A DNA stretch of 64,000 bases from Podarcis gaigeae. Its lineage: Eukaryota. The stretch lies in the NCBI GenBank assembly GCA_964106915.2, contig OZ066916.1; one strand, written 5' to 3'. The position numbers and the translations under genes are program-made. The notes under the pieces were generated by a model, which made no database searches, was not told the origin of the DNA, and saw only the letters and a program-made list of their open reading frames with translations. Positions within the stretch are counted from its first letter, which is position 1; every line of letters starts with the position of its first letter. Positions 1-64,000 of the stretch are shown here, one piece after another.

Positions 1-1339
1 AATAGTGCAGTCTAGGTTTATCATATCGTCTGCTGCTTGGAGAACTAGGATTATTTTTAGATGTAAGAAGGTAAACAGCAAACAATTTATGTTCAGCTGA
101 GAGTTATGATAATGACTGAGATATTGTAGAGTACTAGAAGTCCTAAGCAAGACTGTTCCTTGTCATTCTACAATGTAGTAGGAAATACTGAATCTTAATC
201 TGATCAGAACTTTACTTGGTCAAATAGTGTATCTCAGCTGTGTTGCTAGCAGTATGATGGTTTTAAAGCACACTTTAAAAAAATAACAATTGTCTCCAGT
301 TGATAGGTCCAGCAAAAGGCAAGCAGTGTATAAATACTATTTTCCATCATGAAAATGTCACTGAGCTCTGGTGTGAATATTGTAGGTCACCTTCAACAAA
401 AATGTAGTGTACCTATTCTGGATAGACTTGTACATCACTTTACATAAAGCCGTTAGTATGCAAATAAAACCTTTTTCTGCTTTGAAATGTGAAATATTTC
501 TGGAGCTAGAGTCCATTACCCTACTCTTTTTCTCTGCTGTGACTTGAAAATTAGCGTATTCATTTGCTTCAGGGTGTCTTACATTTGTTTCCTTACTGTT
601 TGTTGCCTTGTACTTGCATAATGATTGACTTTTGAAACTCAGTCAACAGCGTTTAAACTATTCTTTGCCTTAAATGATGACACACAAGCTGTTGCTTCTT
701 CCAGAATTGATAGCCCTGTTATTAAATACACACACAATGTCTGTCTTGCAATTTTGGTGCCAGAATATGAACATTTGAAAAAATTCTATGGAGACTTCAA
801 ATTGAAACTGGCCTACCTTCTTAATGCTCAAACAAAGTTGAAAATATCTCTGTCTGAACCATTTAAACTCTCCATCTTCCTTTTTTAGCTGGTCCTGAGA
901 TTTAATGGCTTCTCAGGGAAGCTGCAGCTTACTGAATTACTTCAAACAATCTAACTTCCAAGCAAATGGCACAAAAGTGCAGCATACTAACAATGCAGGT
1001 GTTGACTTAGCCTGCTGGTTTAATTTTTGTGATTTTTCCTCAAGGTAGATAATCTGTGCAAGTTGTTGGCACAGAGTGTTTGTACTACTTGAGTGGAATA
1101 AGCACATAGAAGCTTTGAAGGTCTATGCTTGATTTTAATATTCAAACTGAGGCGTGTGTGTTTCTTATGGCACTTAGAAATATTTAATGCTCCTTTGTTT
1201 CACTTTGTGCTGTGGCAGGTAAATAGGTAAATAGTATTGCTGGGTTTCCTGCACACAGCAGCAGGCAAAGTGTTTGATTGAGAAGTAGGGTGGTGTGGGA
1301 GTTGGAAACTTCTGTTGGCCAGTCATCTGAGGTAATCTA

Positions 1340-2435
1340 CTACGGTTACCTTGTTCAACCTACATTTTACCAGCCTTACTGGAATCAGCTATGTCCACAG
1401 CATTCCCCTGATCCATCAAGCTTGTAACTCCATAAAAAAAGAAGAAATTAGATTTGTTTGGCATGACTTATGTTTGAGAAACCCATGCTGGGTCTTAGTA
1501 ATCACAACATCCTTTGCTAAGTGCTCACAGATGGACTGTTTGTTCTAGGACTTTTTCGGGTATTGTTGTCAAGCTCTTAGTTACCTGTGTCTTCTCCACA
1601 CACACACTTTTTGAAGATGGGAACAACATTTCCCCGCCTCCAGTCTGCAGGGACCTCACCTGTTCTCCATTAATTCTCAAAGATTATAGACAGAGGCTCT
1701 GAGATTAAATCCTCAAGCTCCTTTAGTATCATTGGGAGCAGCTCATTCAGTGCATCAGGTTGTTTACATTCATTTAAAGTAGCTAGGTCTTCCCTCACCA
1801 CCTCTTTTCCTATCTTGCACTGCAGTTCCCTTATTGCATTGTTTATTCTGTTATCACCAAGTTGAGCACTGCTTTCCTTTTGGGTGATGCCTCCCTCTTT
1901 TCTTTCTTTGGAATTGTCTGCATTTGTGCCTTCAGTATTTCACCTTTAAGAAACTTCCATCCATTTTTGGATTCCCTTCTCTTTTGAGTATTTCTGACTG
2001 TAGGAGCTAACCCAGTAGTTCCTTAAGCTTTTTGAAACTGGTCTTCTTAAAAGTCCAGACTGCATGTGTGACTACCCCTAGCTTTCCCTTGCCTCTGCAT
2101 CACAAAACCCAAGAGAACACAATCACTTTGTCAATTAGATCCTCTCTGTTGGTAAAGGCCAAGTGCAAGATAGATGGCTCCTTTGTTGCTTCTTCCTTCT
2201 TCTGGGAAATGAAATTATCAGTGAGGCAAGGGAGGAATTTGTTGGATCTTACATTCTTGGCAGAGTTTGAGTTCCAAAAGATGGGGCAGTTGAAGTCTCC
2301 CATGACTCCAATATCTCTCCTTTTAAAGTGTTTGGTAATATGTTGTTTGGTATGTTGAATATTTGGTAATTTGTCTGGATCTGCTCCACAGTTCCTACTG
2401 GGAAAGTGATGGGAAGAATACAAGGTTGTTACCAA
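1340..2435 (-). mobile_element. Degenerate CR1 LINE ORF2 fragments (endonuclease region about 2030-2435, RT-proximal region about 1340-1860), internally deleted
   Basis: Minus-strand ORF 2100-2435 has CR1 endonuclease-like motifs (VMGDFN.P.I.W, SNKFL.CL.DNFISQ, ILHLAFTNREDLI). Neighbouring sequence resembles CR1 RT. Boundaries approximate. Confidence 0.8.
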
Positions 2436-2832
2436 AGCCTTCTTACCCAGTAGAAGTGCTTCTTGCCCAGTAACAGCCCTTGTGCTGCCTGATGAAATTT
2501 CAGAAGTTCATCTACATTTTCAATCTTAAATTATTTCGGTTGTAAGGGTGGGAGATGAGTTTCATTTTAAAAGAAATGTTACAGAAGAAAGTCATGGAGA
2601 TATTTACTGTAGTGGTTAAAAATGGAAGCTCTGAATTAGAAGACAACATTGGTCTGTTTCAGAGAGATAGGCTTTTCCAGTAGCGTTGAGACTAAGTAGT
2701 ATAGTATATGTTTACTTGGAGAGTATATCCCTTATTGGGTTTTGGTAGGGGATTAGTGTAATTGAACTGTTCTCTTCTGAACTATAACATTTCCCCACTT
2801 CAGCCTTTCAGATACAAATGGATTTGAACTAT

Positions 2833-3513
2833 TGTTGTAAATAAAAATATGCCCTTTTCCCTTATGGGGTATCCAAGAGCCCATATAGAGTCCTTACATA
2901 GGTTCCCTATTGGTAGGAGAAAATAACAGAGGCCAACCAGAGAATATTGAGAAGCAAAGCAGCTAGTAAGCTTGATCTTTATTGATCTGTTGCAACAGGG
3001 TGCTCCCCTCACACGCAGGAGAGGAAGAGGACCCAGAACAATGGCCTGCAAGGCCTTATAAAGACTATTGAAATTGCCACCCTGTAGATCAAGACCACCC
3101 CCAGAAACATTATGCATTCATCACAGAAGGGGTGTAACCTAAGACCACCCCTCAGATACATCCCACCTACATCACAGAAATTTAAATGTTGTTTTTCTCT
3201 TGTCACAGTTTATCTCCTGTCTGGCAAGTTACTTGATTGGATTCCCTGGGGAGCCTGGCCATTCTTTTGTAGTGGTAAAATACTTATTTCCTGGGCCAGG
3301 TCACAGGCTCACACCTTATTCAAACAGACATATCCTTGAGACAGGATTTGTGAGGAAAGAGACAATGGGGAGGCTTTTCCATTTTGACCATGCAGAGAAA
3401 CATTTGCTCAGTTTAGGAATCAAAATGGTTCCAGGTTGGCTTTCCTATGCTGATCTATGTACATGTGGTTATGAACGTTGCCATATATCTAAAACCATTA
3501 AATTCATACCACA
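2833..3513 (-). mobile_element. Solo LTR (681 bp) of an endogenous retrovirus or LTR retrotransposon
   Basis: Termini TGTTGT...ACCACA. 4-bp TSD CTAT (2829-2832 and 3514-3517). On the minus strand, TATAA (3056-3060) precedes AATAAA (2978-2983). U3-like direct repeats AAGACCACCCC at 3091 and 3141. Confidence 0.75.
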
Positions 3514-3809
3514 CTATAGATACTAATGTTGTGTTGCTTGTTGTGGTGCTAGGTACTGATACACCACATCTGTGGAGAGTTGTAACATTCAAGTGAAATA
3601 ATTAGTCTTTCTGTCATGTGTCGCTGAAAAGTGTATTTATGAAGATGATTTGGCTACTTTATTTTTCTCCAACAGAGCACAACTATTTACTTCAGCAGTT
3701 GTTTACTTTTATTCTTGTTCTAGTCTGTCTCTCTCCCTCCTAAATAAAATAAACCTGTACTAACTACCAAGAGGAATATTAAGCTCTCCTTTCCCCCCTC
3801 TTACTCCAG

Positions 3810-3850
3810 GTCCAGCAAGACTATGAATCTCTGTTCCAAATGCTTTGCTG
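3810..3850 (+). CDS. ZFAND3: ZFAND3 coding exon 2 (41 nt): (G)SSKTMNLCSKCFA(D), second half of the N-terminal A20-like zinc finger
   Basis: Polypyrimidine tract and CAG acceptor (AG 3808-3809), GTAAGT donor at 3851. Translation matches recalled vertebrate ZFAND3 GSSKTMNLCSKCFAD. Ends in phase 1 and joins in frame to the exon at 46663. Confidence 0.96.
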
Positions 3851-3881
3851 GTAAGTGCAATGTAAAGGTTTGGTTTTGAGA

Positions 3882-3883
<2 letters not shown>

Positions 3884-3923
<40 letters not shown>
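3884..3923. repeat. (CT)n microsatellite
   Basis: Perfect dinucleotide run about 33 nt downstream of the exon 2 donor. Confidence 0.98.
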
Positions 3924-3925
<2 letters not shown>

Positions 3926-4419
3926 TTTTAAAATAGTCAGTCTAAAGCACATAGTTGGCATCCCCCTTAGAGTTTATGTGTGGGTGTCTGTTTCTTAGTG
4001 TGTGTGCATGAAATCAGATTCTCCTCACTCCGGTGCTTCATTTATTTGCTCAAGTTTGTTGAAACAATCTCCAGTGTGTATAAAAGCAAGAGCCTCTTGC
4101 GTACAGGCACCAATCAAGCCTTCACTCAGCAAAGTTTACAGAACTCTGGAATGCCCTTGAACTAGACAACTCCTGTCAAAGCTACTCGCATTAAGAGTTC
4201 AGATTGCAGTTTTAGAATTTCTAGTTCAATAGAGCAGGCTTTAATTATGTTAATTGGAACTAAGAATTCTGTTAGTAGCTCCAGTACTAGATGGGAAAAT
4301 ATTTCTCTTCCACCTGTAAGTCTCTAGCAATAGAAATATATTTAACTATATTGTCTAATGGTGGAAAATAACTCAATTTCCAACCTACAGCCTTGTTGCC
4401 TATTATCTCTTGTCACTAT

Positions 4420-4670
4420 ATAAAGTGCTTTTTACCGTGTTTCATTTTGTCCTCTCATAACAGTAGTCACTATTATCCACATTTTACAAATGGAGGGCAA
4501 AGGCAAAGAGACAGACAGGTATTTACTCAGACGTGTGCAATACTGCAGTTGAGCAAGATTGTGAATTCTGTTCTTGTTGGTCTCATCCAGCACTCTGACT
4601 TCTTTAAGACTGACCTCTAATTTGGAGCAGAGATTCTTAGTTCCCATGTTCTGCAGCCCTGTAACATTAT
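4420..4670 (-). mobile_element. Ancient MIR/CORE-like SINE remnant
   Basis: CORE-like motif TATTATCCACATTTTACAAATGGAG...AGGCAAAGAGA. Highly decayed. Confidence 0.5.
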
Positions 4671-4794
4671 AATCATATGACCAATGGAAATAAACAATAA
4701 ACCATTATAGAATTCTTTGGATTGACATATATAATGTAATATATCTACAAGCTAAGTCACTCTTGGCAATTCCCATTATGTAAAGTGGGAGAAA

Positions 4795-5160
4795 GGGACG
4801 CAGGTGGCGCTGTGGGTTAAAGCCTCAGCACCTAGGACTTGCCGATCAAAAGGTCGGCGGTTCGAATCCCTGCGGCGGGGTGCGCTCCCGCTGCTCGGTC
4901 CCAGCGCCTGCCAACCTAGCAGTTCGAAAGCACCTCCGGGTGCAAGTAGATAAATAGGGACCGCTTACCAGCGGGAAGGTAAACGGCGTTTCCGTGTGCG
5001 GCTCTGGCTCGCCAGAGCAGCGATGTCACGCTGGCCACGTGACCCGGAAGTGTCTCCGGACAGCGCTGGCCCCTGGCCTCTTGAGTGAGATGGGCGCACA
5101 ACCCCAGAGTCTGTCAAGACTGGCCCGTACGGGCAGGGGTACCTTTACCTTTACCTTTTT
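4795..5160 (+). mobile_element. Full-length Sauria SINE, young copy
   Basis: tRNA-like head with A box (GGTGGCGCTGTGG) and B box (GGTTCGAATCC), (ACCTTT)n tail, perfect 14-15 bp TSD TAAAGTGGGAGAAA(G) at 4781 and 5161, many intact CpGs. Confidence 0.93.
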
Positions 5161-5414
5161 TAAAGTGGGAGAAAGAGTGGTGTAATTTAAAGAGCGGTTG
5201 TGAGGATAAATGAATGAGATGAGTACTGTAAAACCTTTGAGTACACAAAATGCAGTCTGCAGTAGAAGAAAGTAGTAATAGTAGTACCACCAATTGAATG
5301 AACAAAGCCCTTTGTTGTGCCTTTGCTGCTTTTAAGTTACTAGGCTGTTGTAACAAAGTGCTCTTGAGATATTTAGCTTTTGCTGCTCTTGTTACAGTAT
5401 CAGAATTACAAGGA

Positions 5415-5490
5415 ATATTAGTATATTAATATTATTAGGAACTATATTAGTAGGACTATATTAGTATATTAGGAACTATATTAGTAGGAA
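5415..5490. repeat. Short imperfect tandem repeat (TAGGAACTATATTAG units)
   Basis: About three copies visible directly. Confidence 0.8.
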
Positions 5491-5865
5491 CACTTTTGTA
5501 GATAAGTCTATAGTTGAATTTGGTTGTGTTGATTTTTAGAATGTTGAAGTATTTCAGAGGCATGCACAAGATATCAGCTATTTCTCAAAGAAAGAAAATA
5601 TTTCAAAGAACCATGACAGATAAAATATTAGGGTCATTGTTTTGTTTAAAATAGGCAGGAGCAGCAGAGACCATAGATTTCCATGAAATCTAACCACACT
5701 TTTTATCTCTGCAGGAGATAGGCAACTTGGAGTATGCAAAGAGTAACATCCTATAAAACCCCATCACCCAATATTGAATAAGGCCATAAGCCTTAACAAT
5801 TTCGCCTTGGAACTAAAGCAAATTTTATGAAATGCACGTAATATTTATTACTATTTATTAAAATA

Positions 5866-5999
5866 CCTCAACTGGTAGAGCATGAGACTCTTATGTCTCA
5901 TGGTCATAGATTCAAGCCCCATGTTGGGCAAAAAGATTCCTTTATTGCCGGGGTTGGACTAGATGACCCTTGAGGTCCCTTCCAGCTGTGATTCTGTGA
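5866..5999 (+). mobile_element. Short SINE with tRNA-derived head and CR1-like 3' tail
   Basis: CTCAACTGGTAGAGCATGAGACTCTTA...GATTCAAGCCCC resembles a tRNA(Lys) head. GGGTTGGACTAGATGACCCTTGAGGTCCCTTCCAGC...GATTCTGTGA resembles a CR1 3' end. Confidence 0.75.
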
Positions 6000-6709
6000 A
6001 ATATATATCCCATCCTTCTTCCCAAAGAAGTCCAGGGTGGGTGTAGCCCACAGATGCTTATGCTACAATAAATTTGCCTACCTTTTAAAGCCCTAAGGTT
6101 TTCCTTTTTCGGCAAAACCAGATTCAGACAGACACCATTTTACATGTTGTCCATGCTTACATGTAGCAATGTTATGAACCTTTACTTAATAAACTCTGCT
6201 AGTGTAGACAGCTGGATCACTTCCTATTTGCTCCTTCTTTCAGGCTAGTGAATAAACAAGCCACAAAAGGGTCAGCTTAGTGCTGTGTCCAAACCCAGGA
6301 TTGTGGTCTTTTTTTTTACACTTATCAGAGAGTTAAGCGTAAACGTTTAGTGCAAATATAATGTGGCTGCCTAAATGCCAATTGTGTTCCATCATCATAT
6401 TGTGTAAGAAGTCCTATGATAGTATTATGACTGCCATTTGCCTATGAGACTTGAAAACAAGTTAACGTAGCACCCTGGGATTTTAGCCAGGCCACTTAAA
6501 TAAGAAAAATGTTCAACTTTAATACAATGTAGAAGGTTAAAGGAATGATGGGCTTTACTTCTCATATACTGAAACGCTCTAAAGTGGGTATCTTTATAGT
6601 GCAATTTTTTCATGTTTACATTTAATTAGAATATTGCAAACTGAATGTATAAAAGAAAACCTGAGAGTTCTTGATTTTCACTTCATTTTCTTTCTCTCTT
6701 TTTTTTTAG

Positions 6710-6736
6710 AAAAAAGAAATCCACACAATGAAACAG
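6710..6736 (+). CDS. Candidate alternative 27-nt in-frame microexon of ZFAND3, adding EKRNPHNET
   Basis: About 35-nt pyrimidine-rich tract ending TTTTTTTAG, then 27 nt, then CAG|GTTAGT donor. Phase 1-1 with no stop in the ZFAND3 frame. No transcript evidence available. Confidence 0.45.
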
Positions 6737-7132
6737 GTTAGTAAACCAACAAAATTAACTGAACTCCTGTAAAACAATTGTGCTATCCATGTCCATTGCA
6801 CAGCCCAACACCCTTTGCTCCAGATCATAGAAATAAGAATGGAAATATGTAAATGATTAGGTCAAATGAGTTACACAAAAAGTGGTTGTTTTAATTCTTC
6901 ATACTAATTTTTCCATATTTCACATTTATTGTGATCTCATACATCCTATGGGGCTAGGGAATATGCCTGACTTCCTGATGGTTTGCTGTACAGCACTCAC
7001 AGGAAAATCTTTTAAGACTGGAGTAGGTAGGAAAAAGGAGAACTCAGGAAACTGGTTTCAGATTTTTGAAATAGCAAGTAATAAGCGACAAGATCAAATG
7101 CTGCTTGGCAACCCCATTTCACTTGCTGTAAA

Positions 7133-7540
7133 CAGTAGAATCATAGAATCATAGAGTTGGAAGAGACCACAAGGACCATCGAGTCCAACCCCCTGCCAAG
7201 CAGGAAACACCATCAGAGCACTCCTGACATATGGTTGTCAAGCCTCTGCTTAAAGACCTCCAAAGAAGGAGACTCCACCACTCTCCTTGGCAGCAAATTC
7301 CACTGTCGAACAGCTCTTACTGTCAGGAAGTTCTTCCTAATGTTCTTCCGCTTCTCTGGAGCAGCAGAAAACAACCTTTCTCCCTCCTCTATGTGACATC
7401 CTTTTATATATTTGAACATGGCTATCATATCACCCCTTAACCTCCTCTTCTCCAGGCTAAACATGCCCAGCTCCTTTAGCCGTTCCTCATAAGGCATCGT
7501 TTCCAGGCCTTTGACCATTTTGGTTGCCCTCTTCTGGACA
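7133..7540 (-). mobile_element. 5'-truncated CR1 LINE 3' end (ORF2 C-terminus and 3' UTR) with an internal deletion
   Basis: ORF 7213-7518 reads [25 protein letters not shown]...[34 protein letters not shown], typical of CR1. (ATTCTATG)n terminal repeat on the minus strand. Confidence 0.95.
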
Positions 7541-8779
7541 GTAGGGGCTCAGCATCCAAATAAAGGAAATCATGTAAAGTTTCACGTAGATTTGTATTAG
7601 AGTATTGGTGGCACAGGTGGTAAGGTTTTGATGTCTGGCTGCTGGAAGCCCCTGTTTGAGACCCTTCTCAACACCTACTAAATTGCTTAGTTGTGTCACT
7701 TTAATAAGGTGCAGCTGGAGTGGCAGATCCTCTCGCCATAAACTGCTAACCTAAGAGGTTTACATTTTTTGTGTTAAATTTTCATTCTGCCCTTCAGCCA
7801 TGGATCTCAGGGTGGTTCATAACATGAAAATACAAGATAAGAAACACAAAATATATAATAAAAACAGGAAGAAAAACCAACCAACCCCCACACTCCCCAT
7901 TATTCTAATTTATTAAGCTCACACAATTATAAAAATAAATCAGAGAATTGCAGTTGATACAGTTTCAGATTAGTGAATTAAAACTAAATCTTTGCCGTTA
8001 CTCTTTTTACTTTATTGCCTTTTCCTTGTATTCATTGGGCACTATCTGTTTTGCAGAACATGTATTTGTGCTTGTGTAATGGAACTTCCTCCAGTCTTTT
8101 CTGAGGTTCCCACAACCCTCCGGAACAGATTTGGGAAGGGCATGGGGTGTGGTGGGGAGATAGGAGAAGGGGAGTTCTGTTGTTCGAATGTCGATCTTTA
8201 TGCTGACACAAGTTAGTTGGATACTAACCACTGCAGCCTTCAGGTAAATATTTAGTCTTGTTTTGCATTAACTTAACCTGATAGAGCAATTTGGTTACTA
8301 CAACAGACACCCTACATAATAGTATGTAGAGACAGGGTGTGTGGAGTGATGGGAAAGTTTTAAATGTGCTGCCTGAGTTACTAAGCAATTGCCCCATACA
8401 GGCTCCCTGCATCTTGTAGGTTATAAAGGGGAAACAGATAAGAGTGCTATACTCTCCCCACCCCACCCCCAATTCTCCAAATCTGGACTCAGCTACTTAT
8501 GATGTGATGAACAACAATAAGGCTGAGAGAAATGTTTCTTTACTTTACTCTGAAGGAATGGGAAGCGGAGGAGGACAAGTGGAGCTGACAAAAGACTAAA
8601 AGGGAACAGACCTACTGTCTTTCCAAACTATTTCCGAGTCACAGCAGTAGATTCTGAAAAATATGCTAATGTGTTCATTGAATTTTTTTTTATAAATGTG
8701 ATGGTTAATTAAGCAGCTTAAAGCTACTGCATCTCCAACGGATCTTTTCTTTCCCAGTTGTTAATAGATTACACACACC

Positions 8780-8920
8780 CAAACACTCTTTATCAATGTT
8801 TAATTGTTTTTTAAAAATATTTTTTGTGTGTTTTTAATAGCTTTTTTTTGCTGCAATCCACCTTAGGTCTCTGTCAGGAAGAAAGGCAGGATATAAAGTG
8901 TTGTTGTTGTTGTTGTTACT
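8780..8920 (+). mobile_element. L2-like LINE/SINE 3' tail remnant ending in (GTT)n
   Basis: CCACCTTAGG...GAAAGGCAGGATATAAA stem-loop-type terminus followed by a microsatellite tail. Confidence 0.5.
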
Positions 8921-10813
8921 ACACCAACAACAACACAGTTTTTTGACCACAAACTGAGTAAGGAGAGGCATTTAAAGTAGAAACTGAGGGCATTCTCAAT
9001 TTAAAAAGTGACACATTATAAACACTGGAGAAGGGAGAAAGTAGTTTTGTAAGATGATTAAAGGGAGAACAGTTCATTTATTGTGCCGTGAACCTTCATA
9101 GGCAAGTCTTTCAATTTGTACGAAGCTTCAGTAATTTTTAATGTTTCAGTTTGTGCCTTCTGATGCACAAAATGCTTTGAGATCATTGTTCCTTTCAGTT
9201 GCCTTATGAAGTAGATCACTATTGTTGCTCTAAAACATTGGTTTCTGAGGCTTGAGGGATTGTAAGGCATTTTTGTAGCGAGTCTATGGTGTGCAGAGAT
9301 AAAAGCCCCATACCTGATCCACTGGTTGATACTTGATAGCAAGACTTTTTTATCCATACTGCTACATAATAGAAGTATGCATTGCAGCTGCACAGCATGC
9401 CCTAAAATAGTAAGCCTGAATAATGTGATTGATTTGCTTTGAGCTACATCATGAAATCTTCCCTTTCGGCCAGCTGTTCTGGCAAGTTAAAATAATATCA
9501 AATATAAACAAATTTTACAAGATAGAAGAAAACATTATTGTTGACAGTGGAGTGAGTTTAAATGCTTTATTCCAGAATAGATTTTTATTTCAGCACCTTG
9601 ACTTTTTAATATTAGTTTATGTATGTCTGTGACAAGAAAATAGAATATAACTGTGCGCTAAATGGAATCTCTCCTGTAAAGTGGGTTTACTTAAATCAAA
9701 ATTGTCTTGGTTTTATCTTCACTATAGGTTTAGAAAACTATAAAAGCTGCTTTAGTGCCCAATCATTATGCTTCAGATTAGTGCTTCACCTCTCTTTGTG
9801 GCAGGTTGAAGGACTCAACGTGTCATTTTATGGGCTTATCAAATTGGCTCATTAAGTGACTAAAGGCATCATTCTCTTCTTTAATAGAAGAACTTTGTGC
9901 TCTCTCTCATCTCTTCCACCTCACCCTGCCACCTGACTCCTGAATTGTTTTTAGATTCACAGTGCTCCCTGCTTCTGGTACAAGAATCTAGAACTATGTA
10001 GGAGTTTATATTCATCTATCACTTTAATAGGCTCTATTCAAAAACCAAACGTGGGTGTGTTACGGAGATAATGTGAAGCTATTGTTTAACCTACATACAA
10101 GCTTGACCCTCTTGGTCCTGGCACTAGAGTCCTAAGTTTCAACAATGCTATCTGCTGCAATACAAATATAGCACAATTTGCCCTGTTAATGTTTCCTTAA
10201 GAATTTCCAAATACTGGCAATTTGAATATTTCAGATCTCCCATTCTATATTGAAATTTAGTAGCCGGCTGTCAGCGGAAAGAAATTTCCAGATGCACAAT
10301 AGCAGAGTAGGACGTGCTTGCATTCCATGAAAGGGGGAGTTGTGCTCTGAGCTGTCTGTTCAAGAACATCCTCTTGTGAATAGGAGGGCTGCAGTACAAT
10401 TTCTCCTGCATTAAAGCCTGATAGAAGTTGGCACCTCAATTTGTGTTTCTCCATTAGGCCAGTGCTTTGTGGTGTATTTTAACAGCATTCAGGCTTGCCT
10501 TTATAGCCGTAGCCTGTTGAGTGTCTAGTGCAAGACTGTTGCTGAAGTCATTCTCCGACTAGCATTGTGAAGCTGGCAGTACTTTGTGTTCCTGTCTGTT
10601 TTATACGGAACTGATTTAGCATGCTTTTAAAAATGTTAGCAGCATAACTATTGCTTTAAATGGTAATAAATGTACTCCATAGCTGTATATGTATAGATAA
10701 CAGATCCATCTTTCCACTGTTCTCAAAATGTATGTAGGTCTTTAAAATATCCAAAATGCTTACATTATATAGCTGACTTGTTGTGTTTTGCTCAAAAATT
10801 AACATTTTTAGAT

Positions 10814-10939
10814 CGGGGGAAGGGAACAAGTGGACCTTCAGGTGTTGTTGGGCTCCCATTAGCCCCAGGCAGCAATGGCCAGGGATAATGAGAGTTATAG
10901 TCTGACAACATCTAGAGGGCGCCACATTACCCCTCCCTG
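10814..10939. mobile_element. Palindromic hAT-type MITE
   Basis: 8-bp TSD TTTTAGAT (10806-10813 and 10940-10947). Degenerate TIRs. Body resembles the copies at 22651, 56310 and 57750. Confidence 0.8.
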
Positions 10940-11029
10940 TTTTAGATTAACAATTGAGCTATAATAATGCAGAACGAGAAGTTGAGAGGGAGTGAGTGTG
11001 TTCCACATCTGATGATAAAATCTATTTAA

Positions 11030-11400
11030 AGTAATACCTCTGGTCATCACATTCGGTTCCCGGATGGATTACAAAATGGAGATAATAAAGCCACACAATA
11101 AAAACAGCCAGCAGATAAAACCAGAGCAGTCAGCAAGAGTTTAAAATGCCAAAAAATACTTTAAAAGCCTGAGAGAGTAAAAAGGGTTTTCCCAAGCACC
11201 AAAAATGAAGAAATGTTGGTGCCAGGTACCGTAAATGTCCCTGGGGTGGGTGGTACATTGATTGAGTGCCATAGCCAGAAGGGCTCTCTAGTTGGCATAT
11301 GCTTCAGGTCTAATAAGGGAGAAGGAGATAGGGTGATATCTTAGGGTTACAGGATATAGGGTTGAAAGCATTCCTTCAACTACTTAGATTCCAACTATTA
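11030..11400 (-). mobile_element. Decayed L2-like LINE 3' fragment
   Basis: Resembles other L2 3' fragments in the window (AAAAGCCTG...AAAAAGG.TTT...CACC.AAA...GTTGGTGCCAGG). Boundaries approximate. Confidence 0.45.
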
Positions 11401-11977
11401 AAAAGGAGAGTTGGATCCAATTACCCATTCCATGGATAGGTCCCCGGGTTCATTAACTTCCTTGAGAACCTTTGATATGTCGTTTGAATATCATATCGAT
11501 ATGGCTTAATATAGGACATTTTAATTCAGTAAAATGTTACATATTTACTGCTAAATGATAACTGTTGGATTCTAGCCATCCTAAAGGTCTGAATCCTGCT
11601 GTAGTGTTTGACACTTCCCAATTCTGGTCCTTTGAATGCCTGACAGACTTCACAAACCATCACTGAAGTTTTGTGGTCAAAGACATATGGAAAGCCTTTC
11701 ACAAATATGTGTGTGAGAGAGATGCTGTGCATTCTCCTCTACGATTAAGTGTGTCTGATTTGTGTTATGACTTCGTAATAGTCTCGCTTCATACTTCTTA
11801 ATATCGTGTTCTCAGTTCTTGACCATTAACCTTGCTCTGCGCAAGGCCTGCTGAAACATCATATCTAATTTAGTCCCCTGTGTGTGCATGTTCTCAGATG
11901 ACTTAGTTGTAAAGAGACTTTTCTATGTTGACAGTGTGAAGCAAGCTAAGGGCTGGTCAGTATGATTTCTTTAGTTG

Positions 11978-11978
<1 letters not shown>

Positions 11979-12025
<47 letters not shown>
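11979..12025. repeat. (TTA)n microsatellite
   Basis: Direct. Explains the poly-Tyr ORF. Confidence 0.98.
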
Positions 12026-13745
12026 TTGGTAGCACCTGTTCTCTTGTTGCATGTATGCTGACTGGAGTGGGAGAGAAGGAATCTTCTCTTCTGTCCATGT
12101 TTAGCAATTTAGTTGAATTATGGAAAAACTTGTTCTCTGTTTTCTGTATTTGCTCATTTGGAAACCTTGTATAGTTTATAAAGACACTAGTGATTTGTTC
12201 CCCAGCCTCCCTGTAGAGTTGGTTCCATATTACAATCTAATTCCACGTCCGTGTCGTGCACTCCTGAGCCGTTAATTTGTACATTTCGATGCAGTTTGTT
12301 TCATCGTGTTTTTGTAATCCAAACTGAATGTAACGAGCTGTGTGCTTTTGGGACCTTGCCTTGCCTTGCCAATTAGAACAAGTGGTTACTGAGAGAGAGT
12401 ATGTTTTAAATAAAACATGGCACCGCTGAGTGGGATTAAAATCCTTTGGGAGTAAAAGGAACTGTTTAACTCTTTCTCTTCAAAAAGGAGACCAACCTAT
12501 GAGAGAGTGAATTTCAAAATGCCAATAATACATTCCTTTTTTGAAGGGTAGGCAAATTCATCCTTTCTTATTGTCATAATGTTTGTCATTAGAAACATGT
12601 ATTATTCAGAGTTGTTTGTGGTTTATAGAAATACAGTACAATGCTCCATGTCTTCAAGGCTTCTGCTAATTGATAGCGAGCGGGGTGGGTGGGTGAAAGA
12701 CAAGAATTACCTAAACACCCTCTTTCTTTATTGCTCTCCCGACTTAGAATCACAAGCAATTAAAATACTAACCTTGATAGACCTAGAATCATTGTGGCCT
12801 CCAAGAATTATGGTGAGAAGATTAATTTAACTTGTTGCTGGCATTAATTGGCTTGTAATGAGCACTGGCCTCCTGTGAACACTTTCAAAATAAGAAGGTC
12901 ATACTGAACTGCTAATAAACCCTGTTATAGATGGGGTAGGAGGTGGCCCAAGGTGCCATCATTTCAATTCAGTAAGTATACCATTCCCAACAAATTTCTT
13001 GACTGTTACATAGTATTATTTGTCAAGACTGAGAGAGATATATCTATACAGGACTTCAGGGGGTGTATCTTCCGTGCTGACGTCTTGCAGCATTGCCAGA
13101 AACTAACCACTGGTGTCTTGTGTACATTATGATTCACCAAAAACAAACTTAACTCTTGAGAATGGTAGAAAGTGTCAAAGAATTACTCAAGGATACACAG
13201 AGTAAAATAGAAACCATTTATTTTCTTGTAAGCTCTGTTTACCTCAGGACAAAGTTGTTTCCAGTGAAACAATATGAACCATATTTCTTCTTTACTTCGA
13301 TAATGGTTAGTAGGTCTTAGGCCTTGCCCTCTTCCTGGAGTTGTTTATCTTCTTCTAAAAGGAAGACACAGGAGGCAATGCCTTTTGTGGGTTACCTTTA
13401 AAGCACAAAAATGCAGTTCGTTTCTGTATAGTCCATCTCCCATTGTATTCCTAACATGATTGTGACTGCATCTTTCTTTTTATTTGTTTAACTGTAATGG
13501 ACACTCCTGGCTTTATGTATAATGTAAAATGATGACCCCAAATGCCATTTACCCACTTCGTTTTAGGGGCCCTATGTGCAGAGGCAAAGCCTGGTTTGTT
13601 AGAGTAATGCACACAGGCAAGTACAAATTAAGTCATATTAATTTAAAAACTGTTTTCTCATCTCTCAAACATTTTTTCTCCATGTGTGGAAGGTGCATAA
13701 CTGGAATTCACAAGTTTGAGTTCAGATACTGGAATATAAGAGGTA

Positions 13746-13970
13746 CAGTGGTACCTCGGGTTACATACGCTTTAGGTTGCAGACTCCACTAACCCAGAGA
13801 TAGTGCTTCAGGTTAAGAACTTTGCTTCAGGATGAGAACAGAAATTGTGCTCCGGCAGCGCGGCAGCAGCAGAGGCCCCATTAACTAAAGTGGTGCTTCA
13901 GGTTAAGAACAGTTTCAGGTTAAGTACGGACCTCCGGAACGAATTAAGTACTTAACCTGAGGTACCACTG
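13746..13970 (+). mobile_element. Tc1/mariner (Tigger-like) MITE, family A
   Basis: TIRs CAGTGGTACCTC...GAGGTACCACTG, TA target duplication on both sides, internal CTTCAGGTTAAG repeats. Confidence 0.9.
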
Positions 13971-16853
13971 TAGTGCCTTTGACTGCAATTTGTGTTCATA
14001 AGTGATGTACGAAAGACACATTGAGGCCTTTCCTCCAGCTGACCATAGGCATTATTAAGGAACGTAGGTGAGATGTTGTTTCTTTCTGAGCGTGTTTGTG
14101 TGAGAGAGAGATGGGGGGGGGGTAGTTTGGAACTTCAGAACAAATATTTAAAATTGTGCTAAAAAGCAGTTACATAGGAAGGAAACCAGGACACAGGCTT
14201 GAGCATTGGCTAATGGATCTCTGCAGCCTACTGCTTTAGGAGATGAGTTGCCGGATGCGCCAATAGTTCACTACACAGTGCATTACACTCTTCAGGTCAT
14301 GTGCTTGCAAAAGCATGAAAAACTGTTACCAGGTCAGGGCAGTATCATAGCAGAGCATTTGTCACTTCAGGAATAAAATTTGAATTCCCTGCTTCTGTTT
14401 CCCTCTTGTGGTGCTTCTTACAAGAGCAGCAAAACACCTATCTGATAACCTATATGCATGTCCGCTCCCCCCAAAGTGACTGGCTGAGAAATTATCTTGA
14501 AGATAATAACCAGGCAGTGGTGCTTTCTGAAGTATATGTTTATAAATCTCCCAATAGTGTGGGCTTAGTTAACAATTTTAATGCAGCTTTTCTGAGCATG
14601 TTTGCTATTCATTGTCTTAACTACAAACCTCATTGATGTATTGTGTAGTTTGATCCATAAAGAGATTTTCAGGATCTTTTTAAGAAGATGTTTTTATGCA
14701 GCTAGCATCTTAAATTGACTAACTCCCTTAAAAAGAAATATGCAATACTTCACATTCACTAGTCTATGCTCGAAAGCAAGATCCTTCCGAATTTTGTCTT
14801 TATTATGCCAATTCTAAAGTTTAGTTACATCAATTATGAATTGATATTATTTAGCCCCATTCCTTTGAATGCAAGTTCTCTAATATTGCAAGATATCATA
14901 TATCAAGTATATAGTTAATACTGCCTCTACCTTCTTTCATGTCTATATCTGGCAAATGTGAGATGTCCAGAATTATACTAACCAATATTAGTTTTTATTA
15001 CAGTTATGTAACTCCCTTAGCTTCGGTATTGTAGCACACAAGCAGAGACCACCACTCATGTCTCAGGGAACTCAATTGATCTGTTTATTGTTTGGTTAAT
15101 AACACTGTCATTTTCTCGGATACCACAGAGTTAGGCACTTACTAAAAAGAGATCAATTGCCAGAATAAGGAGCAATGCTCTGTACATGGGTTCCTTTCTA
15201 AAAGAGCACTATGAAGGTTGCAGTGTTGTGTCCTCTCTTTACGAGGGCATACTTGGACCCAGGAGTGTTTAACAACTATTGCCCATGTCATGGAATTTTA
15301 ATCAAGTAGTATTCATCCTAGCTCATGCCATGCCACACCACCAATAATAAAGATTCTGGAATTGGCCCTTCATGACAATTGATGCAGAATTGTTCTTTGA
15401 TACACAACTAGATCGTGCTGTCTCAGCAATAGTGACTGCATGATAGTTTCATAATACATGTGTGTGTGTGTGTTTTGTTAACAACACTATTTCTTTTCAG
15501 ATTTTGTTGGAAATGCAGGTTTTAACTTTACTTGGTTTTGCTGTTTCATCTTATTACAGTCTGTTTTGATGTCATTAGACTCAATGGAGGACAGTGAAAA
15601 GGCTGTGCTTGAATAACCTGATTACCTTATTCGTTACACAGATGAATTACTAACTGTTGATTCATTTGCCATTTGTGATCCATGGCGAAGGATAGCATTG
15701 CATATTCTGGCAGCGTTATGCAGTGTAAAATGATGTAGTGATATTAAGGCAAGCCGTATAATGTTTATATACATACCAGAAGAAACTATATTTGGTATTA
15801 AGCTGAGAAGTGGCTAAACTTTACTTTGCCACGTGTTAGCAACCTGATGCGCTGTTGTTGCTGTTTTAATTAAACCTACAGTCTTAACAGATTTCTGGCT
15901 GAAATTTTCCAGAAATAGTTTAATTCAGCGCCCTTCCCTTCAACCACAACTCTGCATTTTTGGGTGCATAAGACACTTTACAGATTATGACCTTAAAAAA
16001 ACCCCAAAAAGAAGCAACATGGGCTGGAAGCTTAGAATAGAAATAGTTCTAATTAAAGAGCAACATATGGCCTTATTCAAGAGTAAAAAGCTTTTGATAA
16101 TAGTTCTGAGAGTTTAAAAGTCAAATTAAATATGCATAGTCGATCAGTTTTTGTTGATTTGCATAATGCATAGCAAGGGCTGCTCCACTGTATACATTAG
16201 GACTTTCTGTCTAAACACAAAATGTTACAAAATTACTGGCCTTGCTTCAAATACTGAAGACAATTGTATTTTAATGCTTACATTTTTACTTTCTATATTT
16301 AGCATGTTTAAATTTAATAATGCCTATAGCCATTGTGTTGGCTATAGAAACTTTTATATACTGACCCTAAAGGCAAGCATGCTTAGGAAGTAATATCGCA
16401 GTTTAACTGATATTTAACGCTACCAGTGGCCTCACAACTACACACATATAAAAGTGATGCATTTCCTACCCAGCATTCTTACGAGTTTATCTGTTGGTCC
16501 TATCACCCACAGCTGTGTGAATAAGCCCTTTAGCTTTCTGTAGCTTATTATATCTAGCTAGTAGTTTTATGCAGCACAAGAGACTCTTCTCAAACATAAA
16601 TAAACCATTATGAAAATAGGCTTGAGGGCCTTCAGATACTGTTTGACAATTAGATGTTAAGACCCCTATAGTATTTATTTTTAAATGATCCCTTGTTTTT
16701 TTCAGAAATGCTGCTTCCAGATGTGTGTGTATAATCAATAACCCTCTTTTTATACCATCCGTGGTTGAAGACTACTGCTGTTGTCTGATAAAAGCACCTT
16801 TCTGTGTAACATAACTCTAAGCAGTAGACTTTGCTAAGAAATCATAGTCTATA

Positions 16854-17080
16854 CAGTCGTACCTTGGAAGGTGAACGGAATCTGTTCTGGAAGTCTGTTT
16901 GATTTCCAAAATGTTCGGAAACCAAAGTGTGGCTTCTGATTCCTGCAGCCAATCGGAAGCTGTGCCGGACGTTCAGCTTCTGAAAATCGTTCGAAAACCG
17001 TAGCACTCACTTCTGGGTTTCGATCGTTCAGGAGCGAATTTGTTCAGGAGCCAAGACATTTGAGATCCAAGGTACAGCTG
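16854..17080. mobile_element. Tc1/mariner (Tigger-like) MITE, family B
   Basis: TIRs CAGTCGTACCTTGGA...TCCAAGGTACAGCTG flanked by TA. CpG-rich interior. Confidence 0.85.
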
Positions 17081-17254
17081 TAGCGGACATTTACTTGATT
17101 TTATGATGATCTTGTCCAAGGCTTTCTGCCCTAAATATGTACATACCACAGCGAGTTGCTTTCTGAGAGTGGTGTGGCGAAAGCAACCTCTCAATTCAAG
17201 GCAGGCTCTCCAAAAGCATTCATCACCTCTCTTAAAATCTGGCTTCCTCATCAC

Positions 17255-17478
17255 TTATTTATGTATTTCTTTATTTGCTACATTTGCATCTTACCTTTCC
17301 TGCAAGATATTGAAGTGTCATCCATACTCTCCTGCCCTTCATTTTACCCTCTCAGCAACCATGTGAGGGAGGTCAGGCTAGAAGTGTGTGACTGGTCCAA
17401 AACCACCATGTTGAGTAGGATGAGTAGGATTTTGAATTCCTGGCGCAACTTACTCCAAAGCTCCTTAAATCACAGTAA
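17255..17478 (-). mobile_element. Decayed tRNA/CORE-like SINE with L2-like tail
   Basis: CAGCAACCATGTGAGG...GACTGGTCCAAAACCACC...GGATTTTGAATTC. Resembles the element at 50670-50840. Confidence 0.55.
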
Positions 17479-17482
17479 TGGA

Positions 17483-17628
17483 CATGGCACAGACAAGGGA
17501 GGGGCAGCTGCCCCCAATCAATAAAAAACCAATAAAAATACATAGCACTGAGGTTCTGCCCCCACAACAAATTGCTTCCCCCCCAATAAAACGCCTGCCC
17601 CCTAATAAAAATCCTGGCTTACACCCAT
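17483..17628. mobile_element. Probable small DNA-transposon MITE
   Basis: Imperfect terminal inverted repeats CATGG...CCATG and internal TGCCCCC repeats. Confidence 0.5.
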
Positions 17629-18503
17629 GTTGCTCAGTGTAACGATTTTAATCTGATCACCCTTTCCCCCTCTGTGTTTACATTTGAATAAAAAGTAAAT
17701 AGCACAGTAGTAGTAGGCAGCTTTTCATTCTGGGCACCAAAGAGCCCATCAATCCATCTCACAAACCATCTCACAACAGGTATGCCACCTAGTTATTGCT
17801 GTTCTTTCCATTAATGCATAAGGCAAATCTCCTTTCCATCTGGGTTCTTACAGCAGCCTGATACCCCTTTTCTTGTGACCTCACCATGCAATTGATTTGA
17901 CACCGTCTGATCTGCTAGTGTGAGGCAGGTATGAGATTTCCAAGGGAATTGGGCAAGACTTGGCTCAGAGGGCTTATTGCAGGGAGTGAAAGCAACTGGG
18001 GCATCTGGTAGGACTGCTTATTCCTTTCCCTTCTGAGTTGCAGATGTCTTTTGAACGTGTTTGGAACAGTTCACAGCCAATGAAGACACTGTCCTTTTGC
18101 CAGCTGAGGCAAGGTTTATGTTGCCTTAGAGAAGGCTGCCTCTGGCACATACTGTTCTGGTATCTGTTGACAATTAGAAGCTAAAACCTCTGTAGTTGCA
18201 CTCCAATGGCTTTCTTGGCACTTAGACTAATATTTTTCCTTGATAAAAATGAATTTGTCTTCTGAATTGTACCTGTTGATCTGAAGCAAATGGAAAATGT
18301 TCTGCATGAAATCTCAACCTTTTACCTTTCTATTTTTCCTGCTGACTCTAAACTGAAATTATTGTTGTTAAAAGAAATTCTCTCCTGTGTAAGTTAATAT
18401 TGGATTGTACAGAAAAGGTATTAACAGGCTCTCAGATGTGCCCTGCCCTATTAGCAAGAATATACAGTGATACAAAAATGAATTTGTCAAGAGTTTTATA
18501 GCT

Positions 18504-18635
18504 NNNNNNNNNNNNNNNNNNNNNNNNNNNNNNNNNNNNNNNNNNNNNNNNNNNNNNNNNNNNNNNNNNNNNNNNNNNNNNNNNNNNNNNNNNNNNNNNN
18601 NNNNNNNNNNNNNNNNNNNNNNNNNNNNNNNNNNN
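18504..18635. other. Assembly gap (132 N)
   Basis: Run of n. Confidence 1.
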
Positions 18636-19759
18636 CTTCCCTGCTAGAATATTAAAATTAATTGTAGTATAAGCAGGGCCTTGCTTGAAGTAGAATCCTC
18701 CTACAAAGATTATAGTGTGAATTTATTTCTGTACTTTGTGCTTGCTTTATTGCATGAAGAAATTGCTGTCTCACACCATCAAGGGCATGAGGCATGAGAG
18801 TGGTGGAGGACATATTACAAATGTTCAGGTTAAGAGATCTTTTATATTATTGTCCATGTCAGATCTAGGTAACCTAGCTGTTAATACTTTCATCTTTAAA
18901 GAATGTAGTGTAAGCAGAGTAACTTTGATTGTGTGTTCGCGTGCCACAGTTTCCTTCTTTTTACCTTCAAGTTTTCTTAATGTAATGCATATGACAACAC
19001 TCTTTGACTAGAAGAGGGGGGTTAGTTTGGCTCTTTTGTTTATTTGCAACTTGATCAGCCTTGCTGTTCAAACATACATTGGCACTGCCATGAAAACTTG
19101 GATTGCACCTTGTTCCAGTAGTGAGATGCATGCCAGTCGTCTGAAACTAGATCTATGGCTGGCATCCAAAGAACAACTTTAGGCATGCCTCGTCTTTTAT
19201 TTAAACAGCAGGTCCTTATGCCATAAAACAAATTTTTGAAACTCTCCTCTGGTTCAAAGTGAGTGCTACATGGCATGAAAGCCAAAAGCCCTTTAGACAC
19301 ACACAACGAGTTGTGCATTACATTACAAGTTGTGCATTACATTTCTTTGGACCTTGGCCTGTGTGAGTATTGTATAGTTACCATCCTATGTTACGTGCCT
19401 GTCATGGACGAGAACATTCAGCCCATGGGTGCACATCTGGGTGGTCTTCACATGAAGTGAATAGAAAGTTAGAAGTGAAGGGAAACCCACCCCAACCTTT
19501 ATAAATTTAAGTGAATCTAGACTTGCTACTGTCAGCTACAAGCTGCACCAAATAGGCTGATGGATGTTGACTCAGGTTCAGCTTAAGTGACTAGATAGCA
19601 GGGCACTTGATCTATTCTTTGCAGATTTTGAAATGTCTTTTTAAATGTGTCTGTTTCTGATTAAAGAAACTTAGATTATTTATTATATGACATGTTAATG
19701 TATTAAATTTGAAAAAACACAGTTGTTGGACAATGAGAAAAAATAAATATTTGTATTTA

Positions 19760-20430
19760 ATTTGACTTTATTTAGAATATTCATTTCCTGCCTTTCAACA
19801 AAATTCTTGGGGTAACTAACACTCAAATACATGAATAAAATACAAAGAAGGCAAAATATCAAAAATACAGGATAAAAATGCAAATTCATAGAAATGGAGG
19901 TATCCTCAAATCCCATGACAAAGTTAAACTTTAGGTGGATAATATATTTTAGGCGTGGGGGAATGAAAAGCTTTTTAGCTTAATCCAAAAAGATATCAAG
20001 GAAGATGCTAGGTGACCCTCCTTGGAGAGGGCATTCCAACCATTAAAAATGTTCTTCCCCAAAGCTCAAAGCCACCTGCATTTCCCTTGGCAAGGGGGGA
20101 CATAGAGAAGAGCTCTCAAATTCTAGAAAGATGCATGTGGAGACAGACAATCTTTTAAGGTGGGATGAGGAACATGTGTCACAACAGATATGGCTGCATT
20201 TCAGCTCCCATCAACTCCAGACAGCATACCCCAATGATCAGGGGTGATACGACATATGGAGGAACACAGGTTCCCCACTCCTGCTTTAAAGTGACCTGGT
20301 CCTAAACAATAAATAGGCTTCAAAAGTTAAAACCAGTACTTTGAATTTGCTTGGAAGCAGACTGGAGCCAGTGCAGTTGGCAAAGCACCAGCATGAGATG
20401 CTTCTACTGTTCAGTCCCAGTTAGCAAAAT
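19760..20430 (-). mobile_element. Decayed L2-like LINE fragment interrupted by a hAT-type MITE (about 20159-20283)
   Basis: L2-like motifs GGAGAGGGCATTCCA and ACTTTGAATTTGCTTGGAAGCAGACTGGAGCCAGTGCAG. The MITE body resembles the palindromic hAT family. Confidence 0.6.
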
Positions 20431-22310
20431 TCTGTATAGTCTGCTAGATTGATTGCTCATTGTGTCGTGCTGAAGTAGAAAATCTGTATAAAGTTGTGGG
20501 TTTGTTTTTTATTTTTATTTTGATCTTATTGCCTTATCAACCGACACATATTTTACAAGACGAATCTCCTTGCAGTTCAGTTTGCTAAAGCAAAACATGG
20601 TATCTGCACAAGGAGAGGTGTGTAGAATTGAGGATTGAATGTTTCATCTCTACATGGCTGTGGTTTATGCTGCCACCTATCTGGCTTATTGTTTCCTCCT
20701 GGATACATTATTTCCCCACTAAGCAGCTTTTCATATCCTTGCTTTTAGATCTTGCTTCCAGAAGTGAGTGATGTTTGCAGAGCTGTCTGTTTGCGGTACA
20801 CTGCAGCATGCATTAAGCAGAAATCTCTGTTATTTGGAGTTGAAGTTTTCATCTTAAAGCCTTGATGGAGATCCCTGTCTCATGTTATCAATGTTGAGAA
20901 TTCTTCACAAATCTGAAGAATTCAGCAACCTTGTCTCTTTTAATTCTGCATGTCCCAGCCCTGTTGGGGTATTATGATGGCATATATGGGAACTGCCTGT
21001 AAAAACAGATGGATATTAATTTATTAAATAGCTTCCTTTTTTGTATTTACTCTTAAGAAGGAGGGAATAAGCAACATTTTTATTCTTAAGTTTGTAAATA
21101 TCCTGTAACCTCACCTCTCTTCTGCCTTCCCATATTTATCTGTGGGAAATGTGATCTGCATTTTTAAAGTACCAGCCTGCTATTTATGCTGTGTGTTATT
21201 TAAATTGATTGGGTCTTTTCTTTTAACTCTTGTAATGGGGTTTCAGAACTGTTTTGTTTCCTGGTCTAAGCCTTTTAAATTTGTTCACCCTTGAAGAGCA
21301 CTGAGCTATGTGCCGAATAAATAGTTTGTGTCTCTGCTTATTACCTTTTCTGAGAAAAGAAAACAAGTTTTAAAGCCACAGCTGACAGTGCTGGTTGGAT
21401 CTACATGATTTTTATTTTTTTTAATGATGGAGGGATGAAAAATGGAAATGGGAACTAAATTCAGTGAATAGTCAGAAGGTGACTAAAACACGATTTAAAT
21501 TTTAGTGATGTTGCCAGGTTCTGTCACTCCACTTATTCTGCTCAGAAATATATTATCAGATCAGTGTTTGGAAGAGAACTCTCATCTAGTTTGGCTGTTT
21601 TTAATTACGGTAAAGAAATTGGAGTGTAATGTGATATTGGGTGTTCCTTCCTCCCTTTACCAATTATATCTGACCCAGGTTAGCCACACTAAGTGCAGAT
21701 ATAATAGTGCTAAAAACCTAGCTGATTCCTAAAAGGAAGTGGTAGAGTAGATGGATTGGGGTAGGGAGTTTTGAGGTATGTGTTCCTGAGATATCAGCCC
21801 TACTTAATAATGGCCATATAGTGTTGTGTCTGTAGTGGTCCTCCTAAAGCATATATTTACTTCCTTTCCATTTTATTGTGTAGTGGAAAAGATTGAGGTG
21901 ACCAAATGGAGCCCCCCAGTATTTTGTACCCCCATTAATCCCTTCTGGATTTCACTGAAAACTCACTTAAGTAACAAGCCAGGGCAGGCACACAACCCTG
22001 TAGCAGTAGTAATTTTCTAGGTAGGAGGAAATCTTATAAGCCGCTTGATGGCAGAATCAATTCTATACGAAAATCCAGCATTCACCGGGAAACAATTAAA
22101 AAGCAAATGGTTGGAGTGGCCTGGAAAATAGAAAATATAGATATATTTTTCTGAGGTGGGTGGATGTTCCCCAGATGAATATACACTGTGTCTGATTGGA
22201 AGGGCTGGTAGGAAGGATGTCTACTGCTAGATACCCACTACTCTTGTCAGGGGAGCTGACTTGGGCCCCAAGTTATGGGTGCTCAGTGCATGTGACATCA
22301 TGACAAGATG

Positions 22311-22311
<1 letters not shown>

Positions 22312-22352
<41 letters not shown>
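22312..22352. repeat. (CA)n microsatellite
   Basis: Direct. Confidence 0.98.
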
Positions 22353-22354
<2 letters not shown>

Positions 22355-22650
22355 CAGCCTCAGAATATGACTTCTCGTGGCACTGGAAGTTGGGTTCTGA
22401 GGTCTCGGAATGCCTTGGCCTTGGAGATGCTATCCGAGGCCTTGACAGACCTCAGAAGTTGTGTCGGGGGCCAATTCTTTGTGGGTGCTTGGGCTCTCAG
22501 AGCCCCCTATAGTTGGCGCCCCGAGTCCAACAAAAATAGTGAGGCTGGCTTTCCGTATAGTGGATTGTACATGCATCCCTTCACTCTTCCCAGTAGTGAG
22601 GGGGGGACACACAGGGTGGAGAGAATTAAAGTCAGTTAGTTGATCTAGGG

Positions 22651-22784
22651 CAGGCTTCCTCAACCTCGGCCCTCCAGATGTTTTGAAACTACAACCCAGC
22701 ATCCCGGACCACTGGTCCTGCTAGCTAGGGATCATGGGAATTGTAGGCCAAAAACATCTGGAGGGTCGAGGTTGAGGAAGCCTG
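22651..22784. mobile_element. Palindromic hAT MITE, young copy
   Basis: Near-perfect long TIRs CAGGCTTCCTCAACCTCGGCCCTCCAGATGTTTT and a perfect 8-bp TSD ATCTAGGG (22643-22650 and 22785-22792). Confidence 0.93.
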
Positions 22785-25736
22785 ATCTAGGGAAAATCTA
22801 GGGTTGGGTACCATAATGTCCTCAGATAATGTCTTCTTGGAGCCTGCCAAAGTTCCCTGTAACTTACAATTTTTACTTTTAGGATTGGGCCTTTTTTTTG
22901 GCATTTTTCTTTGGTTGGATGGGTTTGCCTGTTTGGAGGTAGAGTAGCTTTATTTTTCTTTTTGCCTATACTTTATTTGGTTTTGGGGAGTTGTAGTTGT
23001 TTTGCCTGTTAAAAGGGGGTTCTGAGCATGAGCAGTTCTTGTTTGTGAAATTCGTATATTGCGGTGCCAAATGAGAGTTCCTTAGATTTCCAACTGTGAT
23101 CCTGGGCCTTGAAATACTGTGTAAATAAACTTGCTTTTCCTAAGAGTTAGAAGTAAAAAAAGGTCTCCTATTTCTAGCTCAGACTGGTTAACCTGAATAA
23201 AAGATCCATGCTGTTTAAATAAGCTCTTACATTGATAGCTTCATAAATTATCACTTTGCTGAATAGAGATGTTAATATGTTCAAACAAGATGTTGTTCTT
23301 GAGGCAAAAGCAAACTGAAGTGGCCTTGGACTTAAAATACATTTTAAAGAAATGTTTATACTGTCACTTGTCAGTGGCAGATGTACAGTTTTCTTAAGCT
23401 TCCTTCTGTAACTAAGGCCACTTTACATAAACAATTGCCCCGCCGGGTTTCTTGAAAGGCCCAAAATAGCTATTGGACTGTCTATTGGTGGCTTGTAAAT
23501 GCTTTGTGCAGTTTTTATTTTGTTAGTCTGCTGATGGAAAGGCAGGCTGTTCAATAATATGCAGTGTGAGCTGTTGCACACAAATGGCTTGGCACATGGA
23601 ATAGCTAGCACATGGAATAGCTGCTACATTGACACCTTCTCAAGTGGCTTCTGTGTGGCTGTCACCTTTAGCAAAGTAGGGGACACTGAAGGCCTGTGCA
23701 GAGAGCGGGAGTAGCTGGGTACACTTGCCTCGGGACCTGAAGGGCTAAGTTGGTCAGGGGCCCCAGCCAGGGTCTGGCTGCTTTTGGGTTTGAGTTTATA
23801 TGTGGCAACCATTTGTGTGGGGGTTCCGTTCCTGGCCCCTCACATTGATGGAGTGTGCATAAGTCTGTCCTGCCCCTGTTTCACCCCCTTTCTGCTCTTC
23901 CGGGTCCAGAAGGACCTGCGCATTGGCAATCACACATCAGTTGGATGGGCTTGAAATGGTCACCACCTGTATAACTTTATCCTAACAAGACTCTCGCCCC
24001 AGAGCCTCAGATAAGCTTTGCAGGGATCTGGGAACATGAGTTAGTTTTTTTTCTTTCTTGTTCTAGTCTCTGACTTGCTGGACTCTTTCCCCAGAACATT
24101 TAATTTGGGGGGGGGGGGAGTATTTTTTTTAGTAGTGGTAGGTATAGTCAAAGAAGTGATGTACCACCCATTAATTTTTCCCAACTGTGCAGATACTTTG
24201 AAAAGAAACTTGGATTAGGACAATAATTTTACCACTGTGTTGCATCCATTTTATATAGATCCTAGTCACAGAATATTGCAGCACCTCTTTTATAATTCGC
24301 ATGTGACTGTAAGCAATTCTACCTCTTTGTATCAATAACAAAAATCCTCTGAGCATGTGTTACCTTTCTGATCCGTGTAGTAATGGATGGCTGTGAATGT
24401 TTTATCAGAATACTCAATATGCCTTGGTGCATCCTCTTCCCCCAGCCCCACCCTGTCTGTATGTTTCTCAAGCCATGTGTATTCTGTCATTTTAAGGAGG
24501 AGGGAAGAACTGTTTTCGACATGTACATCCCTTCCTGATTTGACAGGTCTAAGAGGAAAATCTCTCTCTACTGCAGCTAGTGGAGTAACAGTTGACCAGC
24601 TCCATTGAATGTGACAGTGAATGAATGGAAAGAGAAATGTGAGAGTAGAAAAAAGAAGGTGACAGCATCATAATGCAGGAGATACTTGTGAGAGAATATT
24701 AGGTCTATCAGTATATTGTGCGGTGTCAAGGGCACAGAAAAAGCTATTGACTCTTGTACAGATCCTGTTAACTAGCTTTTTTTGCTCATTTTTAGAACAT
24801 CCTTGGTTGAAATTTAATTTGCTAGGTTCACATAAAAGCTTTCTCCCCTCCCCCCCACTGCCATCCTTCCATACCATGTAAGTGTACAGAAATGTATTTC
24901 CGTTGTATAGTTTTCTCCATGGTTTGTAGAAGGCTTTTAAGAAACCTGTCCCATCTTCTCTATAGGAGATAACAGTAATTCTTCCAGACCCACTTCCTAA
25001 TTTTTCTATGCTAAAATTGTAGACATAGTCGTAGGCTGACAATTACTTTGCCTTTAGAGCATGCTTCCAGGTTGCTTCTGACATTATGTGTATTTTTTTC
25101 TCATTAGAGCAGTAAATGTGACAGTTACTCATAGCACACAGTGGAGAAATCAAGAGGTTTGTCACAGTTGAAATTTGGCAGCAGCATACCGTTATCTATC
25201 TACTCCAAAAGTAGAAGCAAAGTTAGGCTCTATTGTATAAAATGATTTTTGTCCTTAAGTTGTTGTTTTTTTAAGTGGTCCTGCAGAAGGGGATGTTCAG
25301 GGGTAGGTGGATAGTTGAGTTTATTAAAGTGTCATGTGTCCAGTTCTGCTGGGACTTGAGACATACAGGGGAAATGGAAGGAAGAAGCAGGTGAGGAGCC
25401 ATAAGCCCTGCTGGCTGAGCTTTGAAAGATGTCATAGCAAAGAGCTGGGGCCACCTGAGGCCTTATGTGGTCTGCCAAGGCATACCTTGCCATTGGTTCC
25501 TCAGAAGGTAGCTTTGGTGCCTTGAAGTGCCCATATTTGCAGATGCTTCTGCGCGTGCTGATTTCTGCACTGAAAGGGATGGAGATGTTATTGGGTATGT
25601 TGTGCTCTGTCTGAGAAAGGCTGGAGACTGATGTGCTCAGATCAGGAGGGCCCAGGGTGGGGGAGAGTGCTGAGTACCCCCTGTAGAATGTAATGGCTTG
25701 TACCACACAAGCTCATAAAACTAGCAGTGAAACTAT

Positions 25737-25738
<2 letters not shown>

Positions 25739-25777
<39 letters not shown>
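25739..25777. repeat. (TG)n microsatellite
   Basis: Direct. Confidence 0.98.
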
Positions 25778-25778
<1 letters not shown>

Positions 25779-26399
25779 TTTTCGTGCCCCACACCTGATG
25801 CTATGTATGGTGTTACGTGTAGGGCACATGGGCATGGTTTGAGCAAAATTGTCTTGCAAATCAAACGTGGCTGGCAAGCCTAATTAGGCCTGTGGGCATG
25901 GGGTTCCTCACTGCTGGTTTAATTCCTTCCACTGAGAGCCCTCTAATCAGAAGCCACTCTCCTGACATCAGAAGGACATCTTCAGAAGGTGTTAATCAGT
26001 GTGCAGCTTGTGTGAAGAATGCTGCCCTTTAGATACCTAGGCTGTTCAGGGATTTTTCTCCCAAACTCAGCACCCTGAATAAAGGTCAAAGACCATCCTT
26101 TGTACTGAGTAATAAGATCAGTTTCAATTAATAAACTGGCTTGCACATTCTTCACCAGTTGAAACTTCAATATGTACATTTCCCAAGGCAGCACTGCCTG
26201 GCATAATGCATATTGTAGTAATTAAGCTTGGATGTTAATAGCATAGATTACTAGAGTCACTTTATCTGCTTCCAATAAGGGATGTAGCTGGTGGATGAGA
26301 AGCACTTGATGCCACCAGTGATTCTCTAGCAATGATGGATCTAGAAGTACCCTCAAGATACCTTGATCAGGAGATACAAACCCATATTAAAATAGGCTG

Positions 26400-26975
26400 C
26401 AAGGATACTTGTCGCCAAACACTGGAAAACCCAAGATTTACCCACGCTGGAAGAATGGCAGATGCAACTGATAGACTATATGGAACTAGCAGAAATGACT
26501 GGCAGAATCCGAGACCTGGGAGAGGAAGCAGTGGAAGAGGATTGGAAGAAATTTAAGGACTATTTACAAAAACATTGCAAACTATATGAGTGCTAAGAAG
26601 GGTGTGAGATTGAAAATAACATGGCACCATTAAGTTAGTTGAAAAGAATATGAGAATGAGTGAATTTTAAGAGAAAGCTAAATTTTGAATAAATATTATG
26701 TTTAAATTAGGTATTTAAGATTTAGATAAAAGTATTCAAAGTTAGGGACACAATATTGGAAATTGATAGATTAAGAATGGAAATAAGGTGATAAATTGCT
26801 GGTTAAAGTTGTATAAATTTGGAACGCAGGAGCGAGAGATGTGAGGAAGTCCAAAATGCGAAGAAAATATGATTATTACAAGTTGCTAATTTTGTATTTG
26901 TTTATTTTATGGTTTTGTTTTTTGTTTTTTGTTTTATCGTATTAATAAAGCCTTTAATAATTTTTTTTTAAAAAA
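26400..26975 (+). mobile_element. 5'-truncated L1-clade LINE (ORF2 C-terminus, 3' UTR, A tail)
   Basis: Open frame ARILVAKHWKTQDLPTLEEWQMQLIDYMELAEMTGRIRDLGEEAVEEDWKKFKDYLQKHCKLYEC* (stop 26594-26596) resembles the non-mammalian L1 ORF2 end. AATAAA at 26944. TSD TA(A/G)AATAGGCTG at 26388 and 26976. Confidence 0.8.
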
Positions 26976-29482
26976 TAGAATAGGCTGAATGTTTGTTGGT
27001 TTGATAAGTCATCAACCAGCATCACCTTTGCCTTATCTGAATTGAGCTTCAGTCAGTTTGCTTTCATCCACCCCGGTACTGACTCCAAGCATTTTCAACT
27101 AATAAGATAGGCAAAATAAGGAAGAGGAAGTAGAATATGTTTCACTTTGTTATTTTTATTTAAGACCGGCACACACAGAATGCCTATTTCAACAGCCAAT
27201 CAGCATCTATTTCGATCTCAAGCCATATTCTTATTGTTTCTGGTTCTAATTCTGATACAGTAGACAATAAGCCATGAAAACTTAACAAATCATCCCTTTG
27301 CAAAGCCAGTGTATCGTTGATTACTGGATGCTGAGGAGAAACAGGGTTTCACTAGCATGCCTCACTCAAAAGCTTTCCAGAGGCATCTGGCCGACTACTG
27401 TTATAGGCAGAATGCTTAATGGTTGGTATCGCATGCCCATTGTTAAGTTAATGGAATATAAATTTTTAGACAACAAGCATCTTAATTGTCATATGATACA
27501 TCTTAGGCCAAAACTTTATTTGATTTCCCAGAGTTTTACTGTAAGTGTTTGTCTCAGTGGAAGCACTGATAACGTTTTTTTAGCTCCTGATATTTCCCAT
27601 TATCTCATTTTTTAAAACTTTCAAATTGAGGTTAGGCAGCTGTTTATGATGCTGTCCCCCAAACTGAAGACTGCTGTCTAGAGAACTTCCAGTACATGTC
27701 CTGGAGGATCTAGCAATTTTCTTCTAACAATTCACCCCACAGCTCATTCAAAAACGTTTTTAATATCTCCTCCCCCCGCCAACTTTTTTATTTTAAAACC
27801 ACCTTGTTATGCTCCACACTCGGCTCCAGAGACTCAGAAGTCCTGTGTGTTTCACTGTGCATGCATATGTGCATCCACCTGGTCAGCTTCCCCTCCCCCA
27901 GGTTATATTTTGTCTTCCAAGTGGGCAGAGGAGAGGGAGGAGCCATGGCACCTCTTTTCAGCTTGCTCTTTAAAAGTCTTGCACTTCAGGTCAGTGTTCC
28001 CATTGTAGAACACTCACATGTCTGCATGGCTCTCTGATAAAACTAGTGTTGTCAGGATTGTCCTTGATATGCACTGCATACTTAGCATTCATTGAAGTAC
28101 TGTGTTGATAAAGTAGGAAATCTTAAAAAAAAAAAGGTATGGCCATCTACCATACAAGGATGACAGCACATGAAATCTGTAAGGTTGGATCTAATTGATT
28201 TTAAAGTCATTTGCTTATATAGTTATACATAGTTTGCATAGTTAATAAGCTGCTGTTTTCTAAAAGGCAAGCACTTATAACTGTCAGAAATCTGTTGAAA
28301 TTAGTTGGCAATGGAGAGTTAAATACAGGCTTGGTGAACCGTGTTCTTGCATCCTTAATTGACCTGCATGGTGTGTTTAATGAGCTGTATGTGAAAACAC
28401 TTTTTTTTGTAAAAAAATAATAATGAAAAAAGAATAGGGTTACTAAAAAAAACAATGCCCTTGCATACTTTCTCTCTCAGGATGTATACAGCTACTTTTT
28501 GAAAGTGATTCTGGATCCCTTGGTAATCCATTAGCCATTCAACTACTGTCCTCAGTGCTGTGAAGCTCTGAAGTTTCTTGCGAATGTGGCATGTATGAGC
28601 TTCATATTTTATCAGCAGAAATTTGAAACATATCATGCCCTAGAGAAAGGTCAACTTAATCCTTTTGTATTGTGAGTAGTAAGTAATTTATATTTTCTTC
28701 CACTAGAAAAGCAGTTTAATGGCCCTTTAGGTAATGTTTAATAACTGAGAATGCAAGTTAAATTGACCAGCTGCTACATCTCTGCCCTCTTTGTAATGAC
28801 ATGTGAGACTGTGAGAAATTTCACACTCATTTTGTTTGATTATTCTAATTGTTTCTTTTAAATGCAAAGCATGAAAGAGTTCCCACAACTGAGAATAACC
28901 TCTCTAAATCAAATGTAAATCCTATGGTGTATGGAAACTTGCTAATGTTCAGGATGCTTAGACTGTATTTTAGTGGACCGGTTAAGGAGGGATGTATTCA
29001 GAATTCCCCTGTGCTTGGATGAAATCTGTGATACATAGAAGAGCACCTAGTGCTTCTCTGTATTCCAAAAGAAACTTACCCAGGTTGCTTGTTCAATGAA
29101 GTGGCACAGCATATTTTGCTATGTTGAATTTTTTCTTCTTCTCCAGTGCATGTTTATATTGCTTAAGATGCTTGCAGGCAGCTGCATCACTAAGAAGTTG
29201 CCCATTCCAATCACTCTCTACAGACAGAATCAGGTTCAGACATGGGAACAGTTTGATTTTTGTGGGGGTTGAATGCCTGAAAAGCCGTGTTACAGTTCCA
29301 CCAATAAAGAACAACTTTTATTTGTTAATTAGGGCGACAGAAAGGCAGCTATTGAGAGAATGGTTTCTTGCTTTTGCCACAGATATGGGCGACTTGCTTA
29401 CATTACTAACTTACTTACTAACTAACTTATTTATTACCAGCCTCCCCTGCCCCTAATGACCTTCTACTAGGGAAAATATGTA

Positions 29483-29698
29483 CAGTGGTACCTTGGGTTA
29501 CATACGCTTCAGGTTGCAGATGCTTCAGGTTACAGACTCCACTAGCCCAGAAACAGTACCTTGGGTTAAGAACTTTGCTTCAGGATGAGAACAGAAATCG
29601 TGCTACAGCGGCAGCGGGAGGCCCCATTAGCTAAAGTGGTCTTCAGGTTAAGAACAGACCTCTGGAACAAATTAAGTTCTTAACACGAAGTACTGCTG
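29483..29698 (+). mobile_element. Tc1/mariner MITE, family A
   Basis: Homologous to 13746-13970. TA flanks. Right TIR degenerate. Confidence 0.88.
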
Positions 29699-30569
29699 TA
29701 TATGTTTCATTTGTTGTTATGATTTAGCAGTGTCTTAAAATTGGGGGGGCTGCTCCTTTGTTAGGAGGCTTCTAGTTGTCCTATATCTATTTAATGTTAT
29801 TTATCATTGCTCAAAATATGAAGAAATCAAGATGTTCCTATCAAACTGTGTGTTTTTCTAGTTCGGTTGGATGTATAATTCTCAGCTCCTGTTATTCCCA
29901 AACTGCTCACTGCATTTCCTCATGAGGCAGTGCTCTGACTTTGCCTTCTTCTAATCCAGGATAGATATACCCAGAAAAGAAACTCTCACAGAAAATGTGG
30001 GGGAGCTTATGTGTGGTTAACTATGCTGCATGCTAGTTTTAGCTCACATTCCATTTCGGCCAGATCCTTGTAGCTGGTGCTACAAGGACAGCTAGAGCTC
30101 TTCTGTCATGGCATGTAGACTGAAGGAGGTCATATTGGGTAAATATCAAGGCAAAAGGAGAAGGAGAGAACACGTTAGCATTGTTTCTGTCCTGTCCAGT
30201 CAACCACAATCTCATACCACTGCAGAGCCCTAGAATTCTGTTTACCAAGCAGTTTTCATCAGTATTTCATCCTTGCTTTTGACCCTTTGTACACTCACAA
30301 TCAAGTGCCTACTTTAGAATGATCATATATGTAAAAGAAAACCTGTTAGAAGAAATTAGTACATTTCTTAATAGAGAACATTTTTATCATTATGTCTCAG
30401 TTATGTAAGTTCCACATAAGTTTCAGGTACCACCATTACTGCTCATTGGGGCCAGATTAAAAGTGTTCTGATTTCCTGTACATTTTATGATAAACTTTAT
30501 TAATCCACTGAATATCTCTAATATTTTATAAGTTTAGATTTTTAGGGTATATATAGTTTTGACTGCTGT

Positions 30570-30574
<5 letters not shown>

Positions 30575-30628
<54 letters not shown>

Positions 30629-30643
30629 GGAGAGAGAGAGAGA
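30575..30643. repeat. Compound microsatellite (TC)n(AC)n(GA)n
   Basis: Direct. Confidence 0.97.
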
Positions 30644-30776
30644 TTTCAATCATTAGCTCCATTAAATACTTACTTTGGTAGAAAGATAAGTTTTTGTAAA
30701 ATGCACACTTTTAGTATGTGTTGGCATACGGGATATCAACAATTTTAAGTCATAAAATATCTGCTAGGTATTAAAC

Positions 30777-30906
30777 CAGCCTTCCCCAGACCCTTCAGAA
30801 GGTTTGAGCTACAACTCTCATCAGCCCCAGCCAACATAGCTAGTGGTCAAGAGATGGTAGGAATTGTAATCCAAAATATTTGGATCAACATAGGCTGAAA
30901 GAGGCT
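30777..30906. mobile_element. Decayed palindromic hAT-type MITE
   Basis: CTACAACTCTCATCAGCCCCAGCC...GATGGTAGGAATTGTA core shared with the family. Confidence 0.65.
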
Positions 30907-31831
30907 TATTCTACCTTTAGGATGCACCATGCTATGAGTTTGCACAGCTGGTCCTTAATCTGATTATATTTATCTGAATTGACATTGATCAAATGACAGG
31001 AATAATATGCTGTGTGATTTTCATATTTTAATGCACCAATATCTGCTGTTTTATAGGTGTTCTTCTAACCTCTCTGAAGTAAAAATTACCCATTAACAAT
31101 TAATGTTAAAACATTTTTCCCTTTTATCACAATCTAGGTCTTTTTACTGCTTACAAATGGTAAATTTGGTGCACTCCTGTCAAGTTGCACTTAATATTGG
31201 GACCTTATCATCTTTCCACTGCGAGTCTTTTGTTTAGTGCCAGAACCCCAAACTATTATTTAGTAAACCTTAAATCTGTCACACATCTGTTGATTCTGTA
31301 GCAGCAGCCTATGAAAACTTGCATCTCTGTCTTTACAGGTCCCTGTCATACTCCACAATACGTACTGACCTTTCAGATTTCATTTAAGCTCACTTTTGTG
31401 CTTGGAAATCAGATGCATAAAATTCCACTTTTTTTTTTCATTTAGCTCTGCTAGCCAGAAACACCAGTTCTTCTGTTTAGTAGAGATATTGTTAATATTC
31501 ACAGGACTATCAATAGCTAGTGGCTCTCATACTGCTTTCTGCCTTCAAACTGCAATTTGAAGGAGTCCAGTAGAACTGATGAACTGAAACGTGAAATTTT
31601 TGGTTTACAATTTTACCAGACTAAAACAAATGATATGACATGTAAAGTTAGCCAGGGCCGGTTGAAAGGGGACAGTTTGGCTGGAGCAGGCATTGATGTT
31701 GTGTGGTCACCTCCTCCCACATTCTTTTCTGGTATTAATGCATTTATTTGCACTACCCTGTTTTAACTGGGGTTTTGTTAGCTCCACTGAAGGCTGTTTT
31801 TGCAGTGGGAGGTAGGATACATAACATAAGC

Positions 31832-31832
<1 letters not shown>

Positions 31833-31871
<39 letters not shown>
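31833..31871. repeat. (TAGA)n microsatellite flanked by a 12-bp direct repeat
   Basis: ATAACATAAGCA at 31821-31832 and 31872-31883. Confidence 0.95.
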
Positions 31872-31875
<4 letters not shown>

Positions 31876-32464
31876 CATAAGCAAACAATCCTGATCTGCA
31901 TAATTTGCTTACAATATTTGAAGCCGCACTATAGCACTCTGTCACAGTCCAGGGATTGCTATGACAGATCTCTTGCAATATGTTATACTTCCAAGTGCTT
32001 TGGAATAACATTGCAGCCAACCAGGTTTCACTCTTGAGCCTTGCTTTGGATCACTGCCACTATGTCTGCCGACATCAAGGTGAATGGGAGTTCCACAAAC
32101 ATTGAGTTAAGAGAACACAAATCTACACACATCTCAGTTTGGGTGGCTTCCAGTACTTTTTCTTACTATACTTGAGAGAACACTGTTCGAGGCAGTGTTT
32201 TATGGGTGGCAAGAATGTAGCACAGTCCCAAAAACAAAGGGAGAAACTACCAAATAAATGTAGGGTTTATTCAGAAAGAAACAAAAAGAGTGTAAAAACA
32301 ACAAAAGAATATTGTGATGGCATAAGCATTCATAAATCAGTACAGTTTTATTAGACACAACAGACTCGGATAGCTATCCCAAAGGCAAAACAGTATCTTA
32401 AGTACTACAGGTTACTCTCTGCTTATACTTGTTCAAGCATGTATACGCGCGGTGCCAGGAGAGA

Positions 32465-32529
32465 ATTAAATAATTCAATTCATACTCAGAAATAATAATA
32501 ATGATAATAACAATAATAATAACAATAAC

Positions 32530-32580
<51 letters not shown>

Positions 32581-32631
32581 TTATTATTTATACCCCGTCC
32601 ATCTGGCTGGGTTTCCCCAGCCACTCTGGGG
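32465..32631 (-). mobile_element. Extremely truncated L2-like 3' end with a long (AAT)n tail
   Basis: ATACCCCGTCCATCTGGCTGGGTTTCCCCAGCCACTCTGGG terminus, shared with 38270-38403 and 54188-54236. 9-bp TSD CAGGAGAGA (32456-32464 and 32632-32640). Confidence 0.8.
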
Positions 32632-33690
32632 CAGGAGAGAGCTGCAGAGTCCTTGTGGCTCGTGAGGAGACCCTCCCTGGAGCCTAAAGAGGATGTCAGT
32701 AAGGGCGGAGGAAGCCCCAAAGAGACTGGAGGCACAGCGGGGTTTTGTTTAGGCTGCTCAGCCTCTCCGCGTAACAGCTGGCACGCGGAGTAGCGGAGTA
32801 TCTGCCACTTTTTTGAACGTCCTCCAGCCTCCTGCTGACCCCAGAGCTTCAGTTCTAGTAGTGGATATTTTTGGATACAGTGAGAGTGGCACAGAGGGCT
32901 TTTAAAGGGTGTTTAGAGCTATGATTTTTGTTCTTCTAGTGACTAGCTGTGCATATAGCTGTATTGGGCATCACCCAAGGATTGGGGAGGAGTGGGGCAT
33001 CACCACATACTTCATCAACCTCCAAAGCCTCTAGAACCAGAACATTGATTTGGCACTGACTGAATCTCAATTAGGCTGCATGGCAAATGGAACAAAGGAC
33101 ACTGAATTTTGCATGGATACAGAATATGCCAATTCCCATGCAGCATAGTACCTTCCTGCCCAACAGTCTTGGCTAATTGTTTCTTGAACTTGTGTTTTTG
33201 TGCAGGCATATTCCTAATGTAAATTGGAAGTGCCGTCTCTTTTATGCAGATGATGGGTTTTATAAACTTACTTGCCTTGTAGGAGGTTTGACTCACTGCA
33301 TTATTTAACAAGATAGAACTCTCTGTTTAAATACCAAGTAGTTAGTACTATATAGTTTTGCATGCATTACATCCCAAACTTAAGCTTAATTTTAGTTCTC
33401 AGAATTGATTAACCAAGGAGGAAAACAAAAGGCTTATGCATGAAAGCATCTATGCAGAAGGAAACAGGACAAGTGAAGAATTAAGCTCCGTTTCCTGTTT
33501 GTCATTCAGTTAGTCTGGCTGCATTTCCATTACAGCTACTTCAGCTGGTATTTCTAGCTGGTTATTAGTGTGCCCAGCGAGCCATGGTTTGCTGGAGAAG
33601 CTCAGAGTTTTCAAAAATAGTGCCTGAAACCTTGATCATCTTAGTTTTGCTGAACTGGTGCTCCTGATTCTTAAAACACTTTAAGATATC

Positions 33691-33737
<47 letters not shown>
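33691..33737. repeat. (TAT)n microsatellite
   Basis: Direct. Confidence 0.98.
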
Positions 33738-33738
<1 letters not shown>

Positions 33739-34664
33739 ATGCAGAGCTTCAAAATAAAAGCATTCAGGAAAAGTATACAGTAATAATTTTCTGTCATCTC
33801 TTTGTGGAAGAAATTCTGGTAGAAGAAATAAATACATACCTCTGTCTTCCTTCCAGCTTTATGTGAAGAAGAAAGATGGGAATTAAATGATCTGAGACGG
33901 TTTCAATTTATTTCCATTTGTTTATTGCCCACACTTCTCCAGGGCTTTACATTCTAAGATTTCTTATATTATCACTTTATAGTTAGGTACCTGGATGCTT
34001 TTCCATATTGGCTGAAAGGTAAGGTGAGATGTGTATCAAAGCATGACCTCTAATTCCGAAGGTTCTCAAATTGAGCTACACTGAGATGCTCTGCAGAAAG
34101 GTTGCAGTACAATTGATAATATCTGCTGGGCTTTGCATTTGATTTATTTTTTCTGTTTGAAAAATATTTGAGTTTGTTTGTTTGTTTTTTGTATCCACCC
34201 CCCCCAAAAAAAAAAACTAGATTGTGTAATAGGCTAGCAACACCCTGGTTTCAGGCCTGCGGCTTTCACCGTATGTAGCTGGTGCAGTTTGCTGATTTTT
34301 CCCTAAAAAGTTTCTTATGGAGGGGCCTTTCTCAACAGCTTAGCCTAGGGTCTGTGACTTTTATACCATGGTGCTGTTTCATCAGCGAAGTTTATGGAAT
34401 ATTTCTCTCTTTCCTTATATTTAAACCCCTCATTGGGATTGAAAATATTCAGTTCAATTCAATTTGCCATATAAATTTAAATGTTGTAAATAAAAATGAA
34501 TAAATAAAACTACAGAAGTGCGCCCAGCTCGTTAGAAAGCTAACACTGCAGCTACTAGAATGAGTTATGTACGTACATAGATTTGTGGAACCAAAACTAA
34601 TGCATGGGGGGAGAGTTTTGAGAATAGCCACTTACCCATGATTACTTAACGTTTGCCTTTCAGG

Positions 34665-35100
34665 CGTATTTCATAATGTTGGTTGGCCCCCACCTGTCTC
34701 AAGAGACAGTGGAGTGTGCCTCTGGGGGTAAAGTCAAACTGCTACATTGGTAGCACCAATATGACCTCCCCAGGGTGAAAGCCTGAGCAGTGTGCGTGGA
34801 GGTTCTAGGCTGCCCAGACGACAAGACCCCACACTTGGCCCTGCTAATGGAGTGCAAAGAAAAGCAGAGCAATACGTTTGGCACCACCTTGGCTGCAGGT
34901 GTTGCTTGAAGGAGAAATACAAGGTGCCATCAAACCATCTTAGGGACTCCCCTTTGGATTTATGTAGGATTTACTCCTTAAGCTTTTATTCCCCCAGAGA
35001 TATCCCGCAAGGCATCAGAGGTCTAGCACCAGAGTTTTCTTTCTCCTAGATGGGCTACCTTCCCAGGTTGACAGGCCCTGTCTGCCCCTCACTTCCCTCT
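34665..35100. mobile_element. Interspersed repeat, possibly related to an RTE-clade LINE/SINE 5' region (family uncertain)
   Basis: GC-shifted block with motifs (CAATACGTTTGGCACCACCTTGGCTGCAGG, TGGGCTACCTTCCCAGGTTGAC) that I recall as a lizard repeat. Not verified. Confidence 0.4.
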
Positions 35101-36429
35101 CCTGCTTTGAAATGCAAGCATTAAAATTCTTACAATGTTGAATGCATGTGACGTTCCTGTCTTGCTTGTAATTAAGTAGTTAAAACATTTCTTCTGTTGA
35201 TAGCTGTGCTTCCCGATATGGAGCACTTAGATTTACTGCCAGTTTAAAAATTCTGGATTGACAGCAATTGAAATTTAGATTTTGGTCATAAATGGAAATA
35301 TAATTTAGAGTGCAGCCACGTCCAAGTGTATCTGAAGGAAGCATCAGATAGCGGAACCGTTATTAACATGAAAATCTCTTTGAGCTTAAGTCTTTGACAT
35401 GCTTTGTCTAAAGTGTTTAGAGAACTGGACAAAAAAAGCTTGTTCTGCGGAGTGTAGGCAACTACTGGTTTGTACACTGAAACAACACACTAAATAGAAA
35501 GACCTGTGAAATTAATGACCACCTTCTCACTGGAAAAAAGTGTAAGAGGGGTGTCTTCCCATTTCTCTTCTTCTCTCCCCCCTCCACCTTTCCTGCCCAT
35601 TACAGAGTTTCATATTATCCAGATTGCTATGGTTCGTCTTGCTAAATGAGCTTTGTAGCACTAAGTTAATTTTCTGCCAGTATTGCTTCTGGCTGATGAC
35701 TGTGGGTGTTTGTATATCCATTAAGTATGCTGCCAGGATGCATCCACCATTTTCCACCTCTTCCATTAAATGGCTGTCAGCAGGTTTACAGAACTGCTCT
35801 CTTACTCTGCACTAATTGCAGAAAGGCTGGTGGATGTGATGAAAAAACAACCCACAAAAAAGGAGCAAGATCTTGTTCAGAGATCTCAAAAAGTAAATAG
35901 AAATGCCATCAGCAGTTAAATCAAATTTCACATATAGTCACAGTGTGATTAGCAGGATGATGATATAATTTCTTTTTAAATTCTTACTTTGCAGAGCAAA
36001 CCTATCTACTACCACAACTCCACATATCAAATAAAATATGTTCAGGCACACACAACTGAATATAGGTAGAGTTGTGGATAAGGCATGCCTATTAAAGTAG
36101 TGTACATTCCCTACTGGTTTTACAGTTGATTTCGAAATGGAAACCTGTTAAAATGGCATCAAATGTTATCTAGCTAAGATAAATGAACATGAAGAGAATG
36201 AATGGATTTTACTTATAAAATTCAGTATGTCAGAAACCGCCTGCTGGCAGGGAGTATCTAAGGAAAGACTGTATGAAGCATGCAGACTTTGGTTTTAGGC
36301 TTCAAGCCTAAACAATAATAAAATAATTCACACATGGAGTTTTGTGTTTGGTTACTTTGCCTGTTTGGCTTTTCAAGACCAGATATGTTTCAGTTTTGTA
36401 TATATTTAAAAATAAAAACATATCTTTTA

Positions 36430-36649
36430 CAGTGGTACCTTGGCAGGTCTGTTCTTAACCTGAAACTGTTCTTAACCTGAAGCACCACTTTAGCTAATGG
36501 GGCCTCCTGCTGGCACCGCGCCGCCGGAGCACAATTTCTGTTCTCATCCTGAAGCAAAGTTCTTAACCTGAAGTACTATTTCTGGGTTAGCGGAGTCTGT
36601 AACCTGAAGCGTATGCAACCTGAAGCATATGTAACCCGAGGTACCACTG
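36430..36649 (-). mobile_element. Tc1/mariner MITE, family A, reverse orientation, small internal deletion
   Basis: Reverse complement of the 13746-13970 body. TIRs CAGTGGTACCT...AGGTACCACTG, TA flanks. Confidence 0.9.
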
Positions 36650-38031
36650 TATATTGAATTTAAAAGTTATTAACATGGATCTGAAAGATGACAAGGTTTG
36701 TTTGCCTGTGGTTTTGTTTTGTTAAAACAAAAATAAATTCGTTTCCAAGCAAAAATTAATTAGCTTGCATCGTTTTTGCTCATTTCTGACTGGACTGGCT
36801 CTATCAATTATTGGAGGAATAATATGTTGCATTATTATAGGTAATCTATCAGAAAAAGCCATGTTTCTTTTTTAAAAAATGCAAAAGCCAATAAATCATG
36901 CTCCTGAAAGATGCCATTGCTGTTGGCAATTTGGAATCCACTCCCATATGTTAGACAATTGGACTTTCAGCCTCATAGATTGAGTGTTACCCAACCTGAG
37001 GTCCATATTTTCTTAGATTAGAACTGCTATCACCTCTGATTATTGACCAGGTTAGCAGGGATGATACTGAGAAACGTGATTCAGTTGGAAATCCACATGT
37101 GGCCATATATTTTACTAGGCTTTACTCTGAGTAATGAGTGTGGTTCCATTGCAGAGGAATCTGACAAACGTACATTGACTTAAGCCAAATCTTCTCCCAA
37201 AGCAGCTGTGCAGGGAATTGTATCTTTGCCTGAGCTACAACATAAGGGCAAGCCTAATTAGTCCTCAGAACCTTTGCCATGTCATAAAAGCATTATTCAG
37301 CTCTGAGAGATTTCACCAGTAAATGGATTTAGGCTATTTACATTTCCTGGGAAATATTTCCACCTTTCCCCACAAGGTACACCTCAGCCACCTTGCTGTG
37401 AGCTCGAGTTGGCCAGAGACCTCTTGTAACCTCCACTACCACTGTATGCTGGGAAACATATATTGATATGTCTGATTCAGAACTTGCGATAATTAGCACT
37501 CTGTGTCCTTTCCATCCATCACTGTCATCAAGGTAATCGCCCTGTGTGCTAGAGCTAATGTCCGCCAAGAAGCTTCTTTCTGGTAACTGGGCATCTCACA
37601 GATACTCAAACTACTCAGCTTTATGAATGCTCAGGAGGCTGTTCCACACTTCCTTCTCTGCCCTGTGGATGCCTGCGTGACCAGATCTTTCTTCAACTCA
37701 CCCACAACCCTTCTCCTTGCCTCATCTCCCCCATCTTTTTGCCTCTCAAACCATGCTTGTTGTTTTCTTCAGGTTTACTTGGAACCCTTGAGGGAAGCGC
37801 AAGGCAGCGTTTTCCCATAAGGAAAGCCTTTTCTGGTATTTTGGGGAACTTCATCAGAAATATCTTTAGGAGCCCTAGGTGGGAACTGGACTTGGGATGG
37901 GGCTGTCTTATGAGCCACCTCACTTGAGCCTGTCAGGTACCTTTTTAGAAAACAAAGTCAGCTAGCTGTGTCTGCAAACTTCAAGGGGCTCGCCACATGC
38001 GTTTTGAATTGTTGCCAATCATCCACACTGG

Positions 38032-38187
38032 GGCTGCATGCACACTGTACATTTAAAGCACATTCTCTCTCTCCCCCCCCCCCCACCAAGGGAATGGTAG
38101 TTGATCCATCACAGAACTACAACTTTAGCACCCTTGTCAAATAATTGTTAGGGTGCAACTGCTTTAAATGTATGGTGTGTATGCAGT
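38032..38187. mobile_element. MITE with about 28-bp imperfect TIRs (possibly PIF/Harbinger-like)
   Basis: CTGCATGCACACTGTACATTTAAAGCA is inverted relative to TGCTTTAAATGTATGGTGTGTATGCAG. Confidence 0.7.
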
Positions 38188-38271
38188 GCTACCCCCAGTC
38201 CAGTGAAACTCAAACTGTCTCTCCTCTTTACTCTCTCTTCTCTAGGACAGGTAGATATTATAGCACATGGT

Positions 38272-38403
38272 TTAGGGAAGTCTTTAATGTTTGAAGTTTT
38301 ATTCTGTTTTTAGTGTTCTGTTGGGAGCTGCCCAGAGTGGCTTAGGAAACCCAGCCAGATGGGTGGGGTATAAATAATAAAATTATTTATTTTTATTATT
38401 ATT
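38272..38403 (+). mobile_element. L2-like LINE 3' end with an (ATT)n-like tail
   Basis: CCCAGAGTGGCTTAGGAAACCCAGCCAGATGGGTGGGGTATAAATAATAAA. Possible ATGGTT TSD. Confidence 0.75.
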
Positions 38404-39535
38404 ATGGTTCCTCTCTATCTCTATCTTCTTTCTCTAATCTCAGTCTTTCGTTCTGGTGGTGCTCATATCCTAGCCATTTGCGTTTGACCTTTAGGTTTCT
38501 GTTTCAAATTCCCTAGTTCTCTAGTGCCCACCTATACCCATGTAACGCAAATTCTCCTCTCTATGGCTGTTTCTATAATAGTAACTGCAGCAAACTCTGG
38601 GCTCCGCCATCAGCCCAGGGGACCAAGGGCCACTAGGAGGCTATACCCTTTGCCTCCAAGAAATAATGTCAAGACAAGGAGGAGACCAATCCAGACCCAA
38701 CCACTGAGCAGAGAAGGAGTTGAAGAGAGCTAGAACATTCTGTTTTCCCTGCCAGTTGCCCTGTGATTGCAAAAACCGAAAGAAAATGACACTGGTTCCA
38801 TCCATCAACTGAAAAATTAAGAGTCACCAATTACTGTTAATCTAGAACACAACAAGGGAAGATTAGCCCGGTGTGTACTTTATATGAATATTTGTAGCTC
38901 ATCGCTTTGTTTATGGCCTTGAAGAACTGATCTCCCTCCTTTGCCTTTTTCTACTACTCTCCTGTTGTGTGTCTTGTCTTTTTTTGTTTGTAAGCCTATT
39001 GGCACTCTCTCTCTCTCTCTTTATTGACCTTGAGAAAAAATACAGTTAAATAATACTAAATCTTATTTCTAAGCAATATATTGAACTATTTTTTTAAAAA
39101 AATTAAAGGCATTGTTGCTTGAACATAATATGAAATTGCAACCTCTTATAGAATAGTTGCCTTCATAGAAAAATAGTAGGAAAATGATCCTTCAAGGTCA
39201 GTTAAGAACTCCTTTGAGAGAGCAATTAATTTACCAATTCTAAAGTAATTTGAATCTGTGCTTTAAGTTAGTTTACCATACTCAAGTAGATGAATAATAG
39301 GTTAGATATTGCAGATCTATCATAATTCTGATATTTATCCATTAAACAAGACTATTCATTTCTGTTCTCTAAGGAAGTAGAATTCAATGACTGAAATATC
39401 AGGCATAATCAACAATAATGACTTGAACACCAAATGTATGAAGTGCATAGTAATGAAAGGTAGTTTGTTTAGAATTAAATATGGAAAAGTTCTATACTGT
39501 TGAATCTGATGTTTCAAAATTAGCAAATGCTAGTG

Positions 39536-39696
39536 TAGGCAATGACCGATTTACACACGTTCGATATGTGCGTGACTGCTCGTACGAACATCGCAGCAAC
39601 CCAGATGTGGCCAGAAAAGGGGGAAGAATGGGACGGAGTTGGCTTAGGCATGCTGTGACCCAGAACGCAACCCCAACACAAATCAGGGGTTGCCTG
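39536..39696. mobile_element. Probable Tc1/mariner-type MITE
   Basis: Degenerate TIRs AGGCAATGACCGATTT / AAATCAGGGGTTGCCTG, right side followed by TA. Locally CpG-rich. Confidence 0.5.
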
Positions 39697-39948
39697 TACA
39701 CAGCATATTTATAAAAACAAGCCTGCATCATATTTCTAAGTTTGCTTTATGACATGGCATGGATTTTAAGCTTCTGACTTCATTCAGATGGAAAATGTCT
39801 TAGGGATGGATCTAAATTGATTGAGCATAAGGACAAGAATATAACAGTCACCACTGATATTTCTGGTGTAAATGCTTAGGAATCAAAGAAAGAAATGAGC
39901 AATCAAATCAAATCTATGCCCTCAAGAGTATTTTTTTTGTACCTAAAG

Positions 39949-40015
39949 CAGGGGTCGGCAAACTTTTTCAGGAAGGGGCCGGTCCACTGTCCCTCAGACC
40001 TTGTGGGGGGCCGGA

Positions 40016-40052
<37 letters not shown>

Positions 40053-40162
40053 CGAATTCCTATGTCCCACAAAAACATGCTGATTCCTGGACCGTCCGCA
40101 GGCCGGACTTAAAAGGCAATCGGGCCAAATCCAGCCCCCAGACCTTACTTGGCCTACCCATG
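39949..40162. mobile_element. hAT (Charlie-like) non-autonomous element with internal (CT)n(AT)n
   Basis: Termini CAGGGGTCGGCAAACT...TTGGCCTACCCATG and a perfect 8-bp TSD ACCTAAAG (39941-39948 and 40163-40170). Confidence 0.85.
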
Positions 40163-42227
40163 ACCTAAAGCATATCTTGAAAATACCTGTCCAACCTTTT
40201 GCTTCGACTTCTTTAATAAATTTTCCTACTATTCAAAATTATTTCTTTTTAATCATAATATGATAGTTACCCACTCCCTGCCCCAGGTCACATCTCATGC
40301 CATTCAGGTTTCATGACTCTTGGGAGTGGCTTTTGAGGGGAGGAATGGCAGAGAGCTCCATTGTGCATGTTAAGCTTTGCTTCCATTTCTTTGGATCCAA
40401 GACAGTGGTTGGATTCTCCACTAAACCACCATGTCAGAAAGCAAATGGATCTCCCTGCTTGTTGTTTCTAATGTCATCTTTCTTGATCCCCAGCAACCAG
40501 CCTGCACATTTAATGCGGTTTACAGCACATGAAATCTCAATGGCTTCCTCATTATAGACTATTGCTTAGTTTTTTGGTTGCTTATTTTAGCTTCTCCAGT
40601 ATTTCATGCATGGCAAGGTACTTGCTGTGGTCAAATCCTATGGATGTTGAATTCCCCAAGGAATAGGTCTAGCTGAAATTAGGAAGCAGCACCGCTGAAT
40701 ATCTTCCTACATAATTACCTGAGTTCTAAGGCTGGTACCTTTTCAGAGAGCTAAATTGAGTTTTTATGGTTTCTATTCAAGGTAGAGGTATTTCTTAATT
40801 TCCTATTCATTTTTAGCAAATTGCTATCCTTTCAAATTGTTCCTTGTAGCATTGAGAAATCTAGGCCAGTAGGGTGTGCTTAAAATACAATCTCTGGAAA
40901 GACGTTATAGTACCGGTGTCTAAATACAGGTTCTCTCACTCTTCTTGCTGATTTCTTTTAATTGTTTATTGGTCTAAACCAATAAAGTGTTTTTAAAAAT
41001 GCAAACACCATTTCCTTATCTCTTAGTTTTTATAACTCATACAATATGAAAATAAGAGTAAGTATAGTTTTGCTTTTTCTAGTTGTTCTAGAATGTTTTA
41101 GGGTATTGAAAACTGTAGTTGGCTTTCTATTCATTTTATACGTACTGAGTCAGACCAGCTTTGAGCAGATTCAGTTAGCTGAGTGTACCCTTTTTGTCTC
41201 TTGGCACATAGGATGAGATTTGTTGTTTTATGTGGCTTCATACTGCTAAAACAAATTTTGGGCTGAATCTTAAATTGTTAATTTTATATTCCTGTTTTGA
41301 ATCCAGTACAAGCACACTTGAGAGTGTGACTAAACTTATCATGGTGGCTTTTATATAGCCTTGTTATCAACTTAAATCGCTGCAGGTAGGAGTCATGGGG
41401 CTTTATTTTTACTTAAAATGTAACACTGACATTTCTGAATTTACCAGCCATACCATATTTTAAAAGGTTAATCACCTTTTCTAATATAGGTTGGGGTTTT
41501 TTTTACTATAGTCATATTGTTCAGACGTTGACCCACTCTTGGTAAATTTAATCATTAGCACTTGGTTTAAGGCATAGCTGCAAAAAAATGCCTCATTAAA
41601 GATTTGAGCAGAGTCCATCAAGGGCACGTAAACCCTATTAAACTTGGCTTTGTTACCAACAGCTTTCTGGCTCTCTTGTTTCTTTGACAACTGGGCTTAC
41701 TTCTCTTTTGGGTCATTTGTATGGTTCTGCCTTGCTCGCTACCAGATGAGCAGTGTAACCTGCTGAACAGACCTTTCCCCTTTCACTGAGTGATGGTGCT
41801 TCATGTTAATGAAAAAAATTACCTTTGGATCTGTTAAACGGATCTGGAAGTAGCTGTCTCCATTTCAGTTAATATTCTAAACCTAAGGTAATACACATTT
41901 CAAATTGTCTGAATTTGAAATAAAATAGAACTTTTGAGGGAGAAATCAAAACACATGGGTTCAAATTCATATTTATATGATTAAGATAATGCCCACATCC
42001 AAGCATTGAAACATAGTTATAAGAACACACTGCGTTCACATATTGTAACAATCATAGTTTCTCATTATGTCTCAGCATAGGAAAACACTGATTGGAATCT
42101 TGTTCAGTATCTTTGTTAACAAGCTCATGGTGTTCTAAACTGAAGCTTTTATTCTCCTTCCCTTGAACATGGGGGAAGAGGAGAGGGGCTGTGCAAGTCC
42201 AAAGCTTGATGTGGTACATATCTAATT

Positions 42228-42320
42228 CACGGGTGGGTAACCTGTTGTCCTCAAGATGTTGGACTCTGAACACACTAGCTTCATCTAGCATGGACAAAGA
42301 TGATGGGAGTCCCCCAAGTT
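42228..42320. mobile_element. Partial palindromic hAT-type MITE
   Basis: GGGTGGGTAACCTGTTGTCCTCAAGATGTTGGACT...GATGATGGGAGT matches the family core. Confidence 0.5.
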
Positions 42321-44598
42321 TTAACTGCAGTAAAAACAGAGTATTCACTTAAAACATGACCCAAGATAATTTCATCATTTTTCAAAGCCATGAAATTGAT
42401 CTTTTATTCATATTTCAAGAGAAGGGTGTCTCCCCAGCATGACCGCTGTGTAATCTAGGATGGTTACTGCAAGTAGTGCCTATTCTCTACAAAGTGAAAC
42501 AAAGGCTATAGGATGAATGAATGCCATTTGCCTTATTTAAAGCAATTCATTACCTTACCTTAACATACAATGCTGTGGCAATCTACAGGTATCCAATTTC
42601 TACTGCTCCTTAAAGAACCAGTTCAGTGTAACAGATCAATGCTACTAGAGTAGAAAGTTTAAATGTGACCTTAAGGTCATATATTTGGTAATCTAACTGT
42701 GTAGCTTTGGCATTATCCCTTCTGTCATACTTGAACTTACTTCTTTAAGCTCCTTGAAGAACAAATCAAATGCAAATATTAAGAAATAAAGCACAGACCC
42801 TATTTACACCTTATTTCTGTGCATATTGTGTTATTTTGTGAGCATTTCCATTCTAGTTTGGGAAACCTTAAGCCATTGACCATAATATGAATATTTTTGT
42901 GAATGGAGATTAGTGCTAATTGCATGAAGTATAAAGCTGTCATGGTCAACACATTTTAATTATTTTGCTAATCAAAAAAGGCCCCACATCCAAATATACA
43001 GCAAGCCACCAACAGACCTCAAATACATCAGCATTGTCTTAATCAGAAGTTGCATTGGCATGGGGTTCCAATTGACTACAGTGATCTAGAGTTTTGTATA
43101 ACCTAAGATTCACAGAAGTAATGAAGTCATTTCAGTACTGCCACAACCAAGCAGCTATGGAGGAAATCATTTTACTGCTGCTTTGATGCCATTTTATATT
43201 ATGGTATTTGGGATAATGTTGGGATAATGTTGGTAGTGAGTGGTCTGTTCCTCCTCCACCTCCACCACCATATCCCTACCACCTACCACCACATCTGCTT
43301 AATTCAAAATATATATTATGCTCCATCTTGAAACTACCCGGCAGTTCTTTAAAAAAAATAATTGAAAAAACATTTTAATTCCAAACACCACTGATGGAAA
43401 ATTAGGCAATAATTAACCTTAATTGGGACTCCATGGGTTAGTCTAGAGAAATTAATTAAAAATAATAGACCAATGTTCTTAAATGCTAGGATTCTCCCTA
43501 GACATCTAAAAGGGCACCTAAGTGAGGACTGTGTAGATGCTAGCAGTGCTAGAGGCACTAATTGATAATGTCCTTTTATTTAAAAAAATGAAATCTTGCA
43601 TGCTCTTTTATTTGAAGTGGGCAAAGTAAATATGAAACATAATTAAATTTTGCATCCATTGGTTAGTAAGCCTACTTCAGAGATCTTTTGAGCTTTCACC
43701 AATATTGCACTAGGGGTTCTTTTAGCCTACTCAGTTTCTCAGTTGCCCCACACTGGCAACTTGTTGTTTCAGTATATTTAACAAGCTCTTATAATTTACC
43801 TGAATAGATTTTATTCTGTCTGCTAGAGTATTTCATTTCTTTTAATGAAGTAAGTAAAATTAGTTGTTTCTGTTCATTAGTAGTCTAGGTAGAAACATGT
43901 GTTCCTGATATCCTCAAGGAGAAATTGGAGAAAATCGGAATAGGTAAACCACCCTTGTATTTTAGCAAACAAAACAGTGACTCAAAGGTGTGTGTTTCAT
44001 CTCTTGTTTGGTCGGCCATGTCCCTCTAGGCATCTCCCGTGAACAAGCCCTGTTGAGTTTACCCATTTCTAAGTTATTTTTGTCACTTGGGTTTATTGGG
44101 CATCCAAAATTTATTTTGTTTTCCCAGTATTTATAAACCAGCAGAGATAAGAGACCAGTTATCGTTCATAAGAAAGGTAAGAGACACATTTAGAGGAGTT
44201 CATAAATTTACCTGGACTTGTAGTAGCCAGGAGCCTTCTACTTCAGTGCTGTCCTGTGCGCTTCATTAGGAAAAGACCTATTAATACTCTGAGACTTGCT
44301 GAGGAAAGAATTCAGTTCATACAACAAAATGGACTTGTCTTGAATGGGAAAAGATTGTGTGCTGTGCTACAAACATTTGCTTTCCTTTGCTACAATTTTT
44401 GCTGTTACTTATGAAATTGCTAGCCTTTATTAAAAGTAGCCGTTTACAAAATTATACAACTTGCCCGTAGAAAGCAAGATTAGAATAGCGCATACTGGGA
44501 GATGCTTATAAGTAGGTTATTTTCCTAATAATGCTGTATCTTAATAGCTGTCATAGAAATGTTCCATGCAGTATCTCATCTTGCGGGGTGTGCTATGC

Positions 44599-44795
44599 GG
44601 TAAAGGTAAAGGACCCCCGGACGGCTACCGTAAGTCCAGTCAGAGACGACTATGGGGTTGTGGCGCTCATCTCACTTTCAGGCCGAGGGGGCTGGCGTTT
44701 GTCCACAAACAGCTTTCTGGGTCATGTGACCAGCATGACTAAACCGCTTCTGGTGCAATCAAACACCGTGAAGGAAGCTAGAGCACACGGAAACA
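44599..44795 (-). mobile_element. 5'-truncated Sauria SINE (different subfamily from the copy at 4795)
   Basis: GGTAAAGGTAAAGG is the reverse of the (ACCTTT)n tail. Body GCGCTCATCTCACT...GGTCATGTGACCAGCATGAC...CACACGGAAAC is homologous to 4795-5160. Confidence 0.85.
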
Positions 44796-46662
44796 CTGTG
44801 CTGTAAAATTAACAGACTATAGAGCAGACGTAAGGAAAATGGGATTGTTAAGGCTGACTCTCTGCTGTATAGGATGCAGCAGAAAGAAGTGTAATGAAAT
44901 GCTTCTTCATTGCATAATTTGTACCTTTCGTGTTAAAATTCCTAAAAGAAATAACAAACCGGAATAAATTAATTTTGTGCTGGGGCATGTATCTTTATCC
45001 AGTTTTAAAAGAAATAGTATCAGGTCCTCATTTGGTTCTTCCCTTGTTCTACCTTAAGCTGTTCCTGTTGAGCTTAATATAGTATAAAACAGCATTTTAT
45101 TGAATTTAAGATCTTGCAGATCCTGAAGAGCAGGCTGTTTTGTTATCAACTTGGGCTTAATAAGCTCTAGTTAAAGGCATCATTTCATAATTTATTGCCA
45201 ATTCTTAGGATATAGGAGTGAAATAAAATTGAAGCATAGCTTGTGTTAACAGAAGAAACCAAAGGCAATCCTTAAAGTACACATGTGGAAATCAAGCTAA
45301 GAATAATTGACACTGGTATAAATCTGCATAGCAAATGTAAAGGATTTCACTGGGCTTAAAATGAGACATCGTATTTCCAGGCTTCATGTTGATGTTTTTT
45401 ATTTCCTCATTGAATATGGCTATAATGTAATATAAAAGTCAGAACTGGACTACTGGTGAAGTAGCCCATGATCCAGAGGAATACTTTGTGTACCTTCATT
45501 TTTCTAGGTTTTTTTCTTTCCAGGACTTGCCTTTACAGGATTCACCAAAGTTTTCTCTTAATTGCAAATGCAAACCATTCTCAGTTTTCGTTAGGGACTT
45601 AAACCTGAAATTTTGAAAATAAATGGAGTTCATTAGAATTGGTCCAGTATCAGCACAGATGAAGCTGAACATATGATGGGTTTTAAAAACATGCATAATT
45701 ACAGATCTAAGTTGTTTCCTGGTTGATATCACAAATAGACAAGTTTGCAAAATCCTTTATTGGCATTTAATAAATGCTGTGGTGAAGGTCATGCACAAGA
45801 GGATAAAATTATGCAATATTTACATTGGCCAGTTGCTTTTTCTAAATAAGGATAATAAGGCTTTAGCTGCCATGCTAATCAGACACCTTAGAAAGAGGTG
45901 ATGGCTTGATGGAAGTCACCAATCAGTTGATCACATAGTGTTAGTAGGTAGAAAGAACTGATATTGATGTTTTGTCTTATAAAGAGAGCCTTTGCAAAAA
46001 ATAAATGGTTATTTGTTACATACCTTGGTTAAATTCAGTATTCATTTGCAGTTCACAAACAGTATTCGCATGACACTAATCTGAGAACCAAGTTAGTTAA
46101 TGACCTAGCCTCGTTTTAGGAGGCAACAAGTAATTTTGCCTAGTTTCCTCATTAATTGCATTGTGCATAGAAACTCTCACAACTAATGCCAACTAGACAG
46201 GATGTTTGTCACATAATTTGCCTTTACCTGGTTTCTTCTCTAATTAATTGCTGGTGGGAGAAGCTTCCCAAGAATTGTGGCATGGCAAGGGAGTTAAACC
46301 CTTTTCTCTAGAACAAATTTTTGAAGGGCTTTGGGTGTGTGTGTGTGGAGGAAATCAGCAAAAATCTCCCCACTTCTGTTAGTAGCTCCAGTCCACTGGA
46401 GCCAAAGCACTAGTTGGATTCTGCTCTAAATGTGTATCTTGCCATTCCGCTGGAACAGCACTCGGTGATTATACCAAGTTCAGTAATAATGTATTGGTGC
46501 ACTGAAGGTAAGTTTAATATCTTAGGGCTTAGACTAATAGGATTAAATCACAGTTTATAGAGATGATTATATTGTAAAATACAACATATTGTATGTGCCC
46601 CATTGGACAGAAACATGCTTTGTAGTCAATAATCCCATCTCCCCAATTTTGTGTCTTGTTAG

Positions 46663-46842
46663 ATTTTCAAAAGAAGCAACCAGATGATGAGTCCACTCCC
46701 AGCACAAGCAACAGCCAATCAGATTTGTTCTCTGGAGAAACAAATAGTGACAACAGTAATACCTCCCTATCTCCGCAGACTGTTAACTCCAACCAGCAAC
46801 TTTCGACAGAACTGAATGTAACTTCACCGAGTAAAGAAAAAT
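46663..46842 (+). CDS. ZFAND3: ZFAND3 coding exon 3 (180 nt): (D)FQKKQPDDESTPSTSNSQSDLFSGETNSDNSNTSLSPQTVNSNQQLSTELNVTSPSKEK(C), Ser/Thr-rich linker
   Basis: TTGTTAG acceptor, T|GTAAGT donor. Peptide closely resembles recalled ZFAND3 DFQKKQPDDDSAPSTSNSQSDLFSEE...TELNVTSPSKEEC. Phase 1-1. Confidence 0.97.
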
Positions 46843-49800
46843 GTAAGTGTAAGGAGAGCAAAGTAGGCTCTGCTCTTCTCTAGCATCTTTAGTTTTCAGC
46901 CTTTAAGAAGAATGTAGTGATTTCTATAGGAAACTGTAGAAAACTGCATGGGAATGATAGTTGTGTGACCGTTGTAGAAAGAACAAGGGAAGGGAAGCAT
47001 TTTCTATCTTGATTGAATAGAGCTCAGTTTGCATAGCTTTATCATTTTCATAACACTAATTACTACATTTGTCAACCTATAGCTTAACTGTTGGCCTGTG
47101 CTGTGGAAACTAGAGCCCATATTACCGCAATAATTGTGATGATGTTCTTCAAATAAGTACAGAAAATTAAGCATGCAACATAGGGTGTCATCCAATTGTT
47201 AGGGGATCTCACACATGGTGACTTGTGTAGAATAAACATAAATACTTCCTGAAACATTTGGGTATTACAGGCATACATTTTGCTGATGCTTTTATCTTAG
47301 TCTGACAACTTCCTTTAAAAGTAAAGTATTGTTCAATAGTATGAATTCAGATGCCATCAGTGCTATTTCATGGAAGTTTCTGACAAAAGTTGAAATTTCA
47401 TTGTGTGCTTCTTTGCGAAGCTCTCTCCTCCGAAATACAAAGCCTTATGTATAGATATATATCTATATGTTGGGGAAAGGGATGTAGATCTAGTTATTTA
47501 TTTGGTATAAGTGCTAGGAAGATTTGTACTTTCTCACCATTTTCTTTGGGACAATGTGATAAAGTGCTCTCTTTCAGCCACTTCTTCATTTGGAACGAAA
47601 AGGATTTTTCTCTAGACAATAATTTTGATAAGTCACTTATTGTTTTTCAGTGGTGCTAAATATGTTGTTAGATTAATCTTGTTCATTGCATTTATATTCT
47701 GCTTGGCAGATAAAATTCAAGGAATGGGAACAGGAGATAAAATGATCTTACACCTTAGAATTGGAACCTCTTAAATACTGTAGGGAGTTTTATAAAAACA
47801 AGCTTTCAGTCTATATCCACTTAGGAGCTCTGAAAAAGGCCAATTACTATTGTTGGTTGCAAACATGAATAAATTGTTCCAAGTAAAAATCATAGAAGAG
47901 ACAATTCCAGTCAAGAATACTATGTTCAAGTATGCTAAAACAACCATGAAAGCGATTTAAGTAGAAAGTAATAGTGTTTCATGTGATAAGTCATGTGATA
48001 AGACTGTTCCTAGACTGTACCAGTCAAGATTTCAGGTGGAGGACTGCACAGTTGAATGGCTGCCCATTTGGGAATAGGGGGAATGTTGCACACAGAAAAC
48101 TAGCACAGTGGGAAGTAAAGCTAATATCAAACCCTTTACCAGAGAACTTTGGGGCTCAAGAGAGGATGTGGGTGCAGTGTGCAGGTTTCTGTATAAGAGA
48201 ATTCAGTTGTGCAATGTCCCACCAGCAGTTTGAAGAAGCACAGTCTAGGGACAGTTTTATAAAACACAACTATCATTTCTCACCCCCCATAGAATTAAGA
48301 ATTCAAGAATTATGTAAACACAGTAAATGACCAATCTTTGGAATTTCATTTTTGCATCTTTGTATTTGTTTATTTATAAATGCATTTCTATACTGCCAAG
48401 TCATAAAATATCAGGGCAGTGTACAACTATTTTTTTTAAAAAAATCATTTAAAACAGTACACAGCTATGAAGGTCTGTCAGCATAAAACTAAGTTTTCAG
48501 AAGATGCCAGAATGTCACAATGAGGGTGCCTCAATCACTGCAAAAGATCTACTTGGTTAAAGTCCAGTAAACGGTCACATACTTCACTGTTTACTTGCTT
48601 AATGATTTTTGCCTCCCCTGTCTGTATGTGTGTGTGCACAATGTGTCTGCCTTACTCATTAATTTGCAGTCTCATATTGCCTCTATTCCATCCATTCATG
48701 CATAGAAGCACCAGGAGGGCAATACAGAAAAAGTTCTAGATGCACTTTTCTCTGCAAATGCCCCCACATACTGTTTTTTCAGTGGCCTAGCAGCTTCAGT
48801 CCATTATCTCTTGGGATTGTCCATTGTCTTCCTGAGCAGCTACTTCATTGGACCAGATTTGTCTTGCAATTTTTTTTCCTAGTTTGGCTGTAAAGATGTA
48901 CGAAAGGGAGAACTTATTTCAAAAATATGCTCTTCTGTTCTAGGCTTCTGTACACTCACTAATGCATGCTCCGAGATGATAGATATTAGGCAGCACAGCC
49001 AGCAGCGCATTTGAAAATATTACCTATAAAAAAAATTCTTTATGACTTCCTGCTGGGATGGCTGTAAGTGAAACAGTGGTTAGATTTATTTACAGTTCTA
49101 GCTATCTCTCTCCCCCCCCCCACAACCCCCAAACAGTAGTTCTCTAATGTAGCTCAGATTAGTGTCATTTATCAGAGCTAATTATACAGCAGATGGAGCT
49201 TTTCTGATTGATGATGGTCTCAGTGTGGAAGGTTCTTTCCCATAATGAAGAATGCCCAAACTTTAAATGTCTTTTTTGATTTTAATTTAAGGGTGGCTTT
49301 TTCATATTATTTATTTTGTTTTGTAAGGAGTTCTATAATACATACGCTGCTTTCATTATAGCAGTGTTTCTTAAATGATTGATATTTTTTCAGTGCAGTG
49401 AGATGATGATGTACAGCTGCATACTTTTACTGAATAGATTTGCTTCTATTTCAGTAAACAAAAAAAAAAACAGTGTGGGATATCATTGAGTTAATCCTTA
49501 CCAAATTGTGCATAGATCTTACTGCTTAGAAGTGGTGTTGTTAATAAAAACAATTCAGATGGCAGCCTTTTGTGATCTTTCTCCGTTCCAAACCAGCTCG
49601 ACTTCAAGGTGCTAGCTGTGGTTAATTGCCCTACAGGCTAAGCACACTATAATTGTAGTAAGCCATTTTATTCATCATGTTGCAATAAAGATCTATCGTG
49701 TTAATAGTCTTGCCGAATGGGAAGAATTTTAAGCATTTTTATGAAGAGTCAGAATATTCTAGGAGGGGGAAAAATCTATAATTATATTTTGTGGCAGTTG

Positions 49801-50127
49801 GGTCTGGCAGGATATTAATGTGATTGCATGCATTCCTGTAATTCCAGTCATTCTTCTTACAAGCTAATTTTTTTTCCCTGGGCCTGCTTGTATACAAGCC
49901 CATTTATTTCCTACAAAATCCGTATCTGAAAAGATGCCTCAAAAGTGCAAGTAATTCTTAATTAGAGTTGCACCAGTTGCCAACAATATACTTTCTCAGA
50001 GGAGATGCTGCTTCCGACAGAGAAGGAAGTGGCCAAATATGAATCTTCCAAATGCCAGATTTAACCCTGACATATAACTTTCCTTCCTGCCACATTCCTG
50101 ACTAACCCTCTACCCCCCCCCCACATT

Positions 50128-50658
50128 AAGAGAATAAGAAAAGCTGACTGGATCAGGCCAAAAGCCTAACATCCTGGTCTCACAGTGGCCAACCAGACCC
50201 CCATGAAAAATCCTCAAGTAGGACCTGAGCCAGGGGGTGGTGCGCCCCATTCTTCACTTGAGGTGAAACTGGATGTGCTGCCCACTTCACTGCCCCCACT
50301 GCCAGTAGAGAAGAGGTACTGGCATTGGCACCAATTTCCAGCAAGGTCTGAGAGCAGCAGGACACCACAAACATCCCTCCTCAGCGGCTTCTGCCACCTG
50401 AGGCGGCTTCTTCATCCCACCTCATGGGTGGACCGGGCCTAACCTAAGGACAACAGGACTTGCCTCTCCCCCCCCCCCCAAGCATACTGCCCCCAACCAT
50501 GGAGGCAGAGGATAGCTATTGTGGCTGATAGCCATGGACAGCTTTATCCTCCGTGACTTTGTCTAATCCTGTTTTAAAGCCACTCAAGTTGGTGGCAATC
50601 AGTGTTTCCTGTGGAAATGATTTCCATAGTTCAGCTGTGCACACCATGAAGAAGGACC
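50128..50658 (-). mobile_element. CR1 LINE 3' end, interrupted by an unrelated GC-rich insert (about 50230-50450)
   Basis: Minus-strand peptide SFFMVCTAELWKSFPQETLIATNLSGFKTGLDKVTEDKAVHGY resembles the CR1 ORF2 C-terminus. 3' UTR motif CTGGATCAGGCCAAA...CAGTGGCCAACCAGA. Confidence 0.8.
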
Positions 50659-50669
50659 GGATCTCTCCA

Positions 50670-50840
50670 ATGAGCTCAATGTGGCATATATGGCCCTCTC
50701 TCTCGTCATTTAATCCCACAACCACTCTGTGAAATAGTTCAGACTGGCCCAAGGTCACCCAGAGAGCTTCATGGCTGAATGGGGATTTGAGCCCAGGTCT
50801 CCCAGGTCCTTGTTCAACACTTAAACCACTGCACGACTAG
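50670..50840 (-). mobile_element. tRNA-derived CORE-like SINE
   Basis: GACTGGCCCAAGGTCACCCAG...GGGGATTTGAGCCCAGGTCTCCC...AACCACTGCAC contains reverse B and A boxes. Confidence 0.75.
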
Positions 50841-53390
50841 CTCAATAGCATAAGAATACATTTAGGCTCTATTGTCCGTTGGTTATTGTTTGGGCCTCCT
50901 AGTATTTGTATTTATTTATTTATTTTTATTTTTAAATGGCCTATCCTTCTTTCCCCGAAGGGAGCATAGTAGTAAGTGGTTCTCTTTAACAATGTGGATC
51001 ATGAGGATAGGAAAGAGGAAGCCAAAACACATTTTTCTTTTAACCACTCCAGAACCCACTTATTAGGGAAGTCTGTGTGTATTTTATTAAAAGGTCATGC
51101 CATATACTTTAACAATTTCATTTAGTTTGAGCCCTTCATCACCTTCTCTGGGGCTGTCACATTGTTTTCCTTTCCTCTGTGCAACTGCAGCTCAAGCTGA
51201 CATGGTGCAGGTTTAAGTGAAATCTGAATTGTAATATAACATGAAAAATGTCCGTGTGGGAAATTTGACTTTGGCAGTTAGATCAGGTTGATATTTCAAT
51301 AGCACTTCACTACACAGGACATGGTGTCATTTTAATTTGTGCTTAACTTTCCCCAAGACTTTCCAAATTTCTATTCTTAAGCATGATTTAGAATGTTTTG
51401 AGGAACTGTCTAACATTATATTCCTGTAAAATGTTCACACGTCCTTTGTTAATGAAATGTGCAGTTGGGCTTAGATGTATTCTCGTCTCTGCAAATGGAA
51501 TTAACTACGGATATTCCTCTTGCCCAGAATGTATCCATGTGTTTGTGTGGCAGCAGAACTGTATTCCCTAATCATTTTGGTTTCCGTCTTAATGCACATG
51601 GCCAAATACCTTGCTTTAAGCCACTGAATATTCATTGTTCTTTACAATATTACCCCTTTAGCCCTTTAAAAATTGCTATTGTAAACATGTTTTCTGATGC
51701 TCAGGCTTTCTTCTGCACGATCAGAACCAAAGAAATGAGAGGGAGCCTAAAGGAATATAAAGGTATACAGAATAATGATATTGCACATCAGGATTGCTTT
51801 GGGGCACAGTCATATAGAAATGGGTGGAAAAGTGGAGCTTTTTTGAGTTGCTTTTTGATGTTCTGAAAGGACCTCAAATAGTCTGAAATCCTTGACAGCC
51901 GTTCCAGGTATTCCTCTGTAGGCCTTGACATAACTGCAAACAAATTTGAAGTGATTATCGGGGCCCATATAAACGTTGCATTTGTTACAAGACATTGGTT
52001 TTGCATTCCATTGACCATAGAGCATTTTTTAATCAGGGACCCTATTTTAAGTAAGGGAGTATTGTATTTATGTTACAAATGGGAATAGTAATGCAAAACG
52101 AATTGTGTTGACACAGATGCCTTCATCTCAGTACCCTGCTTTAATGTATTCCCTACAGGAGACAAATGTATTCGGGAAATACACGAAAGGTTATAAGGTT
52201 TGGCAGCGAGAGATTGCATAAAAATGTGTACATAAAAATCTGAATGATTAAATCTTCATCCATTTAACTAATTTTAACAATACAAGTTGATTCTCTAGAA
52301 GTGGTTGAAGCTTGGACAGCTAAGTAGTTTCTGCACGTGACAGAATGTTACCCATACATGTAGAAGAAAAGCAATGTGTCTCTGAAGACTTCCATTTAAG
52401 ATTTAGCTTCCTTCTAGTTTATATCTCTTATATGTTTGTGATTCTAATTCATGGCTCTTTTCAAACTTAATTATGTAGATAAATTAGGGATGTCTATTCC
52501 AATTACACACATTCACGGCTAGATTCAGGGTTTAAGCAGGCTTCCCAAAACACCACTGTTGCTTATACTTTCTAGAGGTTCTTAAAAGATTTGTTGCTGC
52601 CAACTCTCACAATGGGGATTCTTTTTAAGCTTGGCTACTCTTAAGTTCATGAAAAACCTTTTGGGTTCTGGTCTCTAAAGCCTCCAGCCAAAAGCATTTA
52701 AGTCATTCGTAGCTTGTTAGGAAAGCAGTTTTTAGAATATTGTATTTTAGATATTCCAACATAACATTACCTAGAGTGAAGATCTCTTAAGTGTGCTTAG
52801 AAACAGGAAGTCCTTGTGGACAAGGCAACAACTATTATCATCTTGTTTCCTGGTTGCTGCTCCGTCTTCCCAACCCTGCTTATTCTGCCACTTCATTTAA
52901 CTAGCAATAACTGGCTTGTGGATTGGCATAGTTGACATCTACCTTCTAGATTTCCAGCATATACTTGCTTGTCAAAGCACTATGCTTGCAGTTGAAAGCC
53001 AGGAATAAATTGGAAAGTATACTGCACAGCACTGGGGGCACATATGTACATACATTTGCAGTTATAAAGTTATGGAATATTCAGCAATGCTCTTTACACT
53101 GCAGTTAATGTTGATTTGAATTTAATTTTTGTTCTTCATTGTTGATAGATACCCCTAAAAGATCATCATTCTAAAGTTTCTACAGTGCCCAAGGATACTG
53201 GCTTTTCACATCATTAAGATTGGACTAATTGCCTCTCATAATAACGATGTGAAGTTTCTTACCATGAGGTTGAAACAAATATCACTCCATTCCAACTGGA
53301 AACTAATATCTGGAAAAGAGGAGGCATAATCAAGGGACAAGAAAATGCCCTGGCGTTTAGACTGTTTTTGTGTTCTGTCTTTATAATATG

Positions 53391-53392
<2 letters not shown>

Positions 53393-53430
<38 letters not shown>
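53393..53430. repeat. (TG)n microsatellite
   Basis: Direct. Confidence 0.98.
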
Positions 53431-53432
<2 letters not shown>

Positions 53433-53749
53433 TGTCATGTATAGAGGTAGGATTATGTGGTTTGTAAAGAAAGCTTTTGGCTTGTACTGCATGTCATAAA
53501 ATAAGAAAGCATGCTACTGGTCATAACAAACATGCAATGCATGCAAATATTTTTTCCTTGACATCTGAATCGAGTGAGGCTGTGCAGGCGCTGGACCAAT
53601 GACTGGAGGCAGTGAGGCTGAACAAGATGGAGGTGCTGTGAATTGACTGTTTTCGTGTCCAGGAATTGGGTTGCACTCCTCTTGAATGAGCAGGTTTGTT
53701 GCTAGGGGGTACTTCTTGATCCAGCATTCTCACTGAAGGCTGAAGTGGC

Positions 53750-53925
53750 ATATTGGTAGCATAGAGTGCCTATTTTCAGGTACAGCCATTCATGGACTAT
53801 GACAGCCTTGCCACAGTAATCCGTGCTCTGATAACATCCCAGTTAAATACCTGTAATGTGCTTTATATGGGGGGCTACCTTGGCAGAAAGTTCAGAAGCT
53901 GCAATTTGCACAAAATACAATTTGC
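53750..53925 (+). mobile_element. L2 LINE ORF2 internal fragment
   Basis: Translates approximately as LATVIRALITSQLNTCNVLYMG, like the L2 motif HALITSRLDYCNALY.GLP. Confidence 0.7.
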
Positions 53926-54187
53926 ACAAGATAAATGAAAACCTGCCCTGGTCCCAGTATCCTATCAGTGTGAGCAGCTAACAGTTCAGGAGTAGTTTGT
54001 CATCATCCCACCTACTGGAGCTTAAAGCAACTAACTTGTAATCCACAGCTGAAGCCTTCAGGACAACCACAGGGCAACTGAAAGGCAGCTCTTTGTTTGC
54101 CAACAATGGATGTGGGGCTCAGATAATTTCACCAATTACCTTGTCTTCTAGCTCTCCTGTTCTGCCTTCTGTAGGTGTTGGTGCATC

Positions 54188-54236
54188 ATCATAACAACAA
54201 CAATTTATACCGCGCCCATCTGGCTGGGTTTCCCCA
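54188..54236 (-). mobile_element. 49-bp L2-like 3'-terminal insertion
   Basis: CCCATCTGGCTGGGTTTCCCCA terminus with a short tail. 7-bp TSD GTGCATC (54181-54187 and 54237-54243). Confidence 0.8.
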
Positions 54237-56309
54237 GTGCATCTCCCATAGGAGAAATCCAGTCCACCTATCCAGCTTTCCTCCCATCATCTGCTCCTTC
54301 TCTTTCTTTCATTTCCTTCTCCTCTCCCAAATATACAGAAGAACTGTCACTTGTTCATTGTCTGCTTGCTTGTTATCAGTGCAAAGAACGAAGTAACTGT
54401 AGGGACTAGGATTATATGGAGCTTCTGTTTCTTCTATGTTCCTGGAACAGCTGCTCTAGTAGTCATTGCTACTTTACTGACCTCTTCACTGGCTGATGGT
54501 TTTGAGACACCTAGAGCACTTATATTTTATTTATTAATTCAGAGTTTCTCCAAAGTACAGCATAAAGCAATATTGGCCTGTCCTGCTCTTAGCTCCAGAG
54601 TCCTTTGTATGTATGAGAGGACTCAGAATTGGTAAGGTCGGTTGTTACTGGCATGCTACCATGACTAGCCCAAATTTGTAGACGCTCTTTCATATGGCCT
54701 CAGTGAACAAAAGAAGATGTAGGTATTGTTCTTCACTGTGCATCCTGTAACAAACAGAATTCACAGAGAGAGGAGGGTGGTTGAAAGAACCAGGAGATGA
54801 ATAGGATGGAAATCACAGTAGCTGCATCCTTTCTTAGTGCCTCAAAAGTATCTACTGTCAGTTTCTTGGTCGTTATTTAATCTCACCCACCTTAATGTTT
54901 CAGAAGAAAGCAGATTGTCAGAGTGATTGTCAAAGACCATGAGTGATATCTATCTAAGACCCATTGAATCAGCTTAAGACCATTGATTGCAGTGGGTTTA
55001 CTCTTGAGTATGGCAAACATTTGATGCTCCCCATATGAATATACTAGTTTCCCCCTTCTGACTGTGTAAACTTAACCCAGTCAGACACTTCCTTTTGCAA
55101 AGTTGTTTAGCAAATATTGCAGGAATTAAATATTCTCAAGAAAGTATTGAAACTTGATGGAAGTAGTCAAGTAGATTTGTTAATCTAGGGTCCCTTCCAG
55201 GCTGCTGAGAAAATTCTGGTGAAGCATTCCATATAGTGGCTTTAGTATTATTACAGACATGGGAAATAATTTATTGCACACATCTGCATGCCAAGGGATG
55301 TTATAGCAAAAACTGTATTACAGAAACTTACTAATGTGTGTACATATGCTTTACTTCTAATTTAGATACCCAAACTTTATCTGAATATGAGATTTGGTAT
55401 GTCAGTATGTCTAATCCTGCAAAGGTAAAATCATCAAGGAGATTATGATGGGAGTGAAATTGACAAGGTATTTAATAAGGGATGATGCATTTCTAATTAG
55501 TCCACAGTGCCTGTAGTTGAAAATTAATTGTGGTGTTATGTAAATGTCATGTTAATTAAGAGAGAATATTGGAAGTACAATAAATCTTTAAAAAGTTACC
55601 CATTTTAGTTAATATTTATGCAGGCTTCCAAAAGAATGATAGCAAGATATCTCAACTTTTAGATGTCTGTTCAGCAACCTGATTTCTTAGTTGATATGGG
55701 CTTCCTTTTTTTAATTGCAAGCATTCCAAAATACAGTTGCCTTTATAATATGCAAAAATTCTGCCTGTGCCGAGCCTTATAAAGGTTGGCAGTCATATGA
55801 TTTATTCAGCTGGAAATCAACCTAGACTGATTCTAAAACAGTTTCCACAACCCACTGAGTGATATGGAAATGGGGCCTTAACATTGTGCATTCGTATCTA
55901 CATCCAAATGTAATTGTTGAAGACCTAACTAACAGTTTAGGTTAGAACATGCCTTAATGTCATGTTGAATCTAGTGCCATGCTTCTCAAAATGTGAGGTG
56001 AGTGTGTTGGAGGTACCTGTCACTGGTAGAGGAGGCTTGACTATCAAGCTATAAACCTTTTTCTGTAGTTTGGTTAAGCCATTTAAGTATCTCTGTGCTA
56101 TATTTTTATCAGTTTCTCCCATTCTCTTCCAGTATCTGTCTGCCTTTTTCCAGGATTCACTTAAGCATGAATATTGCTAATTAGTTTGCCTTTCTCATCT
56201 TGTGTAGAGTTGTGAGATATCAGAACAGATTTTTCTCTCTAGCATTGGGAGGCTTTAGTAGATACAAAGGTTGAAAACTACCAATCCGGTACCAATTGAA
56301 TGTGTAGTA

Positions 56310-56445
56310 CAGGCATAGGCAAACTTGGCCCTCCAGATGTTTTGGGACTACAGTTCCCATCATCCCTGACCACTGGTCCTGCTAGCTAGGGATCATGGGA
56401 GTTGCAGTCCCATGGGAGTTGCAGGGCCGAGTTTGCCTATGCCTG
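56310..56445. mobile_element. Palindromic hAT MITE
   Basis: TIRs CAGGCATAGGCAAACT...AGTTTGCCTATGCCTG. 8-bp TSD GT(G/A)TAGTA. Internal CATGGGAGTTGCAG duplication. Confidence 0.9.
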
Positions 56446-57519
56446 GTATAGTACTTACTATGGTAGCAATCTGACAAAGAGCAGGTGCCTAGCACACAGC
56501 AATTGGCTTCATTCTAAACTGGGACAGTGGACTATTTCAAACTCAGATTAGATTTAACCCTTTGACTCCTGCTGTGGTTCTGATACAGATCAGTGTTTCC
56601 ACATCAGTAGTGTACTGGGGTGAGTGGGTCCTGGGAGCATTTTTTTTACCAGATCAAAGCCACAACAGGCAGGAAAGGATCCCCTACAATGGCAATTTGA
56701 GTGGGGAAAGTTTGTACTCAGTGGCAAACTATGTGTTCAACATCTCATGAGGTTTGGCACATATATAGGAGAATACTTGATCACAGAACAACTTCATTCT
56801 GTCAGTGAGGGGCTTAAGCAAGCATGTTTTATTCTTCATCTACCTTTGAAAAATTTCACAGAAACTGCTGATTTGTGGCTAGAGGTAGGAGCAGTTGCTG
56901 GAAATACTGCTGCTTAGTTGCTTTTCAGTCAGTGTTTCTTATGAAATATATGATTGGACAATACACAAAGCATTTTTTATTACAGTTCTCAGCAAAAGAG
57001 TGCAAAAGAACGATAGGTGAAGTTCTGCATTAGAGGATAATGATGAAGGCCTGGATATGCTTTGATGTTTAAATCTACAGTGATTGCAACTAAATGTTTT
57101 ACCCTACAATAAATGTGGGTTTCTGGTTATTGTTTTTTCCACAATAAGATGAACTTCTTCCATTATATGAAGTCTGGAATAAGTTCTATCAAATTTCACT
57201 TCTAAAACCTGATGAAGTATAGAACTACTTCATCACGATTCCAACTCAGGCTATGTGGTGCCTGAATTGTAGAAAAATAATGTTCATCTGTTCTTCAAAA
57301 GGATATACAATCAGATTTAGATAAAATCTGAACACAAAATACGTTATACTCTTACGTTCTATTGATATTTCATAGTAAAAGCACTTTTTCACACGACTAT
57401 CCTATCTGCATTGTAATTATTTTACTCTTCTATTCAGAAGTATATGGTGGCTAAAATTTATTTGAACTGCACTTGCAGGAGATATTTATCACTTTGTTGC
57501 GTCAATTAAGTGTTTTAAA

Positions 57520-57600
57520 TTTGTTGTTAGCTGCCCTGAGCCCGGTTTTCTGAACCGGGAAGGGTGGGGTATAAATAAAAAAGTATTTATTTATTATTTA
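57520..57600 (+). mobile_element. L2-like 3' tail
   Basis: AGCTGCCCTGAGCCCGGTT...AACCGGGAAGGGTGGGGTATAAATAAA stem-loop terminus. Confidence 0.65.
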
Positions 57601-57749
57601 TATCATAAATAAATAACACAACAACTCCCCATATATTGAATCTCTTCACAATATCAGATTCCTTGTAACCACAACCAAGTAGTTAACACAGGTGGGAAGA
57701 ATTCAGTTTTGAGATTTCTATGCCTCAGGGTCACAAACATTATTTAGGA

Positions 57750-57888
57750 CAGGTGTGGGGAACCTTTGCCCCCCCCAGATGTTGCTGAACTACAACTCCC
57801 ATAAACCCTGATTTTTGGTTGTGCTTGCTGGGGCTGATGGGAGTTGTAGTTCAGCAACATCTGGAAGGCCAAAGGTGCCCCATCTCTG
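57750..57888. mobile_element. Palindromic hAT-type MITE
   Basis: CCAGATGTTGCTGAACTACAACTCCCAT is a perfect inverted repeat of ATGGGAGTTGTAGTTCAGCAACATCTGG. Confidence 0.88.
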
Positions 57889-59564
57889 CTTTCAGACTGT
57901 TGGTATATATTTCCATCTATATTTCTTGGGCTTTATCCTATTTTGATATTTTGATAAAGGTCTAAATGTACAGAAATTGTATTCATGGTTACCTTATGTG
58001 AACAATTTCATATTTGGCTGTTAAATTATTCCTTACTGCAGTTCAGGAAGATAAGTAGCAGGATTTCTGAAAATGAAGGTACATGGTATTGTTAGCCTAG
58101 TAAGCACCTCATTTTCATTGCTTTATAATCTGAGTAAACTCTTGCAATGTTGCTTACAGTAAGGACTCACTAGGGTTCCATTTTGTTTCACTGGTTGCCT
58201 TTTAAGCTGCAGCTTGAAATGTGCAGTGGGAAAGCTCCCTAAAAATTGTCTTTTAATGTTGGTGAATTCCTTGGAGGACAACAAAACCAGTCTCTCATCA
58301 GTGCCCGCTAACTGTTGCAATACATGTTGCGTTTTCCACAGGGAATAAATATTCATGATGACTTGTTCATATTGAGACACCTATACATGCAGGTCCCATT
58401 TTACAAACACAAGTGTGTTCCCTGGAAACAGTTTGTTAGGCAAGTGATTGCAAAGTGAGTCAACAATTTCCATTCGCATAACAAGTTGACAATTTCCATT
58501 GTGTTCCTGACCATGGAATCTGTGGTGCATATAGCAAGGTTTGGGCACTAGTTCCTTGTGTTCAGATAAATGGATTTTTGCATAGCAAGCGTTCATAAAG
58601 CAGGACCTGCCTGTATTGGAAATAGTGTGTGTGAAGTGGCAGTGAGGGCAACTTACACAGAGGCATTTCCACAAGGATGTGCTATGTAATTTAGATTATT
58701 CAAGATGTTTAAGAAACCTGTAAGAGGAGGCAGTTTTACCCTTTATTGCAGATGGAGGGTTAAGAAAATAGTGACCTAACAAGTTAATGCCCAAGGTGAA
58801 ATTTGAACTTGCAGTTTCTGATTCACAGGTCACACTCTTAACCAGCTGTGTTGATTTGTGGGTGCATGCATATTGAATATTGTACAAGTAGAAGCCCATT
58901 GACATAACTAGAGGAGTATTTTCATAACACTATTTTGCATTCAGTTATTGGTACTTGGGGACTCGCCTTTTACCATAATGACTTAATTTTAAGCTATAAG
59001 GTTATAATCAGTTATCAAAGCTGCAGTGTTGCCAGTTACATTTGCTGTCAATTCATTTCAGCGTAACTGATCAGGTATGTGTGTTTACTGCAATATATCA
59101 GACAATTATTAGGCAGCTGGCTTAACAAGCTCTCTGGAGAGTTCTGCTCTGGTACATGTTGAGGTCTGCTAGGAAATTTAGAAGCCAGTCACTAAGCCAA
59201 TTGCTAAATGGTTAGGACGTCATTTTTTAAAATTGAATATTGGTTTTAAATAATATATGTAAAGTTATATAGAATTTATTGTAGTATATGTTGCCTTGTT
59301 CATCAGTGTTGGCCATGACTGTTATCTCACCGCTCCTCTATATTATCCTACTGCAGAATTTTCACGATGTCCATTTTTTGGTGTAGGAGCAGAGAGCTCC
59401 AGCTTCATTATTATTGTTGTGACTCTTCCACAGCATTTGTAGCATACCTATGCAAGTTTGTATTTGTTACCTATATGCCTTTGGATATTATACTGTTCTG
59501 GATGACCAACATAGCAATAATGCAAAAGTAATTTTCTGGAACTGACTTATTTCTCTGTTTTCAG

Positions 59565-59630
59565 GTGGGCCATGCACAGATACAGCTCATGTCTCCTTAA
59601 CCACAGCAACCAAAAGATCCTGCGATTCAG
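59565..59630 (+). CDS. ZFAND3: ZFAND3 coding exon 4 (66 nt): (C)GPCTDTAHVSLTTATKRSCDS
   Basis: Branch-point-like CTGAC at 59542-59546, pyrimidine tract, TTTCAG acceptor, CAG|GTAAAT donor. Matches recalled ZFAND3 CGPCTDTAHVSLITPTKRSC. In frame with exon 3. Confidence 0.96.
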
Positions 59631-60368
59631 GTAAATCTTAATTTCTTTTTAAACATCACATCAAGCTATATAGTATGCTGAAGGAGAGAACAATATTAAA
59701 AAATAACACTCGGAACCAAGAGCTGCACATTCACCACGTATGTGTAAATAACCACAATCAACCACACACTCACCAAAACATCAAGAATTACCAAACCTTA
59801 AAAGACAGCTGAACAAATTGTTAGGGTTCCCAACACCTTAAAAAAAATCAAATTAAAAGTTACCATTTACGCTAAAATATACTACCATGGAGGGACACTT
59901 CTTACTTCCTGCAACAAGCAAGAGAGTCCTGAGCTGTCCTAGGCCATGACAGGTACCACTGCTGACTACTAGTGTTCCTTTTTGGCAATGAGCACAGCTG
60001 TAGCAGATGGGCAGTAGAAAAGCTTTGCTATGCTGCAATGCATGTCTCTCAATTTATTCAAGGCTGAAGGGCAAGTAGTCCTCACTCCTCCTACCTTTCT
60101 AACAAATGATACCAAAATTAAGCAAAATTATAGCTTTTACCTTTGCAATGGTAGTCAGTTATTTGGCATCCCAGCCATAGTAGACACCCACTGAAACATT
60201 CTGGAATTGAACAGTCCACACAAGTGTCTTGGGGTACACCACCTTATTAACTTGCCATCTTAAACTATGCTTTATGATCTGGAAATAGCACAAGTCTAGT
60301 CTTAAGATTTTCTTATCAGCAGGATATCAGGATCCTGCCCACTGCAAAACCAGTATGTGACTTTTCTC

Positions 60369-60370
60369 GT

Positions 60371-60422
<52 letters not shown>
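60369..60422. repeat. (TG)n(AG)n compound microsatellite
   Basis: Direct. Confidence 0.98.
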
Positions 60423-60427
<5 letters not shown>

Positions 60428-61562
60428 CCCCCAGGACAAATGTTGAAATTCCTTCATATCAAAAACCTTGGGATCTCCATTGCTAGATTCAAGACCCAGC
60501 CCAGCAAGGTAATCAGCTGAGTTAGCTATACTCCATCAGAATTCCTAGTTTTCAAGTGTTGGTGGGTGGGAAGAGATTACTAGCTCTGTACAAAAATAAA
60601 GTTTACTAAGATATTCTTATTGAGAGTAAGAAAAATAATAGCAAAACAGATTTTGGATGAAGCAAGCAGAGCGCCCACTTCATCTCTGGGCAGAAGCTGG
60701 ATCCTGAACAAATTATTCCTTTCTCTCCCCCCCCCCCCTTTTTCTTTTTTGCTGTGGTCTTACTTCCATGAACAAAGAGAATGGCTTTCATTGACCATCA
60801 AAACATGGTAGCAAGCGGTAGATGCTCCTTGGCGTCTTAAGCTTGGGGTCTCATTGGGCCATTAAGCCTCTGTGCTTAATTGCCCACAGTGTCTCAAGAG
60901 AATGCAAATGTGTAACATGACGGTAACCTCCTTTTTGAGTAAATAGGTTTTGATGTGTGCATAGGTGTCAACTTAAGGGCAGTGGCATTGATTTTGACAC
61001 TCAGTGTAGCTGCATGGAAACTGATATGTCATTAGCTCAGGGATATGCCTATGAAGTGCATCTAAACTAAAGAAACACAATAATTTTGGAAAGGGGGAGC
61101 CAGAAAAACTTCCCCATATCAGAAATTGCAGCACCTAATAGTGATTCTGCTACATTCACTAGCATAATACGAAGCCATTTATGTTAAGCTGGAGATAAAT
61201 GAAAATGCCCCTTAATGGTTAGCTCCAACATTCTCAGTGCTAAAAGATTTTGCGTCTAAAATAGCTGTGAAGCCAATCTTCTCTGTCCCAGTAGTCCGGC
61301 CTTGTATTTTCTGAAAAGAAATAACCACATAAGATTCACAAAGGAATGGAACAACATTTCCTGCTTTTTTCAATTTTCACTTCTGGTAGTTTTGGTGTCT
61401 ATAATACTTTCACACTATTAAAATGTTTATGTTGAATATATTGAATAGGAAAAGTGTTGAGCCCCCATCCCTTTTCTGTGTAAGTACTTAAGCGGTAAAT
61501 TTGGCCTTGGCCCTGGCTGCATTCACATGTTTGCAGATAGCATTTAGTTTGCCCTTTATAAA

Positions 61563-62072
61563 TAGGCATGGGCGACGTTATTTGCATTTTAATACGAACT
61601 TACCTAATTTGCACTTCCCAGAACAATGCAGAAACTGAAACACAATTACCCTTTTGAAATTTGTACCTTTCTGAAATTTGTAATGCTGTTTTCGAATCAA
61701 AAAATGGACAGAAAAATGCATATTATTATAGAGAATTATATAGAAAAATATGTGTATTAGTACAAAACACAGTTTATTAAAACATTACTTTCATAAATAT
61801 ATGTATTAAGCAAAATTGCTTAAAAAATGCATACATTGTGAGAAATGAGAACATGATTTGTTATGTACCACTTAATGCCAAAATAGGCTTCTAAGCAGTT
61901 TTGAGAATATAAACACCAGTTTTACAACTTTATTGAAATACACAGTAATTAAAATGTTAGGGTTTTTTGTGCAGACTTCTGTGTCAGTTTACGAATCTGA
62001 GCAAACTAAGCTTCACAACAGGGAAAATGAGAAACTGAGAGAAACAAAAAATGACAGATTTGTCTGTACCTA
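61563..62072. mobile_element. Probable old non-autonomous hAT-like DNA element with AT-rich interior
   Basis: Degenerate termini TAGGCATGGGCGA...TTGTCTGTACCTA and internal AAAATGCATA repeats. Confidence 0.45.
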
Positions 62073-64000
62073 CCTTCAAGCATAATATATACCTTCTAGC
62101 TTCTTCCTGCAAGAAAAGTAGTCCCAGTCAAACATGACATAATTCCGCCATAGTTTGTAGAGATATTTATCTGTTAAGTACAGGGTTGTGCTTTGCTAGA
62201 TTGGGAGCAGCAGCTATGATTGAGCTTTTAAAGGTCTCAATTTGCTTGGAAGTGCTGGAAAGTAAGTGCAGTGGATATACCAAATCCAGTGGCTAGTTTC
62301 TTGGCTTTAGCTGTAATTTTTTTTAGCTTCTTCTTTTACACTCACATTTTTATCATGCGTAATACGTGCAGCAAGGACAAAAAAAAACAAAAAAAACCCT
62401 GCAACCCTCTGGTTCCACCATTAATTAGGTATGCTATTGCTCTGCAGTGGTAAAGTGTCTGTGCTAACAGTATAAAAAAGGTTAGTGAGGCCTTTTATTA
62501 TAAAAACAACTTTGAGAGAGTTTTGTTGTTTCATTTGACCTTTAAGGTGCTCTTTAAGGAGCTCTTTAGTATTTGACTGGTGGCGGGCACCATGTTACCA
62601 ATTCAGCTCTCTTTGGACCTTCTCACTGGAAGGCATGTGATGATGGAACACCGACAAAGGTGCACTCTACATCATAGGTCCTGGCAGTGACAGCGCCCAT
62701 TAATGACACTTTTTTACCCTGCTCACTGCTCAGTTGTACTAATAGAACAGCACATCAAGCAAGGCTGTAAATAAAAGTTATCACCTAATAGGTGGGCACT
62801 GAAGTGGAACGTACAGGAGCTGAGGCATAGAGGCCTTATTACCGCTCATCAGCAATTATAAACAGGATAAAGTGTCCAGGACTTGCACTGACACAGCAAA
62901 GGCTAATATAGGCTGGGAGATGATAATGTACCAAGATAGCATGATGGATGTTGATGGAATTTTACTGTCTCGTTTTGCTGCCTATTTCTGATATCAATTG
63001 TATTATCTCCTCCATATTTCCATATCTTTTTTTCGGCGGGGAGGCAAAATGTGAAAGGATGCTATGCATTTAGTACACTGCACCCCATGGGTTGCATTTA
63101 AAAGATTTGAGGTTACTATCGTTATGGTTACTATACATTAAAAATAACTAACATTGGCAAAGTGTCTGTCGTAGGTCCCCCTGCACCCTAGGATTTTTAT
63201 TTTTATTTTTTGTACTTATGCAAATCTTGTTGATAGCACCTCCTTGGTTCTCAGGAACCCAGTTTGGGTACAATCCTGTCAGCACTCATGAGTTCAGCTT
63301 ACTATTAGAGGAAATGATAGTGTCTACACAAGTGCATAGTGCCCTCCTCCCACCATTAAGCAACCACAGCCAACCAAACTATGTTTCACTATTTACATTA
63401 GTTCTTTGTAGAACTCCATCTGCTGTGTGAGCATGCATGTGCGTCTCTTAACATACAGAGCTTACAGTAACTCAAATTGGAATTGTATCTTGTCTGGTTC
63501 AGTAAGGGGCAGGTTAGAATTCTTTCCAATATTCCCGCACTATATTAGTGTAACATCTCAGAAAATGAAATTGAGCTGCAGCCATGTTTCTGGGGGTGCA
63601 TGGGTCCCACCCCCGTATTTCATTATATTTATGGATCACTTCCTATAAAACACCTTGCAGTGATTTAACCCTTAAAAAAAATACATATATAAAAAGTAAA
63701 ACAATTTCATATATAAAACATTGACATATATAAATGACATATGATGACATTGCAGCAAATATGCTTTTACAAATACAATGTGTGATACTCAGCTTCTTAC
63801 TCATATTAGACCTATTGAAGTTAATGAATATGACTTGGTCAGGTCCATTACTGCCCTGGGTGATGATCACCTATTATCTTTCCTCCTGCACTGCAGCAGA
63901 TGATTTCTAAATCATTTTACTCTGTGCTTTTGTATTAGGTATTCTCTTCAGTTCTACAATAGTTGTGTACAACACTTTTTGTATGCTTAATTATTAATCA

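Follow-up and report, generated by a model that had tools for sequence, protein, structure and literature searches.

The stretch of Podarcis gaigeae DNA analyzed here, 64 kb long and called the window below, covers part of the ZFAND3 gene on the + strand. The exons of the gene and the features around a very short exon between exons 2 and 3 were located as follows.

3810..3850, + strand: ZFAND3 exon 2, 41 nt, encoding the second half of the A20-like finger, with a phase-1 donor (sequence; tblastn with the lacertid ZFAND3 protein P0121)
6670..6709, + strand: branch-point region and polypyrimidine tract of the 27-nt exon (sequence)
6710..6736, + strand: 27-nt sauropsid-specific microexon, phase 1-1, encoding (E)KRNPHNET (sequence; peptide matches in sauropsid records)
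6737..6742, + strand: donor GTTAGT of the 27-nt exon (sequence)
46663..46842, + strand: ZFAND3 exon 3, 180 nt, encoding the end of the finger helix and the Ser/Thr-rich linker (58/59 identical to P0121)
59565..59630, + strand: ZFAND3 exon 4, 66 nt (tblastn match of 21/21 residues; boundaries read from the sequence)

The intron between exons 2 and 3 is 42.8 kb long, and the 27-nt exon splits it into introns of 2.9 kb upstream and 39.9 kb downstream. A (TC)20 microsatellite occupies 3884-3923, 33 nt past the donor of exon 2, and a 34-nt AT-rich sequence is tandemly duplicated at 5422-5491. At about 7135-7200 (+), some 400 nt beyond the microexon, begins a stretch that may resemble the end of a common squamate retroelement.

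A preliminary description of this DNA had proposed an exon of exactly 27 nt, placed at 6710-6736 between a long pyrimidine tract and a CAG/GTTAGT donor, and the sequence bears this out. The tract is terminated by the acceptor AG at 6708-6709; it consists of pyrimidines at 16/16 positions from -5 to -20, 12 of them T, and is still pyrimidine rich as far as -40 (16/20). The region from -44 to the acceptor is free of AG and contains branch-like A nucleotides at -36, -30, and -25, while the donor agrees with the consensus at 8/9 positions. Exon 2, the 27-nt exon, and exon 3 are in phase 1 throughout, and reading the spliced frame gave the phase 1-1, stop-free CSKCFA-EKRNPHNET-DFQKK that had been claimed.

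We scanned the intron for microexons with the pattern YAG-(3-51 nt)-GT, requiring at least 80% pyrimidines and a donor score of at least 4 bits, the scores being based on an approximate donor frequency table. The strict scan of the 42.8 kb returned a single match, the 27-nt exon, and none on the reverse strand. Looser cut-offs gave five matches on the sense strand, one of them in frame, versus one on the reverse strand and none in frame. The 27-nt segment is the best microexon candidate in the intron.

We also looked for the source of the segment. The surroundings had been called repeat free, and indeed no tandem repeat overlaps the site; a genome search with positions 6600-6800, which skips common words, retrieved, apart from the region itself, a single hit of 43 nt, which lies in the pyrimidine tract. 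With no tandem repeat at the site and no dispersed copy in this search, an origin from a repeat was rejected. Derivation from the beginning of exon 3 by duplication, suggested by the likeness of KRNPHNE to KKQPDDE, was likewise unsupported, as shuffled sequences often scored equally. When compared with the entire protein, shuffled insert peptides did equally well in 297-1494 of 3000 trials; when compared only with the opening 14 residues of exon 3, a range picked post hoc, they did so in 15-213 of 3000. DNA-level shuffles matched the likeness between the insert and exon 3 in 302 of 1000.

To place the exon among vertebrates, we pooled the results of three homologue searches with those of three look-ups of protein clusters. 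The 417 proteins listed were sorted into clades manually according to their source names, and their junctions were scored. Some of these records are isoforms from a single species or models transferred from one species to another, so the counts are not independent. The matches listed include 186 named sauropsid records, 67 of which lack exon 2 and were left unscored. Among the 119 scorable ones listed, 109 contain the insert EKRNPHNE(K/T), namely 31 squamate, 1 tuatara, 18 turtle, and 59 bird records; 9 skip the insert and 1 has another junction. The insert was present in 0/169 named mammal, amphibian, and lungfish records among the matches listed, with no teleost among those scored; these comprise 147 records with a direct junction, 3 with another junction, and 19 without exon 2. 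It was also absent from 61 records without a source name and one PDB fragment, the 15 scorable ones being mammal-like or placed in mammal clusters. The ZFAND3 protein cited in the preliminary description, which lacks the peptide, agrees in this respect with the mammalian form. As judged from these protein sequences, squamates, tuatara, turtles, and birds share the exon, whose single origin likely dates to the sauropsid ancestor.

The carriers include the Anolis protein (NP_001280054.1 / DAA34972.1), and the peptide of the window, EKRNPHNET, is identical in the lacertid records P0121, P0170, P0127, and P0129. The ninth position of the insert is T rather than K in this lizard, as in other lacertids and Gekko japonicus. 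In comparison with the sauropsid 236-aa RefSeq proteins (Anolis NP_001280054.1; Lacerta/Podarcis P0121), the window shares the junction peptide, and it differs from P0121 at one residue of exon 3 and at none of the microexon. For several species, the 236-aa form is the sole model among the matches listed. Two of the insert-bearing records, P0135 and P0148, also give Logan as a source, which would imply spliced transcript contigs; 0/9 sauropsid skip records do so.

The exon had been thought to be missed by annotation, but the RefSeq and GenBank models of birds, turtles, and squamates contain it, and an extra avian and reptilian exon has been published. That extra exon reportedly adds residues at the A20-like finger. 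Our alignment of ZFAND3 proteins contains no sauropsid-wide insertion other than the 9-residue insert, and the published exon is therefore very likely the 27-nt exon. The available text of a review (PMC8061069) credits Otake, Endo, and Park (2011, Gene 488:23; PMID 21914466) with the additional exon of the ZFAND3 (TEX27) genes of birds and reptiles and gives neither its size nor its position. The 27-nt exon is already known, being annotated and published; since it has been in print from 2011 on and is in RefSeq, finding it here changes little. Its interest lies elsewhere: the gain of an exon is plainly visible in a protein with an N terminus that hardly varies between lungfish and mammals, and comparing the natural 227- and 236-residue forms would be a simple way to ask what the ZFAND3 finger binds.

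The nine skip models among the matches listed consist of seven from birds (204-205 aa), one Ensembl-type model from Varanus, and one from crocodilians. All seven bird models also lack exon 4, and the three that we compared match the 205-aa mouse isoform in exon layout, so the bird skip models may have been projected from mammalian proteins. In several bird models, exon 1 is joined straight to exon 3. The only crocodilian record listed, P0200 (Crocodylus porosus / Gavialis gangeticus isoform X2), skips the insert, and its length of 199 aa equals that of the mammalian X2 form, versus the 208 aa usual in birds. A secondary loss or real skipping of the exon is possible in this lineage. As the gene models are not independent of one another and the counts cover up to 15 members per cluster, skip forms of 227 aa could be hidden.

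The insert had been placed just after the last zinc ligand of the finger, and the domain match agrees with this position. The Pfam zf-A20 domain (PF01754) matches residues 19-36 with its four cysteines and stays intact when the insert is present, the score hardly changing (27.9 versus 28.1 bits). The insert starts at residue 38, three residues past the last zinc-binding cysteine and outside the Pfam match, leaving the four zinc ligands and the FWG motif unchanged and replacing the following run DFQKKQ with EKRNPH. In the alignment to ZFAND5, the insert coincides with the run after CxxC; phmmer gave an E-value of 0.054 to the isolated ZFAND5 domain and of 1e-10 to full-length ZFAND5. For the protein with and without the insert, AlphaFold2 gave models of mean pLDDT 42.5 and 42.6, respectively, in which even the AN1 finger was misfolded and the helix spanned 33-39 and 33-41; as the models were too poor, we kept the helix end out of the evidence.

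The homologous N-terminal finger of ZFAND5/ZNF216 (PDB 2KZY, 2L00) binds ubiquitin around Thr55/Asp58 according to the accessible text of PMC11799193; the available portions of the cited literature contain no report of ubiquitin binding by the ZFAND3 finger. The tuning of ubiquitin or partner binding that the preliminary description had proposed for the insert is hypothetical. In human glioblastoma cells, the double substitution C32A+C35A left ZFAND3 activity in place, whereas deletion of the domain abolished it, as given in the accessible part of PMC7732990.

The observations as a whole are best explained by a sauropsid exon of single origin that is mostly included in most tissues, and we consider this explanation likely. 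A 27-nt in-frame exon would have been gained once in ZFAND3 by the sauropsid ancestor. At this length, the exon is too short for exon definition, so strong splice signals likely do the recruiting: the T-rich, U2AF-type tract at the acceptor, the AG-free zone, and the near-consensus donor would attract the core spliceosome with no need for an SRRM3/4 UGC element. The nine residues would enter after the last cysteine, where their proline likely ends the C-terminal helix of the finger earlier and lengthens the linker. The near-invariant peptide would likely act not as a tissue switch but as a fixed cap or contact surface next to the finger, specific to this lineage. The gene models suggest that the exon is probably included in most transcripts.

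The preliminary description had instead presented the exon as a candidate for tissue regulation, which our analysis left unsupported: the acceptor is T rich and UGC free, and only nine of the sauropsid models listed skip the exon. Its caveat that no UGC lies beside the acceptor holds, as no TGC occurs within 70 nt and the nearest is at -75; likewise, none of the RBFOX- and QKI-type words TGCATG, GCATG, and ACTAAY was found within 150 nt on either side of the exon. A cassette regulated in neural, muscle, or germ-line tissue and switching the A20-like finger between two forms would nevertheless fit the symmetric phase and the 27-nt size, the nine skip models, and the extended pyrimidine tract combined with a long downstream intron. 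An extended pyrimidine-rich tract has been reported for neural microexons (PMC12871342, accessible text), and the available text of a preprint (bioRxiv 10.1101/2024.09.17.613571) places UGC in 74-79% of SRRM3/4 targets and does not make it a strict requirement for the SRRM4 response, leaving about a quarter of SRRM3/4-dependent microexons without the motif. In the terms of these two sources, the exon shares with the SRRM3/4 class a length of 3-27 nt, preservation of the frame, a strong donor, and a long pyrimidine tract, but it has no UGC between the branch point and the AG and is present in most models listed. Inclusion in 109/119 of the scorable models listed, often as the sole listed isoform, and the bird skip models that lack exon 4 in 7/7 cases and so may be mammalian projections speak against a regulated cassette, and we regard it as unlikely. 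Searches of four RNA-like contig sets with the 5' part of exon 3 returned nothing in three and an unrelated 35-nt piece in the fourth, with no sequence spanning either junction, and these results speak neither for nor against inclusion. The constitutive micro-exons of Li et al. (2015, PMC4317164), as characterized in the accessible text, are at most 51 nt long and have strong splice sites and a T-rich tract 5-20 nt upstream, all of which the 27-nt exon shares. Their flanking introns tend to be short in the same text, whereas the 27-nt exon is lineage restricted and is followed by an intron of 39.9 kb. The exon likely works like this constitutive class, in which we do not file it as a member, its inclusion level being estimated from gene-model counts.

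The main rival to a fixed cap or contact surface accepts the exon as real and takes its peptide for a nearly neutral spacer, with the conservation driven by splicing signals in a very short exon. The insert lies outside the Pfam finger match, mammals and possibly crocodilians manage without it, and short exons are described as rich in splicing enhancers in the accessible text of PMC4317164, all of which is consistent with a spacer. However, the insert is better conserved than the neighboring linker in protein sequences across birds, turtles, and squamates: among 47 distinct rows, 7/9 of its columns are invariant and the mean majority is 0.991, compared with 0.947, 0.955, and 0.884 in the adjoining segments of exon 3. 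We give the spacer a minority chance. A chance splice-like sequence in a long intron, with no exon at all, would agree with the fact that no direct reads were seen; yet the segment is the unique best candidate in the intron, its peptide is identical in lacertid RefSeq models and near identical in more than 100 other sauropsid records, and these protein records already refute such a coincidence. A mostly included sauropsid exon of single origin remains our preferred reading.

The intron contains a second short exon, downstream of the first.

20749..20763, + strand: second in-frame 15-nt microexon, phase 1-1, D-LASR-N, donor GTGAGT (sequence; identical peptide in P0019 and P0124)
20740..20742, + strand: TGC at -9 of the 15-nt exon acceptor, a putative SRRM3/4-type motif (sequence)

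This exon keeps the frame with or without the 27-nt exon. Its peptide, DLASRN, follows the nine residues in the RefSeq X1 models of the gecko Eublepharis (P0019) and the cordylid Hemicordylus (P0124) and is absent from the X2 models of both; it is thus seen in 2/31 insert-bearing squamate records listed and in no bird or turtle record listed. Such a pattern is expected 1.6e-4 times in the intron, the reverse strand has none, and the region is single copy in the genome search. We hold the 15-nt exon to be very probably real. Around it are a TGC at -9, a branch-like CTAAG at -27, a GCATG at +43, and a TGCATG at +184. In the intron at large, such a TGC is found at 22% of 1461 YAG sites, TGCATG in 11% of cases per 200 nt, and two GCATG in 4%, and given these background rates, the motifs are suggestive only. 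The 15-nt exon, apparently confined to squamates, is a better candidate for regulated splicing than the 27-nt exon and nearer to the SRRM3/4 class, and it resembles the kind of regulated microexon that the preliminary description had envisaged.

The two exons could form a two-step cassette at the end of the A20-like finger in squamates, with an old, mostly included 27-nt exon and a younger, optional 15-nt exon that has SRRM3/4- and RBFOX-type motifs and is switched on in neurons; we put this forward as a tentative possibility, its uncertain part being the neural regulation. If true, a neural microexon restricted to lizards would have been added to one restricted to sauropsids. The 15-nt neighbor is in itself a small addition, annotated in two species, and our search, outside of which lay most subscription journals and several supplements, found no published description of it.

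When the in-frame scan of the intron was relaxed, the sense strand yielded three candidates and the antisense strand none. The third, at 33983-34018 (+), is a single-copy segment of 36 nt that is bounded by AG and GT, stays in frame without a stop, and has a strong donor; its peptide has no match in the 417 proteins, and it is probably a pseudo-exon. At the same ZFAND3 junction, the viper models P0169 and P0174 (Crotalus, Vipera) contain another optional insert, the 10-residue AATGDLALHT. We found no convincing counterpart of it in the window; AATGDLALHT and the peptide of the 15-nt exon have DLA in common.
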